From assembly GCF_044704955.1 (NCBI RefSeq), contig NC_091979.1, positions 319,114,001 to 319,178,000 of the forward strand: a stretch of DNA of 64,000 nucleotides. The letters run 5' to 3'. A program made the position numbers and the translations under genes. This stretch comes from Pristiophorus japonicus. Lineage: Eukaryota. Below the pieces are notes generated by a model. The model saw nothing but the letters and a program-made list of their open reading frames with translations, searched no databases and was not told where the DNA came from. Within the stretch, counting starts at the first letter, position 1, and each line of letters begins with the position of its first letter. Below are positions 1 through 64,000 of the stretch, in pieces.

Positions 1-674
1 AGAGCGAGTGATGGCTGCCACAACAGCTGATTGCTTTCCCAGTTTCCCCTGCAATTCTAGTATTTTTAATTCACACTGGGAGTGACCAATGCCCACCGGA
101 GGGGGGCTTACAAGATACTCTCTGAGAACTCCTCTTGAGTTCCTCAGTTGTGAGGACAAGAGTTTAACCTTGGATTTTAAAGACTGGTTTTGCTCAAAGG
201 CCTGCTGATGACGTTGTGAAGCCAGTCGGGCTTCCTCTCCTCATGTCGAAGGAAAGAACAGACATTCGCATATCGATCCTGCCAGTCCTGTCATTTTTTT
301 TCAAGTGAAGTATTTTGTTCTAAGCGCTCGAGTTCTTTCGAGCGGACGGCACACAAGTGGGCCATATTGGGCTGTATATGACTAGCTTCTTTAAGCTTAA
401 TCTTCTTCTCATTCACTTGGGATGCTATCCCATCCCAGTGCTTGGAGTAACTACACCCCTCCTCTTGGACCACTCTAATAACCTCTTTGGCCCTCTGGAC
501 CCCGAATTTCTCGGAGAGACTGCTCATGATTTTATGTCTACAATGAGCATCCGTGATTTGTTTTTTGGTTTCCGTGACGAAGCACACCCCCATACGGGGT
601 TTCCTACCCAGTCGTTCCACCTGATACCCTTTATGACATTTTAGAGCAAGTCTGTCTCCAACTCGTTTCTCCAC
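1..674 (-). mobile_element. Degenerate coiled-coil ORF, possibly the N-terminal gag-like region of an LTR retroelement/ERV; runs off the window start
   Basis: ORF 291-674 continues through frameshifts as DWQDRYANVCSFLRHEE / EEARLASQRHQQAFEQNQSLKSKVKLLSSQLRNSRGVLREYLVSPPPVGIGHSQCELKILELQGKLGKQSAVVAAI. It is heptad-like with no visible introns and a long AT-rich upstream region. No diagnostic motif seen. Confidence 0.3.
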
Positions 675-3178
675 AATAACCTTTTTACAGTCCTGCCCCC
701 GAAGCCAATTGGTTGGAAATAGCCAAGTTTAAGGCTATCTCTGGTCCCTTTAATAATCAGGATCAACGGTAAAACCAATCTGGTGGATACATTATATTTA
801 ATCAGAGTTTAAGACAGAATATAACATATTAGTTATAGAGCAAAAACATACAACCGTAACAGGTAGTTGATACCGATTCCGATCGGACAAAAGGCTGATA
901 CAAGTGAGCAGTACTCTGGCTTGCTTGCAGTCTCTTTCTCTCGTCTAGATCTTCCTTCGGTAAAGCATGGGATCTCTCTCGAAAAGTGTTCAATCAGCTA
1001 AATTTCTGTTTCGCCCTTCCCTCACACCATCTATACCATCATTCTTCAGGAAGCTACTTTTATTCTATTTTTAGGAGTGGGCCTGACCCTGGATATTGAC
1101 AAGACCGTTTGACCTTTCGAGGTGCCCCTAAAAACTTACTATCCAATAAGCTTTCTAGTTCTTTGTCTCAATTCTTGTTTCAACAACCCGCCTTAAAGAT
1201 GTCTTACAATTTTGGTCACATTTCACTATTTATATCTTATCGAAGTAGCTTTTCTGTGGAATTCCTTTGATACCTCTCTGTCTCTATTCTCCCAGGAACA
1301 ATCACTACACAGCCTTATCCCTCTACTCTTTGAACTATGAAGCTGATGTGGAGTATTACAAAGATGCTCAACACAAGTCTGTTTAGGAGAAAAGATTTGT
1401 TTATTAAGTACTCGATCGAGAGAAAGACAGCTTCTGCACGAGTTCAGTAACTCGGTGATCCAAACTAGCTGTTCTCCTCGAACAAGCGTCAGGTTACTAT
1501 TTTTATAGTAACAGTCAAAATACATACAAAATTATGAAGTTCCGTGTGGAAGCTTTCCATTTGTTGTTTCCCTGCCGCATCACAAAGTTTCGCCTAACTT
1601 TATGATTGCAAATATTAATTAGTTAATACAATTATATTGACAGCAAGCTTCGTTACCTCCCCTGTGCACCTTTTATCTGATAAGTTACGTGCTACATCAT
1701 TCTCAGGTCTGCGCCTCTTGGCTGATCTGCTCTCAACCAGTTGAGATTTTTCTCAATCCGCCTTTGTTTCCCGTAATCGTTTATCACCTCATGTGACCTA
1801 ACCTTGGTCCAACTGTCTGGGTTATACTGTGATAAGGTGATTTATCTTCCTGAGAGTTGGAGTTTTAACATTTTCCCTGTGTTTCGGAGCACGTATTTCT
1901 TTTGTTTCTGACAGCCTTTATTTTTGGTTGTTAACGTTACTTAATTAGGTCCCCTTTGATTAATTAGGTTCCCTCTACTTCATTTTTTTTCTACAGAAGC
2001 AAAACCAAAAAACTGCTCACCCCAGAGTGTTACGTCTTTTACGACATAGCAACATGTTTACCGTAATTCTACAAACTTCCTTTCATTATCTACACCAGCA
2101 GTTTTGTTCAGGTAACTTTAAACCCTACCCGTTGCATTATACATAAAATACATCAACAAGTATTTAAATTGCCTAGCATCAGGGAGATTGTAAATAGTAC
2201 AAAAAACTATATCCTCCATTTCTAAGCATTTCTCTGATTCGAATCGATATTCCATCTGCAGTTCAAAACAACGATTTAAACATAATATTCTTATCCGTTT
2301 TACACATTCGTGACAGTTTTATACATTTTTAGGAATCCCTGATTTCGAAAAAGTGCTGACAATCAGATGTCCCTCACAACCAACAGTAATACAATAACTC
2401 ATTGATAGTCTTTATGTTACAAGCAGTAATAGGTGTAATGTCTCTCTATCCTATGTGTAACTAGCAGTAATACTTTAACCCACTGATACTCACCCTGAAA
2501 CCATACCCAGAATCCCCCTGCACTGCACCAGGTGAGGTCAGGCTCCCCAGTTGAAGCCACATTTAAGAGGCCCGATCTCTCTCTCTATCACCTTGGAATC
2601 TGATTTGGTCTCCGGTTCCGTGTGAAGGTGACAATTCTGAACTGGGAACCTCAGTCTGAGCTGATCTGTATTTGGACTTCACACGTCAAACCCGGCCGGC
2701 ACAGACCCACCTGAACCAATCCAAGAGATTGCACAAAGGCCAGTGAGCTCAGTGTGTGGGGCACTTCTCACAGGGCACATTGTCCTAAACTCAGCTCAGC
2801 ACCAACATTTCTAAACCGTTCCATGTGTTCGGTCTCAATAAAGGAGGGTTTTCATAGAATTATAGAAATGACTGCACAGGAGGAGACCATTCGACCTCGG
2901 AGCTTGCACTCTCTTCTGTAATCCCATTCCCCCCAGATCTTATAACATTCTTCCTTTTCAAATATTTATCACATTCCCTTTAGGTTTTAGAATCCTTGGT
3001 TTCTGTTCCCTAGTTCCCCATTCGCCCACCACTGGAAATAATCTTTCACTATTTACCCACAGTAAGGTCCCCAGGTTTCACTCACCCCTTTACTGGCTGC
3101 TCCTCTCTCAGTGTCACTCCCACTCACCACGTTACTGCTGCTCCCGGCTCTATGGGAAATACTGGACCCTGCACCCAC

Positions 3179-4083
3179 CCCATTCCCCAGTCTCCCTCTC
3201 CCCGAACCCCCATTCCCCAGTCTCCCTCTCCCCGAGCCCCCATTCCCCAGTCTCTCTCTCCCCGAGCCCCCATTCCCCAGTCTCTCTCTCCCAGAGCCCC
3301 CATTCCCCAGTCTCCCTCTCTCCCCAAGCCCCCATTCCCCAGTCTCTCTCCCCCCGAGGCCCCATTCCCCAGTCTCTCTCTCCCCGAGGCCCCATTCCCC
3401 AGTCTCCCTCTCCCAGAGCCCCCATTCCCCAGTCTCCCTCTCTCCCCGAGCCCCCATTCCCCAGTCTCTCTCTCCACGAGGCCCCATTCCCAAGTCTCCC
3501 TCTCCCCAAGCCCTCATTCCCCAGTCTCCCACTCGCCGAGCCCCCATTCCCCAGTCTCTCTCTCCCCGAGGCCCCATTCCCAAGTCTCCCTCTCCCCAAG
3601 CCCTCATTCCCCAGTCTCTCTCTCCCCGAGCCCCCATTCCCAAGTCTCCCAGTCCCCAAGCCCCCATTCCCCAGTCTCCCGCTCCCTGAGCCCCCATTCC
3701 CCAGTCACCCTCTCCCTGAACCCCCATTCCCCAGTCTCCCACTCTCCACAAGCCCCCATTCCCCAGTCTCCCTCGCCCGGAGCCCCCATTCCCAGTCTCC
3801 CTCTTCCCAAGCCCCCATTCCCCAGTCTCTCCCTCTCTCCCCGAGCCCCCATTCCCCAGTCTCCCTCTCCCCCACCCCCCATTCCCCAGTCTCCCTCTCC
3901 ACGAGCCCCCATTCCCCAGTCTCCCTCTCCCTGAGCCACCATTCCCCAGTCTCTCTCTCCCCAAGCCCCCATTCCCCAGTCTCCCTCACCCAGAGCCCCC
4001 ATTCCCAGTCTCCCTCTCCCCAAGACCCCATTCCCAGTCTCCCTCTCTCCCCCAGCCCCCATTCCCAGTCTCCCTCTCCCCCG
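3179..4083. repeat. ~30-32 bp C-rich minisatellite (CCCCATTCCCCAGTCTCCCTCTCCCCGAGC)n, array 1
   Basis: Direct tandem repetition; generates the spurious GRLGNGG/PIPQSPSP ORFs. Confidence 0.97.
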
Positions 4084-4404
4084 GCCACCATACATAGAAT
4101 CATAGAATGGTTACAGCACGGAAGACGACCATTTGGCCATCCAGCCCGTGCCGAATTAGACACATCTCATTTACATTAAACACCAAAAGACCCAACTGGA
4201 GATTTCTATCCAATCACCAAAAAGAAAATATCCCCAAACCCACTCAATGATAGATACATTACCGATTACTATTAACACTGGCAGCAGCCAGTGACAATCA
4301 AACGAAATGAAGATGCAGAATCGTGGATTGCTTCTGAATGAACCCTCCTTGCGACACAGCAAGTCCAGATTCTAGTCCCAGTGAACTTCACTTCGGGACC
4401 AGCC

Positions 4405-5472
4405 TCAGGCTTGGGCTGGTGAGTTTGGGGATAATTCTCCTCGTTCAGCAGGGTTCGCTGGGCTGTAACCAGATGTCTCCTCTCCTCCTCTCCTCTTCCA
4501 CACAACCGCACCGATCACAAGAGCAATCAGGGCGACGGCAGCAATCACAATTCCAACAATCAAACCCCTATTTGTTCCCTCTGGCGATCCTGGAGTCACT
4601 CGGAACGTCCCGTCCCAGTCTCGGGTCTTCCCTCCTGCTTGGCCGCTCTGCTCATACTGACAGGAATAGGTGGCTCCATCCGCGGGCTCGATCTGAGCCC
4701 ATGTCGTGAGCTGGTAGGTGCCATCGTGGTTGGGCAGGATGCCCGTGGATTCCGTGTCCCTGATTGGCTCGCCATTTCTCAGGAGGGTCACTTGGATTTC
4801 GCGAGGGTAAAAACCTGTGAGGAGACAGGAGAGTTGGGGGGCTTTAATATTCGACGCCTTGTCCACAGAAGGAAACACTTGAGGAGCAACAGCTCCCAGT
4901 TCTCTCTCTCCAGCCTTCAGGTATTTCTTCAGCCACTCGATGCACTCCTGCTCCAGGTAACTTTTGTCCTGCTGCATTTCGGCCCTGTCCTGGTCCCACT
5001 TGTTCTTGGTGATCTCTCCCCACGGTACCGGGGTGACCCACACCAGGCGATCCTTGTCGAAGCTGATCAGGTCCTTCCCGTCCCAGCCGTACTGCCAGAA
5101 GCCGCTGGTGGTGCCGTCATCCCGCAGCTCACAGCCGCACAACCTCTGCAGCGTGTGGATCCCGCCGGTCTGGTTGGTGCGGGTTAAGACGGTCTGAATG
5201 TTGCCTTTCATCACCTGCTCCTTGCCCCGCAGGATCTGTGTGTAGCGCTCCCAGTACTCGGCGCCCTCGCTCTCCCTGATCCACCGCTGCCGCGGGGTGT
5301 ACTGCCGGCTCACACTGTCATAGTAAATAAACTGCTGGTCATCCACATAACCCACATCGGTGAACTCAGCAATGCCCGGGAGCGGAGTGATAGCCGTGTG
5401 CATGTACCGTAGGGAGTGAGAGCCTGCACACACCTCTCCACACAGAAGGGCCAGCACGGTCAGTCCAAACAT
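4405..5472 (-). CDS. MHC class I heavy chain, single-exon (leader-a1-a2-a3-TM-cytoplasmic in one 355-aa ORF); shark class I, probably UBA-like nonclassical lineage by its a3 domain
   Basis: Signal peptide MFGLTVLALLCGEVCA; a1 GSHSLRY...EYWER...RTNQT (N86 glycan site); a2 CGCEL...TKNKW...YLEQECIEWLKKYL; Ig-C1 a3 LSCLLTGFYP...PNHDGTYQL...YSCQ; TM LIVGIVIAAVALIALVIGAVVW; tail KRR...GYSPA; acaATG Kozak; no stops or frameshifts. Confidence 0.97.
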   Translation of the reverse strand: MFGLTVLALLCGEVCAGSHSLRYMHTAITPLPGIAEFTDVGYVDDQQFIYYDSVSRQYTPRQRWIRESEGAEYWERYTQILRGKEQVMKGNIQTVLTRTNQTGGIHTLQRLCGCELRDDGTTSGFWQYGWDGKDLISFDKDRLVWVTPVPWGEITKNKWDQDRAEMQQDKSYLEQECIEWLKKYLKAGERELGAVAPQVFPSVDKASNIKAPQLSCLLTGFYPREIQVTLLRNGEPIRDTESTGILPNHDGTYQLTTWAQIEPADGATYSCQYEQSGQAGGKTRDWDGTFRVTPGSPEGTNRGLIVGIVIAAVALIALVIGAVVWKRRGGEETSGYSPANPAERGELSPNSPAQA

Positions 5473-5567
5473 TGTTACTTCCCTCGACAGGCTGGAATGA
5501 GCGGTTTGCAGGCAATCCTTTTCCGAGAGACCGTCCGTGAGCTGCGCCCAATTCAGACCGTGTGATT

Positions 5568-6527
5568 CCTGTGCCCTGTGCCGATACTGTGTCTCTGGGA
5601 CTGTCTCTCTGTGCCCAGTGCTGATACTGTGTCCCTGGGACTGTCTCTCTGTGCCCAGTGCTGATACTGTGTCTCTGGGACTGTCTCTCTGTGCCCAGTG
5701 CTGATACTGTGTCTCTGGGACTGTCTCTCTGTGCCCAGTGCTGATACTGTGTCCCTGGGACTGTCTTTCTGTGCCCTGTGCTGATACTGTGTCTCTGGGG
5801 CTGTCTCTCTGTGCCCTGTGCTGATACTGTGTCCCTGGGACTGTCTCTCTGTGCCCTGTGCTGATACTGTGTCTCTGGGACTGTCTCTCTGTGCCCTGTG
5901 CTGATACTGTGTCCCTGGGACTGTCTCTCTGTGCCCTGTGCTGATACTGTGTCTCTGGGACTGTCTCTCTGTGCCCAGTGCTGATACTGTGTCCCTGGGA
6001 CTGTCTCTCTGTGCCCTGTGCTGATACTGTGTCTCTGGGACTGTCTCTCTGTGCCCTGTGCTGATACTGTGTCTCTGGGACTGTCTCTCTGTGCCCTGTG
6101 CCGATACTGTGTCTCTGGGACTGTCTCTCTGTGCCCAGTGCTGATACTGTGTCTCTGGGACTGTCTCTGTGCCCTGTGCTGATACTGTGTCTCTGGGACT
6201 GTCTCTCTGTGCCCTGTGCTGATACTGTGTCTCTGGGACTGTCTCTCTGTGCCCTGTGCCGATACTGTGTCTCTGGGACTGTCTCTCTGTGCCCAGTGCT
6301 GATACTGTGTCTCTGGGACTGTCTCTGTGCCCTGTGCTGATACTGTGTCTCTGGGACTGTCTCTGTGCCCTGTGCTGATACTGTGTCTCTGGGACTGTCT
6401 CTCTGTGCCCTGTGCTGATACTGTGTCTCTGGGACTGTCTCTCGGTGCCCTGTGCTGATACTGTGTCTCTGGGACTGTCTCGGTGCCCTGTGCTGATACT
6501 GTGTCTCTGGGACTGTCTCTCTGTGCT
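5568..6527. repeat. 40-bp minisatellite (CTGTCTCTCTGTGCCCTGTGCTGATACTGTGTCTCTGGGA)n, ~24 copies, between MHC-I promoter and start codon
   Basis: Direct tandem repetition with a few 38-bp variants. Confidence 0.97.
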
Positions 6528-6579
6528 ATCTGTTCTTGCGCTTTGCCCAGTGCAGAGTGTTTTACACTCAGACTCCTCC

Positions 6580-6780
6580 GGACTGATTGGTTCGAGGGTA
6601 TATTTGTCTCCAATTACAATAAAAACAGGCTGTGAGCCAATAGGCTCCGGGTAGAAAAGACACGGGGAGAGTTTGTGTTGGTGCCGAAATAAACTTTCCA
6701 AACATTGAACTATCCAATCAGACAAATACTGCGAGCTGCATCATCAGTTGCCGGGTAGGTTAAAGATAATCCCCGCCTCT
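6580..6780 (-). promoter_or_regulatory. MHC-type X-Y (SXY) promoter module for the class I gene
   Basis: Minus strand: X1 CCCGGCAACTGATG (6755-6742), X2-like TGATGCA, exactly 20 bp spacer, Y box CTGATTGG (6721-6714). Also a GC box (6771-6777), IRF-like AAGTTTATTTCGG (~6684-6696) and further CCAAT boxes at ~6637 and ~6583. No S box at canonical spacing. Confidence 0.75.
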
Positions 6781-6873
6781 CCCGGTCCCGAGTTCTCCCA
6801 CCACCCTCCAAACCCAACTTCCCGACTCCCAACCCCCCGAAAGCTCTGCCCACCCCCGGCAGCTCGATCTCCT

Positions 6874-7008
6874 GAGGGGTTCAAGGGATCTGCTGCGAGG
6901 GGACTGAAGGGATCTGCTGGGAGGGGGCTGAAGGGATCGGCTGGGAGGGGGCTGAAGGGATCTGCAGGGAGGGGACTGAAAGAATCTGCTGGGAGGGGGC
7001 TGAAGGGA
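6874..7008. repeat. 27-bp tandem repeat (GGGGGCTGAAGGGATCTGCTGGGAGGG-like), ~5 copies
   Basis: Visible tandem units; GLKGSAGRG repeats in translation. Confidence 0.9.
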
Positions 7009-7166
7009 GTTGCTGTGGTGTGTGAGAGAAGGCCAGGGCTGGAGAGGCCCAGTGACCTTGTCTGGAGCCCAGGGATCAGTCCAGCTCTTCCAGGCCCCCA
7101 CAGAATAAATTACACTCAACCTGGCCTCTTCTACCTCCCGCCTGGCCTCACCATGATCCCCCCTGA

Positions 7167-7591
7167 CCCATTCCCCAGTCTCTCTCTCCCGAGCCCCCAT
7201 TCCCCCTCTCCCCGAGCCCCCATTCCCCAGTCTCCATCTCCCCGAGGCCCCATTCCCCAGTCTTCCTCTCCCCGAGCCCCCATTCCCCAATCTCTTTCTC
7301 CCTGAGCCCCCATTCCCCAGTCTCCCTCTCCCCGAGCTCCCATTCCCCAGTCTCCCTCTCCCTGAGCCCCCATTCCCCAGTTTCCCTCTCCCCAAGCCTC
7401 CATTCCCCAGTCTCCCTCTCCCCGAGCCCCCATTCCCCAGTTTCCCTCTCCCCAAGCCCCCATTCCCCAGTCTCCCTCTCCCCGAGCCCCCATTCCCCAG
7501 TCTCCCTCTCCCCGAGCCCCCATTCCCCAGTCTCCCTCTCCCCGAGCCCCCATTCCCCAGTCTCCCATTCCCCGAGCCCTCTTTCCCCAGT
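7167..7591. repeat. 30-bp C-rich minisatellite, array 2 (same unit and orientation as 3179-4083)
   Basis: CCCCATTCCCCAGTCTCCCTCTCCCCGAGC tandem, ~14 copies. Confidence 0.97.
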
Positions 7592-7955
7592 GTTAAGGGA
7601 TGATCTAATTGAGATGTTTGATATGATTAAAGGATTTGACCGGGTCGATCGAGAGAAACGATTTCCTCTGGTGGGGGAGGCCAGAACAAGGGGGCATGAA
7701 ATAGAAATTTGAGCTCAGCCATTCAGGGGTGATGTCAGACAGCACCTCTTCACACAAAGGGTAGTGGAAATCTGGAACTCTCTCCCCCAATAAGCTGTCG
7801 AGGTTAGGCCAATTAAAAATGTCAAAACTGAGATGATAGAATTTTGTTAGACAAGGGTATTAAGGGTTACAGAACCAGGGTGGGTAGATGGAGTTGTGAT
7901 ACAGTTCAGCCATGATAAATTAAATGGTGGAACATGTTCCTATGTTCCTACCTAT
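7592..7955 (+). mobile_element. CR1 LINE 3' fragment (old)
   Basis: Encodes degenerate LRDDLIEMFDMIKGFDRVD...FTQRVVEIWNSLP C-terminus; ends in TGTTCCTA repeats. Confidence 0.8.
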
Positions 7956-9259
7956 GATCATACTAATGGATGATCGTGGATTTCTGCTGGCACTCATGAG
8001 CCAATTGTTCATTTGTTGTTGCCTCCGGGACCATTACGGGATTCCAATGGGTTTCCCCCGAACTGAGGGATGCCAGGCAGTGAGGCTGCAGGGAGGTGTT
8101 CCGGGCCCATGTGCACTGACCTGCTCATCTGTTCTGCTATTCTGACTTTACCAGCATTGCTATGTTGATTATATATGAGCTAAAAATGTAAGTTAGATAC
8201 ACATAAGATGGGCTTTGATTATTTTGTTCTCTTACAGCAACACACTGAATGATTGCTTGAAAGCAAAACTCGGCCAGCTTCAATGTCACTTCACGTGGGG
8301 CCCACAGAGAGACAGCATTGACTTGGACGACATGAAGTATAGATTACAAGATTTAATACAGGCTCGTGTGAAATATCAGGCCAGGTCTGACAACCACCTC
8401 GCATTTGTAAACTGTCAGCAAGGCAATTCAAAGGGGCAATTCAAAACTTAAAGGAAGCTGAAAAGATTCTGAGGGAGAACCATGAACATGAATTTGAAAG
8501 AAGAAGCATCATCACCTATGGAAACTATGCCTGGGTATATTATCACATGGGCCAACTGACAGAGGCCCAGTCCTACCTCGACAAGCTGGAGATGATCTGT
8601 AAATAATTTACTGATGGCTCTCAGTATACAGCACTGATACCTGAAGTATACGGGGAGAAGGGTTGGTCACTGTTGAATTCTCCTTGTCAATACTATGAAG
8701 AGGCAAAGGAATGTTTTTGAGAAGACTCTGGAGGAAGATCCTGATGACACTGAATGGAACGTTGGCTATGCGACTGTTTTGTTCCGTCTGGAAGGGTTTT
8801 CTGGTACCCCAGAGAGTGGTGACCGCAGCCAATCAGTGAAGCAGTTGTGACGTGTGCTGGAACTTGATCCAGATGACTCTGTAGCCATGTTGGCTCTAAA
8901 ACTACAAGAGTTCAATCAAAAGGTGGAAGAACACGAATTAGTTGAACAAGCATTGCAGAAGTCCCCTGATCTTCCATATGTAACTCGTTCTGCAGCAAAA
9001 TTTTACAGAAGAGAAGGAGATGTGGAAAAAGCTGTGGAGCTGTTGAAGAAAGCATTAAAAATTACTCCAAACTCTACCTTCATACACCACCAAATAGGTC
9101 AGTGTTGCAGAAAAAAAATATTTCAACTGATCAAATATCCAGGCAGCAAAGCCCCTCGCAATCCTGCTTTTCAACAGAAAGCTGAGTTGATCAATCAATG
9201 CAAGTACTATTTTGAAAAGGCATTTGAGCAGAAGCCATCATTTATTTTTGCACAATTGC

Positions 9260-11869
9260 AAATCTACAACGCAGAAGGAGGCCATTTCGGCCCATCGTGT
9301 CCACACCGGCCGACAAAGAAACATACGGCCCTCAGTCAGCAGCCCTGAAAGTTACATATAAACGTATGAACAATGAACAATGGCAGAAAGGTAAAGAGCA
9401 CCCAGCCCAACCAGTCTGCCCCACACAACTGCGACACCCCTTGCACCGAAACATTCTACACTCCTCCCCAACCGGAGCCATGTGATCTCCTCGGAAAGGC
9501 AAAAAACAGATAAAAACCCAGGTCAATTGGGGAAAAAATATCTCGGAACATTCCTCTCCAACCCATCCAGGTAATCGAAACTCGTCCAGGAGATCACCCT
9601 GGATATATTCGATTCGCTGCAGTACTTACCATCATAGCTGTGCCTGCCAACAACAGGTTATCCAGTCTAATCCCACTTACCAGCTTTAGGTCCATGTAAC
9701 CCTGCAGATTATGGCACTTTAAGTGTCCATCCAAGCACCTTTTAAATGTGTTGAGGGTTTCTACATCCACCACCCTTCCAGGCCCTAAGTTCCAGACCCC
9801 CACAACCCTCTGCTTGAAAAAGCCACCCCTCAAATCCCCTCTGAACCTTCCACCAACCACCTTAAAACTATGCCCCCTCATAATTGAACCCACCACCAAG
9901 GGAAATAGGTCCTTGCTATCCACTATATCCAGACCCCTCAAAATTTTGGACACCTCAATGAGGTCTCCTCTCAACATCCTCTGTTCCAATGAGAACAAAC
10001 CCAGCCTATCCAATGATGTGGTATATTTGGACTTTCAGAAGGCTTTCGACAAGGTCCCACACAAGAGATTAATGTGCAAAGTTAAAGCACATGGGATTGG
10101 GGGTAGTGTGCTGACGTGGATTGAGAACTGGTTGTCAGACAGGAAGCAAAGAGTAGGAGTAAATGGGTACTTTTCAGAATGGCAGGCAGTGACTAGTGGG
10201 GTACCACAAGGTTCTGTGCTGGGGCCCCAGCTGTTTACATTGTACATTAATGATTTAGATGAGGGGATTAAATGTAGTATCTCCAAATTTGCGGATGACA
10301 CTAAGTTGGGTGGCAGTGTGAGCTGCGAGGAGGATGCTATGAGGCTGCAGAGTGACTTGGATAGGTTAGGTGAGTGGGCAAATGAATGGCAGATGAAGTA
10401 TAATGTGGATAAATGTGAGGTTATCCACTTTGGTGGTAAAAACAGAGAGACAGACTATTATCTGAATGGTGACAGATTAGTAAAAGGGAAGGTGCAACGA
10501 GACCTGGGTGTCATGGTACATCAGTCATTGAAGGTTGGCATGCAGGTACAGCAGGCGGTTAAGAAAGCAAATGGCATGTTGGCCTTCATAGCGAGGGGAT
10601 TTGTGTACAGGGGCTGGGAGGTGTTGCTACAGTTGTACAGGGCCTTGGTGAGGCCACACCTGGAGTATTGTGTACAGTTTTGGTCTCCTAACTTGAGGAA
10701 GGACATTCTTGCTATTGAGAGAGTGCAGCGAAGATTCACCAGACTGATTCCCGGGATGGTGGGACTGACCTATCAAGAAAGACTGGATCAACTGGGCTTG
10801 TATTCACTGGAGTTCAGAAGAATGAGAGGGGACCTCATAGAAACGTTTAAAATTCTGACGGGTTTAGACAGGTTAGATGCAGGAAGAATGTTCCCAATGT
10901 TGGGGAAGTCACAGTCTAAGGATAAGGGGTAAGCCATTTAGGACCGAGATGAGGAGAAACTTCTTCACCCAGAGAGTGGTGAACCTGTGGAATTCTCTAC
11001 CACAGAAAGTAGTTGAGGCCAAATCACTAAATATATTCAAAAGGGAGTTAGATGAAGTCCTTACTACTCGGGGGATCAAGGGGTATGGCGAGAAAGCAGG
11101 AAGGGGGTACTGAAGTTTCATGTTCAGCCATGAACTGATTGAATGATGGTGCAGGCGAGAGGGGCTGAATGGCCTGATCCTGCATCTATTTTCTATGTTT
11201 CTATGTTTCTATCCTCATAGCTAAGTTTCTCCATTCCAGGCAGCATCCTAGCAAATGTCCTCTGCACCCTCTCTATTGCAATCACGTCCTTTCTATAATA
11301 TGGCGACCAGAACTGCACGCAGTACTCCAGCTGTGGCCTAACCAAAGTATTATACATTTTAAGCATAACCTCCCTGCTCTTGTATTATGTGCCTCAGCCA
11401 AGAAAGGCAACCATTCCGTATGCCTTCTTCACCACCTTATCCACCTGGCCTGCTACTTTCAGGGATCTGTGGACAAGCACTCCAAGATCCCTTTATTCAT
11501 CTACACTTTTACCGGTTAATGTGTATACCCTTTCCTTATTAGCCCTCTCAAAGTGCATTACCTCATACTTATCCAAATTAAATTCCATTTGCCACTGCTC
11601 TGCCCACCTGACCATTAGATTGATATCCTCCTGCAGTCCATGACTTTCTGCTTCATTAACGACCACACAGCCAATTTTGGTGTCACCTGCAAACTTCTTA
11701 ATCATACTCCCGATAATCAAATCTAGATCATTGATGTATACCACAAAAAGCAAGGAACCCAGTACTGAGCCCTGCGGACCCCACTGGAAACATCCTTCCA
11801 GTCACAAAAACATCCATTTACCATTACCCTTTGCTTCTTACCGCTGAACCAATTTTGGATCCAACTAGC
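9260..11869 (-). mobile_element. CR1 LINE (copy A), 5'-truncated, split by nested copy B
   Basis: ORFs 9594-10013, 11493-11753 and 11723-11932 encode the RT C-terminus (DRLGLFSLEQRMLRGDLIEV; YINDLD...KFAGDTK); sequence resumes after copy B at ~11212. Confidence 0.9.
10015..11211 (+). mobile_element. CR1 LINE (copy B), young subfamily, nested in copy A
   Basis: DVVYLDFQKAFDKVPH...GVPQGSVLGP...KFADDTKL; (TTCTATGT)n tail. Confidence 0.95.
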
Positions 11870-11872
11870 ATG

Positions 11873-12975
11873 TTGGCATGGATAGAGGATTGGCTGACGA
11901 ACAAAAACAGAGAGTCGGGATAAATGGGTCATTTTCTGGTTGGCAAACAGTGACGAGTGGGGTGCCGCAGGGATCGTTGCTGCGGCCTCAAGTATTTACA
12001 ATCTATATTAATGACTTGGATGAAGGGACCGAGTGTAATGTAGCCAAGTTTGCTGATGATACAAAGATGGGTGGGAAAGCAAATAGTGAGGAGGACACAA
12101 AAAATCTGCAAAGGGATATAGACAGGCTAAGTGAGTGGGCAAACATTTGGCAGATATAGTATAATGTGGGAAAATGTGAGGTTATCCACTTTGGCAGAAA
12201 AAATAGAAAAGCAAATTATAATTTAAATGAAAAAAAATTGCAAAGTGCTGCTGTACAGAGGGAACTGGGGGTCCTTGTGCATGAAACACACAAAGTTAGT
12301 ATGCAAGTAATCAGGAAGGCAAATGGAATGTTGGCCTTTATTGCAAGGGGGATAGAGTATAAAAGCAGCAAAGTCCTGCTACAACTGTACAGGATATTGG
12401 TGAGGCCAACCTATCGAGTACTGCGTACAATTTTGGCTTCCATATTTAAGAAAGGATATACTTGCATTGGAGGCTGTTCAGAGAAGGTTCACTTGGTTGA
12501 TTCCGCAGTTGAGGGGGTTGACTTATGGAGGTAGGTTGAGTAAGTTGGGCCAATACTCATTGGAGTTCAGAAGAATGAGAGGTATCTTATCGAAAAATAA
12601 GATAATGAGGGGGCTTGACAAGGTGGATGCAGAAAGGATATTTCCACTCATCGGGGAAACTAAAACTAGGGCACATAGTCTCAGAATAAGGGGCCACCCA
12701 TTTAAAACTGAGTTGAGGAGGAATTTCTTCTCTCAGAGGGTTGTAAATCTATGGAATTCTCTGCCCCAGAGCACTGTGGAGGCTGGGTCATTGAATATAT
12801 TTAAGGAAGAGATATACAGATTTTTGAGCGATAAGGGAACAAGGAGTTATGGGGAGCGGTCAGGGATGTGGAGCTGAGTCCATTATCAGATCAGCCTTAA
12901 TATTAAATGGCGGAGCAGGTTCATGGGGCCAGGTGGCCTACTCCTGCTCCTATTTCTTATGTTCTTATGTTATTA
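11873..12975 (+). mobile_element. CR1 LINE (copy C), 5'-truncated
   Basis: GVPQGS...KFADDTKMGG; (TTCTTATG)n tail. Confidence 0.93.
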
Positions 12976-14565
12976 TGTCCTGATAAACAGCAGGCAGTGT
13001 CTTTGCAGTTTGGGTTATTTGAACTGCACTAGAAAGGATCTGAATCAAATGCAATCACCAATTTTCTGGAAGGACTTACAATTGAACAAGGCACAAAAGG
13101 TTGGCAATTGTGTCACGAAAATTTGAGAAAGATTGTATCAAAACAAATTGACAGGAATCCCAGAGACAGCAAGGCCTTTGGTGTTCCTGGGTTACTGCAC
13201 CAGCTGGATGGGGAGAAGTGCGAAGCTATTTAATGCTTTGAAAAGGCCTTGGAGTTTGATTATGACAAAAAATAAGCATTTTTAATAGAAGTACCCAGCC
13301 TTTCACCTGTGGGAAACCTGATTTAAGATAACTGAAATGTCTGAAAAGAAAACTATACTGAGCCATTTATTAGTTTCATTGTTATACATTAGTCAGTTTG
13401 TAAGTCAATAAAGTATGTTTAATATGTAAAACTTTTAAATCATGCCGACTAGTGCCTGGTGCCTAAGACAATTAGTTTAATTTGAAAACCTTCCTCGAAC
13501 GGGTGCAATCGGTGGAAACTCGCCATCCTCGTTATTTCTATCTGTGGGCCGGGCCAGTTTTGTAGATTTTTAAACCAGTGTTAAAGATCACGGAATACTT
13601 GATTTACACTTGATGTAAATCATGCTCGAGTTCCCGTGATCTTTTGCGCTGGTTGAGCAGTTTTCACCGGATTGTGCTGATAAAACTATCACAAATTAGC
13701 AGAGACTCTACCCCAGTGTTTGAAAGATGCTGTGATGCTCTCTGATCAATGAACAAGTTTGGCAGCATACTCATCCGACTTACCTTATTTAATATATACT
13801 GTTAATATTTTTATTCGAAGCAGCCTTTTGCTTCAGTATTTGTGAGTACAGTCCCCACCGATTTCCCCGCTTTGTACGGGATGGTCGGTATCACGCCTGA
13901 ATAAAGATTATGTTCTCTCTCTCCGGGAAATGAGCCGCCCACAGCTCCCTGATTTCCAGCCTCTTCAATGGAAGCGGTTAATTTCTACCGCGTGACTTAT
14001 GGATAAATGATAAAGTAATAGATTAAAATGGTTAAAAAATAATAAAGCTTTATAGTTGCAGAGATAGCTTTTCCCAGCAGAAATGTTAATTTGCTGTAAT
14101 ATCAGAGACTGAGTGTTCAAATAACCAATAAAAATGAACTGTAGTTACGATTTTATTTGTGTCATTGATCTGCGCTAATGCTGACAGCAAGTGTCACTCA
14201 TAGTCCATACTTTGTGATAGTGAACTGTACCAGCTCTGTAAGGAACATTCAGACCAGCCTTTAACACAGGCAGTAAACTGAACAGCTGTTGATTGTGGAG
14301 TGACACATGGACCTTACACTGATAGCTGTAGCCATAATGCTATTAGAGAAAGGTTAGGGAGGAATGGTTGGGAAAGTTCCGTGGAATTGGACAGTGGAAG
14401 AACCTAACATTGGGAGAGGTGCAGATGCCTCACACCATATTTACACCGAATGGAAAATCACCTCCTTGAAACAGCACCAGAAACAGCCTTTCTGTGGAGG
14501 TTTTCTCAGGTCCGTGCAATGCTGGAAACTGAACTTAAGGTATTGGAGATGATACACAGTCACCT

Positions 14566-15245
14566 GAGGGGCTAAACTGGATCGCCCTGAAGACGGGATC
14601 AGAGATCATGAAGCGTGATTAACCCACGCCCGTTGATTGAAATGCAGGCAGCACGCCAACTTGGTGCTGCGCCAACCGGCACCTCTTAAAGGGGTGCTGC
14701 ATTGTGGCTGGAGCAGGTGCTGGGGGTCGTGGTTGAAGAGATTCTGACCTGGGAAAGAGGAAAGGCACAACAGGGGAGCTAGCGGTCTCCAAGTTATTGG
14801 GACGTTGCACTGAAGGCCTTGATGGAGGATGTGGAAAGGAGGCGCGATGTCCTGAATCCACAGGGGGGAAGGCAGCCCTCCAGACACACGGTCAAAAGGA
14901 AGTGGAAGCAGATAGCCGTGGTGGTCAGTGCCCGGAGTCAAGCCCCGAGGACCCGCATACAGTGCCGCAAGAAGTTCAGTGACCTCAAATGAGTGGTCAA
15001 GGTCAGTGAATGCAACCTCAAATGCCATGTCTTCCCAACTGCAACAGGAGCCACACCCACTGCTCAATTCACCACATCCCCATCGCTCACCTCCCAACAA
15101 TCTCTCTCAGTCAGGCTTCATACCTGACATAGCTTCACCTCACCCTCACATACTTCACACTGCCGCAAGCCTCACACTCACATCTCACAGCTTGCACACA
15201 CTGCTAGCTATTCAACCATGACAGCCACATCAGTCAAACAGATTG
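14566..15245 (+). mobile_element. PIF/Harbinger fragment with Myb/SANT-like exon
   Basis: ALKALMEDVERRRDVLNPQGG...KRKWKQIAVVVSARSQAPRTRIQCRKKFSDL followed by GTCAGT donor; TIR-like GGGGCTAAAC at start. Confidence 0.7.
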
Positions 15246-15376
15246 CCCTGGAGTCTGTCTGTATTGAAGGTTAATCTCCAGCACACTGCTGTGAGCAACT
15301 AGGGAGAACATTCACGGGGACATGAAATAAATGGTGTGTTTTTAACATTTTCTTTGAATCCTTTTGTTTATTAGTA

Positions 15377-16068
15377 CAGGTACAACGTCTGAAATCCGCT
15401 GTTGGCGCTCCTCGCCATCGGCCAATCCTCCGCTCCTCACCGCCGGCCAATCCTCCGCTCCTCACCACCGGCCAATCCTCCACTCCTCACCGCCGGCCAA
15501 TCCTCCACTCCTCACCGCCGGCCAATCCTCCGCTCCTCACCACCGACCGATCCTCCGCTCCTCACCGCCGGCCGATCCTCCGCTCCTCACCGCCGGCCAA
15601 TCCTCCGCTCCTCACCGCCGGCCAATCCTCCGCTCCTCACCGCCGGCCGATCCTTCTCTCCTCACCACCGGCCGATCCTCCGCTCCTCGCTGGCCGCCGA
15701 TTCTCCGCTCCTCACCACCGACCGATCCTCCGCTCCTCACCGCCGGCCAATCCTCCGCTCCTCACCGCCGGCCAATCCTCCGCTCCTCACCGCCGGCCAA
15801 TCCTCCGCTCCTCACCACCGGCCGATCCTTCTCTCCTCACCACCGGCCGATCCTCCGCTCCTCGCTGGCCGCCGATTCTCCGCTCCTCACCGCCGGCCGA
15901 TCCTCCGCTCCTCGCCACCGGCAGATCCCCCGCTCCTCGCTGGCCGCCGATTCTCACTGGCCGTGGCCCCCCGGCACTGCCCTCCGTTGCCACCTTGGCC
16001 GCTTCAAAACTGTCCAATTTTCGGACAATTCTGGTTTTGGGAATTCTGGATTCTGGACGTTGTACCTG
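15377..16068. mobile_element. Tc1/mariner (Tigger/pogo-like) MITE carrying a 25-bp minisatellite
   Basis: TIRs CAGGTACAACGTC...GACGTTGTACCTG; TA on the left flank (right flank GA); internal (CCGCCGGCCAATCCTCCGCTCCTCA)n at ~15405-15955. Confidence 0.75.
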
Positions 16069-17077
16069 GAATATAAATATTGGAGGTGGGGAAAAAGGCT
16101 GCTGTCTCACAATAAAAAATCATCCAATCAGGTTCTGGAGTCTGTTCCCTTTCCTATTGGTGGGGGAATGTGTGAGGATGTGCGAGTCCGGTAATCACTG
16201 ATGGGAGCTCAGGGTGGGGCTATTGGAGGTGGGAGGTCATGTGATAAAACATCCAGGAATACGTCCAACCAGAGTTGGCAACACTACTTCAACCATCCCA
16301 GCAGCTTTTTTCATGATAGCTTTGAAATACCATTATATCTTCCTGAGCTGGGTTTTCCTCCAGGAAGGGTTTGTGTCAGAGGTGGGTCAAGCGGGGCTTC
16401 CACCGAACACTCTGACCCACGTCAACCGACCCATTTTCCTGGGTTGGGGCTCATTAGACCCGCAGGGCAGGCTCCCAGCGGGATCTCCGTTACACTTCAA
16501 GGAGCCACCACTGATAGCCAGGGAATGGTGGCATCGCACAGCAACACCAGAGAGAGGAACATCCACCATTAACGGGGGCAGAAACACCCCAAAGATTAGC
16601 AGCGCAATTTTACTTACCGCTTCAGAATGAGCAGCATTTGTACAAACTGAGTGACTGGGGACAGAAGCGAGGGAGAGGTGCCCACTGTTGGGCCTTCTCT
16701 GTCCATAAGGGCGTTCTGCTACTTCCCCAGCCTGTATTATAAATATATCTAGATAGCAATACAAGTTGTTGTTGTATTGCCGGCCCTCACCTGGTGGCCC
16801 GTTTCCCACTCCCTGCCCCCCTCACCCCACCAACATATCAAATGGGGTATGGGGGGACTTTCTGGTGGTGCTCTGAGGAGTGAGGTTCTGGCGGTCGGCT
16901 TCCGCACCCCATTTTCATCCTTCCCCATTTTTGGGTGGTGCAACTGAAGTAAAACCAGACCCTTGTTTCTCACTCAGTGGTGGATGTGTGAGTCGACTGT
17001 TAATTCTACAGTCACCATTTTAATTCTACCAATCTGGAGTTATTAATTTGCAAAAAATAAACTTTAAAAATATAAAG

Positions 17078-17515
17078 GCCTAGAAATTCGTTAGCCCCCG
17101 AAAACGGGCGCGGGGATCGCGATGTGCGATCAACACACGCCAGTTGTGGGGAATGCAAGCAACACACGAACTTCATACTGCCTGCTCATTTCCATGGTTA
17201 TGGCATTCAGCCCAGTGTCGAACGTGCTGCTGAGTGGCTGAATGCTCAGCACGGGACCCAAGGTCGTGCGAGGCTAGTACCACATAAAGCTAGCCTGCAC
17301 TACTTAAAGGCAGTCTACATTTCTGAAAGGGGAGGTGCATTCTGTCTGCAGCAGCTCATTGAACTGGCTGGGGAAGACAGTGAGAGGAGGAGAAAAGAAA
17401 AATCATGTCACAACAGCGAAGAGAGCGTGTGGCAAGTTTCTCGGATACAGCACTGGAGGCCTTGGTGTAGGGGGTCAACTCGAGGAGAGAGGTGTTGTTT
17501 CCACAGGGAGCCAGG
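17078..17515 (+). mobile_element. Harbinger 5' end fragment
   Basis: TIR-like GGCCTAGAAATTC start; degenerate start of Myb/SANT ORF at ~17410-17510. Confidence 0.5.
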
Positions 17516-17996
17516 AGACATTCATCACCAAATCACATCATGGTCTCTCGCCATACTCCTCTGACACCTCCTCCTTTGAACAGCTCATCTTGTTCCACAT
17601 CTCTGTCATCTCATGTAATTCCTCATTCTCCATCGCCCAGCCAAATACCAAGTAATTTCCACTCAGATATCTTCACAACCTCTTCACCGACTGACTTCTC
17701 ATCTTTGGTGATTTCAAGTACGTCCCAACTCAGCTTTCTCTCTCACCTCTGACTTCACTGCCCTCCTATCCTCCCTTAACCTCTCCCTCCATATAAACTC
17801 CACAACCCATATTCACGGCCACCCACTCGATCTTGCCAGCTCACTTGGCCCATTTTCCACCCTCCGTGAACTTGAATTCATCCAAAACTCTGCTGCCCGT
17901 ACCCCAACTCACACCGTCCCGTTCACCCATCACCCCTTTGCTCACTGACATACATTGGCTCCCAGTCTGGCAACGCCTCAATCTTTAAATTCTCAT
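17516..17996 (+). mobile_element. L2-type LINE, internally deleted copy
   Basis: Endonuclease fragment homologous to 18840-19180 joined directly to the 3' part homologous to 21010-21146. Confidence 0.7.
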
Positions 17997-18339
17997 TTGG
18001 TGAGAAGGCAGATTGCAAAACAGTTTTGTTTAAGAGCGTAAGCTTCTAGTTTCACAATCAGGAAACAAATAATCTGGATAATAGAATAACATACACAGGA
18101 ATTCAGTTGCCAGCTCTGTTCCCCTTTTGTAACTGACTTTGTGGTCCCGATTTTAACTCCTCCCCACCGCCTGGCAAAAACCGACAGGCAGGCAGTTAAA
18201 ATGGAGTGGGGTAATTGCTATGTAACCAGGCCGATGGAACTTGAGTTTCCCTGTGTCCATTCTCGTGAGCATTTTGTCTGCCTCTCCGGACCCGAGCCCA
18301 TCACTTCTACTTGTGCTTTTCACTGACACTTTATTTTAT

Positions 18340-21146
18340 TTCTCTTTACCCTTCATTGATCCCTCACTTCTGTCGACGTGTCTCCTATCATTTCTCCCCT
18401 CTCGGGTACTCGGCCCTCCCAATTCCCTACTCCAATCTGACAGCTCACCTCCACCTTCCTGCACTAATGCTGCCCTCACAGGTTTGACTGCATCTTAGAT
18501 AAGCTTACAGCTGCCCCCTGTGCCTCGCTTGGCACTCTCCGGAGAGCCTAACAAGACACTCAGCATTCTCTCCTTATGAGCAACAACTCAAACTGCCTCA
18601 TCCTATTCTTCGCTGAGCTTACTACTCAGTGTGAGAGCTGGGCATTCACCTTTCCAATCTCCATCCCATCCCACTCACCCCTCCCAAAGCTAACCCTGTG
18701 GATGATTGCTGCGACATCAGGGTCTTGACAGAAACCTGGCTGATGGTTGAAGGTGCCTTCCCCCAAGTGAATCTTTCCCACCAGGCTATACCTTTCACCA
18801 CTGGCCTCACCCAAACGACCGCTGTGGCGGTGTGATACTTATCACCAAATCACACCGAGGTAGTTCTCTGTACTTCTCTGGCATCTTCTCTCCCTTTGAC
18901 CATCCCACTTTGTTCTACCTCTCTCAAATTTAAAATCCTCATTCTCTAATGCCCAGCCAAATACAGAGCCAAATTTCTACCGAGATATCTTCACTGCTTT
19001 CCTCCCTTAGTCTCTGCACCAACTGACTTCTCATCTTCGGTGATTTCAACCTCCATCTTAAATCAACATTCTCTCTCACCTCTGAGTTCATTACCCTCAT
19101 ATCCTCACTTAATCTTTCCCTTCATATAAACTCCCCTACCCATATTCATGGCCATCCCCTCGACCTTGCCTCCTCACTTGGCCTCGCTGTTCCCCCCGTG
19201 TCAATCACAGATAAGGCCATCTCTGATCACTTCCTAGTATTGCTCACAACACACATCCCCCTTTCCCCTCACAACTTCACTTCGTTCTGTGTCTGCCACT
19301 GTAAAAAAAACTCTCCCCAAGTCACTTAACACTGCACTTTCAAATTCTCAACTGCCTCGCATTTGTCCCTCCATTGATCACAACATTTCTTCATTTACTG
19401 ATCTGCTCAATCACTCCCTCACCTCCACCTCTGATGCTCTTGTCCCCATTTAAACCATTAATCTCTTTCACTCTGGTTCTTCTCCCTGGTACGGCCCTCA
19501 TCACTGCTCCCTCAAGCCCAAGGGATGCAGACATGAATTTTTATGGTAAACAAATGGTTTCGCTATTCATTGCCAGCTCTGACTGCAGCATATAAAGTAT
19601 TATCGGGCCCTGCGCTCCTTTGCCAAAAATGCTCACCTTTCCACGATCTTTCTGGAAGGCATTGAAAGCCCCTGGCTTCTATTCTATTGACACACAGTCT
19701 TCCCAAATCCCTCTTCCTGCCTCTTCCACCCTCATCTCCAAAAACAAGTGTGAGGAGGTCATACATTTTTTGGTCACAAACATTGAGACCATCCGTTCAG
19801 CCGCATCACCTGCTTCCGTCTTTTCACCGAGCCCACCAGGTCAAACTTCACCTATGGTTTCCCTCTGCTCTAGCCCTGAACTTGCATATTTCTCCATTTC
19901 TCCCCAATCTCACCTCATGCCCACTCCAAGCTCCCCTTGTCTATTCGACCCACCTCCTGCTCACTCGAACCCCATTGTTACCAAATTGATAACCGCCCAA
20001 CTTCCCTTCCTGGCCCCCATAACAGCAGATATTGTTAAATCTCCTCAAGTACTGTCCCCCAGCCCTTCACATCTGCTTTCATCATCCTTCTCCTCAAAAA
20101 AAATCATTCCTAACACCTCTGTCCCTGCAACCCACTGACCCATCTCCAAAATCCTTTCCTCTCCAATGTCCTTGAATGTGCCATCGCCTCCCAAATCCAT
20201 GCTGATCATTCCCGCAGATCCATGTTTGAAACCCTACAATCAGTTTTCCTCCAGTACTGATTCGAACCTTATCAAAGTCACAAATGACATCCTATGTGTC
20301 TGTGACTGTGTTAAACTAACCCTCTTCATTGTTCTCAACCTGTCTACAGCCTTTGACACGGTTGACCACAACATCACTTGCAACACCTCTCCTCCCTCCT
20401 CCAGCTGGGTGGGTCTGCACTCTCCTGGTTCCATTCTTCTCTATCCAATCATAGTCAGACAATCATCTGCAATGGATTCTCTTCCCACTACCACAGCATT
20501 ACCTCTGGACTCCCCAAGGATCTAGCCCTGGCCCCCTCCTTTACTCTACATCATGCTGCCCCTCGGTGAAATCATCCCACAACACAGCATCAGGTTCCAT
20601 ATCTGTGCTGACAACACCCAGCTCTACCTCACTACCACCTCTCCCGACCCATTCACAGTTTCTAATTGGTCACACTGGTTATCCAAAACTCAGTACTGGA
20701 TGAGCAGAAATTTCTTCCAACTAAATATTGGGAATCTTCACCACAAACTCTGTTCCCAAGCCACTGACTCCATCCCTCTCCCTGGCAACTGTCTGAGGCT
20801 GAACCAGTCCACTCGCAACCTTGGTGTCACATTTGACACCGAGATGAGCTTCCGACCACATGTCAGCTCCATCAGCAAGTCTGCTAACTTCCACCTCAGT
20901 AACGTCACACAACTGCACTCCTGCCTCAGCTCAGCTGCTGCTGGAACCCTCATCCATGCCTTTGTTACCTCTGGCCTTGACTATTCCAATGCTCTCCCGG
21001 CCGGCCTCCCATCTGCCATTCTCCATGAACTTGAATTCTTACAAAATTCTGCTGCCCGTATCCTAACTCACACCGTCCCATTCACCCATCACCCCTTTGC
21101 TCACTGATATACATTGGCTCCCAGCCTGGCAATTTTTAAATTCTCA
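18340..21146 (+). mobile_element. L2-type LINE, degenerate
   Basis: C/T-rich; LIKVTNDIL...LNLSTAFDTVDH; FHICADNTQLY; LIHAFVTSGLDYSNAL...LQNSAARIL. Confidence 0.88.
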
Positions 21147-21648
21147 TTTGGTGAGAAGGCAGATTGCAAAACAGTTATGGTTAGTTTTGTTGAACAGGTT
21201 AAGTTTCTAATTTCTCAATCAGGAAACAAATAATCTGGATAATAGAATAACATACACAACAAATCAGTTGTTGGCTCCGTTACCCCTTTGTAACTGACTT
21301 TGTGGTCCCGATTTTAACTCCCCCCCTACCTGGCGAAAACCGACAGGCAGGCAGTTAAAATGGAGTGGGGTAATTGCTATGTAACCAGGCCGATGGAACT
21401 TGAGTTTCCCTGTGTCCATTCTCGTGAGCATTTTGTCTGCCTCTCCGGACCCGAGCCCATCACTTCTACTTGTGCTTTTCACTGACACTTTATTTATTTT
21501 TGTTTCCCCCTCCTTGATCCCTCACTTCTGTCGACGTGTCTCCTATCATTTCTCCCCTCTCGGGTACTCGGCCCTCCCAATTCCCTACTCCAATCCGACA
21601 GCTCACCTCCACCTTCCTGCACTCATGCTGCCCTCACAGGTTTGACTG

Positions 21649-24600
21649 TGTTATGTATGCTTGCTTGTATTGTTTTATGGTGTTTGTAACACTGAATGTA
21701 CCTTACACTGTACACACCTTACTGTACACCAGAGGGTGCTGCTGCTGGAGACCTAAGGGTTGCCTACACACTGCAGGTAACCCAGTCTAAAAGGGAGCTC
21801 ACAGCTTGGTGTCCCAACTCAGGAGCTGCAAATAAAGGACTACAGTGTACACAGTTTAAGTACCATACCCTGCCTCGTGGAGTCATTACCAAAGGTGCCT
21901 GCATACACTGCAATTGGCGACGAGGTCACGAACTACATGCTCAGCATGTCGAATCTCAGCAACTTTCAGCAATTTACCGATGGGGAAGATTGGGATACTT
22001 TTGTAGAAAGATTGGAACATTTCTTCATAGCCAACGACCAGGATGGGGACACACTGGCTACACGACTGAAAGCGCAGGGCCATCCTGCTTAGCAGTTGTG
22101 GGCCCACCATCCATTGTCTCGTCAGGGACTTGCTAGCCCCTGTGAAGACAACCACCAACAGCTATGAGGAACTTGTAACACTAATACAGGAGCAAGTAAA
22201 ACCAAAAGAAAGCATCCTCACAGCCAGGCACCGGTTCTTCACTTACCGGCGACCCGAAGGCCAGGAAATTACTAAGTATGCTGCACATTTAAGAAGACTA
22301 GCTGCACCGTGTGATTTTGGAGACCACCTGAATGAAGCACAAAGGGACATATTTGTCATCGGAATCGGTCATGAAGGCCTCCTACACAAATTGCTCTCTG
22401 CTGACATCGCAGTCACCCTGCAGAAAGCAATTCAAGTGAGCCAGGCCTACATGGCTTCGGCCGGCGACTCCAGGCGAATACTGACCCAGGACTCTAAACC
22501 GCCGAGCGCAGTGCACCGCATGGACACTTCTAAAGGCAGAAATGCTGCCCCGAGTTCCGTAACCCTGGTCCGCCACATGGGGCAAACCGGATAGCCCCGT
22601 GCTGGCGCTGTGGAGGAAACCACAGGGCCCACCAGTGCCGCTACAAAGACTAGACATGCAAAAGCTGCAAAGAGAAAGGGCACCTTCAAAGGATGTGTAG
22701 AAAAAGCTTTACTCACTGCGTCACTGAAGAGGAGGCTGATCACCGGGGCTCCGACACAGATGAAGATGAAGCTGCTCAACCCCTGGAACAAAAGAATGGA
22801 GATAATACCTGCTCCACTGAAAGTTCTCTGTGGACGATGGAAATCTACATCGGTGGGGTCCCAGTTTCCATGGAGATCGACACAGGGCCGAGCCAGTCTG
22901 TGATGAGCCAAACGACCTTTGAAAAAATTTGGATGAATCCCACCACTCGACCAAAACTGTCTCCTGTCCAGGCGCAGCTGCTCACCTACACCAAAGGTAA
23001 AATCCAAATCGTTGGCAGCGTGAATGTCCAGGTCTCTCAGGGCGACGTGTTGAACAAACTCTCCCTGTGGATCGTTGCCGGAGATGGTCCCACACTGCTG
23101 GGAAGGAATTGGATGAACCCGGTCCAAATCAGGGGAAGTGGCGACGGCCTCCAGGCTCCAGCAATCGACATCCCACGCAGCCCCGAACATGGATCCATCG
23201 TTGCATCGAGAGATCCCAGCGACCAGTCGACTGCAGGGTGACGACTCCACAACACCGTGACAAGATCTCAGGAACCGAAAATCCAACCTTCATCTTCCAG
23301 GCCAGGGCAGGACTCCAAGAGGTGAACATCATCGAAAGAAGTGGATTCCCGACGTCCATGGCCAAACCTGAGGAAGAAAAGATCACCACAACCGACCTGG
23401 AGGAGAGCCAGAAGATAGCTGCCTCACCACGAGGAAAAAAACCTAAAATCAAAATGGCCGGGACCAGACCACGAGGGGCCGCATTGGAGGAGCGACACGT
23501 GACATCGAGCGGCCAATCGGATTTGAAGGCTCCCTTAAAGGAGACCGGTAACCAAAAAAATTTAAAGGGGCAGTTTCAACTTAAAGATGACAGGGACTTT
23601 AAAACTAAAAATGCAGTAAAAGGGTGGACGTATGATAATGTAACCATGAATTGTGATGCTGGTGTAACTAATGTGAAAAATAAAATGAATGCTTGTGTAA
23701 GTAAGTTTAGGAACAAGCTTGTTATGTGTGATGATTATGGCAGGGAGTTTGAAATACCTAATGTAACCATGTCTGGTGAGACCATGATACCAAAAAGTGA
23801 TGCAAATGCTGTTATTAACAATGTAAAGGCAGTCAATAATATAGACTCAACTATGTATGATCAGAGCTAGGGTGTCATGTATACAGGTAGGACACTGTTA
23901 AAGCACACAGTGTTCGACAGGGACCATGCAAATGCTAGAGGAATCCCCCCATGGGAGACCCCCAGGTCCAGTTGGCTACCAGACCATGTAGCCTGGATCT
24001 TTGGAACGAGTGTGATGCCCCAGGAAGGACACACACACACCCAGCACACCCAGTGGAAGCAGACCCACTACAGGGACAGTGGTCAATGGGCAACACAGCC
24101 ACCACCACTGGCAACCTGCCCCAGACCAGCCCTACACCCCCTGGCCACCAGGGCCAACACCAGGAGCAAGAGGCCAATACCCTCCAGCTTTCCTGGCAAA
24201 CCCTGGGATGACCAGACTCTCATCCCAATTGGAGGACAAGGAGCCCACACAGTCCTGTGGTCCTGCCCACCACCACACAACTACCCACATCTCAGAATAT
24301 GCACCCTACCCACTGCTGCAATGGCTACCTCACTGAGGGATCCCACAACAGTGACACCCACATGGTCTGTGTGAGGGGTGGGGGGGAAATATATGAGGCC
24401 AGCCTTAAGAACAGGGATCACACCTGGCACCCACACAACCCTCACTACACCTAGCACCCACACAACCCTCACCACAACCTCCCATAACCCACTACCGATC
24501 ACTTCCCCAGGTCATTACAATAAGGACTTGAAAAATGCTTAGGGGGGAGTGTTGTTATGTATGCTTGCTTGTATTGTTATATGATGTTTGTATCACTGAA

Positions 24601-24817
24601 TGTACCTTACACTGTACACACCTTACTGTACACCAGAAGGTGCTGCTGCTGGAGACCTAAGGGTTACCTACACACTGCGGGTAACCCAGTCTAAAAGGGA
24701 GCTCACAGCTTGGTGTCCTCACTCGAGGAGCTGCAAATAAAGGACTGCAGTGTACACAGTTTAAGTACCATACCCTGCCTCATCGAGTCATTACCAAAGG
24801 TGCCTGCATACACCACA
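21649..24817 (+). mobile_element. Ty3/Gypsy LTR retrotransposon, non-autonomous (gag + protease, no RT/RNaseH/IN)
   Basis: LTRs 21649-21912 and 24553-24817 (TG...CA, AATAAA); PBS TGGCGACGAGG at 21915 (tRNA-Ser type); PPT AGGGGGGAG; gag GEDWDTFVERLEHFF...ARHRFFTYRR; Zn knuckles CWRCGGNH...CKSCKRKGH; protease MEIDTGPS. Confidence 0.92.
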
Positions 24818-25931
24818 GTAACGGCTCCCCAGTTTATGACCTGGACCAGCCAGGATCCCACGTTACTGCCTGCTAACGGCAAACCGCTAGACGGGATGTT
24901 GCAGCTTATCCGTCGCAAACACAGGTTGCTCATCCCATCAGATTGGCTTCTATGGGGCAATCCTGCTACGTTGCAAAGAAAGGGAGGGAGGCTATACATA
25001 GTTGGTGGTCCGGGCCTCCATACCATGGCCCAGGATTGACGGGGACCCTCCCACGACCACTGAAAGTCTCAAGTCCATATCAGCCATCCTTGGCTTGCCA
25101 GACCTCAGGGTCAGAGACAATAGTCCAGAGCGGGCAGCCCAAATCATAAAGCCAAGCACCACACGTGTCACGGTAGACTCTCCACAGACCCAGATATCTC
25201 GGGTGCTACGCAGTTACCAGACAGAATCACTCAGAACCGTGCTTTCCTTATGCTATCAGCAGAGAATGCACCACGATCGCATGGCTCCTCCACGCGACAT
25301 CAGAATAAATGATGTAGACCATGTTCAAGGCCCCAGATGGGCTGCTAGCACTGTATTAGCCAACGAGGGGAATGGAGTGTTTGTGATAAAAATGGAACGT
25401 TTGTTGTGGAACCATGTACTGGGCAAACGCACAGAGCATTTGGACCAGACCCAACTGCGAACTACAGATAAACAGGAACCACAGGAACCACTGGCCCCCA
25501 GCAACACACTAACCACAAGTGACCTCGCCGTCAACCACGAGGATGAACCCACCATGCCCATCAGTCCGATCAGACCAGCCGCGTGGCCGTGCAGCAACGA
25601 TCAGACCAACTCACCCATGCCAGGACTTCAACTCAGGCGATCGACCCGGGGACGCGGGGTGCCAGATCACCTCAACTTGCAAATAACTTGTACATAAGAC
25701 TTTGGGGGGGGAGCGATGTTATGTATCTATGTAAACCTCACCAATATGTAAGACTTGCCACTAGGGGGCATACCTGTGGGAGACCTAAGGGTCACCTGTG
25801 CACCCTGAGCAAGCAGGTATAAAAGGTCATTCACCATGCTGTCTCCTCACTCTGGAGTCTGAATAAAGAGACCAAGGTCACAACAGTTTGAGCTCACAAT
25901 ACAGTCTTGTGGAGTTATTCTGAACATAACA
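24818..25931 (+). mobile_element. Second Gypsy element: deleted integrase remnant plus 3' LTR (25717-25931)
   Basis: WTSQDP, LLWGN, PWPRID, ERAAQIIK, LRRSTR motifs; PPT GGGGGGGGAG; LTR TGTTATGT...ACATAACA with TATAAAA and AATAAA. Confidence 0.85.
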
Positions 25932-26080
25932 AGACTCATTTCCAGATTCTTGTTTTTTTGGCTCTAAGCCAAAGGAGACCACCTGAACCTTTTCATTTGA
26001 AACTGGTTCAATCTCTCAGTGCAAAGCTTTTATGAGAGGAAGATTCAAGGGGAATAATTCATCCTATTTGGAAGAAACAT

Positions 26081-27410
26081 CGGGCCTAAGTTTCCACACA
26101 CGCCTAGAACGGCGCAGTCCCGACCTGGACGCCCGTTTTTCGCGCCACAAAGTGCGCCTAAAAAAATCCTCGGTATTCTCCACCTCCCTGCAGGTCCTCT
26201 GGCCCTCGCGCAGCGCAGCACGAGCTGTGGTGGGCGGAGCCATGTCCCTGCGCTGAAAACAGTGCCGGGACCTCTGCACATGCGCGCTATAGTGGGCACG
26301 CAAGTGCAGTAGCTCCAGGCGCCCGAAGCACGCAGCCCCTAGCCCTGGCCGAATGGCCTCACTGGAGCTGCGTGAATAAGGCTCCTCCCCCGGCCAGCTC
26401 CTGCTTCCCCCACCCCCCGACCGGACCCGACCCGATCCGACCCGCGCTCCTGCTCCCCCCCACCCCCGAATGGACCCGACCCGACCCGACTCCCGCCCCC
26501 CAACCTGACCCCCCCGACCCTCCGACTGGACCCCCCCCGACTCGATTCCCACCCCCCCCCCAACCCGACCGGACTCCCGCTTCCGCTCCCGCTCCGCCCC
26601 CCGCCGACTGGACCTGACCCGCGCTCCTGCTCCCGCTCCCCGCCCCCCCACCCCGACTCGACCCGACCCGATCTGACACGACTCGACTCCCGCTCCCCCC
26701 CCCGCCCCCAGACTGGATCCGACCTGACCTCCCCCTCCCCGACCTGACCTCTNNNNNNNNNNNNNNNNNNNNNNNNNNNNNNNNNNNNNNNNNNNNNNNN
26801 NNNNNNNNNNNNNNNNNNNNNNNNNNNNNNNNNNNNNNNNNNNNNNNNNNNNNNNNNNNNNNNNNNNNNNNNNNNNNNNNNNNNNNNNNNNNNNNNNNNN
26901 NNNNNNNNNNNNNNNNNNNNNNNNNNNNNNNNNNNNNNNNNNNNNNNNNNNNNNNNNNNNNNNNNNTCTCTCTCACCCTCCCCCCTCTCTCTCCCCCCCT
27001 CCCCACTCTCTCTCTCTCCCTGCCCCCCTCTCTCTCCCTCCCTCCCTACCCCCCCCCTCTCTCTCCCTCCCTCCCCCCCCCCGCTCTCTCTCCCTCCCTC
27101 CCTCCCCCCGACCCGAACCGAACCGAACCTCCCCGACCCAACGCCACCTACCTGTAAATCTGGTGCTGGGGACGGGCCCTGCCTGAAGTCTCGGGCCGGC
27201 CCGTTCAGCCTTCGGTCCCGAAAGGCCTGCCTGAAGCACTTTCACACAGGTTGGGAGATGGTTTATTTAATCTTTTCTTTGCTTATAAATGTTTATTCAG
27301 GTTGGATTTATTTGTATAATATTTGTATAAGTATAAATAAGGATTTATTATAGAATTTAATGACTTCCCTTCCCTGTCCCTCCCCCCCCCACCTCGTTCT
27401 GGACGCCTAA
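26081..27410. mobile_element. GC-rich non-autonomous DNA element (Harbinger-like TIR) with internal (CCCGA)n/CT low-complexity tract
   Basis: Starts GGGCCTAAGTTTCC; GC-rich, low-complexity core. Confidence 0.45.
26753..26966. other. Assembly gap (214 N)
   Basis: Run of N. Confidence 1.
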
Positions 27411-28330
27411 TTTGTCTTTACCATCCACCTCACCAGCCTATTCATTCATCGGATCATCCTGCACCATTCCTGCCCCCTCCAGCGTGATTCCACCACCAAA
27501 CACATCTTCCCCTCCCCTTTCAGCATTCCGAAGTGACCGTTCCCTCCTCAATCACCCCCAGCACTGCTCCCCTTCCCACAGCACGTCCTGTGCAAACGCA
27601 GGAGATGTAAGACCAGCCCTTTCATGTCCTCCCTTCCCACCGTTCAGGGCCCCAAGCACTCATTCCAGGCCAATCAGCGATTTACTTCTCCTTCTTTCAA
27701 TTTCACAAACTGTATTTGTTGCTTACGATGCGCTCTGATCTACACTGGGGACACCAAACGCAGATTGGATGAACCCTCCGACGAACCCTTCTGTTCAGTC
27801 CACAAGCGTGACCCTGAGCTTCCGGTCACAATTAGTTATAAATCTCCCTCCCACTCCCACTCTGACCTCTCTGTCCTCGGCCTCTGACATTGTTCCAATG
27901 AAGCCCAACAGTAACTCGGGGAACAACACCTCATCTTTGGATTACCATCTTCAGAGCCTTCCGGTCTCAACATTGAGTTGATCAATTTCACTGCTCCCAC
28001 ATTTTCAAACAGGTCATGGCTCTGCTGTTGCCATTTACAGCTCCTCTAGAACCATCTTTTGTTTCTTTACTTGTTCCATTACCACCCCCTTTTGCCTTGC
28101 ACCATCATCCCTTTTGCCATTTGATCACTTCTGCCTTCCACCTATCACAAACCTTCCCTTTTGTTCCTTCTGGCCCTCACCCCTCCTTTCCCTGCCTCTG
28201 TACTTTCTGAAAAACCATTACATCTCGAACATTTTCCAGTTCTGATGAAAGGTCACCGGCCTGCAACATTTCTCTCTCCACAGATGTTGCACGATCTGCT
28301 GAGTATTTCCAGCATTTTCTGTTTTTATTT
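27411..28330 (+). mobile_element. Penelope-like element 3' part (GIY-YIG endonuclease remnant plus tail with degenerate hammerhead core)
   Basis: QGPKHSFQANQRFT...CICCLRCALIYTGDTKRRL...DPELPV...SHSDLSVLGL; tail CTGATGAAAGGTCACCGGCCTGCAAC...CTGCTGAGTATTTCCAGCATTTTCTGTTTTTATT. Confidence 0.85.
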
Positions 28331-29127
28331 ATTGAACCTATCGGCTCAGATACAATCAGATAGCACAATACAAGCTTCACTGCTGCATTCCAATATTTAT
28401 CTATTGTTACTGTTGATCATCTGGTCCCTTTCAATTGGGATTGATTCCTCGAGATCTGATTGGTCCTTAGGAATCAAATGACCCACAACTCTGTTGTTCT
28501 TCTGCCAATACTTTGGTTGATGGGATCATGTGACCCATATCATTAATACTGCTCTAGTGATCTGATTGGTCTGTGGGAACATGTAACCCGCGGGAGGGGA
28601 CTAATTGGCCTGTTTTCTTTCAATAATGACAGACAATCTGATTCCTTGTTTAAACAGGCCCTGCTCCCACCTCGGCCTCACCAGTCAGGGCCAGAAGTGT
28701 CCCCCTCGAGGGCTTCAGGCTCATGTTCCCCGCCCTTCTTACTGTGTGAAGATGCCTTTGTACATTTAAAATGTATGAATACAGCTGCACTAAGCGGGCT
28801 GCAAAGGATCAGGAACTCAGCTCTGTGGCCTGAGGGTGGGGGAATGTCCTGGAAGTGACCACCCCCTTTACACTCACGGCCCTGATCCTGGGATTGGGGA
28901 TGGTGTCAGTGCGAGGGCAGACTGCTGGTCAGGACGTGCTGCTCCAGCACAGTTCCAGTGGCTCAGCAGTCTGACTAGACTCTCCAGTTCTAGGCGTTAC
29001 CGACACTGAGATCAATTTACCATGGAGATGTCACTGAAACATGTTGTATAACTGCATTCCAGAGGAGTTGATGAGTGATATGGTCAGAAGGCAGAGAGAA
29101 AAGCCGTGGTGGTTAGTTATATTTAAC

Positions 29128-29274
29128 AGTTTCAGTAAATAGTTTCACATTGAGAAAACAAATAGCTGGAAATTATAACACACCGAGTACTGATCTCAAT
29201 CAACTCACCATTGGAGGGAAAGCTGAAGAAGGAATTTGCCGCATTTTCCATTCGATTCGCATTATGAGGTATAG
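29128..29274 (+). promoter_or_regulatory. Candidate IFIT-type promoter and exon 1 (ATG AG|gt)
   Basis: Two AGTTTC ISRE half-sites (29128, 29141), TATAA at 29174, ATGAG at 29264-29268 immediately followed by GTATAG donor. Confidence 0.45.
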
Positions 29275-29417
29275 ATCATTGGAATTCCTTCTGTATTTAA
29301 ATTTACATTCAGACGATTGAATGAGGAGTTTTCTTTCAGGAATAAAATAGCATACTCAATAGTATACAACGAAGCAGTTGAAATGCACAGAGCTGGGATA
29401 ATTTGCTCACAGTGGGA

Positions 29418-29730
29418 ACATAAGAACATAAGAATTCGGAGCAGGAGTAGGCCATAGGATGCCTCGAACCTGCTCCGCCATTCAATAAGATCATGGCTGA
29501 TCTTCTACCTCAACCCCATTGTCCCACTCTGTCCCCATACCCCTTGATTCCTTTAATGTCCAAAAACTATTGATTTCAGTTTTGAATATACACAACTGCT
29601 GAGCATCCGCAGCCCTCTGGGCTCGAGAACTCGAAAGGTTCACAACCCTCTGAGTGAAGAACGTTCTTTTCATCTCAGTCCCAAATGTCCCAATCTTTTT
29701 CCTGAGACTATGACCCCTAGTTCTAGACGC
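29418..29730 (-). mobile_element. CR1 3' fragment
   Basis: (ACATAAGA)n tail; RTRGHSLR...FFTQRVVNL. Confidence 0.85.
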
Positions 29731-29929
29731 TCCGGCTCCCCACATTCCCCCCAACCCCTGCCCCCTCTCTTGCACTCCGAGGGAAGTGGAGTGCTTGATT
29801 TATTGCTCTACTTCCCTCTTGGAGTAAATTTGGGAATTTCTCAAATGATTGAAAAGACTAACGCCTGGCTCTAACTTTTCAAACATTTTTCACTGAGCTC
29901 CCCAAACTGGACCCCAGGGGAATTTCTAT

Positions 29930-30396
29930 CCCATTGTTCCAGAAAACTGTCTCAAACGCATTTCATAAATTGTCCTCAAAACTACTTTTGCCATTTTGGG
30001 TTGCCCAGTATATATGAAGATTAAAGTCCCCACGATTACTGCATTACTCTCGTTACATGCTCCTCTAATTTACTGATTTATATTCTGTCCAACACTGTTA
30101 TGGGGCCTATAAACTACTCACACCAATATTTCTGTCCATTGCTATTTCTTTGCTTCAACCAAACTGATTCTACATCCTGATTTTCTGGGCTAAGATCCTT
30201 ATTCACTGCTGTCCTTATCTCATCCTTTATTATCAGGGCTACCCCCGCCCTTTTCTATTTCAACTATCTTTCTTAAAAGGCAAGTACCCTGGAACATTTA
30301 GTTTCCAGTCTTGGTCACCCTGTAACCACGCCTCAGTACTGGCAACTAAATCACACACATTTATCTCTATGTATGCCATTAGTTCATCTATCTTGT
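29930..30396 (-). mobile_element. CR1 endonuclease-region fragment
   Basis: Homologous to the APE region at 34700-35160 (VVGDFNL.I.W, VYRP). Confidence 0.7.
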
Positions 30397-32330
30397 TTCA
30401 TGACGTCATCTCTGGATGCATCGCCCCGGTAGTGACCCATATCATTAATACTGCTCTAGTGATCTGATTGGTCTGTGGGAACATGAAACCCATGGCCGGG
30501 GTACTAACTGGTCTGTTTTCTTTCAATAATGACAGACACTCTGATTCCTGTTTAAACAGGCCCTGCTCCCACCTCGGCCTCACCAATCAGGGCCAGAAGT
30601 GTCTCCTTCGAGGGCTTCAGGCTGTTAGTCTCATGTTCCCCGCCCTTCTTACTGTGCCTGCGGACGTGGGGTGCGTACCGCGATCGGTCAGTCTTGCACT
30701 CTGCTTGAGTGCTGGGCTGATTGCATGACACCCGCACTCCCCATTGGTCGAGGTAAGTTAAAACATTAATTCAGAGTTTGCAGCCTGGGCCCTTGCTGTT
30801 AATTCAGGGAAGAGCCCCTACAATGCAGCAGTGCCATGTGTCATAGTGCATAGTGCTGCTGAGCCGTGCGCCTCGCTCACAATCTTCCCCCCATCTTGCG
30901 CTCCAAGAAGGAAGTGGACCGATTTAGTGCTCCACTGCCCTCGGAGCAAAAAGTGGGAATTTCAGAGAAGCTGGAAGAAGATAGCTCCTGGCTCTAACTT
31001 TTCCAGCTTTCCTGATTTAGCGTGTCAAACGGGACCCGAGGGGAATTTCTAACTCGCCTTTAATTTTAACTTTTTACTATTTTTCCCTGATGTGACCTTA
31101 ATCACGAGAGCCCTATGACCTTTGTTAACCTCTCTCGGTTAGAAATTCATCATAGCCTAGAATGGGCGGTAGGATTAGAAAAGTTTGAGGGGTCGAAATT
31201 CGGTCGCGCCGTTTTTGAGGCGGTATCACGGTTTAAATGGAGATTTTACCACCAGGCGGCAGTTGCCGTCATCAACCGTGAAATTCAGTTTTGCTGCCTG
31301 AAAAGGGGATTGCAGGGTTAAAGCAGGTGTTGCATGCTCCCCAGGAGGTGGCAAACGGCGGTAAATGGGGTGGAAAGTGAGGCAGCAACACCCAGACGGC
31401 AATTATCATTTGTAAATGTGCCACAGACACACTCCCGCCACCTGCATTCAATTGAGGCGGTGATTGGGTGTGGCACCGCCTTGTGCGTACACTGGCTTCC
31501 TACGCACTCACTCACAGGGTGAAGATTACAGATGCAGCCGCAGCTCGCCAGCGAGCTCTCCGCTTCTCCGACACCGCTATCGATGAACTGCTTGATACCC
31601 TGGAGAGGCGTCGAGAATTACTTCGGACAGAGGCTGGCAGCAGGCCACAACCCCAAACATTTCGAAAGCTCTGGTGGGAAGTCGCTGAAATAATGTCAGT
31701 GAGTGACACGGACCCCAGGACAGTGACCCATGTCACAAGTAGTGTCAGTGAGCGACACGGTGCCCAGGACAGCGACCCATGTCACAAGTAGTGTCATTGA
31801 GTGACACGGTGCCCAGGACAGCGACCCATGTCATAAGAACGACATGACTCGGTTCTGAGGGTGAGTATATTTTACATTAACCTGACCATGCCACGCTCTG
31901 AGCTCAATGTGCAGTCTCTCCTCAATGTGAATGTGTCTGACTCCATGCTCTATGTGGGTGAGACCAGATACAAGGTTCCCATTTGCAGCCTCACCCACTC
32001 CAAGGCCTGCATGCACAATTAACCTTCCTACTCCCTTGTGGACACCCACCCCTCATCCTGTTACCTCCTCAGTCTTCAGATGTATCTGGAAGATGCTATC
32101 CTCACAGTAACTGTTAGGTCCTGGCTCCCCTTCATTCAAGCATTGCCACAAGTACTCGGAGCTAATGGAAGTTACATCAAACTTTACAGAGTCTCAGACA
32201 CTAACATGTTCTGAACTATGTAAGGCACTTCAGACAGACAGATAGAAGGCACTAATTATGACGTTCTTTTTAATCTTGCAGGCCAAGTTTGCACAGATTG
32301 AAAGAGACCAGATGCGGAATGGAGGAGGGG

Positions 32331-35300
32331 ACATAACATAAGAATTAGGAACAGGAGTAAGCCATCTAGTCCCTCGAGCCTGCTCCGCCATTCAACAAGA
32401 TCATGGCTGATCTGGCCGTGGACTCAGCTCCACTTACCCGCCCGCTCCCCGTAACCCTTAATTCCCTTATTGGTTAAAAATCTATCTATCTGTGATTTGA
32501 ATACATTCAATGAGCTAGCCTCAACTGCTTCCTTGGGCAGAGAATTCCACAGATTCACAACCCTCTGGGAGAAGAAATTCCTTCTCAACTCGGTTTTAAA
32601 TTGGCTCCCCCGTATTTTGAGGCTGTGCCCCCTAGTTCTAGTCTCCCCGACCAGTGGAACCAACCTCTCTGCCTCGATCTTGTCTATCCTTTCATTATTT
32701 TAAATGTTTCTAAAAGATCACCCCTCATCCTTCTGAACTCCAATGAGTAAAGACCCAGTCTACTCAATCTATCATCATAAGGTAACCCCCTCATCTCTGG
32801 AATCAGCCTAGTGAATCGTCTCTGTACCCCGTTCAAAGCTAGTATATCCTTCCTTATAACGACCAAAACTGCACGCAGTATTCCAGGTGCGGCCTCACCA
32901 ATACCCTGTACAGTTGCAGCAGGACCTCCCTGCTTTTGTAATCCACCCCTCTCGCAATGAAGGCCAACATTCCATTCGCCTTCCTGATTACCTGCTGCAC
33001 CTGCAAACTAACTTTTTGTGATTCATGCACAAGGACCCCCAGGTCCCTCTGCACCACAGCATGTTGTAATTTTTCCCCATTCAAATAATATTCCCTTTTA
33101 CTGTTTTTTTTTCCAAGGTGGATGACCTCACATTTTCCGACATTGTATTCCATCTGCCAAACCTTAGCCCATTCGCTTAGCCTATCTAAATCTCTTTGCA
33201 GCCTCTCTGTGTCCTCTACACAACCCGCTTTCCCACTAATCTTTGTGTCATCTGCAAATTTTGTTACACTACACTCTATCCCCTCTTCCAGGTCATCTAT
33301 GTATATTGTAAACAGTTGTGGTTCCAGCACCAATCCCTGTGGCACACCACTAACCACCGATTTCCAACCCGAAAAGGACCCATTTACCCCGACTCTCTGC
33401 TTTCTGTTCGCCAGTCAATTCTCGATCCATGCTAATACATTTCCTCTGACTCCGCGTACCTTTATCTTCTGCAGTAACCTTTTATGTGGCACCTTATCGA
33501 ATGCCTTTTGGAAATCTAAATATACCACATCCATCGGTGTACCTCTATCCACCATGCTCGATATATGCTCAAAGAATTCCAGTAAATTAATTAAACATGA
33601 TTTCCCCTTCATGAATCCATGTTGCGTCTGCTTGATTGCACTATTCCTATCTAGATGTCCTGCTATTTCTTCCTCAATGATAGTTTCAAGCATTTTCCCC
33701 ACTACAGATGTTAAACTAACCGGCCTATAGTTACCTGCCTTTCATCTGCCCCCTTTTTTAAACAGAGGTGTTACATTAGCTGCTTTCCAATCCGCTGGTA
33801 CCTCCCCAGAGTCCAGAGAATTTTGGTCGATTATAACGAATGCATCTGCTATAACTTCCGCCATCTCTTTTAATACCCTGGGATGCATTTCATCAGGACC
33901 AGGGGACTTGTCTACCTTGAGTCCCATTAGCCTGTCCAGCACTACCCCTCTAGTGATAGTGATTGTCTCAAGCTCCTCCCTTCCCACATTCCTGTGACCA
34001 GCAATTTTTGGCATGGTTTTTGTGTCTTCCACTGTGAAGACCGAAACAAAATAATTGTTTAAGGTCTCATCCATTTCCACATTTCCCATTATTAAATCCC
34101 CCTTCTCATCTTCTAAGGGACCAACATTTACTTTAGTCACTCTTTTCCATTTTATATATCTGTAAAAGCTTTTACTATCTGTTTTTATGTTTTGCGCAAG
34201 TTTACTTTCGTAATCTATCTTTCCTTTCTTTATTGCTTTCTTAGTCATTCTTTGCTGTCGTTTAAAATTTTCCTAATCTTCTAATTTCCCACTAACCTTG
34301 GCCACCTTATACGCATTGGTTTTTAATTTGATACTCTCCTTTATTTCCTTGGTTATCCATGGCTGGTTATCCCTTCTCTTACCGCCCTTCTTTTTCACTG
34401 GAATATATTTTTGTTGAGCACTATGAAAGAGCTCCTTAAAAGTCCTCCACTGTTCCTCAATTGTGCCACCGTTTAGTCTGTGTTTCCAGTCTACTTTAGC
34501 CAACTCTGCCCTCATCCCACTGTAGTCCCCTTTGTTTAAGCATAGTACGCTCGTTTGAGACACTACTTCCTCACCCTGAATCTGTATTACAAATTCAACC
34601 ATACTGTGATCAGTCATTCCGAGAGGATCTTTTACGAGGAGATCGTTTATTATACAGGACCAGATCTAAGATCGCTTGCTCCCTTGTAGGTTCTGTAATA
34701 TACTGTTCTAAGAAACAATCCCGTATGCATTCTATGAATTCTTCCTCAAGGCTACCCCGTGCAATTTGATTTGACCAATCGATATGTAGGTTAAAATCCC
34801 CCATGATTACTGCCGTTCCTTTTTCACATGCCTCCATTATTCCCTTGATTATTGTCTGCCCCACCATGAAGTTATTATTTGGGGGCCTATAAACTACGCC
34901 CACCAGTGACTTTTTCCCCTTACTATCTCTAATGTCCACCCACAATGAATCAACATTTTGTTCATTGGAGCCAATATCGTCTCTCACAACTGCCCTTATA
35001 TCATCCTTTATTAACAGAACTACCCCACCTCCTTTCCCTTCTTGTCTATCTTTCTGAATTGCCAGATACCCCTGTATGTTTAATTCCCATTCTTGGCCAC
35101 CCTGCAACCACGTTTCTGCAATGGCCACCAAATCATACCCATTTGTCATGATTTGTGCCGTCAACTCATTTACTTTATTTCGAATGCTGCGTGCGTTTAG
35201 GTAGAGTGTTTTACTACCAGTTCTTAAACCATGATTTTTAGTTTTGACCCCTCCTGCAGCCCCTTTGTATTCATACATATTGTCCCTTCCTATCACCTTG

Positions 35301-35696
35301 TGGTTTACACTTACCCCAGTGCTACTCTGCTCTGTTGCCTCCTGTCTTTTGCATTCTTTCTTGGGATCCTGTTCATCTGAGCTCTCACACATTCTAACTA
35401 GCTCAGAGCCCTCTCCTGTGTTCCGAATACTCCTTGCATTGAGGCACTGAGCTTTCATGCTTGCCTCTTTATTACACTTTGACCCTTTAGAATTTTGCTG
35501 TACAGTGGCCCTTTTTGTTTTTTGCCTTGGGTTTCTCTGCCCTCCACTTTTACTCATCTCCTTTCTGTCCTTTGCTTTTGTCTCCATTTTGTTTCTCTCT
35601 GTCTCCCTGCATTGGTTCCCATCCCCTTGCCATATTAGTTTAATTCCTCCCCAACAGCACTAGCAGACACTCCCCCTCGGACGTTGGTTCCGGTCC
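32331..35696 (-). mobile_element. CR1 LINE (~3.4 kb; end of ORF1, APE, RT) inserted in the Harbinger Myb gene
   Basis: LYLNARSIRNK...AETWL...MGDFNLHIDW; KSPGPDEMHPRVLKE; YLDFQKAFDKVPH; FADDTK; GAGGGG at both junctions. Confidence 0.95.
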
Positions 35697-37397
35697 GAGG
35701 GGGACTCTGAGGTGCAACCCCTGACTCAGGTGGAGGAATACCTCTCGGCCCTGATGGATGCACAAGTGAGTGCATCGGCGGTGGGTGAGGCTGATCCCCC
35801 TTGGTACAGTGACGGTATGTTGAGTTACTTTACAGCCTCCAGCAGGCCACTCAGCCCTGACAGCAGAATCCTTCACCACGTTCCTGAGATGAGCATTTCC
35901 GAACGTCTCTCCCACCTGTAGGTAACCACTCTTCTCTGGCTTTGTAGTTTCCGATGGCGACTCAGATGGCCAGGGGCCTGCACATCAGCCTTCCACTGCT
36001 GGTGATGGTGGAGAGGAGGAGGAGGCGAAGGACACCTCTCTGGATGTGACCGAGGATCCAGCGTCCTCAGAAAGCAGGGCCAGCAGCTTTTTGACGGAAG
36101 GCGTGGTCGGTGAGATTGAGGTGAGTGATGCTCCGGGACCCAGTGGCCTACAGCAGTGCCATGGGGGAGGGGAAAACAGGGGGCCAGCTCCCCGGAGGGT
36201 GAGTGTGCACCTGAGTGATACTCAGCAGCACTCTGATGATGAGCCCAAATTAGAGGATGTTGCAAGACAGTCATTGTGGATGCACAGTGATCTGCTGGGT
36301 GTATTGGCAAGGGTGTCCGAGAGTCTCAATGCACTAGCTGTGAAGATGGAGGAGCCTGCCTCAACTTATACACATGTCTCTCAGAGCCCGTGGAGTCCAT
36401 CATTGGTCGATATCAACAGATGTTGGATGCTTCCAGTGAGCATAGGGTCCCAGACGTGGTGGGACGGGCTATGGCTGAGTGGCAGTAGCGATTGAGCACC
36501 AGGCCGATGCTATGGTAGACCTGCATACTACCATGCCGTCAGTGTGTGGTGGCATCAATCAGCTCTGTAATGTGCTGCAGATGCTGATGCAGAGCCAACT
36601 TGATGCCACGTAGCCACTGACTGCTGCCATCATGTCTGTGGCCCCATCAGTTCAACAGGGACCTCACGTTGCTGAAGCAGGGCAGCAATCTGTTCTCACC
36701 TAGATTGCTCCAGGTGCTGAGGGAGTAGCAGCGTGTTGGGCCTTTTGCAATTTGATGTCCTCTCTCAGAACGACATAATTCTGCACTTGCACCTGCCGCT
36801 CTCTGCAACCCATCCACCACAGTGTGCTGCTGTCCATGCTGCGGTGATGTAGTCTGCATGGGCCTGAGCTGGTGCAGCACGTCCTGCTAGGCCATCAGCT
36901 GTGGCAGCGGTGTCACTTTAGCGTCTTCCTACAAGCCTTACTGCGGGCACTGAGACCCTATTGAGGAGGAGCAGTAGGCGTGGGAGGGGGAGAAGCGAAT
37001 GAGTGGAAAAACATGAAGAAAGATCTACTAAAAATGTGTGTGCTAATGGCCAGAGATGGTGACCTTGCTCAAATATGAACTCATTTAAATAGTTGCACTT
37101 GGATGAGCCACTAAAGAATTATGTGATCGTGGCCAGAGATGCTGTCCTTGTTTGAATATGAATTAATCTAAATAGTTGCACGTGGATGTGGGTGAGAATG
37201 TTTCAAGTGGTCTGATTTCAATTATTCTTTGCTGTGGATGATGGCCTCCTTTTGTGCTTCTTTACAGCACACTGTGGTTTTTGTTGTCACACTCTTGACT
37301 TGCCATTTATATACACAGAAGCTGGGCGGGTGGGGTGCGATGTCTTCAGCAGATCGGCAGGTGAAGTAGACTGGCCATTCGGCACATCTTATGTCAT

Positions 37398-38604
37398 TCA
37401 CTGGAATCGATGCGCGATGAATCTCTGACGAGCAGTCTTTGCAGCCACAACAGTGTCAGGCTGCCTCCTCAGCACTTTGTCGTCCTCCTTATCATCATTG
37501 TCCTCCTGAGGTGGAGCTGCCATCTCTTTTGGTAATGGCTAGCCCAACATGATGGCCAGGTTGTGCAGTGTGCAGCACACAACAGTGAAGATGGACACTC
37601 TGTCAGGTGAGTACTGAAATGCCCCTCCAGAACGCTCAAGGCAGTGAAAACGTTGCTACAGAAACCTGATACTTTGCTCTCGAATGGTCCTGGTTGTGAT
37701 ATGACTGCTGTTGGAGCGCTGCTCGGCAGGTGTGGTGGGATTGTGGGCAAAAACACGTTCCAAAAGGCCCGACCCGCTGCTACTCACCCGGGGCAGAGCC
37801 TCAGCATCTGGTGTCATCAGCCAGGTGGCGAGACCATATCCTTTGTCGCCGATGAGCCAACCACACCATTCATGCGATAGCTGGAACAGTCAGGACACAC
37901 TGCGCTCCTGCAGGATGAAGGCATCGTGGCAGCTGCCAGGATAGCGTGCATTGATACAGCGAGGATCATCTGCCTGTGATCGCAGACCAGCTGAACGTTG
38001 AGGGAGTGGTCGCCCTTTCGATAGCGGAACACCTCTCCATTGTGAGGCGGGGCCCTCAATGCCACATGCATACTGTCAATGGCCCCCTGAATCACGGGGA
38101 AGCCCGCTATCCTGGCAAAGCCATGGGGCCGCTCATCCTGGCTCTCCCTGGACATACTGAACTTTATGTAGACCATTCATCGGCTGCAGAGAGTGCAGAC
38201 ACCTGGCGAATGCGGCAATGTACTGCAAACTGCGAGATGTTGCAGATATCGCCGACAGGAGACTGGAAGGAGCCGGTAGCATAGAATTGGAGGGCAACTG
38301 TCATTTTCTCTGCTATTGACAGCGAGGTCCTGGTGCCAATGTCAGCTTCGAGTTATGTCTGCAGGAGGTGGTAGAGCTCAGTAACGACCTCCTTCCGGAA
38401 CCGCAGTCTTTTTATGTACAGCTCCTCGGACATATCCAGGTAAGAATAATGCACACGGTAACCCCTGCGTCTCTACGGTCTCTTGCCCTGACATCTGGGG
38501 CCTCTCCTCTGGCATGGACCCACATTTGCCGGAAGCTGTCTCTATAGCCGGTGCCTTGGAAATATTCACTGCAGGACGAAGTTGTGTGCCATCACTGCCC
38601 CCAT
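37398..38604 (-). pseudogene. Harbinger DDE transposase (HARBI1-like), degenerate
   Basis: GFARIAGFPVIQGAIDSMHVAL...YRKGDHSLNVQLVCDH; frameshifted. Confidence 0.88.
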
Positions 38605-39308
38605 TAATTTGCAGAAGTTAGCCGCGATATGGTAGTTGCAAATGGATCCAACCTGAAACCCACCAATGTTTGCGAAATGCTCGTTGTGAAGCTGAGTAGT
38701 CGCAGCACGCCAACACCTACACACTCTGCGAGGAGAGAACGCAACACTGACCGCGACCTCTGTGGCCGGCTGCTACTCCCTTTAATTACTGCCCCTTGAT
38801 TTACCTTGATTTGTGAATGGTAACTTTTTTTGGCGTGTTCCCCGCCAGCCGGTAAGTGAGGCAGAAAAATGAATTTGGCGAGACCGGCACCAAGGAGGCA
38901 TTGCACGCGTACTGATGTCAGGATTTCCATGGCGGTAGTCGGCGAGGCGGAAAATCTTTGCACCCTTGAAGAAGCAGAACCGAATTTCCCATCAGGCAGC
39001 ACCACCGTCTAACGCTGCCGCCGAGCCATTTACGCCCCATTGCCGCCTCTCCCAGGTGGTATCAGCTGGCGGTACAACCGAATTTCGACCCCTGAGATTT
39101 TGCGCCAGGCGCTAATGCTTTAGATTGCATGCAAAATTCATTCTCACTGCTCAAAGAAATGATTTGGGCGCTAAATCAAGTCTTAAAGGCCTAGTTCAGT
39201 GGTGTCACACTCACAGGGTGGACGGATATCGGGTGCAGTCTAATCACAACTCATTATTGCCACAGGTTTTTGCCAGTACTTAAAGGGAAGGTTCTTTGAT
39301 ACTGCAGC

Positions 39309-42300
39309 CAGGGACGGATTAAGAGTGCCTTGGGGCCCGGCTAGTATCCTGATCATGGGCCCCCTACTCCCATTCACATCCTGCAGTAAATGACATTAGT
39401 GAGCTAAGTCACAGGACACTACACTGAGTATGTATCCGGTCACGGTCAGGTCAGGTCTATGCCTCAGGTTATGTTCTCATTGCTACTATAACGACTCCCA
39501 TTTAATATTTTATGTTTCCGAATAATCAAACCGATACCTTGATGAAACCCTGTATAAACAGTAAACAACAACGCTTTAATAAAAAAAAATCCTTACATTT
39601 TGAAACTAAATCGACAATGACAACAATTTCGAATAAGACTGTGCAATTTTATTGGAAGACCATCATTTGTCATTTGTATTCTATTTTCTCCACAGAGGCA
39701 ACTACCATTACATTGGTCTTTTCCTAGATTTTTGTCGGCTAAACTCGTCAATGATTTTTGAGAAGTCAAGTCCTCGCAGTACTTCGCTCTTAATTCTCAC
39801 GATTGAAAGACTATTAAGTCAATCTTGTCCCATTCGGTTCCAGACCTCATCCTTGATGCGTTTTAGTTTCGAGAAGGATTGGTCACCACTGCAATTTGAT
39901 ACCATCCTCGACAGGTATATCCGAAGAGCTATTTCAGTGTTAGAAAAGGTTTGGGTGAGGGCGTGTCTATTGAGCAATTGGTACATTCTCAGCTCTGATG
40001 GCTTCGTTTGTTTGACACAACTTGAGGGTTGAAGCTCTGTTGAGGATGCCACCAAGTTAGAAAACTGGATGAATTAATTTTCAATCCTGGGTTCCAGATT
40101 GTTGGGATAGGAACAGGCAATATTTGCTGTGGCTTGCTTGATCTCATAGTCGAGAGAGCGGCTAGCTTGGACAGGAATCCAAACTTACAGTTGATTTCCT
40201 TGTGTGCTTCAAGGTGATGTTTCAAGGTATTGATTAGTTGATCAATGATGACAAGGAACACTTCAGTTTTGAATTTCTCCTTGGGTGACAGCACAATGTT
40301 TTCAGCGTCTCCATCGTCATAACGGCGACTGCATACCTGAATGTGCCTCGGAGCTGAATTGTACTCATTCTGGCCACAGTTTAATCCCTCGGTCTTCGAA
40401 GTCCTCAAACTCTGTTCACCGTGTCTTGACAAAATCGACAAGGGACCCGAGTAAGGACATCATGACATTTAGATTCAAGCCGATCTCTTGAAGCGAGAGA
40501 TTGGTCAGGTGAAAGCGCTTCAAGACTGTGTTCCAAATAACAATGAGAATCGCTGAATCCAGGTCGCCCAGTTTGTCAAGGATCAACTGAGCTTCATTTC
40601 AGCATTCAACTTTCTGTTTCACCTCAGTTGCCAGAGATTCCAACACTTCACATATGGGAGTGTAATCTTTGAGCAGGGCTGACACTGCTTCATACCTTGC
40701 TGACCATCGAGTAGCAGAAAGCTGTTTGACGACAGACAGCCCTAAAAACTTTAGTTTTTCATAAAGCAGTCACCAGCGATACGTTGATGCAGAGAGAAAA
40801 GTGTACAACTTTTGTACAATGTCAAAAATCTGATGATCACTGGGCTGCGTTCGGCATTGTTTTTCCCCACAAGGTTGAGTGAGTGTGCTGTGCATGGTAT
40901 AAACGTCGCATATGGGCATTGCTCTTTGATGATAATTTGGACACCAAGTATTTACCACTCGCATTTGAAGCATTATCATAAGATTGTCTGTGGCAATTTT
41001 GTACATCAATCCCATTCTCATCCAGAAAGGCCAGTGTTATTTCTATTATTTCTATTATTTCTTGTCCAGTATGACCGATTATCGGCAACAACATGAGGAA
41101 TCTTTCCTCAGGATCAGTCGGTAGAACATAGCGGACAACAAATGTCAGCTGATCTGAGTGTGTGGCATCTGGTGTTGAATCAACAGATACTGAATAGAAC
41201 TTCACTGATTTCAATTCCTGGATAATTGTCTCAAGTACTTTGCCACCCATCAGACTAATCAGTTCTTCACAAGTGGTGGAAGACAAGTATGAAGTATGCC
41301 CCTTGCCTTTGTTGGCAAACTGCTTGATGTGTTCAGCAAGAAATGCATCGTAGTTTGCGAGATCCTCCAACACACCCAGATAATTACCATTTCTTGGAGA
41401 CCCAACGATTTTGTCTCCACCTCGCAATGAAAGACCTCGTTCACAGAAAAATGTTATGACACAGACAGCCCGCTCTAGCACCTTGCGACAGCACTGCAAT
41501 TCATTTTCAAACTGGAAGACAATATGACCATCCACAAAACCAGTGCCTGCTTGTCCAGTGCACATTACTACCATGGCTTCTCTGTGCTGGTGGCTGTTTT
41601 CGTGAGATGAAATCGTCTCATCTCCATGCTTCCAGTCATTAAACCCATGAGTAAAGTAGCTTCTTATTTGTGCTGTGACCTTGCAAACAAAGCAGTATAC
41701 ACTACCGTTTGATGGTGACTAACAGAGCCACATTCACTCCACACGTTCCGCTGTCAGTTGGTGCACACGTGTGAAGAAGGACTTCGAGCAGTATCAGCGA
41801 CATCCTTCCTTGGCATGAATCACACCGGAGTTTTGGAAGTCTTTATCACAGTTTCGGTAGTCCTCACTACCTTTTGCAATCCAATGGCTTTACATGTCTT
41901 CTGAGATATTGTCTCCCCACAGCCCAATGTCGCTCATAAATTGCATCTCTTTCAGCTCAGTATGTGCCAGTTGGTTGTCATCTTCTTCAACTTTTTAGAC
42001 TTGGAGCTCCAACTCGCCCAACTCTGAGTCTGGTGCCACGAGTGGTTTCATTGTTGAACTTAACTGCACAACGTCATCTTGGTCTTCATCTTCATGATCT
42101 TGCGTTATTAGCTGGAAAAAATGTTCCAGTTTAAGCAGTTTAGCTACTTCTCGTCTCTTTTGCTCCTTGCGTAGCTCGTGTTCGTTCCTTTTTTTAACCC
42201 GGATTTGTGTGTAGAATGCATCTCTAGAAAAAGGGCATCTCGAGTCTGTTTACATCAAGTCGACAATAACATGCGCCTGAGCCCTCGTGGCTTCGCTCCA

Positions 42301-42819
42301 CTCCTGCTACGTCACTTACCTCAATACTGTTTACTCTTACACTTAATCCCACCCTGTATGGGCCCCACTCTCGGCTTGGGCCCCACTCTAGGCTTGGGCC
42401 CTACTCTAGGCTTGGGCCCCACTCTGGGCTTGGGCCCCACTCTAGGCTTGGGCCCCACTCTAGGCTTGGGCCCCACTCTAGGCTTGGGCCCCACTCTAGG
42501 CTTGGTCCCCACTCTAGGCTTGGGCCCCACTCTAGGCTTGAGCCCCACTCTAGGCTTGGGCCCCACTCTAGGCTTGGGCCCCACTCTAGGCTTGGGCACC
42601 ACTCTAGGCTTGGGCACCACTCTAGGCTTGGGCACCACTCTAGGCTTGGGCCCCACTCTAGGCTTGGGCCCCACTCTAGGCTTGGGCCCCACTCTAGGCT
42701 TGGGCCCCACTCTAGGCTTGGGCCCCACTCTAGGCTTGGGCCCCACTCTAGGCTTGGGCACCATTCTAGGCTTGAGCCCTAGGCGACTGCCCCATTTGCC
42801 TCCCCTTCATTTGTCTCTG
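39309..42819 (-). mobile_element. hAT DNA transposon (Tip100/ZMYM1-like transposase), degenerate
   Basis: Imperfect TIRs CAGGGACGGATTAAG / CTTCATTTGTCTCTG; 8-bp TSD ACTGCAGC/ACCACAGC; RGLSLRG...NGNYLG...YSVSVDSTPD..HSDQLTFVVRYV...QSYDNASN; C-terminal SNCSGDQSFSKLKRIK dimerisation motif. Confidence 0.9.
42360..42782. repeat. 18-bp tandem repeat (GGCTTGGGCCCCACTCTA)n, subterminal in the hAT element
   Basis: ~23 copies; LGLGPT repeats in translation. Confidence 0.95.
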
Positions 42820-43879
42820 ACCACAGCAGCACATTCTCAGCATTGCTGGCTGTGTAGCTGCCTCACAAGGAGAAGCACAACAAGGAGAGGGAGTTGGAGG
42901 TCTGGAGCAGGTGTGCTGATGGCAGATCCACCTCAGTCAGGTGGTCAGGGTGATTGAATGCTTCAACACATGCTACATACCACCATCTGTACCACAAGCT
43001 TCACACACTGCCCAAAGGACCAGACTCCTAGCACTTACCAACCAACAATCTCCACCTACTAACACTCACACCCACAGCTCACGCCTTGCAGACAATGACA
43101 GCTATTTAACTATGGCAGGCACAAGGGTCATTAGTTATTTGAATGAATGTGATATGTGTGATATGTTTACGCACAAATTTATTAATGGAGTTTGCAATAT
43201 GTTGTGGTCTCTCTTATTTCACCCTTGTGCCCAGGAGGACGCTGTCATAGGGCAGGACACGGTGATGGTATGATGGACATGTGATGAGCAAAAGGTTTCT
43301 GGGGTTTAAGTCATCCTGGTGAGAGCCCTGATGCCCCTCCTCATCCCTGTGCGCACATGTTCCCACATTTCTGGCTGCCTACGCTCTCTCCGCCGTAGAC
43401 CCTGGAGGGCGAGGTGACATGTGTAGCAGTGTGGCAAATGTGGCAGTGTAAATCTGTGAACAATAAATGTAGCCACTTTGCGAAACAATGCTGATAAAAA
43501 TGAACCTTGAAATGACTCATACAAACTGATCCCCTGGTTGAAACTGACCAGAGACCTCAGAAACTAACCTGCTGATAGGTGCGAGTGATTAATGCGGATG
43601 CCAGCATCCTGAAGCTGTGTGCCTCCTCTCCCTGTCACTGTCTGGTCCAGGTGCAAAGTTAAACGTCCATAATGAATTTGGCAGATTGGGCGCTCACTGA
43701 TGTCACGATCTGCCTGGCGTTGAAGTCCCCGGCGGTACCTTGTATCGGCAGCGCAACGGAGGCTCCGGATTTGCTGTGCACCGCGAGATTCGCCTCACCC
43801 CAGCGCTCCTGCGTCAGTGCCCCATTACCACCCTCTGCAGGCGCTAACAGGAGGCACTAACCAACTGAATGCTCCCCCC

Positions 43880-44745
43880 TCTGTTCCTTCCTGACACGCT
43901 GCTTGATTTTACCCAAATCACTACTCTGCTCTACAGCCTTGACTTTTGTCTTTAGAATTATAAATTTGCCCTTACCTGAACCTTCTCCCCATGCTGTCTT
44001 ATTACTTTAAAGCTCTATCTAGCACCCTAGTTATTCAATTCTCCAGGACACTGGTCCCAGCCTGGATAATGTGGAGTCCATCCCAATGGAATAGCTCCCT
44101 TTTAGCCCAGTACTGGTGCCAGTGCCCCATGAAACGAAACCCCTGACTCCTGCACCACTCTTTCAGCCACGCATTTCACCTTCTAATCTTTTTGTCCCTG
44201 TGACAATTTGTACGTGACTCAGGTAGTAATCCAGAGATTATTTCCTTTGAGGTTATGCTTTTTAATCTCTCAGCAGAACCTCATTCCTAGTTCATCCTAT
44301 CTCCCCACATCAATGGCCTCCTGTAACACAGTGCCATGGTCAATTTGCCCATTCTCACTGCAGTTTTTGTTCTCATCCACACAGGTAGCACGTACCTCAT
44401 ACCTGTTGGACAAGGACAAAGGCTGAAGTTCCTGCACCACTGCATATGAGGTCCCTTTACCTGCCTGACTCGCAGGCACATCCTCCTGTACCTGACCAAT
44501 AGCTAAATCTCAATCACTACCTGACATAATGGGTGTGACTGCCTCCTTGGTCAAAGTGTCCAGGTATCTCTCCCTCTCCTTGATACATCGCAATGTCTGC
44601 ACCTCAGACTCCAGCTCAACAACTCTGAGCCAAAATTCCTCAACATTTACCGCAGATGTGGTTGCCTGGGATCATGCTGCTCGCCTCAAACTCCCACATG
44701 CTGCAGATATTGCACACCTCCTCCACTGCCATCTCTATCCAACCC
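43880..44745 (-). mobile_element. CR1 ORF1 (5') fragment
   Basis: MAVEEVCNICSMWE...HICGKC zinc finger and LSNRYEV, homologous to ORF1 at 56297. Confidence 0.7.
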
Positions 44746-44809
44746 TTTCTTACTTTATTTAATGAATAAGAGGTTTTATATAATAAATTCTCTTGCTTTT
44801 TTTTGTTAT

Positions 44810-47296
44810 TTAGAAACATAGAAACATAGAAAATAGGTGCAGGAGCAGGCCATTCAGCCCTTCTAGCCTGCACCGCCATTCAGCGAGTTCATGGCTGAAC
44901 ATGAAACTTCAGTACCACCTTCCTGCTTTCACGCCATACCCCTTGATCCCCCGAGTAGTAAGGACTTCATCTAACTCCCTTTTGAATATATTTAGTGAAT
45001 TGGCCTCAGCTACTTTCTGTGGTAGAGAATTCCACAGGTTCACCACTCTCTGGGTGAAGATGTTTCTCCTCATCTCGGTCCTAAATGGCTTACCCCTTCT
45101 CCTTAGACTGTGACCCCTGGTTCTGGACTTCCCCAACATTGGGAACATTCTTCCTGCATCCAACCTGTCCAAACCCGTCAGAATTTTAAACGTTTCTATG
45201 AGGTCCCCTCTCACTCTTCTGAACTCCAGTGAATACAAGCCCAGTTGATCCAGTCTTTCTTGATAGGTCAGTCCCACCATCCCGGGAATCAGTCTGGTGA
45301 ATCTTCACTGCACTCCCTCAATAGCAAGAATGTCCTTCCTCAAGTTAGGAGACCAAAACTGTACACAATACTCCAGGTGTGGCCTCACCAAGGCCCTGTA
45401 CAACTGTAGCAACACCTCCCTGTACTCAAATCCCCTCGCTATGAAGGCCAACATGCCATTTGCTTTCTTAACCGCCTGCTGTACCTGCATGCCAACCTTC
45501 AATGACTGATGTACCATGACACTCAGGTCTCGTTGCACCTTCCCTTTTCCTAATCTGTCACCATTCAGATAATAGTCTGTCTCTCTGTTTTTACCACCAA
45601 AGTGGATAACCTCACATTTATCCACATTATACTTCATCTGCCACGCATTTGCCCACTCACCTAACCTATCCAAGTCACTCTGCAGCCTCATAGCATCCTC
45701 CTCGAAGCTCACACTGCCACCCAACTTAGTGTAATCCGCAAATTTGGAGATACTACATTTAATCCCCTCGTCTAAATCATTAATGTACAATGTAAACAGC
45801 TGGGGCCCCAGCACAGAACCCTGCGGTACCCCACTAGTCACTGCCTGCCATTCCGAAAAGTCCCCATTTACTCCTACTCTTTGCTTCCTGTCTGACAACC
45901 AGTTCTCAATCCACGTCAGCACACTTCCCCCAATCCCATGTGCTTTAACTTTGCACATTAATCTCCTGTGTGGGACCTTGTCGAAAGCCTTCTGAAAGTC
46001 CAAATATACCACATCAACTGGTACTCCTTTGTCTACTTTACTGGAAACATCCTCAAAAAATTCCAGAAGATTTGTCAAGCATGATCTCCCTTTCACAAAT
46101 CCATGCTGACTTGGACCTATCATGTCACCATTTTCCAAATGCACTGCTATGACATCCTTAATAATTGATTCCATCATTTTACCCACTACTGAGGTCAGGC
46201 TGACCGGTCTATAATTCCCTGCTTTCTCTCTCCCTCCTTTTTTAAAAAATGGGGTTACATTGGCTACCCTCCACTCGATAGGAACTGATCCAGAGTCAAT
46301 GGAATGTTGGAAAATGACTGTCAATGCATCCGCTATTTCCAAGGCCACCTCCTTAAGTACTCTGGGATGCAGTCCATCAGGCCCTGGGGATTTATCGGCC
46401 TTCAATCCCATCAATTTCCCCAACACAATTTCCCGACTAATAAAGATTTCCCTCAGTTCCTCCTCCTTACTAGACCCTCTGACCCCTTTTATATCCGGAA
46501 GGTTGTTTGTGTCCTCCTTAGTGAATACTGAACCAAAGTACTTGTTCAATTGGTCTGCCATTTCTTTGTTCCCCGTTATGACTTCCCCTGATTCTCACTG
46601 CAGGGTACCTACGTTTGTCTTTACTAACCTTTTTCTCTTTACATACCTATAGAAACTTTTGCAATCCGCCTTCATGTTCCCTGCAAGCTTCTTCTCGTAC
46701 TCCATTTTCCCTGCCCTAATCAAACCCTTTGTCCTCCTCTGCTGAGTTCTAAATTTCTCCCAGTCCCCGGGTTCGCTGCTATTTCTGGCCAATTTGTATG
46801 CCATTTCCTTGGCTTTAATACTATCCCTGATTTCCCTAGATAGCCACGGTTGAGCCACCTTCCCTTTTTTATTTTTACGCCAGACAGGAATGTACAATTG
46901 TTGTAATTTATCCATGCGGTCTCTAAATGTCTGCCATTGCCCATCCACAGTCAACCCCTTAAGTATCATTAGCCAATCTATCTTAGCCAATTCCTGCCTC
47001 ATACCTTCAAAGTTACCCTTCTTTAAGTTCTGGACCATGGTCTCTGAATTAATTGTTTCATTCTCCATCCTAATGCAGAATTCCACCATATTATGGTCAC
47101 TCTTCCCCAAGGGGCCTCGCACAATGAGATTGCTAATTAATCCTCTCTCATTACACAACACCCAGTCTAAGATGGCCTCCCCCCTAGTTGGTTCCTCGAC
47201 ATATTGGTCTAGAAAACCATCCCTTATGCACTCCAGGAAATCCTCCTCCACCGTATTGCTTCCAGTTTGGCTAACCCAATCTATGTGCATATTAAA
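44810..47296 (-). mobile_element. CR1 LINE, young, 5'-truncated ORF2
   Basis: 418-aa and 231-aa ORFs with end of APE and RT motifs; (TAGAAACA)n tail. Confidence 0.96.
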
Positions 47297-47313
47297 GAAG
47301 AATTAATTGATCT

Positions 47314-48651
47314 GGGGGCCAATTTTAATGACTGCCACTCACTGCCATCCACTGCCATCCACTGCCGCCCACTGCCGCCCACTGCCATTCACTGCCGCCC
47401 ATTGCCATTCACTGCCGCCCACTGCCGCTCACTGCCATCCACTGCCACCCACTGCTGCCCACTGCCACCCACTGCCACCCACTCCCATCCACTGCCATCC
47501 ACTGCCGCCCACTGCCATCCACTGCCACCCATTGCCATCCACTGCCACCCACTGCTGCCCACTGCGGCCCACTGCCATCTGCTGCCGCCCACTGCCATCC
47601 GCTGTCATCCACTGCCGCCCACTGCCACCCACTGCCATCCACTCCCATCCACTGCCACCCACTGCCATCCACTGCCGCCCACTGCCACTCACTGCCATCC
47701 ACTCCCATCCATTGCCACCCACTGCCATCCACTGCCATCCACTGCAATCCACTGCTGCCCACTGCAACCCACTGCCATCCACTGCTGCCCACTGCCAGCC
47801 ACTGCCATCCACTGCTGCCCACTGCCATCCACTGCCTCCCACTGCCACCCACTGCCATCCACTGCCTCCCACTGCCGCCCACTGCCACCCACTGCCATCC
47901 ACTGCCTCCCACTGCCACCCACTGCCATCCACTGCTGCCCACTGCCACCCACTGCCATCCATTGCTGCCCACTGCCACCCACTGCCTCCCACTGCCACCC
48001 ACTGCCATCCACTGCCGCCCACTGCCATCCACTGCCATCCACTGCCTCCCACTGCCGCCCACTGCTGCCAACATTCCTCTGCTCGAACCGCCCAGTGCCA
48101 CTTTCGATGTGGCCTGGAGCGGGTGGGAAGGGAGAGCCGCCGGGAAGTGCCCGTCAATGTCAGCGGATGGCTGATGCACGTAAGTCGACTCCCGCCCGCC
48201 GAGATGCCCGATTGGTGTGGGCGGGAGTCGGCGGCAGGACGGCGGGGGACCGCTGGGTGGAGGCTGCTCTGTCCTCAACGGTAAGTGTCAAGATCCTGTA
48301 ACAAAGGTAAGTGGAATGTTGATAAATTATTTATTTGCAGGGACTTACCTGGAGGTCCTCAGATGTGTTTTTTTTGTTGGTGACGATTTTTATTTTGACC
48401 TCTTCGACCCTCCGTGGGCCCAACTCCATCCTCGGCGGCACTTGGGAGGCAAGTGCCTCTGCCGCTGAGAATGAGACTCCCGCCCGCTGCCGCCCAGATT
48501 GGTGGCGTACGTCATTGGTTTGTCACCCTCCGACATCGAGGGACCTCGGCGATGAAAACCCCGCCGAAAGTACCGTCCGATCCTCGGCGGCCATCGGCGG
48601 CACTTTGGGCGGCACTTGGGCGAGCGGAGACCTTGACCAAATTCAGCCCCA
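47314..48651. mobile_element. Non-autonomous Harbinger-like element containing a 10-bp repeat array
   Basis: GGGGCCAATTTT...AAATTCAGCCCC termini (imperfect). Confidence 0.45.
47330..48070. repeat. 10-bp tandem repeat (ACTGCCATCC / ACTGCCGCCC)n, ~74 copies
   Basis: Exact 10-nt period visible in the sequence blocks. Confidence 0.97.
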
Positions 48652-48997
48652 TAGTTTCAATTATTAATTTAATCCTGTATTAGCAAGTTATAGGGCCTGA
48701 ACTTGATCAATGAGCTGCCCAATACCACCCACAGCCGCCAAGGTAGTGCTGCCTTAAATATTTTGTTGTGATTCCTCATGTACAGCCCATCTGCCGCCCA
48801 GATCCCGCGGGGCGGGAGTTTCTTCAGGGAAGTACCACCGGTGCAACTTCCTACTGCCCGCTCAGGCTGGAGGCTCCAAAAATGGGATTGTGGTGGTCTA
48901 GGATCCTCTAACATGCTGCTCCCGCCAACCAGACTGACCGCTGGGAAAAAGGTGCTCTGAGCGGGTTGTGATTCGGGCGGCAGGGACAATCGCACAG

Positions 48998-50535
48998 AAT
49001 AGTCCAGAATGTACATCCCGGGGAACAGACACACACTGCACCATTATCACACCCTCAGAGTGGTCCAGAGTGCACATCCCGGGGAACATACACACACTGC
49101 ACCATTATCACACCCTCAGAGTGGTCCAGAGTACACATCCCGGGGAACAGACACACACTGCACCATTATCACACCCTCAGAGTGGTCCAGAGCTGCACAT
49201 CCCGGGTAACAGACACACACTGCACCATTATCACACCCTCAGAGTGGTCCAGAGTGCACATCCCGGGTAACAGACACACACTGCACCATTATCACACCCT
49301 CAGAGTGGTCCAGAGTACACATCCCGGGGAACAGACACACACTGCACCATTATCACACCCTCAGAGTGGTCTAGAGCTGTACATCCTGGGGAACAGACAC
49401 ACACTGCACCATTATCACACCCTCAGAGTGGTCCAGAGTACACATCCCGGGGAACAGACACACACTGCACCATTATCACACCCTCAGAGTGGTCTAGAGC
49501 TGTACATCCTGGGGAACAGACACACACTGCACCATTATCACACCCTCAGAGTGGTCCAGAGTACACATCCCGGGGAACAGACACACACTGCACCATTATC
49601 ACACCCTCAGAGTGGTCTAGAGCTGTACATCCTGGGGAACAGACACACACTGCACCATTATCACACCCTCAGAGTGGTCCAGAGCTGCACATCCCGGGTA
49701 ACAGACACATACTGCACCATTATCACACCCTCAGAGTGGTCCAGAGAGCACATCCCGAGTAACATACACACACTGCACCATTATCACACCCTCAGAGTGG
49801 TCTAGAGCTATACATCCTGGGGAACAGATACACACTGCACCATTATCACACCCTCAGAGTGGTCCAGAGTGTACATCCCGGGTAACAGACACACACTGAA
49901 CCATTATCACACCCTCAGAGTGGTCCAGAGAGCACATCCCGAGTAACATACACACACTGCACCATTATCACACCCTCAGAGTGATCCAGAGTGTACATCC
50001 CGGGTAACAGATACACTGCACCATTATCACACCCTCAGAGTTGATCCAGAGCTACACATCCCAGGTAACAGACACACACTGCACCATTATTACACTCTCA
50101 GAGTGGTCCAGAGTGTACATCCCGGGTAACATACACACACTGCACCATTATCACACCCTCAGAGTGGTCTAGAGCTACACATCCCGGGGAACAGACACAC
50201 ACTGCACCATTATCACACCCTCAGAGTGGCCTAGAGCTGCACATCCCGGGTAATAGACACACACTGCACCATTATCACACCCTCAGAGTGATCCAGAGCT
50301 ACACATCCCGGGGAACAGACACACACTGCACCATTATCACACCCTCAGAGTGGTCCAGAATGTACATCCCGGGTAACAGACACACACTGCACCATTATCA
50401 CACCCTCAGAGTGATCCAGAGCTACACATCCCGGGTAACAGACACACACTGCACCATTATCACACCCGCAGAGTGGTCCAGAATGTACATCCCGGGTAAC
50501 AGACACACACTGCACCATTATCACATCCTCAGAAT
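48998..50535. repeat. ~61-62 bp minisatellite (GAGTGGTCCAGAGTGCACATCCCGGGGAACAGACACACACTGCACCATTATCACACCCTCA)n, ~25 copies
   Basis: Direct tandem repetition. Confidence 0.97.
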
Positions 50536-51289
50536 GAGTTCACAGATGCAAATTAACTGCACAAAGACTTCACAGATGTAAATAAAAAGTACTCTGTTGA
50601 AGGGCAGGTGTGGTATAGGAAGTGGAAATGTGCTACGGGATACAGTGAAGACTCGATGGAGGTGTACTATAAGGGTGTTTAGAACATTGCAGGCGGACCA
50701 GATTTATTGAGTCCATGTGAATGTTCAGATGGTATGAGCTTATGTCAAATTATTTAGGCAAAAATGAGATCATGTAAGGTTCTGTTAGGTAGGAGGATGT
50801 GAACCTGCGAACAACAGGAACTCAAGTATAGAATACAGGACAATAGATATAACGAGTAACATGTCATATCAGGGGTGGGGCTCGGCAATGTGGACTGAAG
50901 TGTAAGTCTTAATGTGTGCCCTCCAAGTTGTGCAAATATCTCTCATTCAATGACAGCCTTCCTGCATTGGTCACCCTTGTCGTTGCGAGATCGCCTGATG
51001 ACAGGACCCAATAAAGAGTCGCATTATATGTGGACGCCAAGATATTGCTCAGAGACCAGTACACCTGAAGGAGGTCTGTCTGTTTCTCAGCACGTACCCC
51101 AGATGATATAAAAATGAAACACTGGCCAAGAGTTGGTGAACAATGTGTCTGTATTGAATAGTGCAGCATGGCAAATGACAGGACATGCAAACAAGTGAAT
51201 CCAAAAATTGTACATTATTTCCAAAACCAGTCAAGTGAGAATCCAAACGAACCATGTGAAGCAACAGCAATAGCTTAATGAAGAGTTAC

Positions 51290-54200
51290 CAACATCACCA
51301 GCACCAACACCCAACCCTCCATCCACTACCACCACCTCTCTTTCCCCCCCTCGATGTGAGGCCTATTGCCTTCTTCATGGTTCCGCTTTCACCATGGCAA
51401 CACGCACCCCTGCCCCTCACCGCCTCTGCTCCATGACATTGTGGAGCCCTGCTGCCGTGTTCGTCTTGGAGAGAATGTAGGGGGCGAGATGGAATCCGCT
51501 GGCAACTCCTCGGGATCTGTCGGCCTCGTTGGTGAGGTTTCGGGGGTTTGCATGACATGGCCCGAAACCATCGATTGGCACATGACCTCTACAGAGTCGG
51601 TGTTTCGCTCCACCGCACTGATGAGCCGCGACATCCTTGTACATTGTATATCCCTGTCTGGAGTAAAAATCAAACAGCGAAGGTGGCTCAACCGTGGCTA
51701 ACAAGGGAAATTAGGGATAGTGTTAAATCCAAGGAAGAGGCATACAAATTGGCCAGAAAAGGCAGCATACCTGAGGACTGGGAGAAATTTAGAATACAGC
51801 AGAGGAGGACAAATGGTTTAATTAGGAGGGGGAAAATAGAGTACGAGAGGGAGCTTGCCGGAAACATAAAAAAATGACTGCAAAAGCTTCTTTCGATATG
51901 TGAAGAGAAAAAGATTAGTGAAGACAAACGTAGGTCCCTTGCAGTCGGACTCAGGTGAATTTATAATGGGGAACAACGAAATAGCAGACCAATTGAACAA
52001 ATACTTTGGTTCTGTCTTCACAAAGGAAGACACAAATAACCTTCTGAAAGTACGAGGGGACTGAGGGTCTAGTGAAAGGAGGAACTGAAGGATATCCTTA
52101 TTAGGTGGTAAATTGTGTTAGGGAAATTGATGGGATTGAAGGCCAATAAATCCCCAGGGCCTGAAGGTTAGCATCCCAGAGTACTTAAGGAAGTGGCCCT
52201 AGAAATAGTGGATGCATTGGTGATCATTTTCCAACAGTCTATCGATTCTGGATCAGTTCCTATGGACTGGAGGGTAGCTAATGTAACACTACTTTTTAAA
52301 AAGGGAGGAAGAGAGAAAACGGGTAATTATAGACTGGGTAGCCTGACATCAGTATTGGGAAAAATGTTGGAATCAATTATTAAGGATGAAATAGCAGCGC
52401 ATTTGGAAAGCAGTGACAGGATCGGTCCAAGTCAGCATGGATTTATGAAAGGGAAATCATGCTTGACGAATCTTCTGGAATTTTTTGAGGATGTAACTAG
52501 CAGAGTGGGCAAGGGAGAACCAGTGGATGTGGTGTATTTCGACTTTCAAAAGGCCTTTGACAAGAGATTGGTGTGAAAAATTAAAGCACATGGTATTGGG
52601 GATAATGTACTGGCGTGGATAGAGAATTGGTTGGCAGACAGGAAGCAGAGAGTCGGGATAAACGGTTCCTTTTCGGAATGGGAGGCAGTGACTAGTGGAA
52701 TGCTGCAGGGCTCAGTCCTGGGACCCTAGCTCTTTACAATATATATTAATGATTGGGATGAAGGAATTGAGTGTAACATCTCCAGGTTTGCAGATGGCAC
52801 TAAACTGGGTGGCGGTGTGAGCTGTGAGGAGGACACTAAGAGGCTGCAGGGTGATTTGGACAAGTTAGGTGAGTGGGCAAATGCATGGCAGATGCAGTAT
52901 AATGTGGATAAATGTGAGGTTATCCACTTTGGGGGCAAAAACACGAAGGCAGAATATTATCTGAATGGCAGCAGATTAGGAAAAGGGGAGGTGCAATGAG
53001 ACCTAGGTGTCATGGTTTATCAGTTATTGAAAGTTGGCATGCAGGTACAGTAGGCGGTGAAGAAGGCAAATGGCATGTTGGCCTTCAGAGCTAGGTGATT
53101 TGAGTATAGGAGCAGGGAGGTCTTACTGCAGTTGTACAGGGCCTTGGTGAGTTCAATTTTGGTCTCCTAATCTGAGGAAGGACGTTCTTGCCATTGAGGG
53201 AGTGCAGCGAAGGTTCACCAGACTGAGTCCAGGGATGGCTGGACTGACATTTGAGGAGAGACTGGATCGACTGGGCCTTTATACACTGGAGTTTAGAAGG
53301 ATGAGAGGGGATCTCATAGAAATATATGAGATTCTGACGAGACTGGACAGGTTAGATGCAGGAAGAATGTTCCCGATGTTGGGGAAGTCCAGAACCATGG
53401 GACACAGTCTTAGGATAAGAGGTAGGCCATTTAGGACTGAGATGAGGAGGAACTTCTTCACTCAGAGAGTTATTAACCTATGAAATTCCCTGCTGCAGAG
53501 AGTTGTTGATGGCAGTTCATTGGATATATTCAAGAGGGAGTTAGATATAGCCCTTACGGCTAAAGGGATCAAGAGGTATGGAGAGAAAGCAGGAAAGGGG
53601 TACCGAGGGAATGATCAGCCATGATCTTATTGAATGGTGGTGCAGGCTCGAAGGGCTGAATGGCCTACTCCTGCACCTATTTTCTATGTTTCTATGTTTC
53701 TATGACATACTGCCCCTCACCGCCTCTGCTCCATGACTTTGTGCAGGAGGGCAGTGGAGCCCTGCTGCCATGTTCGTCTTGGAGAGAATGTAGGGGGTGA
53801 GATGAAATCCACTGGTAACTCCAGCTCCTTGGGATCTGTCGGCCTCGTTGGTGAGGCACCGGGGGGTTGCATGACATGGCCCGAAAGCATCGATTGGCAA
53901 ATGGCCTCTACAGAGTCGGTGTTTCGCTCCACCGCACTGATGAGCCGCGACATACTGGCAGAATGCTCCTCTGCAAAGGTGGCAATGCTGGCACCTATCC
54001 CAGCCCTGGCCTGCAGCAGATCTCGACCTATCTCGACACTCGTCCTCGACAACTGCACCATTTCCTGGAATGCCTCCCCCCCGTCCTGCATCCTCATCGG
54101 CTTGTTGCATCATCATGGATGATTGTGGCTTGGTGGCTTTTCCGGCACGGCTTCTGTACCTCCCAACACTTGTTCCCACGTCGTCCAATTCGAATCCCAA

Positions 54201-55254
54201 AAAATCCGACCCCGAAAGCGATGTTGGCCGAACAGGTGACACACATGTCAGGAGGCTGGAGTCATCCTCTTGCAGCTCCTCGACCTCAAGTAGTTCGAAC
54301 ACTGGCACTTCTCCCTCCTCTCCCTCCTGGTCTTCGTGTCTCTGTCTCTGGGTGGCGGAGGTTGATGTGGGGGATGTGTGTGATCTGGTGGGTGGGGGAA
54401 GGAGCTGGTGTGTTGAGCTGCTGATGGTGTCGAGGTGGAAGGCGGGTTGTTTGACACTGCCTTTGTGTATCAGAGGTGGATGGGGTGCATTGATCGGTGC
54501 TGTCGCAATCAACATCTGGACGTAGAGGACAACATTTAGGTGTGTAGCGGGGGGGGGTTGGTCATGTGACATGTTTCCGTCACATTTCTCATTCTTACTT
54601 CAAGGACTTCCATCGCTACATGAGCACAGCATTAATGGGCGACACACAGTGCGATAAAAAACAGTTGACATAACATTACATGACCTTGCGTGACATGAGT
54701 GTGACACAGACCGGAGATTCAGTAATGCTTACCCTGCTCTAGCACGGGATCTGCACCACCCTGTGTGGTGGCACGGGGGTGGTCACCCACCACAGCCAAA
54801 GCACGCTCCTCTAAGCTAGTCACCTCGATGAAATCTGGTGAGCCCCCTCCCATGCCACTCTGCTTTGATGTGTTGGATGCTCTTTTCTTCTGCAGAAATA
54901 AAAGTTGCAGCCTTTACCTGTTTTGCTCATGTAACACCCGCACACACAACCACACAGACACAACGGACAGAGAACCTTTTGGAATAGTATGGGAGTGCAA
55001 CAATACATGTTTATTTATTCTTGATGATGCAACCATATGGTTCCATCGTTTCCTACACTGGTCTCCATCCCACACAACATTGCTCACTGAGGACACAGCC
55101 TCCCCCATCTCCCGCCAAATGTGTCTGTATTCGGGTGGTGCAGGCTTGCCACGACCATCCCGGGTAAGGTCTTTATAATGGCACTCCAATTCACATACAA
55201 GTTCTTCCAGCACCGCCTCACTAAACCAGGGAGCTCTGGGCCTCCCTCCATTCG
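51290..55254 (-). mobile_element. Harbinger Myb/SANT accessory-gene remnant, interrupted by CR1 and truncated by a Gypsy LTR
   Basis: RAPWFSEAVLEELV...IWREMGEAVSSVSNVVWDGDQCRKRWNHMV at 54914-55254; acidic and low-complexity downstream exons. Confidence 0.75.
51638..53704 (+). mobile_element. CR1 LINE, 5'-truncated
   Basis: RT motifs with stops; (TTCTATGT)n tail. Confidence 0.94.
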
Positions 55255-56215
55255 TGTTATATCTTGAACAAAGCAATGTGACTGAGTACTGTAGATGTGA
55301 GTAAGTGTGACCTTAGTCTCTTTATTCTAACTCCAGAGTGCTGGTACAGCATGGGAGGCCTGCTTATAAACATTACTGCCAAGGGATGCTGGGATCCCTT
55401 GGAACTCCAACAGATACACTCTCTGGTGGCAGTAGAATGCTGGTTATATCGGGTTGCATACATAACATCACTCCCTCCCAAAGTCAATAGTATACTTATT
55501 TACAGGGTGAGACGATCTGGGGCTTTCCGCTCCCTAGACGATAGTCTCAGTACAAATGCAGGTGCAGGTGAGGCGGTTGATTCTTCGCTGGGCTGCAGCG
55601 CAGCTGGCCTTGCTGGGCTTCATGGTCAACCGTGATGTTGGTTGCCACTTGTATGTGCCGGAGGATCAAAGTTGGTGGTGTCTTCTTCAGGTTGCTCGTG
55701 GCTGTCTGTGAATCGCAGTTTGGTTTGGTCTAAATGCGTTCTGCAAGTTAGTCCATTTGCGAGTTTGACCTGAAACACCCTACTCCCTTCTTTGGCTATG
55801 AAAGTGTCAGCAAGCTATTTGGGACCATGTCCATAGTTGAGTACAAATACAGGGTCATTGACTTCAATATCGCATCACAAATTTGCGCGATCATGGTACA
55901 TGCTTTGTTGATGCTGCCTATCCTCGACGTGATCATGGAGATCAGGGTGGACAAGACAGAGTCTTGTTTTGAGCACACTTTTCATGAGCAGCTTGGCTGG
56001 GGGAACCCCGGTGAGCGAGTGGGATCTAGTGCGGTAGCTGAGCATGACTCGGGGCAGGCGGGTCTGCAGGGAGCCTTCCGACATGCGTTTCAAGCTTTGC
56101 TTGATGAATGAACTGCCCGTTCTGCCTGGCCGTTGGATGCGGGCTTGAATTGGACAGATGTGACATGCTTGATCCCATTGCTGGTCATGAATTCCTTGAA
56201 TTCAACACTGGTGAA
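55255..56215 (-). mobile_element. Gypsy 3' LTR (55255-55467) plus integrase C-terminus
   Basis: TGTTAT...ATAACA LTR termini; PPT GGGAGGGAG; KPASNGQAERAV, LQTRLPRVMLSYRT...TGVPPAKLLM. Confidence 0.88.
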
Positions 56216-59200
56216 GCTTTTCATTCTCTTTTCTATTTCAGTAAGTAACCTTTAGCATTGTTGCTGCCAAATTAAGTTCATCTAGGGGTTAAGTCATGAC
56301 AGGAGAGCTCGGACACATGTTATGCTCTTTCTGTACCATGTGGGAAATCAGGGACGCCTCCGGTGTCCCTGACAACTCCGTGTGCGGGAAGTGTATCCGC
56401 CTCCAGCTCCTGACGAACCGTGTTGCGGAACTGGAGCTGCGGGTGGATTCACTTTGGAGCATGCACAATGCTAAGAAAGATGTGAATAGCACATTTCATG
56501 AGTTGGTCTTACCGCAGGTTAAGGGTTCACAGCCAGATAGGGAATGGAAGACCAACAGGAAGAGCAGTGCAAGGAAGATAGTGCAGGGGTCCCCTGCGGT
56601 CATCCACCTGCAAAACAGATACACCGCTTTGGGTTAGGTTGAGGGGGATGACTAATCAGGGGAGATCAGCAGCAGCCATGTTCATGGCAGCGTGGCTAGC
56701 TCTGCTGCACAGGAGGGCAGGAAAAAGAGTGGGAGAGCAATAGTGATAGGGGATTCGATTGTAAGGTGAATAAATAGGCATTTCTGCGGCCGCAACCAAG
56801 ACTCCAGGATGGTATGTTGCCTCCCTGGTGCAAGGATCAAGGATGTCTCGGAGCGGGTGCAGGACATTCTAAAAAGGGAGGGTGAACAGTCAGTTGTTGT
56901 GGTGCATATAGGTACCAATGATATAGGTAAAAAATGGGATGAGGTCCTACGAGACAAATTTAGGGAGCTAGGAGTTAAATTAAAAAGTAGGACCTCAAAA
57001 GTAGTAATCTCAGGATTGCTACCAGTGCCACGTGCCAGTCAGAGTAGGTATCGCAGGATAGCTCAAATGAATACATGGCTTGAGCAGTGGTGCAGAAAGG
57101 AGGGATTCAAATTCCTGGGACATTGGAACTGGTTCTGGGGGCGGTGGGACCAAGTACAAACCGGACGGTCTGCACCTGGACAGGACCGGAACCAATGTCC
57201 TAGGGGGAGTGTTTGCTAGTGCTGTTTGGGAGGAGTTAAAACTAATATGGCAGGGGGATGGGAATCTATGCAGGGAGACAGAGGGAAATAAAATGGAGAC
57301 AGAAGCAAAAGATAGAAAGGAGAATAGTAAAAGTGGAGGGCAGAGAAACCCAAGGCAAAAAACGAAAAGGGCCACTTTATAGCAGAATTCGGAAGGGTCA
57401 AAGTATGTTCAAAAGACAAGCCTGAAAGCTCTGTGCCTCAATGCGAGGAGTATTCGGAATAAGGTGGACAAATTAACTGCGCAGATAGCAGTTAACTGGT
57501 ATGATGTGATTGGCATCACGGAGACATGGGTGACCAAGGCTGAGAACTCAACATGCAGGGGTATTCAGCATTTAGGATATATAGACAGAAAGGAAAAGGA
57601 GGCGCGGTGGCATTGCTGGTTAAAGAGGAAATTAATGCAATTGTAAGGAAGGACATTAGCTTGGATCATGTGGAATTGGTATGGGTGAAGCTATGGAATA
57701 GCAAAGGGCAGAAAACGCGAGTGGGAGTTGTGTACAGGCCACCAAATAGTAGTACTGAAGTTGGGGACAGCATCAAACAAGAAACAAGGGATGTGTGCAA
57801 TAAAGGTACAGCAGTAATCATGGGCGACTTTAATCTATATATTGATTGGGCTAACCTAACTGGTAGCAATGCGGTGGAGGAGGATTTCCTGGAGTGTATT
57901 AGGGATGGTTTTCTAGACCAATATGTTGAGGAACCAACCAGAGAGCTGGCCATCCAAGACTGGGTGATGTGTAATGAGAAGGGACTAATCAGCAATCTTG
58001 TTGTGCGAGGCCCCTTGGGGAAGAGTGACCATAATATGGTAGAATTCTTTATTAAGATGGTGAGTGACAAAGTTAATTCAGAAACTAGGGTCCTGAACTT
58101 AAGGAAAGGTAACTTTGATGGTATGAGGCGCGAATTGCCTAGATTAGTCTGGCAAATGATGCTTAAAGGGTTGACGGTGGATAGGCAATTGCAAACCTTT
58201 AAAGATCACATGGATGAACTTCAACATTTGTAAATCCCTCTCTGGAGTAAAAATAAAACGGTGAAGGTGGCTCAACCGTGGCTAACAAGGGAAATTAAGG
58301 ATAGTGTTAAATCCAAGGAAGAGGCATACAAATTAGCCAGAAAAAGTAGCAAGCCGGAGGACTGGGAGAAATTTAGAATACAGCAGAGGTGGACAAAGGG
58401 TTTAATTAAGAGGGGGAAAATGGAGTACGAGAGTAAGCTTGCCGGATACATAAAAAATGACTGCAAAAGCTTCTATAGATATGTGAAGAGAAAAAGATTA
58501 GTGAAGACAAACGTTGGTCCCTTGCAATCGGATTCGGGTGAATTTATAATGGGGAACAGAGAAATGGCAGACCAATTGAACAAGTACTTTGGTTCTGTCT
58601 TCACAAAGGAAGACACAAATAACCTTCCCGATGTACTAGGGAACCGAAGGTCTTGTGAGAAGGAGGAACTGAAGGATATCCTTATTAGGCGGGAAATTGT
58701 GTTCGAGAAATTGACGGGATTGAAGGCCGATAAATCCCCAGGACCTGATAGTCTACATCCCAGAGTACTTAAGGAAGTGGCCCTTGAAATAGTGGATGCT
58801 TTGGTGATAATTTTCCAACAGTCTATGGACTCTGGATCGGTTCCTATGGACTGGAGGGTTGCTAATGTAACACCACTTTTTAAAAAAGGAGGGAGAGAGA
58901 AAACGGGTAATTATAGACGGGTTAGCCTGACATCAGTCGTGGGGAAAGTGTTGGAATCAATCATTAAGGATGAAATAGCAGCACATTTGGAAAGCAGTGA
59001 TAGGATTGGTCCAAGTCAGCATGGATTTATGAAGGGGAAATCATGCTTGACGAATCTTCTGGAATTTTTTGAGGATGTAACCAGTAGAGTGGACAAGGGA
59101 GAACCAGTGGATGTGGTGTATTTGGACTTTCAAAAGGCTTTTGACAAGGTCCCACACAAGAGATTGGTGTGCAAAATTAAAGCACATGATATTGGGAGTA

Positions 59201-60127
59201 ATGTACTGACGTGGATAGAGAACTGGTTGGCAGACAGGAAGCAGAGAGTCGGGATTAACGGGTCCTTTTCAGAATGGCAGGCAGTGACTAGTGGAGTGCC
59301 GCAGGGCTCAGTGCTGGGACCCCAACTCTTTACAATATACATTAATGATTTGGATGATGGAATTGAGTGTAATATCTCCAAGTTCGCAGATGACACGAAA
59401 CTGGGTGGCGGTGTGAGCTGTGAGGAGGATGCTAAGAGGCTGCAGGGTGACTTGGACAGGTTAGGTGAGTGGGCAAATACATGGAAGATGCGGTATAATG
59501 TGGATAAATGTGAGGTTATCCACTTTGGGGGCAAAATCACGAAGGCAGAATATTATCTGAATGGCGGCAGATTAGGAAAAGGGGAGGTGCAGCGAGACCT
59601 GGGTGTCATGTACATTAATCATTGAAGATTGGCATGCAGGTACAGCAGGCGGTGAAGGCAGAAAATGGTATGTTGGCCTTCATAGCAAGGGGATTTGAAT
59701 ATAGGAGCAGGTAAGTCTTATTGCAGTTGTACAGGGCCTTGGTGAGGCCCCAACTGGAATATTGTGTTCAGTTTTGGTCTGCTAATCTGAGGAAGGACAT
59801 TCTTGCTATTGAGGGAATGCAGCGGAGGTTCACCAGACTGATTCCCGGGATGGCAGGACTGTCATATGAGAAGAGAGTGGATCGACTGGGCCTGTATTCA
59901 CTGGAGTTTAGAAGGATGAGAGGGGATCTCATAGAAACATATAAAATTCTGACGGGACTGGACAGGTTAGATGCAGGAAGAATGTTCCCAATGTTGGGGA
60001 AGTCCAGAACCAGGGGTCACAGTCTAAGGATAAGGGGTAAGCCATTTAGGACCGAGATGAGGAGAAACTTCTTCACCCAGAGAGTGGTGAACCTGTGTAA
60101 TTCTCTACCACAGAAAGTAGTTGAGGC
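56216..60127 (+). mobile_element. Near full-length CR1 LINE (ORF1 Zn-finger + SGNH esterase; ORF2 APE + RT)
   Basis: ORF1 CSFCTMWE...CGKC, VIGDSIV, VVVHIGTNDIG, DGLHL; ORF2 LNARSIRNK, GITETW, YLDFQKAFDKVPH, FADDTK; scattered stops. Confidence 0.95.
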
Positions 60128-60960
60128 CATGTTGGCCTTCATAGCGAGGGGATTTGAATACAGGGGCAGGGAGGTGTTGCTACAGTTGTACAGGGCCTTG
60201 GTGAGGCCACACCTGGAGTATTGTGTACAGTTTTGGTCTCCTAACTTGAGGAAGGACATTCTTGCTATTGAGGGAGTGCAGCGAAGGTTCACCAGACTGA
60301 TTCCCGGGATGGCGGGACTGACCTATCAAGAAAGATTGGATCAACTGGGCTTGTATTCACTGGAGTTCAGAAGAATGAGAGGGGATCTCATAGAAACGTT
60401 TAAAATTCTGACGGGTTTAGACAGGTTAGATGCAGAAAGAATGTTCCCAATGTTGGGGAAGTCCAGAACCAGGGGTCACAATCTGAGGATAAGGGGTAAG
60501 CCATTTAGGACCGAGATGAGGAGAAACTTCTTCACCCAGAGAGTGGTGAACCTGTGGAATTCTCTACCACAGAAAGTAGTTGAGGCCAATTCACTAAATA
60601 TATTCAAAAGGGAGTTAGATGAAGTCCTTACTACTCGGGGGATCAAGGGGTATGGCGAGAAAGCAGGAAGGGGGTACTGAAGTTTCATGTTCAGCCATGA
60701 ACTCATTGAATGGCGGTGCAGGCTAGAAGGGCCGAATGGCCTACACCTGCACCTATTTTCTATGTTTCTATGTTTCTATTCACTAAATATATTCAAAAGG
60801 GAGTTAGATGAAGTCCTTACTACTCGGGGAATCAAGGGGTATGGCGAGAAAGCAGGAAGGGGGTACTGAAGTTTCATGTTCAGCCATGAACTCATTGAAT
60901 GGCGGTGCAGGCTAGAAGGGCTGAATTGCCTACTCCTGCACCTATTTTCTGTGTTTCTAT
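60128..60960 (+). mobile_element. Two further tandem CR1 3' ends (60128-60778 and 60779-60960)
   Basis: Repeated C-terminal ORF2 segment and two (TTCTATGT)n tails. Confidence 0.92.
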
Positions 60961-61190
60961 GAACACCTCGATCAAATCTCCCCTTAATCTTCACTGCTCT
61001 AAGGAGAACAACCTCAATTTCTCCATCTCTCAACACAACTGAAATCTTCCCACCCTGGACCCGTTCTAGTAAATCTCCTCTGCACCCACTCTCAGGCCTT
61101 GCCATCCTTCCTAAAGTGTGGTGCCCAGAGTTAGCCACAGGACTCTTGATGGGGCCTAACCATGTTTTATAAAGGCTTAGTATATTTTGT
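60961..61190 (-). mobile_element. CR1 fragment
   Basis: LSLYKTWLGP...GHHTLGR degenerate RT C-terminus. Confidence 0.65.
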
Positions 61191-61327
61191 CTCACATATT
61201 TGAAGATAACTAATTTTCAGGGTTATGGGGAAAAAGCTGGGGTGTGGGACTAAATTAAACAACTCTTTCAAAGGGCCAGCCCAGGCACGACGGGCCGAAG
61301 GACCTCCTTCTGTGCTGTAAGATTCGA

Positions 61328-64000
61328 TGGGCCAGATTTTCCACTGTTTTTGCATGCATAACGCCCACTTAATGCCCATTTCACTGCTGAAATGACGTAT
61401 AACGCCCATATATCGCCCACTTAGCCACAAAGTGGAAACTGACGGGCATTTTCGGACACTTGTCGCCGAGCATTACTTTCCCCATGTGCGTAACACCGGG
61501 AAAAAATAATACCGCCCGCCCAACTTTTTTTGGGCGGAATCATCAGAATGGGCGAAATCAACGGCCACAATATCGGCCAGCGGTAGTTTCCGCATGTAAT
61601 TAACGCCGAGATTCAATAATACCGCCCGCCCATCTTTTTTTGTCGTAAAGATCACATTTGCCAAAAATAACGGGCAGGAGATCACCCAGCCTGACTTTCA
61701 CCACCTCGCACACATCTCGCCCACAATATCGTTCACCCAAAACACCGCTCAGAAAAAGTGCAACTCTTCTGACCGAATGACAGCGGTGTGGACGCCATTT
61801 TTTAAATCGCAGATCGTTTCATTCAAAAGGCTGCTTCAACTTCGGGGGAGTTTGCATTGACTCTGGAGTTCTTCTCAGGTGAAGTGACCATCTCAACAGA
61901 TATATTTTCAGACTCTGGACTATTGGGGGTTTAGTGTAGGTGTATTTTAGTGAGGAAATTATTGTTTCTGATCAATCACTATTATACTTTCATTGCAATG
62001 GGGCCAGCCATTTTTCAGCCTGCATCGATTAATACGCAGCTGCTGCAGAGTGCAGATGGCTCATTGTGTCCCCAATTTAACACATGCAAGAATGAGGAGG
62101 AGGGGTCCAGACCATACACACCCCACACTTACAGGTAAAAGAGGTTTTACCTCGACATGTCCGAGCACACCTGCCTTCGGAGAATGCACTTCCACAAGGT
62201 GGTGATCAATGAAATATGTGAGCTCATCAGGCCACATATGTAGCCTGCCATCAGGACATCAGTGTCGGTCGAGGTCAAGGTCACCGCGACACTATCTTTC
62301 TACGTGTCCGGTTCCTTTCGGGACTTCGCGGTCGAGATTTCCCTTCTATCTCACCATGCCAACCATCGCTGCATTAGATAGGTCACAGAGGCCCTGTACG
62401 CATGAAGGATGGACTTTATCAGCTTCTTCATGACCATGGAGGCTCGGACTGACAGGGCTGGAGCATTCTACCTCATTGCTAACTTCCCCAGGGTGCAGGG
62501 AGCAATACAGTGCACTCACATTTCCATGCGGCCACCTTCTCAGGACCCAGAGATTTTTCAGAACAGAAAAGGATTTCACTCCCTGAAGGTCCAACTAGTT
62601 GTCGACCACAACCAGATCATAATGGCAGTGAATGCCAAATGTCCGGGCAGCTTCGATCAGGCTCACACCCTGCGTGAGAGTGCTGTCTCTGACATCTTTA
62701 AGAGTCAGCCACAAGGATAATGTTGGATGCTTGGTGATAACTGATATGGCCTCATCACCTGGCTGATGATCCCCCTGGTGACACCCACACCGAGGCCGAG
62801 AAGTGATACAACCAGACCCACAGAGACACATGCAATGTGGTCCAGAAAACAATAACTGTGCTTAAACAGCGCTTCAGATGCCTGGACCACTCAGGAGGGG
62901 AGCTACAATCCAACACTGAGCACGTAGGTAAATTCGTGGTCGTGTGCTCCATGCTGCACAACCTGGCTATCAGGAGGGGACAAGAATTGCCAGAAGGGAC
63001 TGATGCTCCACCTCAGGAGAGAGAGGAAGAGGAGGACGAGGGGCTGGACACTGACCTAGGGCCAGACAATCAGGCTGACTATGCAACCATGCCTACGCTC
63101 CCCTCCAGACCACAGGAAAGTGCCCATGGTGGCTACATAGCTGCAAGACTCTTATGTGAAGAGCTGATATCTGAACGATTTGCCTGAGAGAACGTTGCTG
63201 TAAGTGACAACGCTGACACACTGCTGTGTGTGTGCAGCTCAGACATCAATGGTGGCCATTACCTTGGTGCCAGTTAAAGTTTACTTTGATTGAATTAAGT
63301 TTTATTTAACCCTTTCATGTTAAGGAATCACCAGTGTGTAACAGTCCAGCTATCTGAGACAATGCGCAACAAGGTTATGTTCAATAAAAAAATGTTTTTC
63401 CAACATTGGCCTGAAATCTTAAGTATCTTGGGCAAAAACACCCCATCCCCGCCCACACCCCACTTTTTTCACCATTGACATCAATCAAATATTCAACATG
63501 TCCAGCAACACAGAATACAAAGGCAAAGCAGGAGGGTGGTCCCCTCCCCCATACATTACAACAAATTGCATACACCCAGATGGAGATATAACACAGTCAT
63601 CACCTGCGGACATGCACCTCACTTTCCTTCCCACCTCCCCTTCTTCTCCCCACCTCTACCCCTTCCCCTCCTCGCTCCATGCCGCCTGGCCGAAGAGCTC
63701 CTCAGGCAGTGCCTCATTGCGGGGGGTATGAAGGCAGAGACGGTGGTTGCATGGGTACGGGAGCGGGGGGTGCCGAGGGGGGAAGATTCTCTGATCCAGA
63801 AGCAGGATCTTGGTCCTGCCTCTCATCTGTCGTTCACAGTGGTGGTGCGGAACCGAGGGATGGAGTGCCACTCTCGGGGACCACTGGGAGGCCTGTGCCA
63901 GCAGTGTTCCTGGCTATCTCCTCCAGGGCCTCTGCCATCCATGGAACGTACTCAGTCATGGTGGCCAGCTGTCGGGATATGCCCCCCAATGCATCAAGGA
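61328..64000 (+). mobile_element. PIF/Harbinger element; degenerate transposase at ~61998-63187 (+), accessory gene 3' end on -; runs off the window end
   Basis: TIR-like GGGCCAGATTTTCC; IANFPRVQGAIQCTHI...NRKGFHSLKVQLVVDH; VQKTITVLKQRFRCLDHSGG...VVCSMLHNLAI. Confidence 0.88.

Follow-up and report, generated by a model that had tools for sequence, protein, structure and literature searches.

The locus analysed here raises the question of how an MHC class I gene came to stand without introns in the genome of the Japanese sawshark, Pristiophorus japonicus, and whether such a gene may still serve a function. It lies at positions 4405-5472, on the minus strand, of a 64,000-nt stretch of DNA (hereafter the window), where an initial annotation, made from the sequence alone, had described an intact intronless class I gene of 355 codons extending from leader to tail. 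This description is upheld by the ORF list, by Pfam, by the match to a solved structure and by gap-free alignment to relatives. The ORF begins with ATG, encodes 355 aa without interruption and comprises, on the minus strand, a leader (5472-5425), the a1 (5424-5164), a2 (5163-4894) and a3 (4893-4612) domains, and a connecting peptide, transmembrane segment (TM) and cytoplasmic tail (4611-4408, with the TM at 4566-4498), followed by the stop codon (4407-4405). Pfam MHC_I covers residues 17-192 (E 8.4e-53, 179 bits) and C1-set residues 199-275 (E 1.1e-14, 54.9 bits), the scores being the same as those of expressed relatives, and the hydrophobic stretch spans residues 303-325; the MHC_I fold, C1-set Ig domain, TM and short tail that make up an MHC class I heavy chain are all present. 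The closest solved structure is that of a nurse shark class I molecule (6lup, E 5e-94), with a1-a2-a3 aligned unbroken, a match that settles the fold. No second class I piece was found in the 64-kb window.

In classical class I molecules, the peptide termini are bound by eight residues, Y7, Y59, Y/R84, T143, K146, W147, Y159 and Y171, and all eight are kept in the sawshark ORF under a motif-based HLA-A2 numbering, the anchors having been taken straight from the translation rather than from a structural alignment to HLA. In precursor numbering they correspond to Y23 (Y7), Y73 (Y59), R98 (R84), T155/K158/W159 (T143/K146/W147), Y172 (Y159) and Y184 (Y171), accompanied by W180 (W167). The cysteine pairs C114-C177 and C216-C271 are likewise present, matching the conserved disulphides C101-C164 and C203-C259, and the N86 glycan site is found as N100-Q-T. 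Position 123 is occupied by L135, and the GYSPA tyrosine motif is located at residues 335-339 (4470-4456, minus strand); all these features except the cysteine pairs had been listed in the initial annotation and recur in the translation. The near-invariant tail motif GESSSNSSA is altered and reads GELSPNSPA. Judged from these residues, the protein still looks able to bind peptides.

The ORF aligns without gaps to the 355-aa class I proteins P0005, from the same species, and P0007, from Heptranchias, and this colinearity implies that its coding sequence contains no intron. For the relatives, the presence of introns was deduced from isoform ends (intron retention and alternative ends at domain borders): splice variants end precisely where a2 meets a3, a3 meets the TM and the TM meets the tail (P0013; P0012 versus P0039; P0008 versus P0007 and P0010), and the window ORF runs colinearly across these three borders. 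In addition, DNA contigs at the depth of the gene family described below span the leader/a1, a1/a2 and a2/a3 junctions. All parental introns are thus absent from the CDS, as in a retrocopy, while an intron in the 5'UTR is possible according to the model of another family copy, P0124, in which the AG at 5493-5492 serves as splice acceptor; a contig covering 5351-5542 is unspliced across the 5'UTR. No intron-bearing parent gene was found, nor do the DNA contigs branch at exon junctions toward a near-identical intron-bearing parent. A literature search returned no report of intronless shark class I genes.

Retrocopies carry a 3' tail that is recognised by the reverse transcriptase, which is poly(A) for L1 and a hairpin plus octamer for CR1. 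The class I gene is contained in a candidate retroposed unit of 3,052 bp (4092..7143, minus strand) that closes with a tail of the latter type. No poly(A) tail was found at the 3' end of the unit, and neither AATAAA nor ATTAAA occurs on the gene strand of the 3'UTR (4154..4404, minus strand). Instead, the gene strand ends in the microsatellite (ATTCTATG)2 (4093..4108), a CR1-type 3' terminus, directly preceded on its 5' side by a hairpin with a stem of 9 + 8 bp (4114..4153; -27.3 kcal/mol, z -3.35) that aligns to LINE tails. The same octamer repeat closes four CR1-like LINE copies in the window (at 11191, 44816, 53682 and 60758), and DNA depth rises about 2000-fold at 4090-4139, to about 390,000 in the DNA run. 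The hairpin and octamers together constitute the recognition module described for the CR1 reverse transcriptase, in agreement with the CR1 3' structure of a hairpin followed by an ATTCTRTG 8-bp microsatellite (PMC8665684).

Copies of the direct repeat ATGGTG(A)GGCC frame the unit, and the unit splits a single 30-bp, G/C-strand-biased minisatellite, which continues in the same orientation in the downstream (3178..4081) and upstream (7195..7591) flanks. The upstream copy of this candidate target-site duplication, ATGGTGAGGCC (7144..7154, minus strand), sits where the minisatellite stops and is one of only two matches to the repeat pattern in 64 kb; the downstream copy, ATGGTGGCC (4083..4091, minus strand), lies one base past the octamer tail. 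The repeat measures 9-11 bp and is imperfect (9/11), and it stands at both ends of the split minisatellite, as a target-site duplication would. The initial annotation had seen no poly(A) remnant and no target-site duplication; the former observation stands, whereas the latter has to be revised in view of the flanking repeat and the CR1-type tail. These marks support an RNA-derived origin of the gene. A reading of the window copy as cargo of a DNA transposon was dropped, as no terminal inverted repeats bound the unit.

Between its ends, the unit holds an upstream region with an X-Y box module, a 40-bp minisatellite, the 5'UTR, the intronless CDS, the 3'UTR and the CR1-type tail, so that about 1.7 kb of upstream DNA including the X-Y module form part of the 3.05-kb insert. 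The module (6714..6755, minus strand) pairs an X1/X2-like box, CCCGGCAACTGATGATGCA, with a Y box, CTGATTGG, across a 15-nt spacer, and was matched once, with 0 matches expected in shuffles. It is followed at 6640-6565 (minus strand) by additional CCAAT/ATTGG boxes and by a TATA-like stretch. The 40-bp minisatellite (5569..6526; 24 copies, 95% matches) separates the module from a native-type 5'UTR (5473..5568, minus strand). Its segment 5523-5473 is conserved in the 5' extensions that class I models of Carcharodon, Scyliorhinus and Heterodontus carry. In an ordinary retrocopy the parental promoter is not copied; here, the unit encloses both the X-Y module and the CCAAT boxes, and this promoter-like region, recognised by its motifs, is a departure from that rule.

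The surroundings do not resemble the MHC. Head-to-head with the class I unit lies a pseudogene of IFIT exon 2 (8237..9350, plus strand; IFIT5/IFIT1 match, E 1e-28), which carries at least two frameshifts and at least three stops and has been truncated by a CR1-like LINE (9350-11206). Apart from this pseudogene, LINE ORFs and repeats make up the content of the 64-kb window, and no TAP, PSMB or class II genes were found in it; the linkage to TAP, PSMB8 and class II by which classical genes are recognised is therefore not seen within these 64 kb. The initial annotation had placed the gene outside the MHC proper and proposed synteny as a check, and the context within the window agrees with that placement. 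A survey of elasmobranch genomes recorded no class I gene outside the MHC (PMC10751288).

The initial annotation described one retrogene. The ORF is 99% identical to the sawshark protein P0001, whose 90%-identity cluster comprises six distinct sawshark proteins. The family thus numbers at least six near-identical annotated proteins; its copies differ by 1-4 residues and by under about 1%, and the class I ORF is one member of a young multicopy processed family, not a lone gene. All six annotated proteins are intact, and among them only two a1/a2 positions vary, these being paralogues from one individual's assembly and not a population sample. DNA contigs show almost no variant sites in the family, whose depth in the DNA run is about 200 versus 11-25 for variant contigs, a depth that points to several copies but is no copy number. 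Flanks were read for the window copy alone, the other members being known here as annotated proteins. In the model of P0001, the first two residues may stem from a spliced exon.

The lineage of the retrogene was traced domain by domain, as the initial annotation had suggested. In the a3 tree, it is sister to sawshark P0005 inside the starred clade with Squalus, while a3 domains of the Heterodontus O19480 type, which we take to be UBA, form a separate clade; the assignment of UAA and UBA lineage names to individual database entries is in part our own assumption, and the name 'Sqac-UAA' gave no match in a literature search. The earlier impression that a3 resembles UBA thus gives way to a grouping with the sawshark and Squalus genes of 355/351 aa. 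The a2 tree agrees with this placement and the TM/tail also groups with sawshark and Squalus genes, so that all domains but a1 place the retrogene with UAA-type genes of these sharks. The a1/a2 segment has a long branch, with 69% identity at best, and in its tree the family's partner is a bamboo shark protein; since an a1/a2 clade with sawshark P0005 is not rejected by the AU test (p 0.27), we make no claim of an ancient separate lineage from this tree.

Among the family-wide conserved positions (at least 90% conserved), 2/70 are changed in the class I ORF, which indicates that its lineage diverged under constraint. In the comparison with P0005, differences fall on 3/70 conserved positions and on 69/204 others (Fisher p 2e-7). 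Old and constrained as the lineage is, its copies are young. Neutral change of up to 1% will probably leave an ORF intact even without selection, and because the copies are too young, a clean ORF is no proof of selection. The initial annotation had read the clean frame as a sign of function, an argument that loses its force at this age. Likewise, of its 'old, functional retrogene', the derivation from RNA and a constrained lineage stand, whereas 'old' finds no support in copies that differ by under about 1%.

Exact contigs of the CDS, 3'UTR and 5'UTR occur in small RNA-like runs in which class I sequence is enriched about 1000-fold over DNA; 'RNA-like' is a judgement from this enrichment, the run type not being on record as RNA, and the contigs carry no strand. 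Within the same RNA-like run, the exact contigs reach a depth of 36-50 versus 1e4-1e5 for P0005-like contigs, contig depth being a poor measure. One RNA-like contig (4096-4655) spans the 3'UTR and extends through the CR1 tail, and a 303-bp contig with 1 mismatch to the gene was found in a separate study. The signal could represent IFIT pre-mRNA or read-through.

We consider it somewhat more probable than its alternatives taken together (about 0.55) that a single CR1-tail retroposition was followed by co-duplication with an IFIT block, giving rise to a probably functional class Ib family outside the MHC. According to this reading, a class I gene of UAA type, from the lineage of the sawshark itself, would have been transcribed from a start upstream of its own promoter, and the transcript would have been spliced normally and have ended in a CR1-type hairpin and (ATTCTATG)n tail in place of poly(A). 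The CR1 reverse transcriptase may then have copied this RNA into the 30-bp minisatellite beside or inside an IFIT gene, creating the 9-11 bp target-site duplication. A template of this kind, spliced, initiated upstream and CR1-tailed, would explain why the new copy has no coding introns and nonetheless carries some 1.7 kb of upstream DNA with the X-Y module. The IFIT/class I block would subsequently have been duplicated as DNA along the IFIT cluster to yield at least six near-identical copies. Low-level production of the protein is probable, as is a role as a non-classical (class Ib) molecule, encoded outside the MHC, that associates with b2m and binds peptides; the family may be interferon-responsive. 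As far as can be judged from sequence, a function of the retrogene is plausible but unproven. Several observations speak against this explanation: a promoter inside a retroposed unit is unusual and demands an upstream-initiated template RNA, an unrelated insertion, truncated at its 5' end, could account for the 61-nt CR1/SINE tail, the flanking repeat is imperfect and the GESSSNSSA motif altered, a parent gene did not turn up, a clean ORF would be expected even without selection, and P0005-like contigs exceed the RNA-like depth of the gene by about three orders of magnitude.

The most serious competing view, which we regard as rather unlikely yet worth keeping in mind, is that the family consists of young processed pseudogenes, with too little time for decay since the retrocopy and its block duplicates arose. 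Selection on an intron-bearing parent before retroposition would then account for the conserved residues, and the RNA signal would be read-through or IFIT pre-mRNA. The few differences among copies, the near absence of variant sites in DNA contigs, the likely survival of an ORF at up to 1% neutral change, the dead neighbouring IFIT gene, the altered tail motif and the very low depth of strandless contigs compared with P0005-like ones are all in line with such a view. It accounts less readily for six of six annotated proteins being intact, for a unit equipped with an X-Y module and conserved 5'UTR, and for exact contigs at depth 36-50 in a small RNA-like run with the sequence also present in a second study; furthermore, the near-identical parent that might be expected to branch at exon junctions does not appear in the DNA contigs. 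That the introns were lost in place when the gene recombined with its cDNA, keeping the native promoter and later spreading as DNA only, appears improbable. It would fit the native-looking promoter and 5'UTR, and would treat the CR1 tail as an unrelated truncated insertion, such 5'-truncated CR1/SINE tails being extremely abundant (see the depth at 4090-4139), and the flanking repeat as chance. This is difficult to reconcile with one repeat copy lying a single base past the octamers and the other exactly where the same minisatellite resumes, with the lack of a repeat of its own around the CR1 tail, and with the tail starting at the hairpin base and thus representing the minimal recognition module.

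The intact hairpin and octamers, the RNA-like contig reaching through the tail to 4096 and the near-identity of the family would also be compatible with a unit that is still mobile, its promoter-bearing, CR1-tailed transcript being recopied by CR1 enzymes with a preference for this minisatellite and without any block duplication; we rate this course of events as lower still than in-place intron loss. That a host immune gene has turned into a self-contained mobile element, with its own promoter and CR1 tail, transcripts that run through this tail and can be recopied by CR1 enzymes, and SINE-like spread, is similarly doubtful as a description of the unit. An assembly artefact or cDNA contamination has nothing in its favour beyond the oddity of an intronless class I gene and can practically be dismissed: four DNA runs contain 90-92% of its words, DNA contigs run at even depth from the CDS into both UTRs, the ORF sits among genomic repeats with a flanking duplication, and six paralogues are annotated.

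Compared with known systems, the retrogene is closest to shark UAA-type class I (Squalus acanthias Q8HWH7, sawshark P0005 and nurse shark UAA, PDB 6lup), with which it shares domain order, length (355 versus 355/351 aa), peptide-terminus anchors, R84, N86 glycan site, both disulphides and the tyrosine motif. It departs from them in having no coding introns, in being multicopy and almost invariant, in its IFIT setting as opposed to TAP/PSMB neighbours, in its long a1/a2 branch and altered serine-rich tail motif, and in RNA-like contigs far shallower than P0005-like ones. The shark UBA lineage is likewise multicopy and UAA-derived (PMC12562908), but maps within the MHC, between c4 and rxrb (PMC10751288); the retrogene, in both a3 and a1/a2, stands apart from the UBA-type (O19480 type) clades, and it reads EYW where UBA-type sequences read EAW/ESW.

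Domain introns have also been lost in the 'processed' class I genes of the teleost L lineage, expressed and non-classical, where the explanation given is that (partly) spliced mRNA was retroposed (Dijkstra et al. 2007, cited in PMC4364491). These belong to another lineage and another vertebrate class, and the sawshark retrogene keeps classical anchors, whereas a hydrophobic groove is suspected for L according to a passage in PMC4364491; salmonid L genes moreover retain one intron (two exons), while the sawshark CDS is a single exon with a CR1 tail and its own upstream region. With CR1-tailed non-autonomous retroposons, the unit shares the 3' end of hairpin and 8-bp ATTCTRTG microsatellite, a module that is believed to guide CR1 enzymes to their template and underlies tail sharing between SINEs and LINEs, in the account that PMC8665684 gives of Suh 2015 and in a passage of PMC3747384. 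Its body, unlike theirs, is a spliced protein-coding mRNA plus promoter and no tRNA- or 5S-derived SINE. CR1-made retrogenes are scarce, according to the title of Suh 2015 (cited in PMC8665684).

Since CR1 LINEs depend on a 3' tail of their own, they are thought to yield very few retrogenes, and a whole gene apparently moved with its promoter by way of such a tail provides a concrete example of a CR1 retrogene origin. An intact, classical-looking class I family in an IFIT cluster would also be an exception to the rule drawn from the surveyed elasmobranch genomes (PMC10751288). Should the copies be only a young pseudogene family, they would still serve to date recent CR1 activity and the expansion of the IFIT cluster. 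A protein product, if there is one, would place a peptide-type, non-polymorphic class I molecule among interferon-induced genes, in parallel with the processed salmonid L genes, for which passages in PMC6797598 and PMC11695323 describe responses to microbial danger signals, viral challenge and interferon, and innate-like T cells or NK receptors of the oldest jawed vertebrates might recognise it as a ligand.

The intronless class I gene is one ATG-started frame of 355 codons on the minus strand (4405-5472) in the ORF list, with an MHC class I a1/a2 domain at residues 17-192 (Pfam, E 8.4e-53, 179 bits) and a C1-set domain at residues 199-275 (54.9 bits). Its top solved-structure match, the nurse shark class I heavy chain 6lup (E 5e-94), aligns unbroken from a1 to a3. 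The intact one-frame gene of the initial annotation is thereby borne out, as are the groove anchors listed there: the translation holds Y23, Y73, R98, N100-Q-T, T155, K158, W159, Y172, W180 and Y184, with L at position 123 (L135) and GYSPA in the cytoplasmic tail. A second place matching the protein was not found in the 64-kb window by tblastn. The nearest database protein, P0001, annotated from Pristiophorus japonicus, is 99% identical, and its 90%-identity cluster comprises six distinct sawshark proteins of 355-385 aa, each one to four residues away from the window product; cluster member P0125 is the window gene's own product. The window gene is one member of a young multicopy family, whose copies differ by well under 1%. 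A serine-rich tail motif that is near-invariant across sharks and rays, GESSSNSSA, reads GELSPNSPA throughout this family (window 4437-4411), which suggests, as far as sequence can tell, changed or relaxed tail signalling.

Outside the near-identical family, identity to the window gene is 74% for sawshark P0005, 72% for Squalus acanthias Q8HWH7 and 68% for Heptranchias P0007. Identity to P0005 is 65% in a1, 73% in a2, 83% in a3 and 74% in TM plus tail. The a3 tree places the family as sister to P0005, both within an 18-sequence clade sharing the VAPQVF...YSCQYEQ-type a3 and including Squalus, Heptranchias, Heterodontus, Scyliorhinus and Stegostoma proteins; a3 domains of the Heterodontus O19480 type, which we take to be UBA, of Triakis and of nurse shark UAA fall into other clades. 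With these presumed UAA and UBA names of individual database entries, the proposed likeness of a3 to UBA is not supported. The a2 domain and the tail likewise group with the sawshark and Squalus genes. When a1 and a2 are taken together, the tree pairs the family, on a long stem (0.36), with bamboo shark P0045 (Chiloscyllium plagiosum); this pairing arises from a1 alone (window 5424-5164; SH-aLRT 93) and comes with two unusual motifs present in both, TDVGYVDDQQF.YYDS and QYTPRQRWI. Convergence or an old lineage of a1 may account for it. Grouping the family with P0005 instead was not rejected by an AU test (p 0.27), and a search scored solely on a1/a2 returned nothing above 69% outside the family. 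We would trace the window gene to the UAA-type lineage of the sawshark itself, its a1 being either fast-evolving or old.

The ORF is colinear and gap-free with the 355-aa P0005 and P0007. Among relatives sharing its a3 type, splice-variant ends fall exactly on domain borders: Heterodontus P0012 ends four residues into read-through past a3, where the full-length form P0039 goes on into the TM segment; Heptranchias P0008 and Heterodontus P0010 diverge from full-length forms immediately past the TM segment; and in Scyliorhinus P0013 the beginning of a3 is missing. Judged from these protein isoform ends rather than from genomic structure, the lineage has the usual introns, and lacking them is a derived state of the window gene. 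In the DNA run, contigs span the leader/a1, a1/a2 and a2/a3 junctions at full family depth and no branch was seen at any of the three, so a near-identical intron-bearing copy is not apparent in that individual; this is moderate evidence for its absence, rare branches being dropped by assemblers. One DNA contig (depth 25) has 24 other letters replacing 58 bp of a3 (window 4702-4761); it stems either from a paralogue that has diverged or from a piece of class I sequence at another genomic site.

The 251-nt 3'UTR contains neither AATAAA nor ATTAAA. It is followed by a 40-nt hairpin (4153-4114; -27.3 kcal/mol, z -3.35), matched in folding by 1 of 200 shuffles, and then by two exact ATTCTATG octamers (4108-4093, gene strand). 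Four CR1-like LINE copies in the window end with the same octamer repeat, and their tails align with the sequence ahead of the octamers; homology to this high-copy tail family ends at the hairpin base, and DNA-run depth rises about 2000-fold over exactly the 50 tail bases. The CR1 3' structure, as described, consists of a hairpin plus an ATTCTRTG microsatellite and is thought to be recognised by the CR1 reverse transcriptase (PMC8665684); tail sharing is treated in PMC3747384. Several CR1-like LINE copies or fragments ending in (T/A)TTCTATG repeats lie at 7600-7957 (+), 9350-11206 (+), 44816-46561 (-) and 57553-60773 (+), with partly open reverse-transcriptase and endonuclease ORFs; LINEs of this type probably supplied the enzymes for class I retroposition. 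One base past the octamers stands ATGGTGGCC (4091-4083), and ATGGTGAGGCC (7154-7144) lies at the opposite, upstream end, being one of two matches to the flanking-repeat pattern in the whole window against 0.73 expected. A 30-bp minisatellite in the same orientation occupies both outer sides (3178-4081 and 7195-7591), and inverted terminal repeats bounding the stretch were not found. With flanks read for the window copy alone, 4092-7143 looks like an insert of 3,052 bp within the minisatellite, putatively CR1-tail primed and with a target-site duplication; the earlier remark that neither a poly(A) remnant nor a target-site duplication was seen has to be revised, in that a tail exists but is of CR1 type.

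The unit so bounded is more than an mRNA. The parental promoter is expected to be missing from an ordinary retrocopy. From its 5' end (7143) to the ATG, the unit contains a 24-bp repeat, an X1/X2-like box with a 15-nt spacer and Y box (6755-6714; one match, none expected), several CCAAT boxes plus a TATA-like stretch, a 958-bp minisatellite of 40-bp units, and a 5'UTR whose final 50 nt are conserved with Carcharodon, Scyliorhinus and Heterodontus class I models. Just upstream of the conserved 5'UTR, the Heterodontus P0012 model contains a peptide repeated in tandem, (GITQSELDTAHRPRTRGR)n, and at the matching spot the window has GTGITRSELGAAH (5535-5567), beside the 40-bp minisatellite; this region seems to be repeat-prone in two shark orders. 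The N-terminal extension of cluster member P0124 leaves the window sequence exactly at an AG (5492-5493), 19 nt before the ATG; that copy may accordingly use a splice acceptor within its 5'UTR, linked to an exon further upstream of unrelated sequence.

The unit's head-to-head neighbour is IFIT exon 2 on the plus strand (8237-9350, start approximate), matching IFIT1 and IFIT5 structures (E 1e-28 and 1e-4). It is a pseudogene with at least two frameshifts and at least three stops, and a CR1-like LINE truncates it. As IFIT exon 1 was not located, intron 1 of IFIT may enclose the class I unit. Elsewhere in the window there are repeats, ORFs for LINE reverse transcriptase and endonuclease, and an N run at 26753-26966. 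As anticipated for a locus outside the MHC proper, TAP and PSMB sequences, and class II as well, were not found in the 64 kb.

Eight sequencing runs contain the stretch, none recorded as RNA. Two small same-organism runs yielded exact contigs (4096-4655, 4642-4956 and 4948-5233, depth 36-50), one contig at 5351-5542 that is unspliced over the AG at 5493, and contigs 90-95% like the window gene at depth 1e4-1e5, whose loose ends translate to P0005-type peptides (FNQGVKG, KEPNL). Corresponding bins of the DNA run reach just 1-3 times family depth; given this roughly 1000-fold class I enrichment, the two small runs are almost certainly RNA. Family transcripts would accordingly be present at a low level, in contigs that carry neither strand nor a reliable level, and the signal may instead be antisense IFIT pre-mRNA. 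Run X7, from a separate study (organism label B), contains 303 bp from the a1/a2/a3 region, with a single mismatch, and 149 bp from the tail region, where two mismatches occur; this points either to a very close relative carrying the family or to a labelling matter.

We favour, at a probability of about 0.55, a single CR1-tail retroposition followed by block duplication, the outcome being a non-polymorphic class Ib family of peptide type, located outside the MHC and probably functional. In the simplest single-step account, the template RNA would have started upstream of the class I gene's own promoter, been normally spliced and ended at the CR1 tail in or just past the 3'UTR; this transcript would have been retroposed once, via that tail, into the IFIT locus, and the IFIT/class I block duplicated thereafter. 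That the family consists of young processed pseudogenes is the strongest competitor, at about one chance in four. Among 70 ectodomain positions at least 90% conserved in 53 other class I proteins, the ORF alters two (F24M and P35A), mid-range for expressed class I genes; it differs from P0005 at 3 of the 70 and at 69 of 204 other positions (Fisher p 2e-7), and its Pfam scores (179 and 54.9 bits) are on par with relatives. This indicates that purifying selection acted along the family's long branch, and leaves the intron loss undated, since the divergence may have accumulated in an intron-bearing ancestor. Substitutions simulated on the real ORF, with indels reducing the chances further, left it free of stop codons with probability 0.77, 0.61, 0.06 and 0.01 at neutral change of 0.5%, 1%, 6% and 10% per site; as the copies differ by well under 1%, clean frames by themselves prove nothing.

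Intron loss in place through cDNA recombination, with later movement at the DNA level, would make the CR1 tail unrelated to the event; given the tail, octamers and flanking repeats at the unit's borders, we consider this improbable. A CR1-tailed unit that is still mobile, for which near-identity of the copies might be cited, appears slightly less probable again, and an artefact is hardly conceivable with six distinct database proteins in the cluster.

Processed class I genes are also found in the teleost L lineage, where they are attributed to retroposition of partly spliced mRNA (PMC4364491). [quoted passage not shown] Compared with known systems, what would be new in the sawshark family are its classical-type groove, a CR1 tail, a promoter carried along and co-amplification with IFIT genes.
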